Positions 1 through 64,000 of a stretch of 64,000 nucleotides of DNA are shown here, one piece after another. Location of the stretch: positions 27,962,001 to 28,026,000 of the forward strand of contig OZ024742.1 in assembly GCA_964016885.1 (NCBI GenBank), in the 5' to 3' direction. Origin of the DNA: Eledone cirrhosa (lineage: Eukaryota). Position 1 is the first letter of the stretch; the number at the start of each line of letters is the position of its first letter. The notes under the pieces were generated by a model, which worked only from the letters and a program-made list of their open reading frames with translations, made no database searches and was not told the DNA's origin. Made by a program: the position numbers and the translations under genes.

Positions 1-535
1 CATCAATCTCGAGTTGTTTTCATTTTAATTTGTCAGAATGCTAGTAATAGCAATAGGAAGCGAGCCTTTTTGTCAAAGATTAACATTTTTAGAGGACAAC
101 TACTTCTACTATTCATACTACATGTGATTCATAGCATGACCACATTAAACTCTCTCTATGACATTCCTCATATATCCTCACATAAAAGGCATTGTTTTTT
201 ATAGCTGTCTTTTCTTGTTGGTCATCATTCATGTATTTTCTATCATTCAGTTTCTTTCAAGTTGGTTTGTTTATATTTATTTATGTCTCATTTTTTTGAG
301 ATTGCCCATATTACTTTGTTCCTCTAAACAGTATATTTTATGCTGCTCCAAGACAAGGAACACATAAAATAAATATTTGTTCAACTTGCTACAACTCCAA
401 ATAATATCTCTATCTCTACTTGTTTTCTATATTTTCCTCTTAGATTCAGTTCTAATATTATTGGTTTTATATTATTTTCTTATAGAGCTCTGCTTCTTCA
501 CCCTTGTCTGTCATCCAGTCCCCAATTTACTATTA

Positions 536-928
536 TATCATCATCATCATTTAACATCCACATTTCTCTGCTTGCAAGGGTGGGACAGGTCCTATCCACT
601 TGTCACGGTCCTTCGTCATCTCCTCCGTGAGCTTCAGCAATCTGTGATCCGCTCTCACCACCCCCGTCCATGTTTGTTTGTAGTCTTCCTCTTCTGTGTC
701 TTCCTCCTACTGGGATTTTTTGATACTTCTTTACCCAGCGGTCATCCTCCATGCGCATCACATGACCATACCATCGCAGTCTTCTCTCCCGCACATTACA
801 ATTTATCCCTCTTATACACAGTTTCTCTCTCAACTCGTCTATGCTTGGTTGTTCACGCACATTGACATTGCACATCCAACAGAGCATGCTTGCTTCATTT
901 CTCTCCAGCCGTCGCATATCTTCTGCAG
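536..928 (-). mobile_element. RTE-clade LINE 3' fragment (subfamily C) with short 3' UTR and (GAT)n tail
   Basis: ORF 603-917 RRLERNEASMLCWMC..RLRWYGHVMRM..GRHRRGR is homologous to the C-terminus of the longer RT ORFs in the window; tail GTCCCACCCTTGCAAGCAG..ATGATGATG. Confidence 0.85.
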
Positions 929-960
929 TTATTATTATTATTTACGGAGGAGATGACAAG

Positions 961-1150
961 GGCGGTGGAATGGCAGTATCGGTAGAGAGTCGGACACCAT
1001 GCTTTGAAGCATAGAGTTACGTCCCTTTATGATCTGAGCTCAAATCCCACCGAGGTTAACTTTGCCTTTCATCCTTACGGGGTAGATAAAATAAAGTACC
1101 AGTAATGTACTGGGTAATTTGCTGGCCTTGTGCCAATAGTAGAAACAATT
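961..1150 (+). mobile_element. tRNA-derived SINE, family 1
   Basis: A box TGGCAGTATCGG, B box GAGCTCAAATCC (GAGTTCAAATCC in other copies), body TTAACTTTGCCTTTCATCC..GGGGT.GATAAAATAAAGTACCAG, end AGAAACAATTATT; more than 10 copies in the window. Confidence 0.85.
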
Positions 1151-1154
1151 ATTT

Positions 1155-1560
1155 ATGGTGGTGGAATGTTGGACAACTTTCTTTGTGGAATAGAGTTGTG
1201 GCCCTTTACGTTCTGAGTTCAAACCCTGCCACGGTTAGCTTTGCTTTTCATTTTTATGGGGTACATAAAATAAAGTAGCAGTAATATACTAGGGTCGATT
1301 TTTTATATTTGATTTTTTCCTGCAAATTGCTTGCCTTGTGCCAAATATAGAAAGAATTTATATTAATGTTGTAATAATAATTTGAAGGGGGAGGGGAAGT
1401 CGATAAAATCAACCCCAGTACATTACTGGTACTTTATTTTGTTGACCCTGTAATGATGAAAGGCAAAGTTAACCTCGGCAGGATTTGAACTCAGAACGCA
1501 AAGGGCTGTAAATATGACACAAAGCATGTTGTCTGATGCTCCACCGATTCTGCCAATCCA
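1155..1560. mobile_element. Two further SINE family 1 copies (about 1155-1350 plus, about 1395-1560 minus)
   Basis: Same B box and body motifs as 961-1150. Confidence 0.75.
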
Positions 1561-2427
1561 TGGCCCTTGTAACAATAATAATATTAACACACACATACAC
1601 ACACTATAATATATCACTAGTCACTTTTATATAAACATACACACATATAAACTATTACTTTATACATACACATACTCTCTCTCTCTCACACACACACAAT
1701 CTCTCTCGCTCTCTCTCTTACACACACTCTCTCTCTCACACACACACTCTTTCACACACACACACACAAAGCTTGACTATGTTTCACAAAATGTTTTCAT
1801 ACACTCAAACACACACACACATACACATGCCATCACATACATTCACATGCCCACATATATGTACACACATGCCACCGCATACACAAGCACACATACACAC
1901 TTACACACATATTTCTTGATAAACCTATAAATGAACACATGCAGCATATACACATATACTCCCCACCTCCCCAAACACCCACACACACACCCACATGTAT
2001 ACACAAACATATGCCACCCTACCCCTGAACAGACACACAGGTTGATTTTTCAATACTGCTTCAGAAGACCCACTGTGTGTGTTATATTAAAGGATTAGTA
2101 TTACCTTAATATGTTAATTTCAATTCCCCTGCTGTCGGTGAAGGTGTCGTGAGAAGAGGGAGAGGTGTGTTGCATGTAACAATAACAATCCTCTTTTTAC
2201 ATCCTTAGCTTGCTAACTAACTTGATAATGAAGGGTCTAACTACACATCAATATGTGTATATATATATAATACATGTATATATATAACATGTATAGATAT
2301 ATATCTACATGTATATATATATATCTACATGTATATATATCTACATATATATATATATATACTCATAAACAGATATCTAAACATATATAAACACACATAG
2401 ATGCACATCCATATATATATATGCACA

Positions 2428-2460
<33 letters not shown>

Positions 2461-2603
2461 CGTTTCTGAATTTGTTTAGCAAGTTTCTTTATCTGAAAAC
2501 GTGTGTTGAAACCGATATTGTTATACTTTGTTATTATAATAAATTGAAGTGAAAGCAACTGGTGCGTGTGTTTCTTATTGGCAACATAACCCTCCCAAAG
2601 TAT

Positions 2604-2647
<44 letters not shown>

Positions 2648-2650
<3 letters not shown>

Positions 2651-4750
2651 CGGGGAGAAGTGTGTACTTAATGATGATGGCATACTTGCCATCACTGACG
2701 CTGATAAGAAGGTAGCTTGGAAGTGTCACTACGAAAGGCTTCTAAATGAGGAGAATAAATGGGAGAAAGACAGTCTCCCCCACATCGACCCAATAGAGGG
2801 ACCAGCAGTGTTAGTCGAAGGTAGTATAATAAGTAAGGCAATCAAAGATATGAAGACGGGTAAGGCGGCTGGGCCTTCGGAAATAGTTGCTGAGATGCTG
2901 AAAGCCTCTGGAATGGTGGGACACACCATGGTCACCCAGATAGTAAACCAAGTCATACAGAATGGGGTTGTTCCGAAGGACTGGTATAGCAGCATCATCA
3001 TTAACTGTTACAAGTGTAAAGGAGATGCCCTAGATAGGTGTAACTATAGAGGCATTAAATTAATCGACCAGGTCATGAAGGTGACGGAAAAAGTTATAGC
3101 GCAACTAATCAGAGAGAGAATTGATCTAGATGAAATGCAGTTCGGGTTTGTGTCAGGCAAAAGTACCACAGACGCTCTTTTCATTGTACGACAACTACAA
3201 GAGAAGTACCTAGCTAAAAGTAAACCCCTATACTTAGCTTTTGTTGACTTGGAGAAAGCCTTCGACACAGTCCCCCGTTCCATTATCTGGTGGGCTCTTA
3301 GAAAACTAGGTGTTGACGAATGGCTTGTGAGAGCTATACAAGCCATGTATAAAGAAACAGTCAGCAAGGTTAGAATTAACAACGAATATAGTGAAGAGTT
3401 TAGCGTAAAAGTTGGTGTCCATCAGGGCTCTGTTCTTAGCCCCCTACTATTTATTATTGCCCTTCAGGCTATAACAGAGGAGTTCAAGACTGGCTGCCCA
3501 TGGGAACTCCTATACGCAGATGATCTAACGCTCATAGCTGAATCAATGACCGAACTAGAGAAGAAATTCCAAACATGGAAGCACGGCCTAGAATCAAAAG
3601 GCCTTAAAATTAACCTGGCTAAGACTAAAGTTATAGTTTGTAGGAAAGAAAATAAGGCGGCGGTCCCTTCCGGGAAATGGCCATGCTCAGTGTGTAGGAA
3701 AGGCGTAGGTAGAAACTCCATTTTATGTCCCAAATGCAAAGTATGGGTGCATAAAAGATGTAGTGGGATCACAGGTAAGCTAACTAAGAACATAGATTTT
3801 ACATGTGGCCGGTGCTCTGGTGCAATAAGTAGCAGCAAGTGCCCACACATACTAGCTCTTTCAATTGCGCAGAGGGTTCTATAGAAATAGTGGACAGCTT
3901 CCGTTACCTGGATGACAAAATCAGCAGTGGGGGAGGGTGCTCTGAAAGTACAGTAGCTAGAGTCAGAACTGGATGGAAAAAAAATTAGAAATAAGAGGGA
4001 TCAGATGTTGTTTACTCGAGAGAAGGCTACGTTGGTATGGTGACGTGATGCGCATGAAAGACGACAGCTGTATAACAAAGTGCAGGGCAATAAAGATAGA
4101 CGGTAGCCACGGAGTAGGCAGACCCAGAAAAACCTGGGACGACATGATAAATTCCGACCTCACACGCTTACACCTCTCCAAGACAATGTCACTGGACCGA
4201 GACCTTTGGCGGTACTCAGTAATAGAGAAGACCCGCCTTACCTAAATACAAAGTAAAACCTACTACAGTCAGTAGGCATCTCTATCAAAACACCCCCCCC
4301 CCCCCCCACCCCATCTACACCGCCCCTTTCAATGTAAAGTTATGTTGGTGCCACAACATCCAGGCCGAAACAAATGAGATCGTGTAGGTGTCACGACAAA
4401 AAACACACAGTCCATGCTGTAAATGTGGCCGTGTGGGCAACACGGTAAAAACCTCCCAGCCCCACACTGTAAATGTGGTTGGTGTTAGGAAGGGCATCCA
4501 GCTGTAGAAAACCCGCCAGACAGTCCACGCTGTAATGTGGCCGTGTAGGCAACATGGTAAAAATCTCCCAGCCCCACACTGTAAATGTGGTTGGTGTTAG
4601 GAAGGGCATCCAGCTGTAGAAAACCCGCCAGACAGTCCTATGCGAGCAAGACAACCACTCTTGCCTCAAGTGGGAAAACCCCCGTCCAAACCCATGCAAG
4701 CGTGGAACACAGACGCTAAACATTGATGATGATGATGATGATGATGATAT
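2648..4750 (+). mobile_element. RTE-clade LINE subfamily A, 5'-truncated; RT plus PHD-like finger, frameshift near 3850, internal deletion near 3975
   Basis: ORF 2562-3884 has NYRGIKL, QFGF, FVDLEKAFD, GVHQGSVLSP, LYADD and CSVC..CPKC..H..C..CGRC; 3' UTR ends in (GAT)n; the 5' end abuts (TA)n. Confidence 0.95.
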
Positions 4751-4774
4751 ATATTATAATAATAATAATAATAA

Positions 4775-4958
4775 TTGTTTCTACTTTTGGCACAAGGCCA
4801 GCAATTACCCAGTGCATTACTGGTACTCTATTTTATCGACCCCATAAGGATGAAAAGCAAAGTTAACCTCGGCGGGATTTGAACTCAGACCATAAAGGGC
4901 CGTAACTCTTTGCTGCTAAGCATGGTGTCCGACCCTGTACCGATACTGCCAATCCACC
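4775..4958 (-). mobile_element. SINE family 1
   Basis: Reverse complement of the 961-1150 family, next to an (AAT)n run. Confidence 0.85.
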
Positions 4959-6079
4959 ACAAGATTTCACAGCTCTAGCTTCCCTTCTTCATAGTCAACC
5001 TAAGGATGAGAATCATAATTTATCTCGGTGGGATTTGAACTCAGAGAACAGAGAGTTGGAGCGAATATTGCAAAGCATTCTATCCAACATTCTACATCTA
5101 CATCTACAAAATCTACCAAATCTACATCTAATTACTAATTAAAGATAAAACAACATAATTACAACTTTATGTTATGTATAAAACTATGTTATTCAACCTA
5201 ATCTTCCTGCTGTAGATTACTTGCAGGTTAGGTTAACTAATATGATTTTATATACAAAAGAGAGTCAGCTGCTAAATCTATTTCTACAATATCAAAATCT
5301 TATCATCATTTGTATACGTAATAACAGTGGACACATTGAAATTTAACAATAGCTAGAATAAAGTTATTTTCAAACGTAATGAATTCTTTCACTTTTCCTT
5401 TTTACAGAATAATTCTACCATATATAGAACTAAAGTTATAGAAATTTTAAATTGTACAAGGACTGTATAATAACTTTAGTTATACCCTTGCAAGCAGGGA
5501 AAAGCGGACGTAAAATGATGATAAATAGAAAACTGGGTGTGTGTTTATATGTGTGTGTTTGTGTGTGTGTGTGTATGTTTGTGTGTGTATGTTTGTGTAT
5601 GTGTGTTAGAGTGTGTTTGTGAATGTATGTTTGTGTGTGTGTGTATGTGTTTGAGTATGTGTGTGAGTATGTGTGTGTTTGAGTGTGTGTGTGTGTGTGT
5701 GTTTGAGTATATATATGAGTGTGTGTTGTGTGTGTGTATGCATGATTTACAGTTGTTTAAAATCAGCTTTTCATAGAAATGTCTAGATCTAGATATGTGT
5801 GTTTAATATCATCCTAATCATCATTATCAATACCATAAACATTTTAATGTCGATATTTTCATGCTTGCAAGATAGATCCATTCCACTACAGCATCACATC
5901 CTTTATTTCTGTCCTTCATCATCATCTTACACACACGCACATATACATACACACATTCACTTATATATATACAAAATACACCTAGTGCAACCAATACTTG
6001 CGTGGAAGATGGACGTTAAACGATGATTATGATGATGACATACATACATCTATATATATGTGTTTGTATATATATATAT

Positions 6080-7074
6080 AAGAATGTAGGCTTCACATGC
6101 AGCAGCTGCGTTGAGAGAGCAAGCAGCAAACAGCCACAGGAAACAAGCACCACTTGGGAGGGCTCTGTAGAAACAGTAGACAACTTCTGCTACCTAGGTG
6201 ACCGAATTAGCAGCGGAGATGGGTGTTTGGAAAGTACAATAACTAGGGTAAGAATGGAATAGAAGAAGTTCAGGGAGCAACTGCCACGGTTAGCTGCAAA
6301 AGGCTTTTCCCTCAAAGTGAAGGGCAGACCGTATGATGCATGTATACGAACAGCAATGTTACATGGTAGTGAGACCTGGGCGCTGTCTGTAGAAGTCTTG
6401 CGTAGATTAGAAAGAAACAAAGCCTGCTTGCTCCGATGGATGTGTAATAATAATATATGCGAACGACAAAGCATAAACGAATTGAGAGAGAGACTGAGCA
6501 TAAGAGGAATCAAATGCTGTGTGCAGGAGAGGAGGTTGCGTTGGTATGGACATCTGATGCATATGAAGGATGACAGCTGCATAAAAAGGTGCAGAGCACT
6601 AGAAGTCGATGGAAGCCGCGGCGTGGGGAGGCCCAAGAAGACCTGGTATGAGGTTATAAAAGCCGACCTTACCCAATTACACCTCTCAAAGGTAATGACA
6701 CACGACCGTGACCTCTGGCGTCACGCAGTAATACAGAAGACCACACCCACCACGGGTACAAGCAGAAGCTGAAGCATATAGACAATATGGCCCACCCCCT
6801 CCCATTGCAAAGTGGTTGTGGAGGTGCCATGTCAAAAAAGCACCCAGCCCACACTGTAAAGTGGATGTGTAGGCACCACAGAACAAAAAAGCACCCAGCA
6901 TTAACTGTAAATGAGGTTGGTGTTAGGAAGGACATCCAGCTGTAGAAATCAAGCCGGAATCAATTTCCGTATGAGCAAGACATGGTCAGCTAACCGGCTA
7001 CTGCCCGCAACAGGACAACCCATCTAACCCATGCTAGCGTGGAAGACCGGACGTAAAACGGTGATGATGATGAT
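6080..7074 (+). mobile_element. RTE-clade LINE subfamily B, 3' fragment (in-frame stop near 6260)
   Basis: ORFs 6023-6262 and 6317-6772 match the C-terminus of 56906-58531; 3' UTR with GTTAGGAAGG.CATCCAGCTGTAGAAA and (GAT)n; TA-flanked. Confidence 0.92.
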
Positions 7075-7081
7075 ATATATA

Positions 7082-7219
7082 TATATTTATTATAAGTAAA
7101 GATAAAAGTTTAAGCAAAGAATCGCTGCTTTCACCTTTAACGGGATCTTCAGAGGATACCGTTAAAGGTGAAAGCAGCAATTCTTTGCTTAAATTTTAAT
7201 CTTTATTTATAATAAATAT
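7082..7219. repeat. Inverted repeat with about 60-bp arms; weak minus-strand hammerhead-like core CTGAAGA..GAAA
   Basis: TAAGCAAAGAATCGCTGCTTTCACCTTTAACGG / CCGTTAAAGGTGAAAGCAGCAATTCTTTGCTTA. Confidence 0.8.
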
Positions 7220-7244
7220 TTTCTCTATGTGTTTATATATATAT

Positions 7245-7287
<43 letters not shown>

Positions 7288-7291
<4 letters not shown>

Positions 7292-7550
7292 TCATCATCA
7301 TCGTTTAATGTCTATCTTCCACGCTAGCATGGGTTTAGACGGGAATTGTCCCACTTGAGGCAAGATTTGTTGTGTGACCGTGTCTCGCTCGTATAAGACT
7401 GTCTGGCAGGTTTTCTACAGCTGGATGCCCTTCCTAACACCAACCACGTTTACAGTGTGGACCGGGAGGCTTTTACCATGTTACCTACATGGCCACACTA
7501 CAGCGTGGACTGTCTGTTTTTTTGTCGTGACACCTACACGACCTCATTTA
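7288..7550 (-). mobile_element. Solo RTE LINE 3' UTR (similar solos at about 7825-8056 +, 22654-23033 -, 31342-31540 -, 38568-38817 -, 43080-43255 +)
   Basis: TTCTACAGCTGGATGCCCTTCCTAACACCAACC motif with (ATC)n start, identical to the 3' UTR of the ORF-bearing copies. Confidence 0.85.
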
Positions 7551-7627
7551 TATATATATATATATATATTGATTTAAAACTGCACTATCCACAAGTGTTT
7601 TTTTAACCTTCATATCATGTCTTCCTG

Positions 7628-7694
7628 TTTTATCTGATGAAAACACAAATATTATTGCATGATGATATTTGTTTTTGAAATGCGCATAATAAAA
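7628..7694 (+). ncRNA. Type I hammerhead ribozyme motif (minimal, palindromic stem III)
   Basis: TTTTAT-CTGATGA-[stem II AAACACAAATAT..ATATTTGTTTTT]-GAAA-TGCGCA-TA-ATAAAA; 6-bp stem I; ATGCGCAT palindrome. Confidence 0.8.
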
Positions 7695-7726
7695 TACATG
7701 GAACTCTTTTAACCATCTTTTGTTCT

Positions 7727-7767
<41 letters not shown>

Positions 7768-9289
7768 CCTTATCGAGCCCTCTTTAGGTTTTAGTCTTCA
7801 CATTTATTATTACTATATATATATCCGTCCACTATGTCGATGACACAACAGTCCACACTGTAAGGTGGTTGTGTAGGAGACACAGTAAAAAGGCTCCCAG
7901 TCCACACTATAAATGTGGTTGGTGTTAGGAAGGGCATCCAGCTGTAAAAAACCTGCCATAGACATTTCTGTATGAGTGAGACATTCCTGCATCAAATGGA
8001 ACAAAACCGTCTAACCATGCTAGCGTGGAAAATGGACGTTAAACAATGATGATGATATATATACATATACACATACACACATATGTATATACATATAGAG
8101 AGAGAGAGGTTCACTTCCCAATCATATGTTCTCAGGTTCAATCCCATTGTTGGGGCATATCGAGTGTCATTTCCCATAGCCTTGGGCTGTCCTATGACAT
8201 ATTTGAAACTCGTTAGATAAAAACTGTTAGGAACTCTGTCCGATGGACTGTATCTTTAATTCCAAAGGCTACCCTTGGCATACCCTATTTCACATGGAAT
8301 CTCCCTGAGAATTATAATAAGGTAGATATGTTTATATAGAATACTCAGCCATTTAGAGATTAAATTAATGAGTAGGCTGTTCCATTGATCAAATAACTGG
8401 ACCACTTACAAATGAAACTGACGTAAGTTTATTTACATTAGTCCATCAATCAATGCAGTCGTTAATCACTCAAAAATGTCATTAATCACTCAACCAATCA
8501 ATCTATAAATCCACCAATGTTTATCTAGTGTTACTGTCGTTGCTTTCATTAGAGTGAGTCAAATTTTTTCTTCAACTTTTCGTTAATTTAATTAAGCTAA
8601 AGTTAATTATGTCTTTCTTGCAACTTCTTAATGAACCCACTAATCTACCAAGTTAAACCAACCTACCAATCTACCAAACTTACCAATCTTACCAATCTTG
8701 CCACAACATTTTAAACTTTCTTCCAGTAAATCATCCCCATCAACAACAACAACAACAACAGCCACCATCATCATCATTATCATCAACAACAATAACAACA
8801 TATTTGTTCATTCTCTATCTTGGTTTCTGTAGCGGCGCCGTATTCCTGTTGACTTTCTCCATCACAAATGTTTATGTTTTCTATCAGTTCTTTCCATTTA
8901 ACTTATCTGCTTCGTTTCCAAAGTTTATCTCAGCTAATCTGATTTACATAGTTCTATTATCTTGCTGTTCTCACTGCGGATTTACAAGAGTAGAACAATA
9001 GTTAGTTGTTGGGCTTTTTGTACTGTTGTCGTTGTTGTTGCTGTTTGTTTGTTTCCTCCTCATGAGCAGCAGTGTGACTTGTTGTTTAGTTGTGTCATTG
9101 CAGAAAGCTTTATCAACTTACACAGACTGCAGGAGTTGATGCAACATATATTTATTATCCTCATCATCATCATCATCATTATCACTATTATTATTATTAT
9201 TATCATCATTATTGTTGTTGTTATTAAACTTAACATGTACAGCTTGCACAAGACAATGAGTTGGGTAACATTGATTTCTTATATAGATT

Positions 9290-10050
9290 CAAGGTAAGAA
9301 ACCTTAAAAGAGGGCTATACTTAAATTAAATTGTCAATGACAGGTAATTTAGGTAGAATGTAACAAATCTTGAGAGAGGGGTATAGTTAATTTGATTATC
9401 AACCTCAGTGTATTACAGTTAATTTAGATAGAACCTAACAAATCTTAAGAGAAGGCTATAGTTAATTGTATTATCAACCCCTGTGTATGACAGACAATTT
9501 AAATAAAAGGTAACACACCTTGAGAAAGGGCTATAGTTAATTACTGTATATACTTGAATATAACCCAGGAACATCTAACAAACAAATCTATGGTAGAAGA
9601 GGCTCTGTTGATATTAAGAATCAATATTTTGATGAGTTTAACCAACTTCAAATTCTATGTAAATAAGGTTTGGATTTTTGCTCATTTCTCAGACATAAAA
9701 TAGTAGAGTCAACTTATATTTGTGTATATAGGACACATTAATCACCCCAGAGGTAGGCAAATAATTTTGGTAGAGAATAACAAACATTGGGAGAGGGCAA
9801 TAGTTAATTATATTATCAACCCCAGTGTATGACAGGTAATTTAGGTAGAAAGTAACAAATATTAAGAGAGGACTCTAGTTAATTAGATTATCAACCCCAG
9901 TGTATAACAGGTAATTTAGGTAGAAAGTAACAAATATTAAGAGAGGACTCTAGTTAATTAGATTATCAACCCCAGTGTATAACAGGTAATTTAGGTAGAA
10001 AGTAACAAGTATTGAGAGTGGGTTCTAGTTAATTAGATGATCAACCACAG
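9290..10050. repeat. Tandem array with 75-bp unit (degenerate at left, near-perfect 9832-10050)
   Basis: ACAGGTAATTTAGGTAGAAAGTAACAA recurs at 9832, 9907 and 9982. Confidence 0.85.
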
Positions 10051-10596
10051 GATAAAGGGTAAAGATCCCCTTCGTTCACAAATAACCATGGGAAAATTCC
10101 ATTCCAAGGGACAAGTCTGGGCAAGGTTGTTTGAAATCACCCATGCATATCAGTCTCCACTCTCCGCATCACCGATGTTGTCCAAAGGAGAGGTAAAGAC
10201 CAATACAGCTTGGCACCAGTGACGTCGCAACTCATTTCTGCCGCTGAGTAAATTGGAGCAACATGAAATAAAATGTCTTGCTCAAGGACACAATACATCA
10301 CTCAGTCCGAGAATTAAACTCATAACCTCACACTCTAACCACTATGATAAAAGGTACCCTGTGTAGTATGTAGAGTGTTGGAACATATGTATGCAAGATG
10401 CTGAAGGTTAATATCTACGATTAAGTACTGACCAGCTCTGTGATGATCTGTCCAATACTTGATAGCAGGGAAAATAGATTTTAAATTATGATGATAATGT
10501 AACTTTACGAGTCAGCCATAGTCTTTTTAGTCTTTTACATTGGCACCCTCAATGTATTACAGGTATTTAGCTTTTATCAATGCACCAATATATTTG

Positions 10597-10903
10597 CAGG
10601 GCCGGATTTAATGGGGTGCAAAGGAGCAATAACCCAGGGGCCCCTGCACTAGGGGTGGGGGGCACCAGCAACGGATGTAGCAATATATTTGTGCCCTCAG
10701 CTGGGCTTTTTAGTTTTAAGATGGTTAGAATTTTTGAATTTAATACCTGAATGTATAACTTTTCAATTCCAATTACTTGCACCAAGCTGACTTTGATATG
10801 TAAAAGTGGGGGGTTTTGCTGTGTATTCTAATTTTTTTTTTGTATCAGGGGACCCCCCAAAACTGATGTGCCCTGGGCCCCTCAAGGTTTAAATCCAACC
10901 CTG
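10597..10903. mobile_element. hAT-like MITE
   Basis: TIR CAGGGCCGGATTTAA / TTAAATCCAACCCTG; imperfect 8-bp flanking repeat TATATTTG/TCTGTTTG. Confidence 0.6.
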
Positions 10904-11066
10904 TCTGTTTGCTCTTAGTGAGACTTTAACTCTTTAGCATTTAAACTACCCATATCCGGCCAAAATTCTCTCACCTAATTCTGATAAAACTGGTTGTAAC
11001 TAGCTGCGCATACTGATGTTAAGGTATTGTTCTCAAAATAGATAAAACAAAAATCACATAGATTCC

Positions 11067-11101
<35 letters not shown>

Positions 11102-11322
11102 GGCGCACTAGGTACTATCTCAAAGAGTTTCCAAGGATGGTTAAAGAAAATTAGTCCAGCCCCGCTTTTTGGAACACTTCAAAAGGCATGCTTGCTGAGA
11201 ACAGCAAGAACCCTCCGATACGTCCTGAATATCTGAGGCTGAAGGTAGTGGCTTGATATTCATTTCAACAAACTTTCCAGTTAAATAACATCAATGACTG
11301 AGACTCAAAGAACAATAATAAT
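11102..11322 (+). mobile_element. Dong/R4-clade non-LTR retrotransposon 3' end in (TAA)n
   Basis: 11102-11236 translates GALGTISKSFQGWLKKI..LQKACLLRTARTLRYVLNI*, resembling the GALG..LQK..LL.TA..LR C-terminus of R4/Dong ORFs; AAT repeats on both sides. Confidence 0.7.
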
Positions 11323-11521
11323 GAAATTATTGTGTACAGTGCTCAGGTGCACTACAACTCATCAAGGTGCATGTATAGTACATAGAATAATATAGAAATG
11401 TCAGGGAAGTGAATAGTGTATGAGTCATGATATACATGCGAGATATGTGAAGTAAAGCCTTTACCATGGAAATATAATAGTAAATATAGAGTAATATAAA
11501 TCTAAAGGGAAATAACTAAAT

Positions 11522-11707
11522 AATTGTTTCTACTTTTGGCACAAGGCCAGCAATTACCCCATTGTATTACTGGTACTTTATTTTATCGACTCCGTAAGGA
11601 TGAAAGGCAAAGTTAACCTCGGCGGGATTTGAACTCAGACAATAAAGGGCCGTAACTCTTTGCTGTAAAGCAAGGCGTCCGACCCTCTACCGATACTACC
11701 AATCCAC
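11522..11707 (-). mobile_element. SINE family 1 (further minus copies at about 14750-14935, 35330-35540, 42503-42610, 59312-59492)
   Basis: TGTTTCTACTTTTGGCACAAGGCCAGC..GGATTTGAACTCAG..CCGATACT. Confidence 0.85.
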
Positions 11708-13034
11708 TAAATAATGACATTTTCCATTGGTCTGATTTAACAAGTTGTTTCACCATACTCGGTAACCGTGTGAGGTCTGGAAAACTTATCATTTCCGTTG
11801 TTCAAAGTGTGGAGCCCTGGAAATCCAACACTATTGATTACATTATATTATATGCTGGGTATCCTGTATGTAATCCACCATAAAGCACAGCAATATAACT
11901 GGCACTAATTTTATTGAAACAGGATGTAAACCAATTAAGACATTCAACTAAATTTAGGGGTTTATTTTGATTCCTTTCTTCAACCTCATCAACTTGGTGT
12001 AATACCAGTAGGTAGCTGGTTAGCCCCCTAGAGGTGAGTATAAAAGACTGAGTCAATTTGGGGAAGGTGAGGTCAAATTAGAGCTTCCAATTGGAAACAT
12101 CCTACTTAACGTTCGACTGGGAATGTAATAACATGTAGATATGTGCGTGTGTGTATGTGGTGTTATGTGTGTGTGTATGTGTGGTGGTGTGTGATTGAAT
12201 TTACGCCTGTATTCAGGAAATTCCATATACAAGTGCAATTGGGCGTGAATGCATGTCTTGTACACACATACGGACACACATGTGTGTATGTGTGTGTCTG
12301 TGTGTGAGTGTATATATATATATATATATATATAGTTATACATTATAAGATTTTGTATATAATTATACATATATATATATTGATATATGCATATATATGT
12401 GAACCTCTCTCTCTCTATATATGTGTGTGTATTATAGAGAGGGGGGGTAAGAGAGAGAGACACACAGACACATATTCATATTAACACATATGCACATATA
12501 TATCATTATAAACACACATACAGACACTCACACACAGTCACACACATGCCTACTCACACACACACACTCACACAAACCCTCTCAAATATAATATTAGAAG
12601 GTGCAGCAGCAGCAGCAGCAGTAGTAGCAGCAGAAGCAGCAGCAGCAGCAGCAGCAATCTACTGTGATAATCAAAAATAAACTTCAAAATTGAGCTGGTA
12701 TCTCCAAAAATATAGGAAGAGCCCACTTTGTAATTAATTGCAGGTTATCATCAACCACATCCAGCCTACCACCTGCCAAATGAGTGAAGTATTCTTCATA
12801 TGTGATTCTAGAATATTCTCCTAAAACAATTTCTATTTCTCTAATTGAAATTTCTAAAGCAAAAATACCAGAAAATTCTAATTTTATTAAAATGTCCTTC
12901 AAATGGAATTTGAAATTCATTTGCAAAAATGTAAAAATTCCTTGACTTATGTTGAAGAATGATTTTTGTTTTTGATATCATATATTTCAGATTTTTGTGT
13001 GGTTCTTTGGTTAAAATAAATGGCATTAATTTCA

Positions 13035-14477
13035 TTGTGTGTATGTAGTGGGGGGTTTGTGTGTGGGAATGTGTTGATGGTGTATGTGTTGATGGTGTGT
13101 GTGTGTGTGTGTGTGTGTGTGTAGTGGGAGGTATGTGTTGATGATGTGTATGTAGTGGGGGTATGTGTGTGTGTGTGTGTAGTGGGAGGTATGTGTTGAT
13201 GATGTGTATGTAGTGGGGGTATGTGTGTGGGAATGTGTTGATGGTGTGTATGTACTGGGGGGTATGTGTGTGGGAATGTGTTGATGGTGTGTATGTAGTG
13301 GGGGGGTATGTGTGTGGGTATGTGTTGATGGTGTGTGTGTGTGGTGTGTGTATGTAGTGGGGGTATGTGTGTGTTGTAATGGTGTGTGTGGGTATGTGTT
13401 GGTAGTGTGTATGTTTGTGTTGTAATGGTGTGTGTGTATTGTAGTGATAGGTATGTATATGTGTGTGTATATATGTGTATTGTAATGGTGTGTGTGTATT
13501 GTAGTGAGTGTATGTATGTGTGTGTTTATATATCTGTGTATTGTAATAGTGTGTGTTTGTATTGTAGTGGTGGGTATGTGTATATGTGTGTATATATGTG
13601 TATTGTAATGGTGTGTGTGTATGTATGTGTGTGTATTGCAGTGGGTGTATGTGTATGTGTGTATTCTAGTGATGTGTGTGTTTGTATTGTAATGGTGAGT
13701 ATGTGTATGTGTGTATTTTAATGGTGTGTGAGTGTGGGTATGGAAGTGGTGGGTGTGTGTATTGTAATGGTGGATATGTATGTGTATATGGGTATGTGTG
13801 TGTGTATTGTAATAGTGAGTGTGTGTGTGTGTGAGTGTATTGGGGAGGGGGAGAAGGATAACAGATAACTTCCCTTTAAACAATCTACTAATGGAGCCAC
13901 AAGAAAGGGAGAATTTTTCATATTCTTTGAGAATCTGTGCAGATGAGAGAGAGCTTGTGTGTGTGTGTGTAGATGAGAGAGAGGTTGTGTGTGTGTGTGT
14001 AGATGAGAGAGAGGTTGTGTGTGTGTGTGCAGATGAGAGAGAGCTTGTGTGTGTGTGTGTGTGTAGATGAGAGAGAGGTTGTGTGTGTGTGTGTGTGTGC
14101 AGATGAGAGAGAGCTTGTGTGTGTGTGTGTAGATGAGAGAGAGGTTGTGTGTGTGTGTGTGTGTAGATGAGAGAGAGGTTGTGTGTGTGTGTAGATGAGA
14201 GAGAGCTTGTGTGTGTGTGTGTAGATGAGAGAGAGGTTGTGTGTGTGTGTGTAGATGAGAGAGAGCTTGTGTCAAAATAACAGAGAGAGCTAGAGAGAGA
14301 GAATGAGAGAGATAGGCACACACACACATACAGAGTAAAAAAAGAAGAAAAAGAAGAAAAGGAAAAAAGAAAGAAGAAAGGAAAAAAGAAAAAAGGAAAA
14401 AAGAAAGAAGAAAGGAAAAAAGAAAGAAGAAGAAAGGAAAATAGAAAGAAGAAGAATAAGAAAGGAAAAAAGAAGAA

Positions 14478-14508
<31 letters not shown>

Positions 14509-14560
14509 AAGAAGAAGAAGAAGAAGAAGAAGAAGAAGAAGAAGGCAAAGAAGAAGAAGA
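13035..14560. repeat. Compound simple repeats: GT-rich array, (GTGTAGATGAGAGAGAG)-type minisatellite 13935-14275, (GAA)n
   Basis: Directly visible tandem units. Confidence 0.95.
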
Positions 14561-14579
14561 ATCAACAAGTGTTACTTAC

Positions 14580-14704
14580 TGTTTTGGTGCCCAAGTTCTC
14601 TATAGAACAGTGAAGGATTGCTGTTTCTCCTCTTCGAAATGTCACATTGGTAGGAGACGGGTTAAACCGTGGTATTGGTGCATTGTCTTCATATTGAGCA
14701 AAGG
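14580..14704 (-). CDS. Internal exon of a host Ig-superfamily cell-surface protein gene (Dpr/ZIG-8-like), first Ig domain N-terminal half
   Basis: Acceptor ttttgtttttccattgcag and donor gtaagt; 125 nt, phase 1 to phase 0; translates FAQYEDNAPIPRFNPSPTNVTFRRGETAILHCSIENLGTKT, matching the P.F...NVT...G..A.LHC.V..LG.K pattern of Dpr/ZIG-8 Ig1. Confidence 0.85.
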
Positions 14705-14939
14705 CTGCAATGGAAAAACAAAACAAAATAAAACATTAATAATAATAATAATTGTTTCTACTTTTGGCACAAGGCCAGCAATTAACCCATGTATTACTGG
14801 TACTTTATTTTATAGACCCTGTAAGGATGAAAGGCAAAGTTAACCTTGACGGGATTTGAACACAGACCATAAAGAGCCATAATTCTATGCTGCAAAGCAT
14901 GGCGTCCGACCCTCTACCAATACTGCCAATCCACCCACA

Positions 14940-15325
14940 AGGGCCAAAATGTAGGGTACAGTGGGGGTTTATAATAAGGTTAAGTAAAAGTGCACAATGG
15001 CAAGACTAATTTAACAATGAAGATATAAGAATATAAAATAAACTATGCATAAATATAACAAAATAAATTCCCCAATAGAGGATGGACGACTCAGGGGTGT
15101 ACCCCACCAATCCTGAACCAGCCTGCGCTTCTAGGGCACCCGGGGAGAGCACCCCTCTCCTCCTCAAATTAGCTAGCCTATAGGCGCATGGTCAGAGTAG
15201 GCCCATTCACACGGGCCATTCTCGCCACATTCATCCACCTTTTAGCAAATATACTGGGGGGGGGGGGCAGCACTTCTCTCTCCACCCTCACCTTCCTTTC
15301 CAGGTGAAACTTGAAGAAGTTGATT
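14940..15325 (-). mobile_element. Tx1/L1-like LINE 3' end (degenerate)
   Basis: Minus-strand translation INFFKFHLERKVRVEREVL..FAKRW resembles Tx1-clade ORF2 C-termini; family call from memory of the pattern only. Confidence 0.45.
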
Positions 15326-15392
15326 AATAATAATAATGGTTTCTACAATAGGCACAAGGCCACCAATTTTGGAGGAGGGAAAAGTGGATTAA

Positions 15393-15613
15393 CCCTTTAG
15401 CATTTACATTACTTTATATTTACTATTGTATTTTTATGGTAAAGGCTTTATCTTCCATAATTATCTCACATAATATCGAATCTATGAGATTTTGATGTTA
15501 TTTATTTTGAGAACAATACCTTAACGTCAGTATGAACACCCATTTTCAGACAGTTTGAGCAGAAAGAGCTGAGAGAATTCTGGCCGAATATGGTCGGTTT
15601 AAATGCTAAAGGG
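15393..15613. mobile_element. piggyBac-type MITE inserted in a SINE1 copy (about 15335-15750)
   Basis: TTAA duplication at 15389-92 and 15614-17; TIR CCCTTTAGCATTTA / TAAATGCTAAAGGG; related copies near 10927, 33720-33950, 34103-34318, 34696-34906. Confidence 0.85.
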
Positions 15614-16206
15614 TTAAATCACCCCCAGTGCATTATTGGTAGTTTATTTTATTGACCCCATAAGGATGACAGGCAAAGCTAACCTCAGTGGTATTTGAAC
15701 ACAGAACATAAGGGGAGGTAACTCAATGCTGTGAAGCATGTTGTCAATAATATTAATTGGACTGGATGGCATGTCTGCTAGAAAGAGGTACAGTGTACCA
15801 GTCACAACACAAGTAACTCAACAAATTAAGAATTTGGAGCAGATATATACTAATTTAAAGTATCGTAGCATATATAATATGTATGATGAATATGTTTCTC
15901 AGCAGAAAATCTCAATGGACGTTTGTCCAGAGTACCAATAATTCAAATGAAAAAGTATATATATTCTATTCTAGGGCGGGTAAAATTCCCGAGATCCATG
16001 GTCTCTGTCCCTCATTATCGCTGCCATGTCCTGCGTCTCCAACAGACCAGTGTCTGTCCTTAGGGCATCAACATACGTTAACCTTGGTCTTCCTCTTCCA
16101 GTGTGTAGGGGCTCCCACATTGCACAAATATATATATATAGTCATATATCATTAGAGAAACACATTGTATTATGTTTATATATATATATAACACATATAT
16201 ATATAT

Positions 16207-16550
16207 GGAGGCACATGGCTTGGTATGGAGGCACGTGGTTTGGTGGTTAGAGTATTGGCCTTGCAATCGAAAGGTCGTGAGTTCAATTCTCAGACCGGGT
16301 GATGTGTTGTTTCCTTGAGCACAATGGCACTATTGCTTCAGTTTACTCAGCTGTAGAAATGAGATGATAGGACTGGGGTCCCTATCAGTCCACTGTAAAG
16401 TCGTCGTGGAGGTGCCACGGCAAAAAAGCACCCAGCACTCACTGTAAATGAGGTTGGTGTTAGGAAGGGCATCCAGCTGTAGAAATCAAGCCAGAATTAG
16501 TTCCCGTCCCACCCTTGCAAGCAGGGAAAAGCGGACATAAAATGAAATGA
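16207..16550 (+). mobile_element. tRNA-derived SINE family 2 with RTE-derived tail
   Basis: Family consensus has A box TGGCTTAGTGG, B box GAGTTCAATTC and a CORE/V-like CCTTGAGCAAGACACTT domain (diverged in this copy); the 3' part matches the LINE 3' UTR. Confidence 0.9.
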
Positions 16551-16677
16551 TATATGTGTATATCTTCCAACTCTCTCAAGCATAAAACTAATTAACTAAC
16601 ATTTATTCATATTGTTTTATTGTGTAGTTTTTTCTTCTTGATCTATTTTGCATATATATATATATGCAAAATATATT

Positions 16678-17008
16678 AGTGGTTAGAGCATTGGCCTTGT
16701 AATCGAAAGGTTGTGAGTTGAATTCTCAGACCGGGTGATGTGTTCTTTCCTTGAGCAAGACACTTTATTTCACATTGCTCTAGTTTACTCAGCTATAGAA
16801 ATGAGATGATAGGGACTGGGGTCCCTATCATTCCACTGCAAAGTGGTCGTGGAGGTGCCACGGCAAAAAAGCACCCAGCACTCACTGTAAATGAGGTTGG
16901 CGTTAGGAAGGGCATCCAGCTGTAGAAATCAAGCCAGCATCAGTTCCCGTCCCACCCTTGCAAGCAGGGAAAAAGCGAACGTAAAATGAAATGATGATGA
17001 ATGATGAT
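16678..17008 (+). mobile_element. SINE family 2
   Basis: Near-identical to 16207-16550. Confidence 0.9.
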
Positions 17009-17011
17009 ATA

Positions 17012-17160
17012 TATTAATTCAAAATATTAAGAAAAATAGACATTCGTGTGATCAAGTATATTTTATTATACGAATCTCTATCACACGAATGTCTATTTTT
17101 GTTAATATTTTGAATTAATATTAATAACTCCGGAAAACCATTCCAGTTGAGTGCTTCCAA
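17012..17160. repeat. Inverted repeat with about 40-bp arms followed by an ACTC..GTTGAGTGC motif
   Basis: ATTAATTCAAAATATTAAGAAAAATAGACATTCGTGTGAT / ATCACACGAATGTCTATTTTTGTTAATATTTTGAATTAAT. Confidence 0.8.
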
Positions 17161-17211
17161 TCTATTGTAAAACTCATTCTTTGATTTATTCATTGAACCT
17201 TGTTTAACCTT

Positions 17212-17246
<35 letters not shown>

Positions 17247-17385
17247 AATGACTTATTTGGTTTGTTGATTATTCAACAAAGTTAATTTTACAACAGCTTA
17301 GAAGCACTGAACAGCATTTATCCTCACTGAACTTATAACATGAAGTTCACATGAAGATATGTCACTATCTTTACACCAATTATTA

Positions 17386-17446
17386 TATTTTGTCTGATGA
17401 AAGCGTACTTAAATATTAGTACCCTTGAAATACGTATAGTAAAATA
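17386..17446 (+). ncRNA. Type I hammerhead ribozyme motif
   Basis: TATTTTGT-CTGATGA-AAGCGTACT..AGTACCCTT-GAAA-TACGTA-TA-GTAAAATA; ATACGTAT palindrome in stem III. Confidence 0.75.
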
Positions 17447-17519
17447 AATATGGTTTTATAAAGATATTTTCCATTTATTAATATTATTGATATTATTTAT
17501 ATATATATATATAAAATCA

Positions 17520-17840
17520 CCATCATGATCTCCCAGTTGTTCCTGAGAGGGTCATGGGGGCAGAAACCTCAAACACTCCTTTCTGTTAGAAGCAACCATC
17601 TTCAAATGATCCGGCTGGATCCCCAAGCAAGACCAGTCAAGTTCATGAATGTTATCCAACCCTCTTGCAGAGGTTTTACCCCTGGGTCTCCTGCTGGTTT
17701 GTTTTGCTCATAGAATCTGTCCAGCGATTCTTTCCTGATACATTCTAACCACATGCCCATAGTGTCGGAGCTGTGTTTTCTCACTTCGGCGAAGTAGTGT
17801 CTCTACATGGAGTGATTCTCTGATCTCTGAACTAGGCACT

Positions 17841-17845
<5 letters not shown>
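17520..17845 (-). mobile_element. Divergent RTE-type LINE 3' fragment (other RTE-like fragments at about 15990-16120, 23880-24060, 25290-25500)
   Basis: QLRHYGHVVRM..RPRG and MRWLGHVLR..EGRRRRGRPR C-terminal motifs. Confidence 0.65.
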
Positions 17846-17905
<60 letters not shown>

Positions 17906-17935
17906 TATACATATATATATAGTTTTAATATAGAT

Positions 17936-17988
17936 GAGATTCTACAGGACTAGAACTGTTTCATTCTTTAGAAATCATCAGGAATCTC
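17936..17988 (-). ncRNA. Type I hammerhead ribozyme motif (left member of inverted pair)
   Basis: GAGATTC-CTGATGA-TTTCTAAAGAAT-GAAA-CAG-TTCTAGTC-CTG-TA-GAATCTC; 7-bp stem I. Confidence 0.85.
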
Positions 17989-17991
17989 AGT

Positions 17992-18040
17992 GATTCCTGA
18001 TGATTTCTAAAGAATGAAACAGTTCTAGTCCTGTAGAATC
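17992..18040 (+). ncRNA. Type I hammerhead ribozyme motif (right member of inverted pair)
   Basis: GATTC-CTGATGA-TTTCTAAAGAAT-GAAA-CAG..CTG-TA-GAATC. Confidence 0.8.
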
Positions 18041-18974
18041 TCATCTATAATAAAACTTTTATACTCTGCTATGTATTGAGTACCTTACTTACTGTGGTTA
18101 CCTCCGATTCAACCCGGAATAATGTATATATATATATATATATATGCTATTTTAATTACTGAAGACTCTATTAGTTACAGCTGCCATATTTCTAAATTCC
18201 TTTCTCTTTGACAAACATAAACAACAACAAAACCAATAAAAGAACAATCAAACAAACAAAAACAAAACAAAACAAAAGATTATGACGAACAAAAAAAATT
18301 TAACAAAAATGATAAAACTCATTGAAAATGAAGTGCGAAGTGTCACCTCTTAGAAGAGTAACATGGAAAGTCTGCGTTTGAGAAATTTCAAAGTCAGATT
18401 TCTAAATGTGTCTGACATGAATAATAAATCAGGAATCACAATATATTTGCAGGAATCGGAAATTTACCATATGTTTCATGAAATTAATATATTATAATTA
18501 TGAATCTCAAATCAACCAAATGACTTATAGGAAGCTACTCTTACTGAAATTCGGAGGCAAAATCAAAACTGAATTAATTATTATTATTAGAAAAAAAAGA
18601 ATCATAATTATTATTATTACATAGAAAGAAATTATTATTATTATTATTGGTGGTGGTAGTGGTGGGAGTAACAGTGGTGTTGGGAGGAGTAATAGTGGTG
18701 GTAGTGGTGGTGCTGGAATTTGGAGAAGTAGTAGTAATAGTAGTAGTGGTGGTCGTAGTAGTAGTAGTGGTGGTCGGAGTAGTAGTAGTGGTGGTAGTGA
18801 TATATATATATATATATATATATAGATTTTGAGTATATGTTGGTTGTATACCAACACCCCAGTATGCAGATTAGAGGACTCGACGAAGTGCGCAGGTTGG
18901 TTTGGTTACTCCGGAGTAATGTAAAATAAAATAAAATAAATAAGTCAAATGTTTAAAATTTAGCTTCGTTTATT

Positions 18975-19029
18975 ACTGCTATATATATTTCGGTGACAGC
19001 CATCTTTGGCTGTGACCTCTTCAGGCAGT
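18975..19029 (-). ncRNA. Type I hammerhead ribozyme motif
   Basis: Reverse complement of 19431-19485. Confidence 0.88.
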
Positions 19030-19430
19030 CCGAATTAGTGTGGTATAGACAAGTACATATGTTGTTGAGGTGTTTAACCTTGTCAATACTCTGATATGCC
19101 CAGTTCCTGGTTAGGTTGTTATTTCACTGAGGAACTGGAATCATATGAATTCAAACAAACGAATTTCAGTGTCAAAGGGCCTCTTCTCCTCTCATTGGTC
19201 AGTTCTTAGAACATTCCTCATTCAAAAGTCTATAGAAAATGTTGAATGAGGAATGTTCTAACCAATGAGACGAGAAGAGGCCCTTTGACACTGAAATTCG
19301 TTTGTTTGAATTCATATGATTCCAGTTCCTCAGTGAAATAACAACCCAACCAGGAACTGGGCATATCAGAGTATTGACAAGGTTATACACCTCAATAACA
19401 TATGTACTTGTCTATACCACATTAATTCGG

Positions 19431-19485
19431 ACTGCCTGAAGAGGTCACAGCCAAAGATGGCTGTCACCGAAATATATATAGCAGT
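19431..19485 (+). ncRNA. Type I hammerhead ribozyme motif
   Basis: ACTGC-CTGAAGA-GGTCACAGCC-AAAGAT-GGCTGTCACC-GAAA-TATATA-TA-GCAGT; all three stems present. Confidence 0.9.
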
Positions 19486-19751
19486 AATAAACGAAGCTAA
19501 ATTTTAAACATTTGACCTATTTATTTTATTTTATCTTATTTTATTTTATATATATATATATATTGAGGTGTTTTCTGATTTTTTAAAGATATTTTATCAC
19601 ATCAACATTCTATATCTCAGATCATATACAATATATGTGTGTGTGTGTATATATATATACATATATATATATATATTATATATATATATATGTAATATAT
19701 ATATATGTAATATATATATATATATATATAATATGTATATATATATATTAT

Positions 19752-20015
19752 ATATCCTCTGCAATTGCTGCCCATGTCTCACTACCATGCCGCATCAACT
19801 CCTCACACAGGCATCATACAACCGGCCTTTCGTACACAGGGAGAAACCCTTCTTCGTCAACAGAGGAAGCAGCTCCCTAAACTTCTTCCAACCCGTCCTT
19901 ATTCTAGATACTATGGCCTCGGAACACCCTCCTCCCATGCTAATCTGATCTCCTAGGTACCGGAAGCTATCCACCACTTCTATAGTGCCCTCCTGCATTT
20001 GAAAAATGTGTCTAT
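19752..20015 (-). mobile_element. Internal RTE LINE fragment between (TA)n tracts
   Basis: IEVVDSFRYLGDQIS..GWKKFRELLPLL..GRLYDACVR. Confidence 0.85.
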
Positions 20016-20076
<61 letters not shown>

Positions 20077-20079
<3 letters not shown>

Positions 20080-20399
20080 GTTAGTGGTTTAAGCATTGGC
20101 CTTGCAATCGAAAGGTTGTGAGTTCAATTCTCAGACCGGGTGATGTGTTGTTTCCTTGAGCAAGACACTTTATTTCACATTGCTCCAGTTTACTCAGCTG
20201 TAGAAATGAGATGATAGGACTGGGGTCCCTATCATTCCACTGCAAAATGGATGTGGAGGTGCCACGACAAAAAAGCACCCAGCGCTCACTCTAAATGAGG
20301 TTGGTGTTAGGAAGGGCATCCAGCTGTAGAAATCAAGCCAAAATCAGTTCCCGTCCCACTCTTGCAAGCAGGAAAAAACGGATGTAAAATGATGATGAT

Positions 20400-20400
<1 letters not shown>
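20077..20400 (+). mobile_element. SINE family 2
   Basis: As 16207-16550; TA-flanked. Confidence 0.9.
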
Positions 20401-20435
<35 letters not shown>

Positions 20436-20556
20436 CAATGAAAAGAGAGTTAGTTGATTTGTAATCAACTGATCTTACATATAACAGATGCCAGGCACTC
20501 AACGGTATAAATTTATCCGGAATATTATTATAATAATAATAGTAATAAACGAGAGA

Positions 20557-20872
20557 TATATACTTTATATCATCTCTATTTATTTTATTAGATATATTTC
20601 AAAGATGTAAATTTTATGTATAACATAAAGCAGTAGATGTCCTCTTCAGACAAAACACGAGATGTATAATTGTTTCATGATATGCTGGTAGACAAACTAG
20701 CTGGACAGATCGGTGACCACCAAGCATATATGTAATTATACATCTCATATGTAGTTTGTCTGAAGAGAACATCTTTTGCTTTATGTTATACATAAAATTT
20801 ACATCTTCGAAATATATTATAATATATATTATAATATATTATAATGAAATAAATATAGATGATATAAAGTAC
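20557..20872. repeat. Imperfect inverted repeat with degenerate hammerheads (20583-20655 minus, about 20754-20820 plus)
   Basis: Minus strand TTTTGT-CTGAAGA..GAAA-TATATC-TA-ATAAAA; stem II poorly paired. Confidence 0.6.
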
Positions 20873-21391
20873 TAAGAATAATGAGTTCTAAACTCAAGCA
20901 GTCCTTTACAATGAAATAGCTCAAAGAAAGAAGTATTTCTGAGCCGTGTAATACAAGTTAATATAAATTAATATATATGATAAAACACAAATACCAACAT
21001 ATAAGTGGATGATATAAAGTATATATCTTTCGTTTATTACTATTATTATTATTATTATTATTATGTGTGTGTGTGTGTGTAAAAAGTAAACATAAATAAC
21101 AAAGCAAATGACACAGTACATTAAAGAATTATATTAGTTTAACGCTTGAAATAGCAGAAAGAGAATCTTAACATTTTGGACACTAGTCCTTCATCACAAG
21201 ATAGAGTTAGAAATAGAAGATAAAACAGAAATAAAGAGTGAGGAGAGGAAGGAAAGGGTAAAAAATGAGAAAAAATAGGGAAAAGAAGTACACATGTATT
21301 TCGATAGCCATTTTGGAGATTTGCTGGTCAGGAGGTAACTTGAGCATTAGAGCGGGTTAGGAAGAGGGGTAATCATTATATATATATACAT

Positions 21392-21553
21392 AGTTATGTA
21401 ATAAACAACATAAGATAATTATTTCATTTACCAGTGGTTTCTTGAAGACAGGTGTTGTATCTGTCTTCAGTCGTTTATTACATAACTAATAAGCTCTGTA
21501 GCCTACATAGAGCACTCTTTTTTCCTGTACCTTGCCGATGGAAATACTTCATT
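21392..21553. mobile_element. Short foldback element (same family as 38994-39335 and 49511-49712)
   Basis: GTTATGTAATAAACAACATAAGATAATTATTTCATTTACC..GTTTATTACATAAC-TAATAAGCTCTGTA.CCTACATAGAGCAC. Confidence 0.75.
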
Positions 21554-21686
21554 TATATTTATACATATATATACATACACACACATATATACATATATAT
21601 ATATATATGCATATATATATATATATATATATTCATACATATATACATATATACATATATATATATAATATATATATTCATATACA

Positions 21687-21718
<32 letters not shown>

Positions 21719-22233
21719 CCTATACCTTTCCGACGGAAATACTTCATTTATATATATGGTGGCTGCCAACTCGTTTTCGAGTACGGCCACTACTTTATAT
21801 CCATGTAGGAGAACCCCTACCGATGCGCTGAACGAATGTGACTTTTTAGTCCAGCCAGCGACTTGAAAACTCTGGTACAAAGACTACACTTGTGACCATT
21901 ATTGACACATAGTGCTGGGCCCATGGTACCATGTGACGACAAGTGCAGAGAGATCTCCAGATATAAAGTAATGCCTGTGCTGTGAAGCTTTTATAGTGAG
22001 CAAAGGCACTGCACAAACCCAGTCCCACTCTCTCAACCAAGATGATATTTACCAAAAAGAAGAACAAGTCAACATCATTGGATACCATCAGGGTTGCAGG
22101 TGTTATATCAGAGTTTTCCTTCTCCTAGGATTCTGCCTTGACAAAGGCTAATAATATTATAAGCTTATTTATATATATACATATATATATACATACACAC
22201 ACATATATACATATATATATATGCATATATATA

Positions 22234-22372
22234 GCGAAGGAAATGTGGTAAGGAACCAGATGGACCATAAGCACCAAAGTACTCAATACTTAGGGTAGTA
22301 GAGTGGGTAATAGGAACAAGTAGGACCCCGACGGCTGAGCTGAAGCTGTTTCGACGGCTAATTCTGGACTAT
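22234..22372 (-). mobile_element. Short element carrying a hammerhead 3' half (GTC-GAAA..CCG-TC-GGGGTC) and ATTGAGTAC; relatives at about 23050-23230, 24379-24472, 41118-41217, 63304-63497
   Basis: Shared GGAAATGTGGTAAGGAACCAG..GTACTCAATACTTAG..GACCCCGACGG, always next to (TA)n. Confidence 0.7.
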
Positions 22373-22561
22373 CCTTCCACTGCAAGGTGGTCGTGGAGGT
22401 GCCACAGCAAAAAAGCACCCAGCACTCACTGTAAATGGGGTTGGTGTTAGGAAGGGCACCCAGCTGTAGAAATCAAGCCAGAATCAGTTCCCGTCCCACC
22501 CTTGCAAGCAGGGAAAAGCGGACGTAAAATAATGATGATGATGATGATGATATATATATAC

Positions 22562-22594
<33 letters not shown>

Positions 22595-24315
22595 ACATAT
22601 ATATATATATATATATTCATATACATGTGTGTGTGCATATATATATATATATATCATCATCATCATCATCGTTTAACGTCCATGTTCCCCGCTTGCATGG
22701 GTTTGGACGGGAGTTTTCCCACTTGAGGCAAGAGTGGTTGTCTTGCTCGCATAGGACTGTCTGGCGGGTTTTCTACAGCTGGATGCCCTTCCTAACACCA
22801 ACCACATTTACAGTGTGGGACTGGGAGGTTTTTACCGTCTTGCCTACACGGCCACATTACAGCGTGGACTGTCTGGCGGGTTTTCTACAGCTGGTTGCCC
22901 TTCCTAACACCAACCACATTTACAGTGTGGGACTGGGAGGTTTTTACCGTGTTGCCTACACGGCCACATTACAGCGTGGACTGTGTGTTTTTTTGTCGTG
23001 ACACCTACACGATCTCATTTGTTTCGGCCTGGATATATGTATGTATATATGAAAAAACCAGAACCCTGACGGCTGAGCTCCAGCCGTTTAAACAGCTAGA
23101 TCTGGCTGTGGAAACAGCTGGAGCTCCGCCGTCGGGGTCCTGAATCTTTTCACATTACCCACTCTACTATCCCAAGTACCGAGTACTCTGGTGGGTTATG
23201 GTCTACCTGGTTGTTACCACATCCTATCTGATACACATATATATATATACAAGCACATACACACATATATATATGCACACACACATATATATATATATAT
23301 ATGCACATACACATTGTGTATGTAGATGAATAGATAGACAGAACAATAGATATCTATACACACACAAGCACACATATTTTTGAGAGTGTTGAAGAGTTAT
23401 TGTTGAGTAAAATTGAAATAAGGTGTTTATTTATTAAGACATATCTCCATTCACTTGTAAAACACAGGAAGCATCATAAAGTTAAACTGAATTCTTGTCC
23501 TAATTTGCTTTGTTTAACAATTTTCATATCTTTCATATTACACTTACAAAAGAAATCTATGGTGAAACAGCTGTAGTCTTTATAAACACAATATCTACAA
23601 TAACAATTAGATTTACTTGGTGTGGTGGTGGTGACAGTGGTGATAGTGGTGGTGGTGGTGGTGGTGTTGGTGCTGTGGTGGTGGTAATGGTGGTGGTGGT
23701 GATGAAGGTGATAGCAACAGTGGTAGTAGTAATGGTGATGATGAAGGCATTGGTGGTGGTTTTGTAATGGTGTATGTCATGGTGATGATGATATTGGCGG
23801 TGGTGGTGGTGTTGATCCTGGTGGTGGTGATGGATGTGATGGTGGTATTCATGATAGTGATATTTTGGCTTATCATAAAACCATAAAACCTTGGATTTCA
23901 TTTCCTTCTCTACCAATTTTAGCTGTCTTTCTTGGTCTTCCTCTTCTTCTCCTTCCTTCCTCATTCCTTTCTATCACTCCTCTCATCAAGTAACTTTCAT
24001 ACTTCCTCAACACATGACCCAACCATCTCATTCCATTTCTCTTCACAACATTCAGCACTGTTTATATAAATTTTGTAGTGGTGCCAAATGCAAAGCAAAG
24101 ACACACACATATATATATAGAAGAGATTTTGTGCCAATACCGTACATTTGTTTCATTCATAATGTAAAAATCAACCTGACATTTGCCCATGGTGCTACAC
24201 AGTGGTATCAAATCTGAAACGATGTGCTTGGAAAAGCAACTTCTTAACACAACTGATGATTATGCACTGCGTGTATAATCATTAGTTATTGAACATGTGT
24301 GTGTGTGTATGTGTA

Positions 24316-24380
<65 letters not shown>

Positions 24381-25759
24381 CGAAGGAAATGTGGTAAGGA
24401 ACCAGGTGGACCATAGTACAGAATTAGCTGTCGAAACGGCTTGAGCTCAGCCGTCGGGGTCTTACTTGTTCCTATATATATATATATATATGTTCTAAAT
24501 AGTGAATCTTATTACTCTGGAGTTTCACCTGTTTGACACAGGGTAACAGGCAAAACTCCAGGGTAACAGGCAAAACTCCAGAGTAACAAGACTCATAATT
24601 TAGTCTTAATAAAATGAATATTAAAACTCTACTATAGTATTGAGTACTCCTTCCTCTCAGCCATCAACCTCATATTGATATATATATATAAACTGTTATT
24701 TGCATATATTTATAAGTGCCTTATAAAGTCCCGATAATTAATTTGTACGCCTTACCACTATATAACTAGCAACTTGAGAGTTGATATTATGTAGCAATTA
24801 TAGGTTATTATAACAAATTACAGGATAATCATATTACTTTATATTATTCATAATAGCACCTTTTACGATTTGCCAATTAATTCAGATTTTCTTGTAGTTT
24901 TGCAGTTTAGACATCAAATTAATTTTTTTCCTCCTCACTTTATAAAATTATTACTATATTATCTAAGGAATCTCTAAAATATCTTCATAATTGTGAAATT
25001 TAATATTTGCCTTATAAAATTATAAATATAAAATATAAACCTTACGTATTAAGGTATCTCTCTAATATTTTATAATCATGAAAATCAATATTCATTTTGA
25101 TGTACACATAATTATAAGGTACTTAACAACTAAGTCATTTTATTAATTATAAATTAACAAGGATTTAAATTTTTGGATCGATTCTGGTTATTAAAATATA
25201 CTGTACTAGCAACACCATTTCTACCCAACGTTTTACAGTAATATACATATACACAACTCCATTTGATGTCTACCTCCTTCTACTAGTTCTCTTTCTGTTT
25301 CACCCACTTATTCCTAGGAGGGTCGTGGAGCAGAGTCCTCAAACATGCTTTCCAGGAGGTCCTGTCAAAAACAACAGTCTGTAATTGATTCAGCGAGATC
25401 CCCAAGTGAGACTAACCAAGAAGTTATTCAACCATCTTGCTCAGGGTCTACCTATGTCTTGGTCTTTTGCCGGTTGATTTTGCCCATAAAATTCTAAATT
25501 TTTTTCCATTTCTTCCTCTTCTTACCCTCCTCTGTCTTTCTATTTTGTTTTTTTATCCCTCATTCTAAATTCTATTCAGGGATAACATCCGAAACGTCAA
25601 GATTCTTTTCCTACTATGTCAAGCGATAAACTAATATATATCAGTGTACTGTATTGTAGGACATTTGCATGAATTTAGTAAAAGATGCATAAGTATCAAG
25701 AGAAGAACTTTATTTGATGAAAAATTGACATGAATAATCGTGAAACTCTTCTTGATGTA

Positions 25760-26770
25760 TCTACTCAATGAATCTGCCATTAGCATCAATGACAGATTTA
25801 ATATGAGGTATGAAACTGTGACATGCTAGAATCAGATCATCTTTAAACCTATTTTGGACATTGTGCTGGTTATACCAAACTTCAGAGATTTTTTAGTGTT
25901 ATAGGGGCATTGATTGACTTCCTTCATGACTATACCTCATACATAATAGTCCAATGGATTCAGGTCTGAAGAGCTAGGAAACCATATGTTTGAGTTGATG
26001 TGAGCATGATGATTGTAATTCATCTATTCTTGGGTAGTCTTGTCCTCATGAGATGTAGCAGAGTCTTGTTTGTGTATGGGCTTCCTTTGCTGAAACTCTC
26101 TATCCTCGGACACACAACCCTCTCAAACACCTATCAATAGTCAGCAACAATGACCCTTAAGACCTGAGAAAAGAAGTGATGAGGTATGACATCTCCCTCG
26201 CTGCTTCCAACACCCAGAACAATTACAGTTGCCGGAAACTTTGCATGACTGGTGGAATGTCTTTAGAGTCCCGATCAAAGATTTTCTCATTAAAGAAAAA
26301 GCAAAGCATTCCAGGCTCTCGATGATTCAGCTTGCTCAACAAGTGATTTACACAGATCAGATGTTTATCTCTTGTCTTTACAGACTTGAATTGGCTGCTC
26401 CACATCACATTATTGTATTGAAAATCGTAATGTTGAATTATTCCAATAGTGTGCTTTGCAGCATTGAGCTCCTTAGCAGAGGAACTAATTGACTTTCTGG
26501 GGTTCTTATCGATAATTTTCAGCACTGTTTCTACAAATGTGGATGTTCTGAAGATATTAGGATCCTTAACAGATGATTCACATTCGGCTACTGCTGTAGA
26601 TTCCCCAACAGTAGCTTCCAACTCATTGCAAACTTTGACAAAAAACGATCATGCAAGTTTCAGGAAGTGATCAATCTCTAAATCACTATGTTCTGCCTTT
26701 AAGGCAATTATTACAGTGCATCCTTTCGTTTGCTCAGTTACTTTGATGTGTGTCATCATTTATTTGAAAT
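25760..26770 (-). mobile_element. Degenerate Tc1/mariner transposase, DD37D (maT)-like
   Basis: HTH-like IDKNPRKSI..AKEL..TI, FFFNEKIF (cf. FSDEK.F) and WFPSSSDLNPLDYYV at about 25940-25985 (cf. WPPSSPDLNPLDY). Confidence 0.8.
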
Positions 26771-27498
26771 GAAATGATAATCAGAACATGTTAGAATAGC
26801 GTTAGAGCTAATGAAAGAGGTTTCCTCAAAGAACTAAGCCACCCTTGGCTGACTGAATAGACACAGGCCTTTTCTCACTCTTTATCTTTCTATTTCATCT
26901 TATATTTCTCAGTCTATATTCTGATGAAGAACTAGTATCTGAAACATAAAATTTCTTTTCCTACTATATCAAGAATTAAACCAGTTCATTGTATTGAGTT
27001 GGTTGCTTTGTAATTTCCATTTATTTTTGCATATATATATATATATGTATTATTGTGGTCTACTGTAAAATTCATACACACACTCTAATAAATTATTCCC
27101 AGTCTCACCTTTCAATATCTTAAGAGCCCACACTGAAACAAAGAAGTAATTTCTGTGATCATTGGGTGTATAGGGAATTACCTTGAACAATTCGACTTGT
27201 CTTACCTCTCTTTATGCTAATACGACTGCAATAAATTGCAAGCAGGGGAAAGCAGACGTAAAATGATGATGATGATGATATATATATATATATATATTTA
27301 TTAAAATAACAGTTTGGATTTTAGTCTTCAAATTTATTATTATTACTATATATATATATATATATAATCCTTATCGAGCCCACTTCTGATTTTGGTCTTC
27401 ATAATTATTATTACTGTATGTATATATACATATATATATAACCCATGCTAGCATGGGAAATGGATGTGAAACGATGGTGATTATGATATATATATATA

Positions 27499-27848
27499 CA
27501 GTGTACTCCCAGTATTTGCGGTCCCGGTTATTCGCAGAATTTTTTTTAGGCATTTTTTTAACTATAATTCTTTGTGGAACCCACTGCATATTTGTGGAAT
27601 CGTAAATATATTCCACAATTTTTTTAAAGGTTTTTTCATGGCAATATATATATTTTTTAACTTATTAATAACAATATATCGTATTTGGACGCCACTTCAC
27701 ATAAGATGTTTCCTCCATTTTTTATTGTATTTTACATTATATTTTGACGTTTGTAGGCATTTTTAGGGACAACATCCAATATTCGCTGTTTTTCACTCTC
27801 CATGGGTGCTCTAGGAACATAACCCCTGTGAACACCAGGAAGCAATTG
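27499..27848. mobile_element. pogo/Tigger-like MITE (degenerate)
   Basis: TA-CAGTGTACTCCCAGTATTTGCGG start with a decayed complementary end ending ATTG-TA. Confidence 0.4.
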
Positions 27849-28383
27849 TATATCAATGCAGGAATTTTGCTTTGCACCCACTGATTTGCTGATAATAGGT
27901 GGACTTGACATTGCAGTCAACCAAACAGTAAATTGGATTCTACTATAAATATTGAGTCCTTTCATCTGTAACCTTTTGCTGTTATTTATAAATTCATATT
28001 CCATCAACCATAACATTAATATATGCAGTCATACATTGAGCAATTAGTGTTGATTTAGGAATCAGCTTGGATACAACAGGTGTGATGTATTTAGACTAAT
28101 TATATTTGTGTGTGCGTGTGTATGTATATATATTTATATATATGTGTGTATTTATTATATATAAATATATATACATACACACGCACACACAAATATAATT
28201 AGTCTAAATACATCACGTATATATATATATATATATATAAATACATATATATATATATATAAATACATATATATATATATATAAATAAATACATATATAT
28301 ATATATATATAAATAAATACATATATATATATATATATATAAATAAATACATATATATATATATATATATAAATAAATACATA

Positions 28384-28417
<34 letters not shown>

Positions 28418-28595
28418 CATATATATATACATATATAAATAAACCCATGCTAGCGTGGAGAATGGACGTTAAATGAAGATAATGATAATGAAATACATAT
28501 ATATATATATAAGTAAATACATATATATATATATATATATACATATATTATATATACATATATGTATAAATACATATACATATATATATATACAT

Positions 28596-28956
28596 GGAGG
28601 CACATGGCTTAGTGATGGAGGCACATGGCTTAGTGGTTAGAGCATTGGCCTTGCAATCGAAAGGTTGTGAGTTCAATTCTCAGATCGGGTGATGTGTTGT
28701 TTTCTTGAGCAAGACATTTTATTTCACATTGCTCCAGTTTACTCAGCTGTAGAAATGAGATCATAAGGACTGGGGTCCCTATCATTCCACTGCAAAGTGG
28801 TCGTGGAGGTGCCACGGCAAAAAAAGCACCCAGCACTCACTGTAAATGAGGTTGGTGTTAGGAAGGGCATCCAGCTGTAGAAATCAAGCCAGAATCAGTT
28901 CCCGTCCCACCCTTGCAAGCAGGGAAAAAGCGGATGTAAAATGAAATGATGATGAT
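28596..28956 (+). mobile_element. SINE family 2 (duplicated 5' head)
   Basis: GGAGGCACATGGCTTAGTG occurs twice, then the standard body and tail. Confidence 0.9.
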
Positions 28957-29140
28957 ATATATATACATATATTATATATATATTTATATATACATATATT
29001 TATATATACATATATTATATATACATATTTATATATGAATATATTATATGTACATATATATATGTATATATACATATGATATATATACATATATATATGT
29101 ATATATACATATATCATATATAGATATTATATATATATAC

Positions 29141-30190
29141 ATCATCATCATCATCAACGTTTAACGTCCGTGTTCCACGCTTGCATGGGTTTGGACGGGG
29201 GTAGTCCCACTTGAGGCAAGAGTGATTGTCTTGCTCGCATAGGACTGTCTGGCAGGTTTTCTACAGTTGGATGCCCTTCCTAACACCAACCACATTTACA
29301 GTGTGGGTCTGGGAGGTTTTTACCGTGCTGCCTACACGGCCACATTACAGCGTGGACTGTGTGTTTTTTTGTCATGACACCTACACGATCTCATTTGTTT
29401 CGGCCTGGATGCATAGAACGGGGTGGGGGTGGTGGGGTATTTTGTTAGAGATGCCTACTGGTTGTAGTAGGTTTTACTATGTATTTAGGTAAGGCGGGTC
29501 CTCCCCGTTACTGAGTACCGCCAAAGGTCTCGGTCCAGTGACACCGTCTTGGAGAGGTGTAAGTGTGTGAGGTCAGAGTTCATCAGCCCGTCCCAGGCCC
29601 TTCTAGGTCCGCCCACTCCGCGGCTACCATCCATCTCTATTGCCCTGCACTTTGTTATACAGCTATCGACTTTCATGCGCATCACGTGTCCACACCAACG
29701 CAGCCCTCCCTCGAGTAAACAACATCTGATCCCTCCCATTTCCAATTTTTTCCTCAGTTCGTCTATGCTTTGCCGCTCATGTACACCACCGTTACACATC
29801 CAGCGGAGCATGCAAGCCTCGTTCCTCTCCAGTCCGCGCATATCCTCTGCACACAATGCCCAGGTCCCACTGCCATGCAACACTGCTGTTCGTATGCAGG
29901 CATCGTACAACCTGCCTTTCACCTTTAGGGAGAACCCTTTAGCAGCCAACAGCGGTATAAGCTCTCCGAACCCCCTCCATCCAGTTCCGACCCTAGCCAC
30001 TGCACCTTCAGAGCACCCTCCACCACTGCCGATTCTATCACCCAGGCAACGGAAGCTGTCCACCATTTCCACAGAACCATCTGTGCAATGGAATGAGCCA
30101 GCACTTTGTGGGCACTTGCTGCTACCTATTGCACCAGAGCACCGGCCACACGTAAAATCTATGCCCCCAGTTAGCCTACCTGTGATCCCG
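29141..30190 (-). mobile_element. RTE LINE subfamily A 3' fragment, A-to-G hypermutated
   Basis: Aligns to 43770-44860 and 39355-40440 but with about 65 A>G changes in the coding part. Confidence 0.95.
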
Positions 30191-32751
30191 AGATAAATGA
30201 GATCGAGATCATGTAGGTATCCTAAAAAAAAAAAAAAAAAAAAAAAAAACACAGAGTCCACGCTGTAATGTGGTCGTGTAGGTAACACGGTAAAAAGTTC
30301 CACATATATATATATACATATTATATATACATATTATATATATATATTATATATATATATACATATTATATATACATATTATATATATGTATATACATAT
30401 CATATATATATATATATACACATATATATATATATACATATACAATTATATATATATATAGATGCACACATACTGACATACACACATATACCTGTATATA
30501 TGTAAAGATAGGAAAGGAGAGAGAGCGAGAAAGAGAGGGTGGAACAGTGAATAAGGACAATTTATCTGATGCTGTATATTTGACAATTAGTGTAAGAGGA
30601 AAATTATATAACACACCATCGATCATAATAATTAATTTATTAATTAAGTTTGTATAATAAATTATTTCTATCCTTGATCTCGAATATATCATCAGTGGAC
30701 TTGTATGGCTTCTCTTGATATTGTAACTGTGAAATGATATTAAAGCAAGTCTAGATATAATATCCTACATAGAAATATGAACTGATATCAAAGATGCTAG
30801 TTATATACTTCATTAAGATAACAATATTTTAATCACTCAAATATTTTAGGATGACTGATTATTACTGATTGATAAATGAGTGGCTTGAATGCTTTACTTT
30901 ATATTTTCTCTATTGTTATTTTAAAACACGAAGTCTTATTTTGTTATTAAATGGATATGACTTTGTACTGAAGCTGGAGTCAAACTTATAACCATCTCGA
31001 TCGATTCATCAATAAACATCTGTTGATTTCAATGATGAGTATTCAAGTTGTTAGATCAATGAAGCAGGCTGCCCATGAAATTAACATGCAAGTGGCTGAG
31101 CATTCCACAGATACATGTACCCTTCATGTAATTCTCATACAGGTTCAGCCTGACAAAATTCATAACAAGGCTGGCCCCTTGATATACAGGTATGATGTAT
31201 CTGACAGGTTTTCAAACAGTTTCCATTTACCCAGTGTCTCTCACAGATATGGATTAACCCTAGGTACATGACACAAGTCCAAGCAGGACATGATTTAGAT
31301 CTTAAGGGTTCACAGGGTAGTATGTATGTATGTATATATATATCATCATCATCACCATTTTACGTCCATTCTTCCACACTAGCATGGGTTAGACGGGTTG
31401 TCCTGTTGTGGGCAGTGTCCGGTCAGCTGACCTTGTCTTGCTCATATGGGAACTGATTCTGGCTTGATTTCTACAGCTGGATGCCCTTCCTAACTAACAC
31501 GAACCTCATTTACAGTGAGTGCTGGGTGCTTTTTTGCCGTAAGCAGAAAGGAAGAGGGAGTATACTCAGCTGAAAATGAAGATCAAGAATAGCTGGGAGT
31601 TTACCCTGCAATGGACTAGTGTCATCTCCAGGGGAAAGTCTGTTACTCTCTGTTGCTTAACGCCATGAAGACTGGGATAACTGATAAACCTCCAGGTTTG
31701 AGACAGACTTTAGTCTTTTAATTTTTTTTATTTGTTTTTATCTCTATTCCTACCATCCGACACACACACATAGAAGCAGTGGCAAGAAGGGAGCTTCTAG
31801 ATAGTAACTCAATCTGTTAGAAATAACAGCTTAATATTCCTCAAACAACATCTCTTACCATCTTAAAGGTGAAAATTACATGTTAGATAAACTAGTCCTA
31901 GATACCCGCTACAAAGACATGTTAGTCACTGTTGGAATGTCTTTCATCATAGTTCTTAATCAGATTTGAGCTAAGACCTTCACACAACATCAAGAACAAA
32001 TTGCGAGATATATTAGCATTTTTATTAAGTTTCACAAGTTCTTTAGTCATATTCATTAGTTTAAATGAATTTCTACAAACCAAATGCAAATGTGTTTTAT
32101 TAAATAAACAGATAAGAACTAGACTAGCAATGTTTCTATCCTAAATATACAACAACAGCAGTAACAACAACAACATACGTTTACATTTCAGTATGTACAA
32201 ATAATGTATTTTTATGTAATTATTTCCATACGAAACTGAATATATTAAAATAACATAATAAATGGATGTTAGGCATTATTTATTATCATTTATTCTTTTC
32301 TGAATTTTCAAAAGAAAAAAAATACTTTTTTTTTTTTTTTTATTAATTTTTAATATTTATCTGTTGGATAGTTCTGCAAATTCAAACATTTGCATATAAA
32401 TTGTTTTGGAAGCAGGTGTTTGTTTGAATACATATTTGTTTTTATTACTTTGGCACTGGTTGTAGCATCATAAAGAGGAGGGGTGGCTGTTTAAATTAAA
32501 ATATTTGTCTTGCTTCCTTTACAATTGGATATATAATCCCAATATTAAATAACCATGCCTGGCTGTGTGGTTAATGGGATTGCTTTACTAACACATGGTT
32601 TCAGGTTTGGTCCCACTGTGCAGCACCTTCAGTAAATGATGTCTACTCTGGTTGCAGAATGACTAATGCCCTGTGAGTGAAATTGGTATAAAGAAACTGT
32701 ATGGAAGATGTGTGTGTGTCTGTGTGTACTTGTAATAAAGGTTCTATTCCA

Positions 32752-33515
32752 ATCATCATCATCATCATCATCATCATCAGGTTTAGCGTCCGTGTTCCAC
32801 GCTTGCATGGGTTTGGACGGGGGTTTTCCCACTTGAGGCAAGAGTGGTTGTCTTGCTCGCATAGGACTGTCTGGCGGGTTTTCTACAGTTGGATGCCCTT
32901 CCTAACACCAACTACATTTACAGTGTGGGTCTGGGAGGTTTTTACCGTGTTGCCTACACGGCCACATTACAGCGTGGACTGTCTGGCGGGTTTTCTACAG
33001 CTGGATGCCCTTCCTAACACCAACCACATTTACAGTGTGGGGCTGGGAGGTTTTTACCGTGTTGCCTACACGGCCACATTTACAGCGTGGACTGTGTGTT
33101 TTTTTTTTGTCGTGACACCTACACGATCTCATTTGTTTCGGCCTGGATGTTGTGGGACCAACATAACTTTACATTGAAAGGGGCGGTGTGGATGGGGTGG
33201 AGGTGGTGGGACGGGGGTGTGTTTTGATAGAGATGCCTACTGACTGTAGTAGGTTTTTACTTTGTATTTAGGTAAGGCGGGTCTTCTCTATTACTGAGTA
33301 CCGCCAATGGTCTCGGTCCAGTAACATTGTCTTGGAGAGGTGTAAGCGTGTGAGGTCGGAATTTATCAGTTCGTCCCATGTTTTTCTGGGTCTGCCTACT
33401 CCGTGGCTACCGTCTATCTTTATTGCCCTGCACATTGTTATACAGCTGTCGTCTTTCATGCGCATCACGTGACCATACCAACGTAGCCTTCTCTCGAGTA
33501 AACAACATCTGATCC
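32752..33515 (-). mobile_element. RTE LINE subfamily A 3' fragment
   Basis: ORF 33268-33528 plus a 3' UTR with internal tandem duplication. Confidence 0.92.
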
Positions 33516-34695
33516 AATAACACAACAAAATACCTGCAGTGAGTTTTAACTCAAAATCCTATGTGTATTAAAATTTTCTGTCTACTAAAAATGTCCCCTC
33601 TCTTATGTACTCTTTGGTTCCTTCTCCTATCTCAAATGATAAATTTTGCTAGTATTAAATACACACAAGACAAATATATATTCCTCTTTTGATCCTGAAA
33701 AGGAGAAATTTGTCTCATATCAGTTTAACTCATTAAAATTTACATTACTCTATATTTACTATCATATTTTCATGATAAAGGCTTTATCTTACATAATTAT
33801 CTCACATAATATCGAATCTATGAGATTTTGATCTTATTTATTTGGAGAATAATACCTTAACATCAGTATGAGTGGCTGGTTACAGCCAGTCTGAGCAGTA
33901 AGAGGGGAGAGAATTGTGGCCGGATATGGTCAGTTTAAATGATAAAGGGTTAATGCCATGGAAACCAGGGGTTAGTACCAGGTCCTAAAAGAACTTCCAA
34001 TTCAGAAATTGGTTATCAGAAATTTCAATATATATTATCTGAATAATGGTTTCTGAATTAAGCACAAGGCCAGCAATTTTGGGGAAGCGGGAAATTCAAT
34101 TAACACTTTAGCATTTAAATCAGCCATATCCGGCCAGAGTTTGCTCATCTCTTTCTGTTCAAAACGGCTGTAACTGGCCGCTCATACTTATGTTAAGGTA
34201 TTGTTCTCAAACTAAATAATATCAAAATCTCATAGATTCGATATCATGTGAAATAATTATGTGAGATAAAGTGTTTACAACAAAAATACAATAGCATATA
34301 TAGAGTAATGTAAATGCAATCCCAGTGTGTTACTCATACTTTATTTTATTTTATCAACCTCGTAAGGATAAAAGGCAAAGCTAACTTCAGTGAGATTTGA
34401 ACTCAGAATATAAAGAGACATAACTATATACCACAAAGCATGTTGTCCAATGTTCTACCAGTTACTGCCAGCCTACTGCCCACTCTTAAATTGTCTAAAT
34501 ATAAATAATGTTCAAAATAGTGAGGTAGATGTGAAATAGATAAGGATAACAGATAGAAATCCATACACACAACAACACCAAGTTTATATTTACACCTGGT
34601 GAGGCAAGGATTTTATTTATAGCAATCTTTTAGTCTCTGTTTTACTTGCTTTATTCTATAGAGTGTGACCATACTGAATCAGTTTTTAACTTTAA

Positions 34696-35142
34696 CCTTT
34701 TAGCATTTAAACTGGCTGTATTTAGCCAGACTTCTCTCACCCTTTTCTGCTCAAACTGGCCGCACATACTGACATTAAGGTATTGTTCTCAAAATAAATA
34801 ATATCAAAATCTCATAGATTTGATATTAGATAAGATGATTATGTGAGGTAAAGCCTTTACCATGAAAATGCAACAGTAAATATTGAGTAATGTCAATGCT
34901 AAAAGGTTAACCCTTTCATGACCATATTTCTAATGAAATACAGTCTATTTTAATTAATTAATGAAGAATATTTAGAGATTTACAAAAATTATTAATCATT
35001 TCATGACTAAGATAGTGACTTAAGGCAAGGTTGTTATATAAAACTATGCTGGAAGATTTTAATTTAAATTAGAAACCTTTAAAATGTTTGGTTTAATTTC
35101 ATAGAACCAGAGCTAGTTTTGAGTGGGTTGGTAACAAAAGGG
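34696..35142. mobile_element. Two adjacent piggyBac-type MITEs sharing a TTAA (34696-34906 and 34911-35142)
   Basis: TTAA-CCTTTTAGCATT..AATGCTAAAAGG-TTAA-CCCTTTCATGACC..GGTAACAAAAGGG-TTAC. Confidence 0.7.
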
Positions 35143-36639
35143 TTACAATCCTGCAATGATTTATTAGAACATGTCTAAAAGCTGGTTTGATAATATTTAC
35201 AGTATCTTTGTTTATGAATATATATATTATTGTCGTGAAAATTTGCAGTATTAGAGTAAATACTTTAATTTTTCATGTGATGTACTCACTGTGCTGCTAA
35301 TCCCCCACCCTTTTAACAAATGATAAGGGTATCTGATTCAGGCACAAGACCAACAATTTTTGAGGAGGGAAAGTCGATTAAATTGAACCAAGTGCATTAA
35401 AGGTACTTTATTTTATTAACTCCGCAAGGATGAAAGTCAAAACTAACCTTGATGGGATTTGAACTGACAACATAAAGAGACATAACTATATGCTGCAAAA
35501 CATGTTCTCCAACGCTCTACCGATTCTGCCACTTCACCACCGTTATTACTCATTAATAACAAAGATTTCTTTCTGATGTACAAGGCCACAACTTTGGGTG
35601 GGAAAAACCAGCTGAGTATTTCAACTCCTTTACATCACTTTCCCCTTATTTTATCAACCACAGAATAATGAAAGGTAAAGATGCTCTTGGCAGGATTTGA
35701 ACTCAAAATATAAAGGGCCATAAAGGAAGATGTGGTGGTGGTGAAACCAATAAGAATGGCAAACGTTGCAAACACCAGCTGGATTTGAACAACATACTGG
35801 AAAAAAAAGCATGTAATTGTACAAACTATTTTCTTTGTCCCTCTGCCAATTCTTCCATCCGCCAGTCTTACCAATCTGAAATGGCTGATAATTCAATTTG
35901 ACGCCATTTACTATATCTTTCTACAAACCCATGGGCTTTGTTCCAGTCTCTTTGCTCACTAGAATTACCAATTTCCAAGTCTAAAACCATGAAACATCAT
36001 TTAAAGACCACTTATTTTATATATCTCAACAAACTCATGTGGTTTATCACAAACCCTGTGTTCCCTAAATTCCTTGTTTCTCTAGATAAAACAATCAAAG
36101 TCAATTAATCAGGACATAAAATATCTTTGTAAAACCTTCGGAGTATTTCAATCATTCCAACTTTAAGATATTATCTACTACAGATATATAAAACCTTTCC
36201 TGCATTCTTAAACCACAGCTGTTTCCTAGCTTTTACCTTAAACACACCCACTATCCTGTTCTCTTTCTTCTTCTCTTTCTTGCTCTCTCTCCCACCTATC
36301 TTCACTCACTGTCTTTGTCTTTCATATGCACTCATATTACCCCTTCTCTCTCTCTCTCCTCTTTCATGCTTTCTCTCTCTCTCCCCTTCTATTTATTGCT
36401 CTCTCGCTCTCTCTCACCTTCTTTCTTAACTCCTTCATATGCACTCATATTTCATCCTCTCATGATCTCTCTCGTTCATACACACAATGTCTGTCTCTCT
36501 CTGTCTCTCTCTCTCTCTCTCTCTGTTACATTCAATATCTGTCTCTCTCTTGCACACACTCAATGTATGTCTCTCCGCCTCTCTCTCTATCTATCTCTTT
36601 CATACACATACACTGAATGTCTATCTCCCTCCTTAAGTT

Positions 36640-37300
36640 CTGCCTCCCTCTATCACTCTATACCTTCCTTCTCCTCCCTCCCTCTATATCTCTATACCTC
36701 CCAACTCCTCCCTCCCTCTCTATATCTCTCTCTATACCTCCCATCTCCTCCCTCTATATCTCTCTATACCTCCTTTCACCTCCCTCCCTCTATCTCTATA
36801 TATATCTCTCTATACCTCCCTTCTCCTCCCTCCCTCCATCTATCTATACCTCCCTTCTCCTCCCTCCCTCTATCTCTCTATACCCCCTTCTCCTCCCTCC
36901 CTCCATCTCTCTATACCTTCCTTCTCCTCCCTCCCTCTATCTCTCTATACCTCCCTTCTCCTCCCTCCCTCCATCTCTCTATATCTCCCTTCTCCTCCCT
37001 CCCTCTATCTCTCTATACCTCCCTTCATCTCTCTATACCTCCCTTCTCCTCCCTCTATCTATCTCTCTATACCTTCCTTCTCCTCCCTCCCTCTATCTCT
37101 CTATACCTCCCTTCATCTCTCTATACCTCCCTTCTCCTCCCTCTATCTATCTCTCTATACCTTCCTTCTCCTCCCTCCCTCTATCTCTCCCTCTATCTCT
37201 CTATACCTCCTTCTCCTCCCTCTATCTATCTCTCTATACCTTCCTTCTCCTCCCTCCCTCCCTCTATCTCTCCCTCTATCTATCTCTCTATCTTTCTCCA
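36640..37300. repeat. CT-rich minisatellite (CTCTCTATACCTCCCTTCTCCTCC-type units)
   Basis: Direct inspection. Confidence 0.9.
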
Positions 37301-37609
37301 AGACCCTCATCAGTCATCCATTAAATTAATCTGAAGATTTGGTTACTTCTAACGAGCCCTAAAGATACTTTCTGTTGCTCCTTATGTGAAAACAACATTC
37401 CAGGGTTGGGGGGGCCCCTAAACTAGATAAGACTGTTTCATGTGGGTGTTCATTTAATTTAGGGACCAGCAGTAATGGGTCTCTTCCACACCCCTGACTT
37501 GGCAGGGGTGTAGGACTGGGGGCCTCCAAGGTAGGTAGGAGAGGTAGGTGAGGCAGAGATAAGGATCATAGAAGGGTGAAAGGTTACATCATTGTTAGTG
37601 ATGATTGTG

Positions 37610-38345
37610 ATGGTATTATTGGTAGTGGTGGTGGTGGTGGTCGGCATGGTAATGATGGTGTTGGAGGAGTAGTGGTGGGGTTAGTAGGAGTAGTGATGGT
37701 TGTAGTGGTGGTAGTCGTTGTGGTGATGGTGTTGGTGGTGGTGATGGTAGTGGTGGTGGTGGTTGTAGTGATGGTAGCTGTGATGATGGTGGTGGTGTTG
37801 ATGGTAGTGATGGTAGTGGTGATGGTGTTGGTGGTGGTGGTGGTGGTGGTGGTGTTGGTGGTGGTGTTGTTGGTGGTGGTGTTGGTGGTAGTGGTGGTGG
37901 TGGTGGTGAGGGTAATGGTTGTGTTGGTGGTGGTTGTGTTGGTGGTGGTGGTGTGGTGGTGGTTGTGTTGGTGGTGGTGGTGATGGTAATGGTTGTGTTG
38001 GTGGTGGTGGGGGAGTGGTGGTGGTGGTGTAGTGGTGGTGGTGTGGTGGCGGTGGTGTTGGTGGTGATGGTAATGGTTGTGTTGGTGGTGGTGGTGGTGG
38101 TGGTGGTGGTGGTGGTGGTGGTGGTTATGTTGGTGGTGGTGGTGGTGTGGTGGTGGTGGTTGTGTTGGTGGTGTTGGTGGTGGTGGTGTGGTGGTAGTGT
38201 TGGTGGTGGTGGTGATGGTAATGGTTGTGTTGGTGGTGGTCGTGGTGGTGGTGGTGTTGGTGGTGGTGGTGTTGGCGGTGGTGGTGGTGTGGTGGTGGAG
38301 TGGTGGTGCTGGTGTGGTGGTGTTGGTGGTGGTGGCGGTGCTGGT
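37610..38345. repeat. (GGT/GTT)n trinucleotide array
   Basis: Direct inspection. Confidence 0.95.
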
Positions 38346-39020
38346 AAAATTAGTAGAGAACTGAGGTTGGAATACTGATTCCGTTGTTATCAGCACCTTT
38401 GAAATGTTTGCTATTTTATACATGTGTATACATATACAAATATACATAAATATATGTGTGTGTGTGTGTGTGTGTGTTTGTGTATGTGTGCATACATATC
38501 CCCACCATCACCATTGCTACAATCATTTTCATCATCATCTCACTCACACACACACATATATATATATATCATCACCGTTTTACGTCTGTTCTTCCACGCT
38601 AGCATGGGTTAGACGGGTTGTCCTGTTGTGGGCAGTGTCCAGTCGGCTGACCTTGTCTTGCCCATACAGGAAATGATTCTGGCTTGATTTCTACAACTGG
38701 ATGCCCTTCCTAACACCAACCTCATTTAGAGAGTGGGCTGGGTGCTTTTTTGCCGTGGCACCTCCACGACCACTTTACAGAGTGGTCTGGGTGCTTTTTT
38801 GCTGTGGCACCTCCACGTATATATATATATAGAGAGATGTGAGAAAAACCACAGACCCTCCATCTCAACTCTACTTTTCAAAAGCAGAAGAACTGTGAAA
38901 CCGATAAAGGAACCAAATAAATATATTTTTTTTTAAATAAGACTCCAGTTGCATTTTCGATTTCATTTTTTTTTCTCTCTCTCTATATATATATATGTAA
39001 TAAACAACATAAGATAATTA

Positions 39021-39080
39021 TTTCATTTACCAGTGGTTTCTTGAAAGCAAACAAATTTGCTTTCAGTCATCAGAATGGAA
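39021..39080 (-). ncRNA. Type I hammerhead ribozyme motif within palindrome 38994-39267 (plus-strand partner 39181-39239 has GGAA instead of GAAA)
   Basis: TTCCATT-CTGATGA-CTGAAAGCAAA..TTTGCTTTCAA-GAAA-CC-ACT-GG-TA-AATGAAA. Confidence 0.8.
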
Positions 39081-39351
39081 AAAACCCCGGTGTTTTTATT
39101 GAATGTGGATTTGAAAATCCACATTCAATAAAAACATGTGGACTTTCAAAACCACATTTAATAAAAACACCAGCGTTTTATCCATTCTGATGACTGAAAG
39201 CAAATTTGTTTGCTTTCAAGGAACCACTGGTAAATGAAATAATTATCTTATGTTGTTTATTACATAACTAATAAGCTCTGTAACCTACATAGAGCACTCT
39301 TTTTTCCTGGACCTTTCCGACGGAATTACTTCATTCAACACACACATATAT

Positions 39352-41047
39352 ATCATCATCATCGTTTAAACGTCCGTGTTCCACGCTTGTATGGGTTTGG
39401 ACGGGAGTTTTCCCACTTCAGGCAAGAGTGGTTGTCTTGCTCGCATAGGACTGTCTGGCGGGTTTTCTACAGCTGGATGCCCTTCTTAACACCAACCACA
39501 TTTACAGTGTGGGACTGGGAGGTTTTTACCGTGTTGCCTACACGGCCAGATTACAGCATGGACTGTGTGTTTTTTTGTCGTGACACCTACACGATCTCAT
39601 TTGTTTCGGCCTAGATGTTGTGGAACCAACATAACTTTACATTGAAAGGGGCGGTGTGGATGGGGAGGGGGTGGTGTGACGGGAGCGTATTTTGTTAGAG
39701 ATGACTACTGTCTGTAGTAGGTTTACTTTGTATTTAGGCAAGGCGGGTCTTCTCTGTTACTGAGTACCGCCAAAGATCTCGGTGCAGTGACATTGTCTTG
39801 GAGAGGTGTAAGTGTGTGAAGTCGGAATTTATCAGGTCGTCCCAGGTTTTTCTGGGTCTGCCTACTCCGTGGCTACCGTCTATCTTTATTGCCCTGCACT
39901 TTTTTATACTGCTGTCGTCTTTCATGCGCATCACGTGACCATACTAACGTAGCCTTCTCTCGAGTAAACAACATCTGATCCCTCTTATTTCTAATTTTTT
40001 CCTTAGTTCGTTTATGCTTTGCCGTTCCCGTATATTACTATTACACATCCAGCGGAGCATGCAAGCTTCGTTCCTCTCTAGTCTGCGTATATCCTCTGCA
40101 CACAATGCCCAGGTCTCACTGCCATGCAACATTGCTGTTCGTATGCAGGCATCATACAACCTGCCTTTCATTTTTAGGGAGAATACTTTAGCGGCTAATA
40201 GTGGTATAAGCTCTCTGAACTTTTTCCATCCAGGTCTGACTCTAGCTACTGTACTTTCAGATCACCCTCCCCCATGCTGATTTTGTCGCCCAGGTAACGG
40301 AAGCTGTCCACTATTTCTATAGAACCCTCTGCGCAATTGAAAGAGCTAGTATTCTGTGGGCACTTGCTGCTACTTATTGCACCAGAGCACCGGCCACATG
40401 TAAAATCTATGTTCTTAGTTAGCTTACCTGTGATCCCACTACATCTTTTATGCACCCATACTTTGCATTTGGGACATAAAATGGAGTTTCTACCTACGCC
40501 TTTCCTACACACTGAGCATGGCCATTTTCCGGAAGGGACCGGCGCCTTATTTTCTTTCCTACAAACTAGAACTTTAGTCTTAGCCAGGTTAATTTTAAGG
40601 CCTTTTGATTCTAGGCCGTGCTTCCATGTTTGGAATTTCTTCTCTAGCTCAGCCATTGATTCTGCTATGAGCGTTAGATCATCTGCGTATAGGAGTTCCC
40701 ATGGGCAGCCGGTCTTGAACTCCACTGTTATAGCCTGAAGGGCAATAATAAATAGTAGGAGGCTAAGAACAGAGCCCTGATGAACACCAACTTTTACACT
40801 AAACTCTTCACTATATTCATTGTTAATTCTAACCTTGCTGACTGTTTCTTTATACATGGCTTGTATAGCTCTCACAAGCCATTCGTCAACACCTAGTTTT
40901 CTAAGAGCCCACCAGATAATGGAACGGGGGCTCTGTCGAAGGCTTTCTCCAAGTCAACAAAAGCTAAGTATAGGGGTTTACTTTTAGCTAGGTACTTCTC
41001 CTGTAGTTGTCGTACAATGAAAAGAGCGTCTGTGGTACTTTTGCCTG
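39352..41047 (-). mobile_element. RTE LINE subfamily A, 5'-truncated, disrupted
   Basis: ORF pieces 40893-41153, 40246-40875 (LYADD, PHD-like finger), 39944-40171 and 39734-39934; (ATC)n tail; the 5' end abuts (TA)n. Confidence 0.95.
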
Positions 41048-41119
<72 letters not shown>

Positions 41120-41429
41120 CAAAGGAAATCTGGTAAGGAACCAGGTGGACCATAACGCACCAAAGTACTCAATACTTAGGGTAGTAGAGTGGGTAATAGG
41201 AACGAGTAGGACCCCGACACACACACAATCCTAACCCACCTCTCTCTCTCCTCACTCTTTTCAGAATTTCACTTTTCCTTTATCTCTCATTTCTATCTTT
41301 CTGAAAATATGTGTGTCCTTCTGTGTGGCAGATGTGTGTCTAACAGATAGGTATGAGGTACGCATTTATGTTTGTATGTATACTTATATGTGTATATATA
41401 CGTATGTAGAATTCTCTTTGTGCATATGC

Positions 41430-41473
<44 letters not shown>

Positions 41474-41590
41474 GTAATACATTATAAAGAAAGAAGAAAC
41501 ATTAGATATAAATAAAAAGATATTATATACCTAAATTCCTTCATTATCCTCGACTACGTATTGTATAAAAATAAGTATATATATATAAAG

Positions 41591-41770
41591 TTTATTACAG
41601 GACTAAAACTGTTTCATTCGAAAGAAATCATCAGGTAAGTCCTGGGCTTTCGAATGAAGCAGTTCTAATCCTGTAGAAGCCATTCCTATATTAAACTTGA
41701 TATTTACACTCTATTAATATATTGAGTACCTTACGTACTGTGATTGCCCTCAATTGAACCTGGGGCTCAC
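41591..41770. mobile_element. Foldback hammerhead element (family of 17921-18125); minus-strand core CTGATGA-TTTCTTTCGAAT-GAAA-CAG..CTG-TA
   Basis: Same core and ATTGAGTAC (41721) as the 17.9-kb copy; stem I decayed. Confidence 0.7.
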
Positions 41771-43257
41771 ATATATATGTGTGCCTGTGCGTACAGTGTG
41801 CCTGTAAATAGATGTGTGTATGTATATGTGTTATATATATATATATATATATATCTGTGTGTGTGTATGTATGTGGGGTGTCAATGTTTATGTGTGTGTC
41901 TGTATGTATGTATCTACATAAACGAGTTATTTAGTCAATCATGTTTATAATTTAATGATAAAATCAACATGTAGAAAAACTTTCATCAAATTTAAAATAG
42001 GGTTCAGTTTTATAAACAAAGGAGTTTCTATGAAGTAAGCTTCCTGAACAAACTCCTTATTGTCTATAAAATAAGGTATCCAGGGGCCGGTCATGGACTG
42101 TTTTGACAGAATAATCAACCTGTTTAATCTAGCAGCTAATTCTTATTTAACGAACTTCCAGCTGTCTTTGAAATAAGTGATTATATTTGGCTAGTAAGGG
42201 TTGGCTATATAGCTATTTGATCTGCTCCTAACTAACAAGGGGATCTCTTTCAGGAAGCTTCCCTACTGCTATTAGAATGACAACCACCTGATTGAGACAG
42301 GGTGTGTAGGGGCAGGGAGATGAGGGAGAGTGGGAGATATATAGGGGAGAGAGGGTGGAGAGAATGGGTCAGAGATATAGGAAGATTGACAGACAGAGAG
42401 ATAGATAAAGAGAGAGGTAGAGTGGGAGGTGCAGATGGGGACAGAAAGAGAGGCAAAGCCTGAGAAAGGGTGATAGAAGGAGAGAGAGATTTCATTCTTA
42501 ATAATTGTTTCTATTTTTGGCACAAGGCCAGCAATAACCCAGTACATTACTGGTACTTTATTTTATCGACCCTGTAAGGATGAAATGCAAAGTTAACCTC
42601 GGTGGGATTTGCCAAGTCATGGCATATCAATTGATCTGCTAGATATAGCAGCTAAATTTCCCTCAAATCACACCCGACCATCTTAAAGAAAAGAAGATAT
42701 ATTCGATAATGATGTCTTAGATACAGCATTTCTGAAAACAAAAATATATGATGGACATAGGTAAAATGTCTTTTAAATATATATCTGCTAAATCAAAGCT
42801 AACTTCAGAGTATATAACAACAATCATATGAACAAACCACTCATGCATGGTTGAGTGGTTAAGGAGTTCACTTCACAACCATGAGGTTCTAGTTTTAGCC
42901 ATACTGTATAGCACCTTGAACAAGTACATCATTAGCAATAAGGCGAAAAAGGGTTAAGTTTTTAAACTGATAACTCCACTGCAAACTTGACTTATGCAGA
43001 ACTTTCTGCAACTGACTTGGTAGACACCCACAAGATTATTAACCATCTTTTCAACAATAACCATGAGCACTTTTTGAATTCCACATTGCAAATGTGGTTG
43101 ATGTTAGGAAGGGCATCCAGCTTTAGAAAACCTGCCAGATAGTCCTATAGGAGCGAGATACGGTCACCCGATCAATCTTGCCTCAAGTGGGACAATTCCC
43201 ATCTAACCCATGCTAGCATGGAAGATAGACGTTAAACGATGATGATGATGATGATAA

Positions 43258-43620
43258 TGGTGTCTAACATCTTTGGACATGCTTACAAAATCAGAAAACA
43301 GTACGGCTCCAATGACTTTCAGAAACACTTTTTGATGCTGAGAGTTGCTGAATCATGGAACAAACTAGCTGCATCTGTTATTAGCTGTTAGGCCACTGCA
43401 TCCTTCAAAACTTCCATACATCCCAAAATTTGCCAGCATTACACCTGATATTCCTTTTCCGTACACATATACATGTGTGTGTGAGTGCATATCTAGGTGA
43501 TATCATGACCCATTACCCTGTTCGCTTCCTGACATTCGTACATTATTCTATGTACTATACATGCAACTTTGATGAGTTGTAGTGCACCTGAGCACTGTAC
43601 ACAATAATTTTCATTATCAT
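43258..43620 (+). mobile_element. CR1-clade LINE 3' end (same tail at about 11320-11440 minus and 44915-45015 plus)
   Basis: GHAYKIRKQ..FQKHFL.LRVAESWNKL..SFK resembles the CR1 RGH.KL..FF..RV..WN.LP..FK terminus. Confidence 0.7.
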
Positions 43621-43719
43621 AGACATATATGTAATGTGAGATATATGTATATATGAATGCGTGAGTATATGTGTATATGTGAATGTGTATCTATATGTAT
43701 ATATGAACATATATATACT

Positions 43720-44862
43720 TTGCATTTTATGTCCCAAATGCAAAGTATGGGTGCATAAAAGATGTAGTGGGATCACAGGTAAGCTAACTAAGAATATAGA
43801 TTTTATATGTGGCCGGTGCTCTGGTGCAATAAGTAGCAGCAAGTGCCCACAGAATACTAGCTCATTCCATTGCACAGATGGTTCTATAGAAATAGTGGAC
43901 ACCTTCCGTTACCTGGGTGACAAAATCAGCAGTGGTGGAGGGTGCTCTGAAAGAACAGTAGCTAGAGTCAGAACGGGATGGAAAAAGTTCAGAGAGCTTA
44001 TACCACTATTGGCCGCTAAAGGGTTCTCTCTAAGAATGAAAGGCAGGCTGTATGATGCCTGCATACGAACAGCAATGTTACATGGCAGTGAGACCTGGGC
44101 ATTGTGTGCAGAGGATATACGCAGACTGGAGAGGAATGAAGCTTGCATGCTCCGCTGGATGTGTAATAGTAATATACATGAACGGCAAAGCATAAACGAA
44201 CTAAGGGAGAAATTAGGAATAAGAGGGATCAGATGCTGTTTACTCGAGAGAAGACTATGTTGATACGGTCACGTGATGTGCATGAAAGACGACAGCTGTA
44301 TAAAAAAAGTGCAGGGCAATAAAAATAGATGGTAGCCACGGAGTAGGCAGATCCAGAAAAACCTGGGACGACTTGATAAATTCCGACCTCACACACTTAC
44401 ATCTCTCCAAGACAATGTCACTGGACCAAGATTTTTGGCACTACACAGTAATACAGAAGACCCGCCTTGCCTAAGTACAAAGCGAAACCTAGAGTCAATA
44501 GGCACCTCTAACAAAAATACACCCCCATCCCACTACCCCCCACCCCACCCCCCACCCCTTAAATGTGAAGTTATGTTGGTACCACAACATCCAATCCGAA
44601 ACAAATGAGGTCGTGTAGGTGTCATGACAAAAAAACACACAGTCCACGCTGTAATGTGGCCGTGTAGGTAACACGGTAAAAACCTCCCAGTCCACACTGT
44701 AAACGTGGTTGGTGTTAGGAAGGGCATCCAGCTGTAGAAAACCCGCCAGACAGTCCTATGCGAGCAAGACAACCAATCTTGCCTCAAGTGGGAAAATTCA
44801 CGTCCAAACCCATGCAAGCGTGGAAGATGGACGTTAAATGATGATGATGATGATGATGATAT
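43720..44862 (+). mobile_element. RTE LINE subfamily A 3' fragment
   Basis: ORF 43661-44263 from ILCPKC onward, 3' UTR, (GAT)n. Confidence 0.93.
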
Positions 44863-45337
44863 ATATATTCCCCCTCCATACACATGCATGTATGTGTGTG
44901 TCTGTGTGTATATCCTGACTCATACTATGTTTACTTTCCTGACATGTGTACATTATTCTATGAACTATAAATGCACCTTTGATGAGTTGTAGTGCACCTG
45001 AGCATCATTTTCATTATTTCATATTTCATTTCATGTTATATTGCTATACATGACATTGTCAGTCACATGACATGTCCATAGAAGTTAAACTTTGCTAAAT
45101 ATTCCATTCCATTTGCAAAATATAATTAGTCACATTATTAACCTCATCAAATGTTTTTTATTGTTATTTATATTTAATTAGTCAACATTGGTGGTAGAGT
45201 GGTGGGGGTGGCAATGGGGTGAATATTTATTTATCGGTAATGTTAGTAATGGAAGATTTTCTGATCATCTTACAGTGCCATCTTCATTATATATTATTGA
45301 AGATTAAGAATACAAAATATTACAAAAAAAACATAAC

Positions 45338-45390
<53 letters not shown>

Positions 45391-46320
45391 TAACAATGAT
45401 GACGTTTGTCGAGTTTAACAATTAGAAGACTGAGTAATTAAATATAATTATAATAGAAACACGATGAGGTTAATTGCTCTTGCTAATTACTTCTTGTATA
45501 ATCCCTTATCATCTCACAGTCATCAAAAATGTAGTTAACTCAATATAGAGTCACAGGTATCATCTGAATTTCAGATCAGGTGTCAAATTAATGGCTACAG
45601 AGGTGAATGTCCATATCCCCATCTGTGCTAGCTTGCTGTATTTTCTATTGTATCTTTATGGTCAAGACATCTCTCTCACACCAATCCAATACATATGGCA
45701 ATAAAGACATACCATAGCAGACAGACAGGAAGGAAGGAAGGAAGGGACCTCCGTCAGTTGTGATGATGACTGTTCTAATTATTCAACTAAAGGAACAGCC
45801 TGTTCATGAAATTAATATGCAAGTGGCCAAGTATTCTATAAATACTCAAGCACTTAACATATTAATTGTTTGGTCAATGGAGCAGCCTGCTCATGAAATT
45901 AACATCAAGTAGCTGAGGAGCATTCTAAAAATACTCATACACTTAATGTGGTTCTCAGGGAGATTCAACAGGACACAATGTGTGACAAGGCTGGTTCATG
46001 GAATTAGAAGTACAGTTCATCTGATGGGCTTCCAAACTAATTTCCTTCAAATGACATGTGTGACATGTGTGACCAAGGATATGTTATATGACACATGACC
46101 AAGGTGCCATATAGTGGAATTGAACCTAAGATCTAATGATTGCAAAGCAAATTCTTTAATCATTCAGACATGCTGTGTCCACAAATACATACATATATAC
46201 ATATTTATATATAATATATATGTGTATGTGTACGTGAAATGTAAACAAAAATAATAAAGCAAATGGCACAGTACATTGGAGAAATATACTAGTTTAACGC
46301 TTGAAATAGCAGGGAAAGTG

Positions 46321-46356
46321 TCTTAACGTTTCAGACACTAGTCCTTCATCAGAAGA
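46321..46356 (-). ncRNA. Minimal hammerhead ribozyme motif in a ~250-bp repeat (decayed relatives near 21165, 25575, 26915, 60730)
   Basis: TCTT-CTGATGA-A-GGAC-TAGT-GTCT-GAAA-CG-TT-AAGA; ACGT palindrome in stem III. Confidence 0.7.
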
Positions 46357-46626
46357 TATAGTTAGAAATAGAAGATAAAGAGAAAGATAAAAAGTGAGAA
46401 GAGGAAGGAAAGGGAAATAAATGAGAAAAAAAAGGGGTGGGGGAATAACACACATACATATTCAGTCAGCCATTTTGGAGATGTGTATGTTTAATATTTG
46501 TTTATGTTCATACATGGAACAAAAGCACTAACTAAGATTTAAAAGCCCAATATTGACTATATCCCCAGAATGTAAAAGTAATCAAAATTGTGACTTATCT
46601 TCGGACATTTATGCGAGTTTCTCTCT

Positions 46627-46684
<58 letters not shown>

Positions 46685-46715
46685 GATTTTAGTCTTCACA
46701 TTTATTATTATTACT

Positions 46716-49480
46716 ATCATCATCATCATCATCACCGTTTTACGTCCGTTCTTCCACGCTAGCATGGGTTAGACGGGTTGTCCTGTTGTGGGCAGTGTCT
46801 GGTCGGCTGACCATGCCTTGCTCATACAGGAACTGATCTGGCTTGATTTCTACAGCTGGATGCCCTTCCTAACACCAACCTCATTTACAGTGAGTGCTGG
46901 GTGCTTTTTCGTGGCGCCTACACGTCCACTTTACAGTGTGGGCTGGGTGCTTTTTTGCCGTGGCACCTCCACGACCACCTTGCGGTGGGGGGGGGGGGGG
47001 GCATATTGTTTATATGCTTCAGCATGTACCCATGGGAGGTCGGGTACCCTGTATTACTGTGTGACGCCAGAAGTCACGGTCGTGTGTCATTGACTTTGAG
47101 AGGTGTAGTTGGGTAAGGTCGGCTTTTATCACCTCATCCCAAGTCATCTTGGGTCTCCCCACTCCGCGGTTTCCATCAACTTCTAGTGCTCTGCACCTTT
47201 TTATGCAGCTGTCATCCTTCATACGCATCACATGTCCATACCAGCGTAACCGCCTCTCCTGCACGCAGCATTTGATTCCTCTTATGCTCAGTCTCTCTCT
47301 CAATTCCTTTATGCTTTGTCGTTCACGTATATTACTGTTACACATCCATCGGAGCATGCAGGCTTCGTTTCTCTCTAATCTACGTAAGTCTTCCACCTTC
47401 AGCGCCCAGGTCTCACTACCATGCAACATCGCTGTTCGGATACACGCATCATACAGTCTGCCTTTCATTCTGAGGGAGAAGCCTTTTGCAGCTAGCAGTG
47501 GTAGTAGTTCCCTAAACTTCTTCCATCCCGTTCTTACCCTAGTTATTGTACTTTCTGAGCACCCACCTCCGTTGCTAATTCGGTCACCTAGGTAGCAGAA
47601 GCTGTCTACTGTTTCTACAGGGCCCTCCCAGAGATTGGTGGTACTTGTTTCCTGTGGCTGTTTGCTTGCTGTTTCAGCACAGCTGCTGCATGTGAATCCT
47701 ACATTCTTAATTAAGCTTCCTGAGATTCCGCTACATCTCTTGTGTACCCATTGTTTGCATTTGGGGCAGAGAATGGAGTTCCTACCTACACCTTTCCTAC
47801 ATACTGAGCAAGGCCATTTCCCTGAGGGGATCTGGGTTATGTTTTCTCGTCTACTTATAAGGACCTTAGTCTTTGTCATGTTGACTTTGAGGCCCTTTCT
47901 CTCTAGTCCCTGCTTCCAGGTTTGGAATTTATTCTCTAGTTCTACCATAGATTCAGCTATGAGTGTGAGGTCATCAGCATACAGGAGTTCCCATGGGCAT
48001 CCGGTCTTAAACTCCTCCGTTATTGCCTGCAGGACTATGATGAACAGGAGAGGGCTAAGAACAGAGCCCTGGTGGACCCCAACCTGTACGCTAAATTCCT
48101 CGCTATACTCATTGCCAATCCTAACTTTGCTGACTGCTCCCCTATACATGGCTTGTACCGCTTTCACAAGCCATTCATCTACTCCTAGTTTTCTAAGAGC
48201 CCACCAGATTACTGCACGTGGAACTCTGTCAAAGGCTTTCTCAAGGTCGACAAATGCCAAGTAGAGTGGCTTACTTTTAGCTAGGTACTTTTCCTGTAAT
48301 TGCCTCACAAGGAAGAGGGCATCAGTGGTGCCTCTCCCTGGTACAAACCCAAATTGCATCTCGTCTATATTCACCCGGTCCCTAATCAGCTGTGCTATAA
48401 CTCTTTCTGTTACTTTCATGACCTGGTCCATCAACTTTATACCTCTATAGTTTCCTCTATCTAGTGCATCGCCTTTACCTTTGTAGCAGTTGACAATGAT
48501 GCTACTGCACCAATCTTTTGGTATGGCTCCCTCTAGTATTACCTGGTTAACGATACGTGTGGTTATAGTGTGACCTACAGACCCAGATGCCTTCAGCATC
48601 TCGGCAGCTATACCCGATGGACCGGTTGCCTTCCCTATCTTCATATCTCTGATTGCCTTACTTACTACGCTGCCGCTGACTTGTACTGCTGGTCCCTCTA
48701 TAGGGTCTACGTGGGGTAGGGTCTCTTCTTCCCATGCATTCTCCTCATTTAGTAATCTATCATAATGACTCTTCCATGCATCTTTCTTCTCAGCACTTGT
48801 GAGGGCAAGCTCACCTTTATCATTCCGGATACACTTCTCTCCAATGACATCACAACTATCTCTGACACACTGCCTCGCAATCTTGAATACCTCCTGTTTC
48901 TGGTCCTCACGTTGTAAAACATGCTTGAATTTTCTATCCTCTGCTTCCCTCCTAGCTAAGTATACTTGTCGCCTAGCTTCCCTCTTGGTCTCTATGTAAT
49001 GTACCCTGCTCCCCCCATTCTTCCATTCTTTCCATGCCTGTCTCTTGGCCTTGACTGCTTCATCTATCTTATTGTTCCACCACCAAGTCACTCTCCTCCT
49101 GCTTGAGGTCTTACTCCAGCCACAAACCTCATCCGTCGCCTCTAGTAAGTTATTTTTTAGGAACTCCCAGTTCTCTTCTACGTTAAATGTCTCTATCTGT
49201 TCTTCTTTACTGTCGTAGGCGTTGAGTAAAATATCTTTAAATCTGTTACTGGTTGAGGGGACTTTCAGCTTCCAGATCTTTCTTCTCCAGGTTGGCCTCT
49301 GTTTCAGGGCTCGTCTAGTTCTGACCGTGAGGTCGCTGACAACTAAGCTATGTTGGGATGTACATTCCTCACTAGGGAAGGCTTTTGTGTTTACGACCGT
49401 CCATCTGTCACGTCCTCTGATGAGGATAAAATCTAACTGACTAGAGTGCTCCCCTGATCTATAGGTGATCAGGTGGTTGT
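46716..49480 (-). mobile_element. RTE LINE subfamily B, longest copy; uninterrupted frame from the APE C-terminus through RT and PHD-like finger
   Basis: Frame open from about 49478 (HLITYRSGEHSSQLDFILI..SQHSLVV, APE motifs) to the stop at 47019; includes the 690-aa ORF with LYADD. Confidence 0.97.
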
Positions 49481-49729
49481 CGGGTTTTTTTTACTATATA
49501 TATATATATAGTTATGTAATAAACAACATAAGACAATTATTCCATTTACCTAAGGTTTCACCAAGACAGACAAGCTCAACACAGACGCCTGTGTTGAGCT
49601 TGTCTGTCTTGGTGAAACCTTTGGTAAATGGAATAATTTATTACATAATTAAATAGCTCTGTAACCTACATAGAGCAATCTCCTTTCCTTTACCTTTCCT
49701 ACGGAAACACTTAATATATATATATCTAT

Positions 49730-50060
49730 GGAGGCACATGGCTTAGTGGTTAGAGCATTGGCCTTGCAATCGAAAGGTTGTGAGTTCAATTCCGGGTGAT
49801 GTGTTGTTTCCTTGAGCAAGACACTTTATTTCACATTGCTCCAGTTTACTCAGCTGTAGAAATGAGATGATAGGGACTGGGGTCCCTATCATTCCACTGC
49901 AAAGTGGTCGTGGAGGTGCCATGGCAAAAAAGAATCCAGTCCACACTGTAAATGAGGTTGGTGTTAGAAAGGGCATCCAGCTGTAGAAATCAAGCCAGAA
50001 TCAGTTTCCGTCCCACCCTTGATAAGCAGGGAAAAGCGGACGTAAAATGATGATGATGAT
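49730..50060 (+). mobile_element. SINE family 2
   Basis: As 16207-16550. Confidence 0.9.
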
Positions 50061-50227
50061 ATATTATGTATATATATATTATATATATATATATCATTGT
50101 GACTGGTTGATTGTATTAACAATGGAAAAGGCAATAAAAATATTGTTTTCTTGGTCTGATTTGATGAGTTCCACCTCACTTAGTAACGGAATAAGGTTTC
50201 AGAATTTGTCAATTGATTAAAGAAAGG

Positions 50228-50260
<33 letters not shown>

Positions 50261-50263
<3 letters not shown>

Positions 50264-50604
50264 TTGGTAGACACAATGTGCAGAAGTCATTTATATATAT
50301 GTGAGTGTAATACACTCTCTTTCTTTTAAGTGTGAAACTAATATGACTTAATGTTAATACATCCTCTTGTTCGCTCGTTCCTTGTTTCCATGGTGTATAT
50401 ATATATATCATCATCATCATTTTACGAAAAGCGGATGTAAAATGATGATGATGATGATATATATATATACACCATGGAAACAAGGAACGAGCGAACAAGA
50501 GGATGTATTAACATTAAGTCATATTAGTTTCACACTTAAAAGAAAGAGAGTGTATTACACTCACATATATATAATAGATTTCTGCACATTGTGTCTACCA
50601 AATT
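50261..50604. repeat. Palindrome with about 165-bp arms centred on a SINE/LINE 3' terminus
   Basis: AATTTGGTAGACACAATGTGCAGAA..(ATC)nTTTAC-GAAAAGCGGAT-GTAAA(ATG)n..TTCTGCACATTGTGTCTACCAAATT. Confidence 0.9.
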
Positions 50605-51419
50605 TCCTTCATAATGTACTGATCAACCTGAGATCAAACTCAGAACCACATGATTTCAAAGTGAATATATTCACCACACAGTTATGCCCTATCCTTTCCT
50701 TACAACAATACAACTAGAGTTTGCTCCTACATCATCTGTAGCAATTTTATTTAGATCCTGGCCAAGTAAGCAATTTTAGAGAGAGTTAATTCTGATAGCC
50801 ACATAATGCTGTCCTAGTGACAGGCTATAAACTATGAGCATTGACCTTATGGATGGTAGTCTACTATTGTAGCCATTGGGCTATTAATGTCATTCATCTA
50901 ATGTTTAGAAACATTAGCCCTCCTTTTTCCATCCATAACAGTAATTTTTACTTCCATATAATTTCTAGTGTCCAATGCCCAAAGTTTTATGTCAAATATA
51001 TACAAGCCATTACATATATTATCATCTATATATAGAGAGAGTTAGTTCCACAACATATATATATATATATATGTGTGTGTGTGCATGTATATATATATAC
51101 ACACACACAGGCACACAGACATATATATACACATACAAAGCAAATATAAAATGTACAATGATGAGTGTTATGTTTGTGAGATCATGTACATGGTAAAACT
51201 ATGATCAAAGGGAAAAAAGAACTCAATACTGCATTATTGTGTGTCATACGCAATAAATGAAAGGACTGGTGTCAGGAAGGTTATCCATCTATAATAGCCT
51301 GCCTTGAAATATTCCATCTAACCCATGCTAATATGGAAACATGGACAAAAAGTGATGACGATGATGATGAAATGTGTGTGCATGTGGACATAAAGGCTAT
51401 GATGATGATGAAGATGGAT

Positions 51420-52053
51420 ATATGTGTATATGTGTGCATGCGTGTGTGTGTGTATGTATGTGCGTGTATGTGTATGTATGTACGTATGTGTGTGTATGCA
51501 TGTGTATGTATGTATGTGTGTGTATGTATGTGTATGTATGTGTATGTATGTGTGTGTATGTATGTGTGTACATATGTGTATGTATGTATGTATGTATATG
51601 TATGTGTATGTATGTGTGTACGTATGTGTGTACGTATGTGTGTGTACGTATGTATATATGTATATGCATGTGTGTGTATGTATGTGTGTGTGTACGTATG
51701 TGTATGTATGTATGTATGTGTATGTATGTGTATGCTTGTGTGTGTATGTATGTGTGTCTACGTATGTGCGTGTATGTGTATGTATGTATGTATGTGTGTG
51801 TATGTATGTGTATGCATGTGTGTGTATGTATGTGTATGTATGTGTATGTATGTATGTGTGTGTACGTATGTGTGTGTATGTATGTGTATGCATGTGTGTG
51901 CATGTGTGTGTGTATGTATGTGTACGTATGTGTGTATGCATGTGTATGTATGTATGTATGTATGTATGTATGTGTGTATGTGTGTGTATCTATGTATGTG
52001 TATGTATGTGTATGTATGTGTGTGTATGTGTGTGTATGTATGTGTATGTATGT
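51420..52053. repeat. (TG/TATG)n compound microsatellite
   Basis: Direct inspection. Confidence 0.95.
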
Positions 52054-52409
52054 AGGTTTCATTACATTCCAGTTTTACCATGTTTGTGTCCAGCATTGCA
52101 CAATCCTCCATTTCAAGAGTACTAAACAACTATTCCCAATACTCTCGCCAGCTGATATATCCTCCTCCTCCTTCTCATCCTCTTCCTCTTCTGCTTCCTC
52201 CTCTTCTGCTTCCTTCTCATCCTTTTCCATTTCTCCTCTGTCTCATCCTCCCCCTTCCCTTCCTTCACCTTGTCCCCTCCTCTTTCTCCTCCTCTCATCC
52301 TTCACTTCCTTCTCTTCTTCTTCCTCCCCCAATCATCATCACCATCACCATCATCATCACCATCACCATCGTCACAATCATCATCCTTATAGAGTGTTAA
52401 ATACAATAC

Positions 52410-52481
52410 CATGTTGTCAAATTGTTTGATTGATAAGATGCTGCACGTTTTATTTGCAACCAATGCGGATTACGTATTACG
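52410..52481 (-). other. Possible 72-nt upstream exon of the minus-strand gene
   Basis: Long pyrimidine tract ending ttctccag, CpG-containing unique sequence, ends CATG|gtattg; no protein homology recognised. Confidence 0.3.
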
Positions 52482-52917
52482 CTGGAGAATAGCGATAAAC
52501 AAGTCACAAAAGGCAAAAAAAAGCAAAGCAAAGCAAAAAAAACAAAAAAAAAACACAGGAACGGAGCAAAGAAAGAAAAAAAAAACACCAACAAAACAAA
52601 ACAAAAGGAAACAAAACAAAAAACAAGCAGCATAATATAATATAATATAAAATAAAATAAAATAAAATAAAAGAGTAAAAACACACAGAAAAATAAATAA
52701 GATGCAAATGGTGGAAGAAGGGTTCGGAGATTATCAAATTCAACAAAGGGTTAGAGACTATATATTTGGTTCATGAATATTAACTACATACAATGTGTGG
52801 CCAGTAGAAATGTTTGAAACTATCCACTCTTTCAGTTTACTTCCATCTCATCCAGTTTTTATTTCATTTTATTGTTGTTTTAAACAGATACCAAATCAAT
52901 CAGAAGGTAGAGAGAAC

Positions 52918-55425
52918 TGTTGTTGCTGCTGTTGTTGTTGTTGTTACTATTATGGCAGTTGTGGTGGCTGTTGTTGTCGTTGTTACTGTTGTGTCAGTTG
53001 TGGCTGTTGTTGTTGTTGTTGTTACTGTTATGGCAGTTGTGGCTGTTGTTGTTGTTGTTATTACTGTTATGGCAGTTGTGGTGGTTGTGGTGGTTGTTGT
53101 GGTTGTTGTTGTTGTTGTTACTGTTATGGCAGTTGTGGTGGCTGTTGTTGTCGTTGTTACTGTTGTGGCAGTTGTGGCTGTTGTTGTTGTTGTTGTTATG
53201 GCAGTTGTGGTTGTTGTTGTTGTTGTTGTTATTACTGTTATGGCAGTTGTGGTGGTTGTGGTGGTTGTTGTTGTTGTTGTTACTGTTATGGCAGTTGTGG
53301 TGGCTGTTGTTGTCGTTGTTGTTACTGTTATGGCAGTTGTGGTGTTTGTTGTCGTTGTTGTTACTGTTATGGCAGTTGTGGTGTTTGTTGTCGTTGTTGT
53401 TACTGTTATGGCAGTTGTGGTGGTTGTTGTTATTACTGTTATGGCAGTTGTGGTGGTTGTGGTTGTTGTTGTTACTGTTATGGCAGTTGTGGTGTTTGTT
53501 GTTGTTGTTACTGTTATGGCAGTTGTGGTGTTTGTTGTTGTTGTTGTTACTGTTATGGCAGTTGTGGTGTTTGTGGTTGTTGTTGTTACTGTTATGGCAG
53601 TTGTGGTGGTTGTGGTTGTTGTTGTTGTTGTTGTTACTGTTATGGCAGTTGTGGTGGTTGTGGTTGTTGTTACTGTTATGGCAGTTGTGGTGGTTGTGGT
53701 TGTTGTTACTGTTATGGCAGTTGTGGTGGTTGTGGTTGTTGTTACTGTTATGGCAGTTGTGGTGGTTGTGGTGGTTTTTGTTGTTGTTGTTGTTATGGTA
53801 GTTGTGGTGGTTGTTGTTGTTGTTGTTATGGCAGTTGTGGTTGTTGTTGTTGTTGCTGTTGGTGTTACTGTTATGGCAGTTGTGGTGGTTGTGGTGGTGG
53901 TTGTTGTTGTTGTTACTGTTATGGCAGTTGTGGTGGTTGTTGTTGTTGTTGGTGTTACTGTTATGGCAGTTGTGGTGGTTGTGGTGGTGGTTGTGGTGGT
54001 TGTTGTTGTTGTTGTTGGTGGTGTTATGGCAGTTGTGGTGGTTGTGGTGGCGGTTGTGGTGGTTGTTGTTGTTGTTGTTGTTGGTGTTACTGTTATGGCA
54101 GTTGTGGTGGTTGTGGTGGTGGTTGTGGTGGTTGTTGTTGTTGGTGGTGGTGGTGTTACTGTTATGGCAGTTGTGGTGGTTGTGGTGGTGGTTGTGGTGG
54201 TTGTTGTTGTTGTTGGTGGTGGTGTTACTGTTATGGCAGTTGTGGTGGTTGTGGTGGTGGTTGTTGTGGTTGTTCTTGTTACTGGTATGGCAGTTGTGGT
54301 TGTTGTTGTTGTTGTTGTTATGGCAGTTGTGGTGGTGGTGGTGGTGGTTGTGGATGTTAATGTTATGGCAGTTGTGGTGGTTCTGGTGATTGTTGTTGTT
54401 GTTACTCTTATGGCAGTTGTGGTGGCTGTGGTGGTTGTTGTTGTTGTTACTGTTGTTATTACTGTTACAGTTGTGGCAGTTGTTGCTGTTACTGATGTGG
54501 TTGTTGTTGTTATTAATGTTATGGTTGTTGCTGTTGTGGCTGTTATTGTTGTTACTGTTGCTGTGGTTGTTGTGGCTGTTGTTACTGATGCTGTTGTTGT
54601 TACTGCGGTTGTTGTTACTGTTGTGGTTGTTGTGGCTGTTATTATTGTTACTGTGGTTGTTGTGGCTGTTGTTGTTGTTACTGTGGTTGTTGTGGCTGTT
54701 GTTGTTACTGTGGTTGTTGTTACTGTGGTTGTTGTGGCTGTTGTTATTGTTATTGTTACTGTGGTTGTTGTGGCTGTTATTGTTGTTACTGTGGTTGTTG
54801 TGGCTGTTGTTGTTACTGTGGTTGTTGTGGCTGTTGTTATTGTTACTGTGGTTGTTGTGGCTGTTGTTGTTGTTACTGTGGTTGTTGTTGTTGTTACTGT
54901 GGTTGTTGTGGCTGTTGTTGTTGTTACTGTGGTTGTTGTGGCTGTTGTTGTTGTTACTGTTGTTGTTGTTACAGTGGTTGTTGTGGCTGTTGTTGTTGTT
55001 ACTGTGGTTGTTGTGGCTGTTGTTGTTGTTACTGTGGTTGTTGTGGCTGTTGTTGTTGTTACTGTGGTTGTTGTGGCTGTTGTTATTGTTACTGTGGTTG
55101 TTGTGGCTGTTGTTGTTGTTGTTACTGTGGTTGTTGTGGCTACTGTGGTTGTTGTGGCTGTTGTTATTGTTACTGTGGTTGTTGTGGCTGTTGTTATTGT
55201 TACTGTGGTTGTTGTGGCTGTTGTTGTTGTTATTACTGTTATTGTTGTAGCTACTGTGGTTGTTGTTAGTGTTACTATTGTTGTGGTTGTTGTCACTGTT
55301 GGTGTTGTTAGTATTACTGTTACTATTTGGCTGCTGCTGTTGTTGTTAGTATTACTGTTACTATTTGGCTGCTGCTGTTGTTGTTGTTGTTAGTATTACT
55401 GTTACTATTTGGCTGCTGCTGTTGT
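52918..55425. repeat. 2.5-kb (GTT/GTG)-based array with higher-order units (TTACTGTTATGGCAGTTGTGG, then TTACTGTGGTTGTTGTGGCTG)
   Basis: Direct inspection. Confidence 0.95.
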
Positions 55426-55759
55426 TTTTACTTCTGACCATTGCCAAACCAAAAGACTCTGCTCTTTCTTAATGAGATTCAGGCATAGAGAAATTCTGCA
55501 CGACAGCTTTCATTTTGAATATTCATTAGATCTCAAGAGAGAATTATTTCACTAATAATAAGGGGATGTGAAAACATCTCACCATTTTCTTTGCCTTTTT
55601 GTTTGAGCTTTTTTTTACCATTCTCTACTATTTTATATTTATTTTTTGTTACTGTTGTTGTTGTTGTTGCTATTTTGACATTAAGTTTGATTTTTGGCAC
55701 TTTCTCTTATTTCTTCCCAAATGCATTAGTAATAATATTGGAAGTAGAAATAATAGTGC

Positions 55760-55808
<49 letters not shown>

Positions 55809-56105
55809 GGTGGTGGTGGTTGCAGCAACAGCTCAGTAAATTTCTATAACCCTCTTACCCCCACCCCCCCACACACACATAAAGTACTTCCAAGTGACAG
55901 TGATTAGCTCAGCTTTGTTTTTATAGCATGAAGCGGATGGCAGATAAATCTTTTCCTGGATAGGATAACAGCCTCTCATCGCAGGTAACATTAATAAATG
56001 ATCTCACAGTACAAAAGGTGAACTGGAACATTGTAAAACTAAATCTGCTTCGAAATACACAATGTATTTCAGCATTGGTGAAATTTAGCACAAGATCTAC
56101 AAGGT

Positions 56106-56486
56106 GGTAGTTAGTTCAATATTGTAGCCAGTTTATGTATATAATGGTAGTTAGTTCAATATTGTAGCCAGTTTATGTATATAATGGTAGTTAGTTCAAT
56201 ATTGTAGCCAGTTTATGTATATAATGGTAGTTAGTTCAATATTGTAGCCAGTTTATGTATATAATTGTTTCTACTTTTGGCACAAGGCCAGAAATTATCC
56301 CAGTGTATTACTGGTACTTTATTTTATCGACCCCGTAGGGATGAAAGGCAAAGTTAACCTCGGCGGGATTTGAACTCAGACCATAAAGGGCCGTAACTCT
56401 TTGCTGCAAAGCACGGCGTCTGACCCTCTACCGATACTGCCAATACACCGCCATAAGTTTATGTATATAATGGTAGTTAGTTCAAT
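56106..56486. repeat. 40-bp tandem repeat (4 copies plus a partial copy) interrupted by a SINE1 (56266-56454, minus) with an apparent 16-bp TSD
   Basis: Unit GGTAGTTAGTTCAATATTGTAGCCAGTTTATGTATATAAT; AGTTTATGTATATAAT on both sides of the SINE. Confidence 0.85.
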
Positions 56487-56618
56487 ACTTGTTTTTGCCG
56501 AGAATAAATAAGTGACATAGTCACTACTTTAAAACTCATAGTGAATGGTCTTCAAAATGTTTTTAATTAAACACAGTAAATTGCCAAATATACTATACAT
56601 ACATTCATATATATATAT

Positions 56619-58836
56619 AATTCAAGCATGTTTTACAACGTGAGGACCAGAAACAGGAGGTATTCAAGATTGCGAGGCAGTGTGTCAGAGATAGTTGTGA
56701 TGTCATTGGAGAGAAGTGTATCCGGAATGATAAAGGTGAGCTTGCCCTCACAAGTGCTGAGAAGAAAGATGCATGGAAGAGTCATTATGATAGATTACTA
56801 AATGAGGAGAATGCATGGGAAGAAGAGACCCTACCTCATGTAGACCCTATAGAGGGACCAGCAGTACAAGTCAGCGGCAGCATAGTAAGTAAGGCAATCA
56901 GAGATATGAAGATGGGGAAGGCAACCGGTCCATCGGGTATAGCTGCCGAGATGCTGAAGGCATCTGGGTCTGTAGGTCACACTATAACCACACGTATCGT
57001 TAACCAGGTAATACTAGAAGGGGCCATACCAAAAGATTGGTGCAGTAGCATCATTGTCAACTGCTACAAAGGTAAAGGCGATGCACTAGATAGAGGAAAC
57101 TATAGAGGTATAAAGTTGATGGACCAGGTCATGAAAGTAACAGAAAGAGTTATAGCACAGCTGATTAGGGACCGGGTGAATATAGACGAGATGCAATTTG
57201 GGTTTGTACCAGGGAGAGGCACCACTGATGCCCTCTTCCTTGTGAGGCAATTACAGGAAAAGTACCTAGCTAAAAGTAAGCCACTCTACTTGGCATTTGT
57301 CGACCTTGAGAAAGCCTTTGACAGAGTTCCACGTGCAGTAATCTGGTGGGCTCTTAGAAAACTAGGAGTAGATGAATGGCTTGTGAAAGCGGTACAAGCC
57401 ATGTATAGGGGAGCAGTCAGCAAAGTTAGGATTAGCAATGAGTATAGCGAGGAATTTAGCGTACAGGTTGGGGTCCACCAGGGCTCTGTTCTTAGCCCTC
57501 TCCTGTTCATCATAGTCCTGCAGGCAATAACGGAGGAGTTTAAGACCGGATGCCCATGGGAACTCCTGTATGCTGATGACCTCGCACTCATAGCTGAATC
57601 TATGGTAGAACTAGAGAATAAATTCCAAACCTGGAAGCAGGGACTAGAGAGAAAGGGCCTCAAAGTCAACATGACAAAGACTAAGGTCCTTGTAAGAGGA
57701 CGAGAAAACAGAACCCAGATCCCCTCAGGGAAATGGCCTTGCTCAGTATGTAGGAAAGGTGTAGGTAGGAACTCCATTCTCTGCCCCAAATGCAAACAAT
57801 GGGTACACAAAAGATGTAGCGGGATCTCAGGAAGCTTAATTAAGAATGTAGGATTCACATGCAGCAGCTGTGCTGAAACAGCAAGCAAACAGCCACAGGA
57901 AACAAGTACCACCAATCTCTGGGAGGGCCCTGTAGAAACAGTAGACAGCTTCTGCTACCTAGGAGACCGAATTAGCAACGGAGGTGGGTGCTCAGAAAGT
58001 ACAATAACTAGGGTAAGAACGGGATGGAAGAAGTTTAGGGAACTACTACCACTGCTAGCTGCAAAAGGCTTCTCCCTCAGAATGAAAGGCAGACTGTATG
58101 ATGCGTGTATCCGAACAGCGATGTTGCATGGTAGTGAGACCTGGGCGCTGAAGGTGGAAGACTTACGTAGATTAGAGAGAAACGAAGCCTGCATGCTCCG
58201 ATGGATGTGTAACAGTAATATACGTGAACGACAAAGCATAAATGAATTGAGAGAGAGACTGAGCATAAGAGGAATCAAATGCTGTGTGCAGGAGAGGCGG
58301 TTACGCTGGTATGGACATGTGATGCGTATGAAGGATGACAGCTGCATAAAAAGGTGCAGAGCACTAGAAGTTGATGGAAACCGCGGAGTGGGGAGACCCA
58401 AGATGACTTGGGATGAGGTGATAAAAGCCGACCTTACCCAACTGCACCTCTCAAAGACAATGACACACGACCGTGACTTCTGGCGTCACGCAGTAATACA
58501 GGGTACCCGACCTCCCATGGGTACATGCTGAAGCATATAAACAATATGCCCCCACTCCCCCCACCGCAAGGTGGTCGTGGAGGTGCCACGGCAAAATAGC
58601 ACCCAGCCCACACTGTAAAGTGGACGTGTAGGCGCCACGAAAAAGCACCCAGCACTCACTGTAAATGAGGTTGGTGTTAGGAAGGGCATCCAGCTGTAGA
58701 AATCAAGCCAGATCAGTTCCTGTATGAGCAAGGCATGGTCAGCCGACCAGACACTGCCCACAACAGGACAACCCGTCTAACCCATGCTAGCGTGGAAGAA
58801 CGGACGTAAAACGGTGATGATGATGATGATGATGAT
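56619..58836 (+). mobile_element. RTE LINE subfamily B, 5'-truncated, intact RT-PHD frame
   Basis: The 541-aa ORF is almost identical to the 47019-49091 ORF; TA on both sides. Confidence 0.97.
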
Positions 58837-59020
58837 ATATATATATTTATATATATCATCCCTGTTTAATGTCAATTTTCCATGCTAGCATGGGTTAGAT
58901 GAGTTGTCTCATTTGAAACATGTCAGATCATACAGAACTGTTTCTGGCTTCGTTTCTATGGCTGGAAGCCCCTCCTAAGGCTAATATCCACACACACACA
59001 CACACACATATATATATAAG

Positions 59021-59071
59021 AGCTTCTACAGGACAGGAATTGTTTCATTCGTGAGAAATCATCAGGAAGCT
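59021..59071 (-). ncRNA. Type I hammerhead ribozyme motif (family of 17936)
   Basis: AGCTTC-CTGATGA-TTTCTCACGAAT-GAAA-CAA..CTG-TA-GAAGCT; stem I covaries with GAGATTC/GAATCTC. Confidence 0.8.
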
Positions 59072-59589
59072 GGCTGTCCAAGTAAGTGGTGGTATTTATA
59101 TCTTTTCTGGTGGTAGGAGAGGGTGGGGATTGGGATGGGTGGAGGTCATTGGTTGATGGATTTAAAGAGAAGGGAGTTCATTAAAAGCTAATTCTTTAAA
59201 GCTATAATATTTACAATATATATATATATATACGCAGTTAAGGATGTGAGGTAAAGTAATTTTAATGTAGATATAATTGCAGAATTGAATTAGAAGTCTA
59301 CACTGTGAAAATAATTGTTTCTACTTTAGGCACAAGGCCAGCAATTACCCAGTACATTACTGGTACTTTATTTTACCGACCCCGTAAGGATGAAAGGCAA
59401 AGTTAAGCTCGGCGGGATTTGAACTCAGACTGTAAAGGGACGTAACTATGCTAGAAAGCATGGCGTCCAACCCTCTACCGATACTGCCAATGTGAAAATA
59501 ATGAAGTGTAAACACTTTCAACTGTTCCTCTGTACATACACACTCTCCCTCTCTCTTTCTCACATATACTCACACATATATACATATAT

Positions 59590-60575
59590 ATAAGCTCATT
59601 TCTTATTGATTCTTCCATGATTCAAGTCGAGAAGTATTTTTGAAAATTAATTCTCTCATGAATTAAATGAAAGAGCATATTTTTTTCTCAATATTAAATT
59701 TTATTTAATTATATTTCAACTACAGTATTTATTCTCTTAATATTTGTAAACAGGACTGTTTTGAAATGTTTGTGTCTCATCAGTACAAACTAATTAGAAA
59801 TACATTAATTACATTACATTTCATGAAAAAAAAAAAGAAAGATCGACAGAGATATGTTAAAATATCTGATACAAATATTTGATAAAAAAATTTATATAAA
59901 CTTTAGGTGATTTCAAATCAGGCAAAAAAAGGAAGGTAAATTTATACTGACATACAGAATTTAGTGTTCTTTAAAACAATCCTGTATATCTTCTGCTGAC
60001 ATTCATTAGCAGGTAATTTTCTATTAGCATTGAATTCCATAGAGAAGATTATAATTCATGTCATTTTATGTGTGTGAGAACAGAAAGAGTCATTTAGCAC
60101 ATGCCTGTTCTATGTTTGCTTTTCTTGACTTGAGATTTTAGGTCTCAAGTTAGCATACACTTATAGTCACTACTATATATTTTGTCAAGAATTACACAAA
60201 TATTCCATGGAGATATCTGTAGCATTGTAAGCTCATTTCTTATTGGTTGTTGAATTTCTTTGTAAAAGTCTGGCTGGAAATTTATTCTCTCGTTAATTAA
60301 ATAAAATACATCATTTTTTTTCTTAATATTTAATTTAATTTAATTATGTTCCTACTACAATATTTACTTTGTTAATATAGTTATGTCTCATTGGTACAAA
60401 CTAATTAGAGGTACGTTAATTACATTGTAGTTTACAAGAATTGATAATGTATGAGACAGAAATTGAGAAAGATAGATAGAAATATTTTATATAAATATTT
60501 GATTAAAAGGAATATGGTTCATAGTTCATTTCAGATCAGGTAGAAAGAAAACTAAATTTAAACTGACATTCAGAT
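59590..60575. repeat. Diverged direct duplication (about 59590-59960 and 60228-60575); the first copy has a decayed minus-strand hammerhead at 59743-59789
   Basis: TAAGCTCATTTCTTATTG..GTCTCAT..GTACAAACTAATTAG in both copies; TTTGTA-CTGATGA..(A)AAA-CAGTCCTG-TT-TACAAA. Confidence 0.6.
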
Positions 60576-61325
60576 TTTTAGATTTAATACAGAGAGATAG
60601 TGTATGAGATATTCATACATACAGAAACAAAAATGTATGACTGAATACACATATTCTTTCTCCAAAAATGTGTTTCCATTCCATCCTTTTCTCTCTATCT
60701 TTCTATTTTATCTTTTATTTCTCATTCCATCTTTTAGTGAAGGCCTAGTGTCCGAAACGTTAAGACTCTTTTTCCTATCATATCAAGCATTAAACTAATA
60801 TATTTATTCATTGTACTGTGTTGCTTGCTTTGTTGTTTCTGTTATTTTTGCATATAAATATATATATGTGTGTGTGTGTGTGTATGTTGAATCTCTGTAG
60901 AAGAAGGACTGGGAAGGCCACAAATCAGAGTAGTACTCAATGCATGTAGGAATGGAGAGTGGATATATTACTGAGGTAAGATTCAACTGCAAGCTTGTTA
61001 GGTTACGGGCCAAAACCGCTCAAGCTTGCAGTTGAATCTCTTCCTCGTTAATATATTACATAATAAAATAAATATATAAATCATATACATATATATATAG
61101 TGAAGGCGTGTGGCTGAGTGGTTAGAGAATTGGATTCACAATCGTAAGGTTGTGAGTTCGATTCCTGGACCAGGTGATGCGTTATGTCTTTGAGCAAGAC
61201 ACTTTATTTCACGTTGCTCCTTCTACCTGGAGTTGATAGATAGTATTAGCAATTGGAAAGACCAACGGAAACATTGTTCCCTCGGTCCGATTTGACGAAA
61301 GTCGATCGTTCCTTTATATATATAT

Positions 61326-61673
61326 GGAGGCACATGGCTTAGTGGTTAGAGCATTGGCCTTGCAATCAAAAGGTTGTAAGTTCAATTCTCAGACCGGGTG
61401 ATGTGTTGTTTCCTTGAGCAAGACACTTTATTTCACATTGCTCCAGTTTACTCAGCTGTAGAAATGAGATGATAGGGACTGGGGTCCCTATCATTCCACT
61501 GCAAAGTGGTCGTGGAGGTGCTACGGCAAAAAAGCACCCAGCACTCACTGTAAATGAGGCTGGTGTTAGGAAGGGCATCCAGCTGTAGAAATCAAGCCAG
61601 AATCAGTTCCCGTCCCACCCTTGCAAGCAGGGAAAAGTGGATGTAAAATGAAATGATGATGATGAATGATGAT
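61326..61673 (+). mobile_element. SINE family 2 (flanked by a head-only variant at 61101-61220 and a partial copy at 61683-61862)
   Basis: As 16207-16550. Confidence 0.9.
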
Positions 61674-62843
61674 ATATTTGTCAGTTCAATTCTCAGACCG
61701 GGTGATGTGTTGTTTCCTTGAGCAAGACACTTTATTTCACATTACTCCAGTTTATTCAGCTGTAGAAATGAGATGATAGGACTGGGGTCTCTATCACTGC
61801 AAAGTAGTCGTGGAGGTGCCACAGCAAAAAAGCATCCAGCCCACACTGTAAAGTGGACGTGTATTTCCAAAAGAGAATGCTGCAGATGTGAGAGGCAAAT
61901 GTAGGAGAGTTTTTTATATTCAAGCAGGCAAAAAAAAAAACTCAACAGAACCATCACCTCTTACAATAATCCACAAGTAAGAATTGGGTTTAGCAAGAAA
62001 CATTTATGCAGGGAACATTCCCCATCCACTAAAAAAAAAAATCAAAAATAGGAATAATGCTGGTTTAACCCACCCTACAACACAAATGACTTGACCGATA
62101 TTACCAGCAACATCCTATCTTTAGTAAGACACTTTCAATGTAAGCAATATATATGTGTGTGTATATCATCATCATTGCATTCATATTCCACTTTATATGC
62201 TGGCAGGACATTTGAGGCAGTACTTTATTGCCAGATTCCCTGCATGATGCCAAACCATTTAGCTACCCATTACAACATGCAGAACTACAGTGTGCCTATT
62301 TTAAAACCTGGGATACATGCAGTTATATATAAAAATATATGTGCGTGCCTATCTGTATTTATCTATAGACATTTCAAATGATGCATCAAATTGCATCCCA
62401 TTATGCTGAAAGATAACTTAGCTATTCAATAGAGATCGATAAACATGTACCAGACTGGAATAAGTACTGGGGTTGATACTAAACACTGTCTTACATAAAC
62501 AGAATATCACACACACACACACGTAAATACATTTCTTTCGCTCTTACTCTCTCTCCATATATACAGAAATACATATACATATGTATAGAAGTATATATGA
62601 ATATATATATATATATATATATATATGAATACATATATATATATATATATGAATACATTTATATACAAGTACATATGCATACATATATATATTTATAAAT
62701 ATATATATATATGTGTGTTTGTGTATATATACACATACACATACATAAAAACATAGATGTACACATACACTGAAAAGTTGCACACAAAAAATAAATATCA
62801 TTTAACATATATACATATCTTTTAAAATCTCTCTGTTGTATGC

Positions 62844-62920
<77 letters not shown>

Positions 62921-63494
62921 CATATTTATATATATATATATATGTATATACATATACATATTTATATATATTATATGTATACGTGTATGTGTCTGTAAGT
63001 ATATAAGACACGTCCAAAGTCTGCAGACAGAACCACCACCCATTCATAAATCCGCAAAATGTAAACATATTTAGTGCTGGTATGAAAGAATGTTCTGAGC
63101 AGTATACATGGGAGAGGAGAGGAGCTAAAGGAATGGAAACAAGATTGATATCAGAGAAGCAGCATTTTTGCATCTCTTTTGAATATTATGTCTGATATAA
63201 GCAATGTTATTATATTTCCTCTTGTCTCGTGTTTAGTATAATACCATGTATTTGTGTATACATTCACACATACATGTATGTATTTCTGCATATATATATA
63301 TATAACAAAGGAAATGTGGTAAGGAACCAGATGGAGCATAACGCACCAGAGTACTCAATACTTAGTGTAGTAGAGTGGGAAATAGAAAAAAGTATGACCC
63401 CGACGGCAGAGCTTAAGCCGTTTCGATGGGTATTTCTGCACTCAGAAATAGCCGTCGAAACGGGTTGAGCTCTGCCGTCGGGGTCATACTTTTT

Positions 63495-63582
<88 letters not shown>

Positions 63583-63829
63583 AGAGAGTATTGAAGTTTG
63601 CTTGAAGCGTTGTGGAATAATAAGTAAATAACTATAAGTCGTTTGGAAGCCTCGACAATGCAAATGGGTAAATCTCCGAGTAACAAGATCCGGTGGTGGA
63701 GAGAGAGATGTACGTGGGTGTACGTTGAGATGCGTGGTGTGTATAAGATGTGTAAGATGTGTAGAAGAATGAAGGGACGCGTATAAAGGATAAAATAAAA
63801 ATAAAAATAACAACACGAGAGAGAGTTAC

Positions 63830-64000
63830 CTTGGGAGAGATTTAATAGTCCCTATATATTTCGGATTCACATCCATCAACTGGCGGTTTTTTCCGGGGTG
63901 GGAGAAAGGTTGTCTGTCGGACAGGCGCGGAACGCTTCCTCCGCTGTTTGTTGTTTTGAATATCTGAGGTATTCGGCAGAGCACGCGTGCGCGTGAAATG
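63830..64000 (-). promoter_or_regulatory. Probable first (5' UTR) exon or promoter-proximal region of the minus-strand gene
   Basis: Markedly CpG-rich unique segment; donor CAAG|gtaact at 63830; same strand as the Ig exon; linkage not proven. Confidence 0.45.

What the first reader, a model, noticed from the sequence alone, without database searches (positions are those of the whole stretch)
29495..30190. Fossil of ADAR hyper-editing: LINE copy with about 65 sense-strand A-to-G changes
Seen: aligned by hand to sibling copies (43770-44470, 39735-40440, 3760-4245), this copy has about 65 A>G substitutions on the LINE sense strand in about 700 nt, against about a dozen other changes. They are clustered: CTAAGAAC>CTGGGGGC, GGAAAAAG>GGAGGGGG, AGTAATATA>GGTGGTGTA, AGAAAAACC>AGAAGGGCC. 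An A directly 3' of G is usually spared, and A followed by G is often hit. The protein drifts K/N/S/R>G, I>V/M, Y>C, T>A with no stops. Known: this is the ADAR neighbour preference, inosine is copied as G by reverse transcriptase, and coleoid cephalopods have very extensive A-to-I editing; APOBEC would instead give G>A or C>T. Inference: a hyper-edited LINE RNA was retrotransposed in the germ line, so RNA editing was written into DNA. This could be an ADAR-based retroelement restriction or diversification route.
Basis: partly seen in the sequence, partly recalled or inferred. Interest (0 to 1): 0.92.

Follow-up and report, generated by a model that had tools for sequence, protein, structure and literature searches.

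The report
RNA-edited retrotransposon copy written into DNA
A jumping-gene copy carries dozens of one-way A-to-G changes with the fingerprint of an RNA-editing enzyme, and its unedited parent still sits elsewhere in the genome, so edits made on an RNA appear to have been copied back into inherited DNA.

Summary
Confirmed and extended. The 1.05-kb LINE copy at 29140-30190 (-) differs from an unedited copy on contig C18 by 68 A>G and 7 other changes. C18 is the probable source: only these two places share the 5' chimeric junction, and this copy carries 111 nt of C18 flank. At C18 the element lies antisense inside an older copy, so read-through RNA folds into a ~700-bp hairpin; 67 of 231 A's there are changed, 1 of 115 beyond. 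Neighbours follow ADAR rules (after G 6 of 58, after T 24 of 52). Three more sense-strand copies (up to 263 A>G) and, unexpectedly, two tail-less antisense-edited fragments turned up, against 11,356 family matches. Best reading (0.88): ADAR-hyper-edited RNA was reverse-transcribed into the germ line. It is rare (probably under 0.1% of copies) and leaves no family-wide A>G excess, so restriction or diversification is not supported. No read-level confirmation was obtained. Ten literature searches found no report for a LINE; the nearest precedents are edited avian retroviruses and APOBEC-edited ERVs. The scan noted a like L1 copy in another genome (e1-8045548).

The parts
29140..30190 (-). 5'-truncated copy (1051 nt) of an RTE-like LINE: last 234 codons of the ORF, 3' UTR and (GAT)n tail
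   Evidence: Alignment to siblings and to the source copy L002; family ORF typed from a full-length copy, L115
29501..30176 (-). Hyper-edited tract: 67 A>G at 231 A's (29%), ADAR neighbour bias; matches the part that pairs with the inverted copy at the source locus
29140..29490 (-). 3' UTR and tail, almost unedited (1 of 115 A's, at 29328); nt 841-943 of the copy are 81% like the 3' part of the local SINE, so probably the region the reverse transcriptase recognises (inference)
30191..30301 (-). 5' transduction: flank of the C18 source locus (a piece of an older copy's 3' UTR in the opposite orientation), with an A-run of 26 against 9 at the source; cut off by 5' truncation
28955..29139 (.). 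TA-rich microsatellite target, tail side; a target-site duplication cannot be resolved in it
30302..30460 (.). TA-rich microsatellite target, 5' side

Best explanation
A truncated, non-autonomous RTE-like LINE copy (B) on contig C18 had inserted antisense into the 3' UTR of an older relative (A). A read-through transcript crossing the locus folded back into a ~700-bp duplex between B's coding part and A (shown: geometry and predicted fold; inferred: that it was transcribed in germ cells or the early embryo). ADAR deaminated about 29% of the adenosines in that duplex (inferred from strand, type and neighbours). The family's reverse transcriptase, supplied in trans, bound B's unedited 3' UTR, primed in the (GAT)n tail at a nick in a TA microsatellite on contig C3, read inosine as G and stopped about 100 nt into the source flank (junction shown; enzyme steps inferred). 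The result is a fixed DNA record of one edited RNA molecule. The same accident happened a few other times in this family; it is a rare by-product, not a main route of family evolution.
For: 68 A>G against 7 other changes relative to one identifiable copy. That copy shares 7 of the 8 non-A>G differences from the family majority and two 3' UTR deletions and the 5' junction, found at 2 places in the genome only; C18 holds both halves of copy A, this locus only 111 nt of it, which gives the direction. In the minimum-energy fold of the 2220-nt source region, 42-48 of every 50 nt of B pair with A over nt 1-700, 36 and 19 over the next two bins, 0-12 beyond nt 800; edits: 67 of 231 against 1 of 115 (p=1e-12). 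Neighbour rates summed over five copies, each against its nearest unedited relative: 5' T 215/367, A 208/427, C 75/357, G 34/336; 3' G 218/435, A 139/428, T 88/299, C 87/326. Human ADARs give 5' U>A>C>G with 3' G best (PMC3113232, passages). Independent copies: L025 263 A>G and 3 others in 2577 nt, L039 75 A>G and 0 other substitutions in 1040 nt; patterns overlap by only about half, as separate molecules would. Not conversion from A: the copy takes A's base at 2 of 78 other differences, and 57 of 67 edits are at sites where A also has A. Hyper-editing is exceptionally strong in octopus RNA (PMC5625713, passages).
Against: No raw reads or RNA data confirm the locus. Finer hairpin tests were not significant: A:C mismatches 8 of 17 against 57 of 203 (p=0.16), with the same trend in L025, which did not pair with A; no clear trend with local pairing. 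L025 and L039 also spare the last 290-298 nt, so the unedited 3' end may reflect protein binding or selection, not hairpin shape; only the focal gap at nt 701-750 (0 of 24 against 11 in L039 and 3 in L025) points to A in particular. Two fragments are edited on the antisense strand and have no tail, which plain tail-primed copying of sense RNA does not explain; my searches for their sources found only themselves. Published bulk octopus hyper-editing has a weak 3' G preference (20-25% of sites, A enriched; PMC5625713) whereas 41% of the 532 sites here have 3' G. Human L1 RNA was not edited by ADAR1 in culture (PMC5224506, passages). No promoter or transcript was found for the source, and ADAR genes were not looked for in this genome.
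Confidence: 0.88

Rival explanations
1. Deamination happened on DNA: ADAR (or another adenosine deaminase) acted on the DNA strand of an RNA:DNA hybrid, during reverse transcription or later in place.
For: ADARs edit dA in DNA/RNA hybrids at A-C mismatches in model substrates (PMC12925331, passages). Editing of first-strand cDNA would read as T>C on the sense strand, and two T>C fragments exist.
Against: For the focal copy first-strand editing predicts T>C, but 0-1 T>C and 67-68 A>G are seen. 57 of 67 edits are at paired, not mismatched, sites. In-place editing guided by the inverted neighbours in this window, which match the 3' UTR as well, would not spare it. The T>C fragments lack the tail that primes first-strand synthesis, while 30 of 30 sampled copies keep their 3' UTR.
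Confidence: 0.05
2. Assembly artefact: cDNA contamination or polishing with edited RNA reads turned an ordinary copy into a G-rich one.
For: No read-level check was obtained. Octopus RNA is heavily hyper-edited. L039 lies at the end of a 22-kb contig and has no other substitution.
Against: The focal copy lies inside a 379-Mb contig with its own microsatellite flanks and a junction derived from another contig. Edit patterns look like single molecules (29-51% of A's, half shared), not a majority vote of many reads. Reads 10% divergent would normally not be used in polishing (established practice, not tested). The spared 3' end in three tailed copies has no reason under polishing.
Confidence: 0.04
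3. Burst of reverse-transcriptase misincorporation (C opposite template A) caused by nucleotide-pool imbalance, without a deaminase.
For: It would also give sense-strand A>G confined to one insertion (inference).
Against: It should run from the primer onward, but the first 290-360 nt copied are almost clean in three copies. It does not predict the 5' U>A>C>G order seen on whichever strand is edited.
Confidence: 0.02
4. An ordinary G-rich subfamily, or gene conversion from a G-rich relative.
For: A few G's are shared with older copies; one short G-rich tract is shared by two insertions, L071 and L073.
Against: Only 3 of 11,356 motif matches carry both test G's, each with its own pattern. The closest copy in the genome search is the A-rich C18 copy.
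Confidence: 0.01

Closest known systems
ADAR-hyperedited avian retroviruses (Rous-associated virus, avian leukosis virus; Hajjar and Linial 1995, Felder et al. 1994, seen only as summarised in the review PMC12925331)
   Same: A-to-G at up to about half of the adenosines in an inverted-repeat region of a retroelement RNA, carried into DNA by reverse transcription.
   Different: Those are exogenous LTR retroviruses in infected cells. Here it is a non-LTR element, apparently inherited, with the source locus and its inverted partner still in the genome and several independent events.
APOBEC 'DNA editing' of endogenous retroelements (PMC4866542 and PMC2873906, passages)
   Same: Clustered, strand-biased, motif-bearing substitutions in single genomic copies relative to a sibling; a fossil of a deaminase acting during retrotransposition.
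   Different: G>A from cytidine deamination of cDNA in vertebrate LTR elements. That screen covered LTR elements, called other mismatch types very rare and found invertebrates at noise level. Here A>G, an RNA-stage enzyme, a LINE, an invertebrate.
Hyper-edited RNA clusters in inverted repeats (PMC4365171, PMC5625713, passages)
   Same: Density, 5' G depletion, location in a long duplex formed by inverted repeat copies.
   Different: Those are seen in RNA only and vanish with the molecule; the 3' G preference here is stronger than reported for bulk octopus RNA.
ADAR1 restriction of human LINE-1 (PMC5224506, passages)
   Same: ADAR meets a LINE RNA.
   Different: There the effect is editing-independent and no edits were found in more than 2.5 kb of L1 RNA. 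A 2016 review calls a role of ADAR editing in retrotransposon evolution logical but undetermined (PMC4982230, passages).
RTE-2_OV, the full-length RTE LINE of Octopus vulgaris (PMC9115989, passages)
   Same: One ORF of about 1100 aa with endonuclease and reverse transcriptase.
   Different: Its 3' UTR is a microsatellite starting at the ORF end and it has a C2H2 finger; this family has a ~350-nt unique 3' UTR and a PHD finger, and 4 of 4 published primers tested mismatch at 6-7 positions. A different family.

Membership tests
ADAR hyper-edited sequence | Cluster of A>G on one strand, other changes rare | tested here: met
   68 A>G, 7 others, against the source
ADAR hyper-edited sequence | 5' neighbour order U>A>C>G | tested here: met
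   46%, 38%, 20%, 10% in the focal copy; summed over five copies 59%, 49%, 21%, 10%; reference order from PMC3113232
ADAR hyper-edited sequence | 3' neighbour preference as known for the lineage | tested here: inconclusive
   3' G best (30 of 67), as for human ADAR1/2, but bulk octopus RNA shows weak 3' G and A enrichment (those figures are shares of sites, not rates)
ADAR hyper-edited sequence | Edits lie in long double-stranded RNA | tested here: met
   Predicted hairpin at the source covers the edited 700 nt; prediction only, finer tests not significant
ADAR hyper-edited sequence | Edited RNA from the locus observed; loss on ADAR knock-down | not testable with these tools
   No RNA data were obtained
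Non-LTR retrotransposition product | Intact 3' tail with 5' truncation | tested here: met
   (GAT)n tail at 29140-29156; 5' end 111 nt into source flank
Non-LTR retrotransposition product | Target-site duplication | tested here: inconclusive
   Both flanks are TA microsatellite
Non-LTR retrotransposition product | Flanks unrelated to the source (not a segmental duplication) | tested here: met
   Likeness ends at the tail and at 30301
RTE-clade LINE | Single ORF with APE endonuclease and reverse transcriptase | tested here: met
   1139-aa stop-to-stop ORF in full-length copy L115; Pfam Exo_endo_phos, RVT_1 and a PHD finger. Single-ORF criterion recalled
RTE-clade LINE | Microsatellite-like 3' end shared with a SINE partner | tested here: met
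   (GAT)n tail; 81% over 105 nt to the local SINE; criterion from PMC6007223 (passages)
RTE-clade LINE | Reverse-transcriptase phylogeny groups with RTE elements | not tested
   No reference RTE sequences in hand; Atlas look-alikes are unnamed RVT_1+PHD clusters. The name 'RTE-like' rests on anatomy
APOBEC-edited retroelement | G>A on the sense strand | tested here: not met
   0 G>A against the source
RTE-2_OV | Published primer sites; microsatellite directly after the ORF | tested here: not met

The most novel reading that the evidence does not exclude
This genome holds a datable, single-molecule fossil record of germ-line A-to-I editing. The LINE reverse transcriptase captures edited duplex RNA of either strand, including tail-less antisense pieces, and an edited tract can be passed on to further insertions (L071 and L073 share one). 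If so, edited host transcripts could also be written into cephalopod genomes, giving a direct RNA-edit-to-DNA route that a genome-wide screen could measure, and the strong 3' G bias would point to which ADAR works in the germ line.
Probability: 0.3. Interest if true: 0.93.

Novelty: new variant of a known kind. Interest (0 to 1): 0.82.

Why it matters
A-to-I editing is treated as non-heritable. Reviews call its imprint on retrotransposon DNA plausible but unshown, and genome screens for edited retroelements concentrated on APOBEC G>A in vertebrate LTR elements. Here one insertion comes with its unedited parent, its predicted duplex and sister events, so three open questions become testable from genome sequence alone: whether ADAR acts on retroelement RNA in the germ line, which ADAR does so, and which part of a LINE RNA must stay unedited to be copied. 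It also gives a rate: very low in this family, which argues against editing as a mutational defence here.

Tried and rejected
A T>C motif meant as a negative control was not negative: 2 of 2 hits are antisense-edited fragments; a second T>C motif recaptured only one of them, L079; L078 does not cover that motif. Idea that these fragments are 5' transductions by the neighbouring element: junction searches found only the fragments themselves, so it is unsupported. Sources of L025 and L039: many equally close siblings, none singled out (14 of 39 and 14 of 39 other hits examined). Hairpin fine structure: not significant; replacing edited A's by G did not weaken the predicted fold, but G is a poor stand-in for inosine. 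A stable fold of the last 290 nt as the reason it is spared: z = -0.62, not supported. Family-wide A>G excess: private A>G 39 of 40,241 A positions against T>C 38 of 27,070 T positions in 66 young alignments, no neighbour bias; lineage-derived A>G 18 of 624 against T>C 23 of 424: rejected. Other LINE and SINE copies in the window show no A>G excess. In one search three old, 65-72% alignments tripped my A>G flag and two subfamily copies my T>C flag; I set them aside as ordinary divergence. ARAGORN found no tRNA in the SINE. Two papers I wanted were not held (Hajjar and Linial 1995; Carmi et al. 2011, recalled only). No supplements were read; those of the retroelement-editing screens may hold A>G cases.

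Full report
Observation. The stretch 29495-30190 is the coding part of a 5'-truncated LINE copy on the - strand (29140-30190, tail (GAT)n) inserted in a TA microsatellite. Against the column majority of 31 other copies (29 from a genome search, 2 from the window) it has 67 A>G at 228 A's, no T>C and 8 other substitutions; 30 of the 31 have 0-8 A>G over the same stretch. I examined 30 of the 40 hits of that search. The open frame is real but says nothing, since A>G cannot create a stop from a sense codon.

The parent. The best genome hit, L002 on contig C18, has no A>G in this stretch yet shares 7 of the 8 other differences, two deletions in the 3' UTR and the exact 5' junction. That junction occurs at two places only, here and C18. 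At C18 the element (B) sits antisense inside the 3' UTR of an older relative (A), with both halves of A present; the window copy holds B plus 111 nt of A's far half and then unrelated microsatellite. So C18 is the source and this copy is a retrocopy of a read-through RNA with a 5' transduction, mobilised in trans because B is too short to encode its own protein (inference). The two differ by 68 A>G and 7 other changes in 1051 nt. Those 7, two of them CpG decays in the window copy, suggest both copies have aged since the event, which fits inheritance (inference).

The duplex. B's first 770 nt match A in the opposite orientation at about 86%. Folding the 2220-nt source region pairs 42-48 of each 50 nt of B with A over nt 1-700, fewer over 701-800 and almost none beyond. 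Edits: 67 of 231 A's in nt 1-700, 1 of 115 after. The copy did not take A's bases (2 of 78 other differences), so this is not conversion. Against over-reading: A:C mismatches and local pairing quality did not predict edits significantly, and two other edited copies also leave the last 290-298 nt clean. The clean end may therefore be protected by the LINE protein or needed for copying; it includes the segment shared with the local SINE (stringent 3' recognition as described in PMC6007223, passages). I put the hairpin with A as the actual partner at about 0.65.

The signature. In the focal copy an A is changed after T in 24 of 52 cases, after A 27 of 71, after C 10 of 50, after G 6 of 58; before G 30 of 67. 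Summed by hand over five copies, each against its nearest unedited relative, the 532 edits give 59, 49, 21 and 10% for 5' T, A, C, G and 50% for 3' G against 27-32% for the others. Human ADAR1 and ADAR2 give 5' U>A>C>G and 3' G first (PMC3113232, passages); hyper-edited RNA shows the same G pattern (PMC4365171, passages). One discord: bulk octopus hyper-edited RNA has a weak 3' G preference (PMC5625713, passages). That paper implies octopus also has an ADAR with the canonical residue, so a different ADAR may dominate in the germ line (inference).

How common. An editing-tolerant 34-mer matches 11,356 places; requiring two hot-spot G's leaves 3: this copy, L025 and L039. Two more motifs added L076 and the pair L071/L073. 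The focal copy and L025 were caught by 3 of 3 motifs, L039 by 2, L076 by 1; the motifs were chosen knowing the first two, so this is a rough count. L025 has 263 A>G and 3 other changes over 2577 nt, L039 75 and none over 1040; pairs share about half their sites. None of the first 30 listed matches is edited. The rate is probably under 0.1% of copies. Among unedited copies there is no A>G excess in private or lineage-derived changes. So the data do not support editing as a restriction or diversification route, apart from the one shared tract in L071/L073.

An unexpected result. A T>C motif meant as control found two fragments edited on the antisense strand with the same neighbour rules (70 of 138 and 57 of 154 A's). 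Both lack the 3' UTR and tail, which 30 of 30 sampled copies keep at least in part. They may be antisense arms of edited duplexes captured by priming on TA repeats or carried by a neighbouring element; searches for their sources found nothing. They could instead reflect editing of cDNA, the main reason the DNA-level rival keeps 0.05.

The family. A full-length copy has one 1139-aa frame with endonuclease, reverse transcriptase and a PHD finger; the closest solved structures are L1 ORF2p and R2. I call it RTE-like on anatomy; no tree was made. It is not RTE-2_OV. The host is probably an octopus (3.0 Gb, four contigs of 379-443 Mb, TA-rich repeats; recalled likeness, untested).

What is known. 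Ten full-text searches (the last on RTE insertion, not on editing) listed no report of ADAR-hyper-edited LINE copies fixed in a genome; the library lacks most subscription papers, two wanted papers were not held and no supplements were read. I saw passages only, of PMC4982230, PMC12988792, PMC9068888, PMC5224506, PMC4866542, PMC2873906, PMC5974252, PMC4365171, PMC12925331, PMC9115989, PMC5625713, PMC3113232 and PMC6007223. Nearest precedents: A-to-G hyper-edited avian retroviruses (via the review) and APOBEC-edited ERVs. Squid edits outside coding regions fall mostly in repeats (PMC9068888).

Verdict. Real; best explained as an ADAR-edited RNA copied into the genome (0.88), with its parent identified. 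Shown: spectrum, context, source, junction, sister events, rarity. Inferred: transcription, the enzyme, germ-line timing. Missing: read-level and RNA confirmation. New variant of a known kind; interest 0.82.

Noticed in passing
L078:1321-1917 (G000:C2, 391.94 Mb) and L079:1195-1889 (G000:C3, 106.93 Mb): Tail-less internal fragments of the same LINE, between TA microsatellites, edited on the antisense strand (70 of 138 and 57 of 154 A's, ADAR neighbours). Each lies 5', on the edited strand, of another retroelement, and 2-3 kb from an inverted 75-77% relative. Route of integration unexplained.
   Followed up: partly
L071 (G000:C1, 352.87 Mb) and L073 (G000:C3, 118.96 Mb): Two separate insertions share one short tract with 7 A>G within 100 nt of alignment but differ at other subfamily sites: possibly an edited tract passed on by conversion or re-copying.
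   Followed up: partly
L025 (G000:C7:81238173-81240751); L039 (C1199 end); L076 (C14, 17.55 Mb): Further sense-edited copies: 263 A>G in 2.6 kb; 75 in 1 kb; 43 A>G against 10 T>C in an older copy with no close sibling in hand, so weaker.
   Followed up: yes
L115:4546-7965 (G000:C7, 72.17 Mb): Full-length copy with an open 1139-aa frame; a PHD finger (residues 875-918) sits right after the Pfam RT match, and the focal copy starts inside it. Similar RVT_1+PHD clusters exist in the Atlas.
   Followed up: partly
window 46716-48937 (-) and 56613-58833 (+): Inverted pair of a related LINE family, 98.8% identical over 2.2 kb and 8 kb apart: recent local duplication or conversion, and a strong potential ADAR substrate.
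   Followed up: no
window 28615-28956, 16225-16551, 16676-17000, 20081-20399, 49728-50060, 61324-61663: A SINE, 92-96% alike between copies, whose 3' part matches this LINE's 3' UTR (81% over 105 nt): a probable SINE/LINE pair.
   Followed up: partly
window 3755-4760 and 32760-33520: Sibling copies with a tandem duplication of about 115 nt in the 3' UTR; the first also lacks about 220 nt of coding sequence.
   Followed up: no
window 30224-30249: An A-run of 26 where the source has 9: slippage during copying or later expansion.
   Followed up: no
L111:5227-9060 (G000:C3, 106.93 Mb): A TA/CA microsatellite of about 3.8 kb beside the antisense-edited fragment.
   Followed up: no
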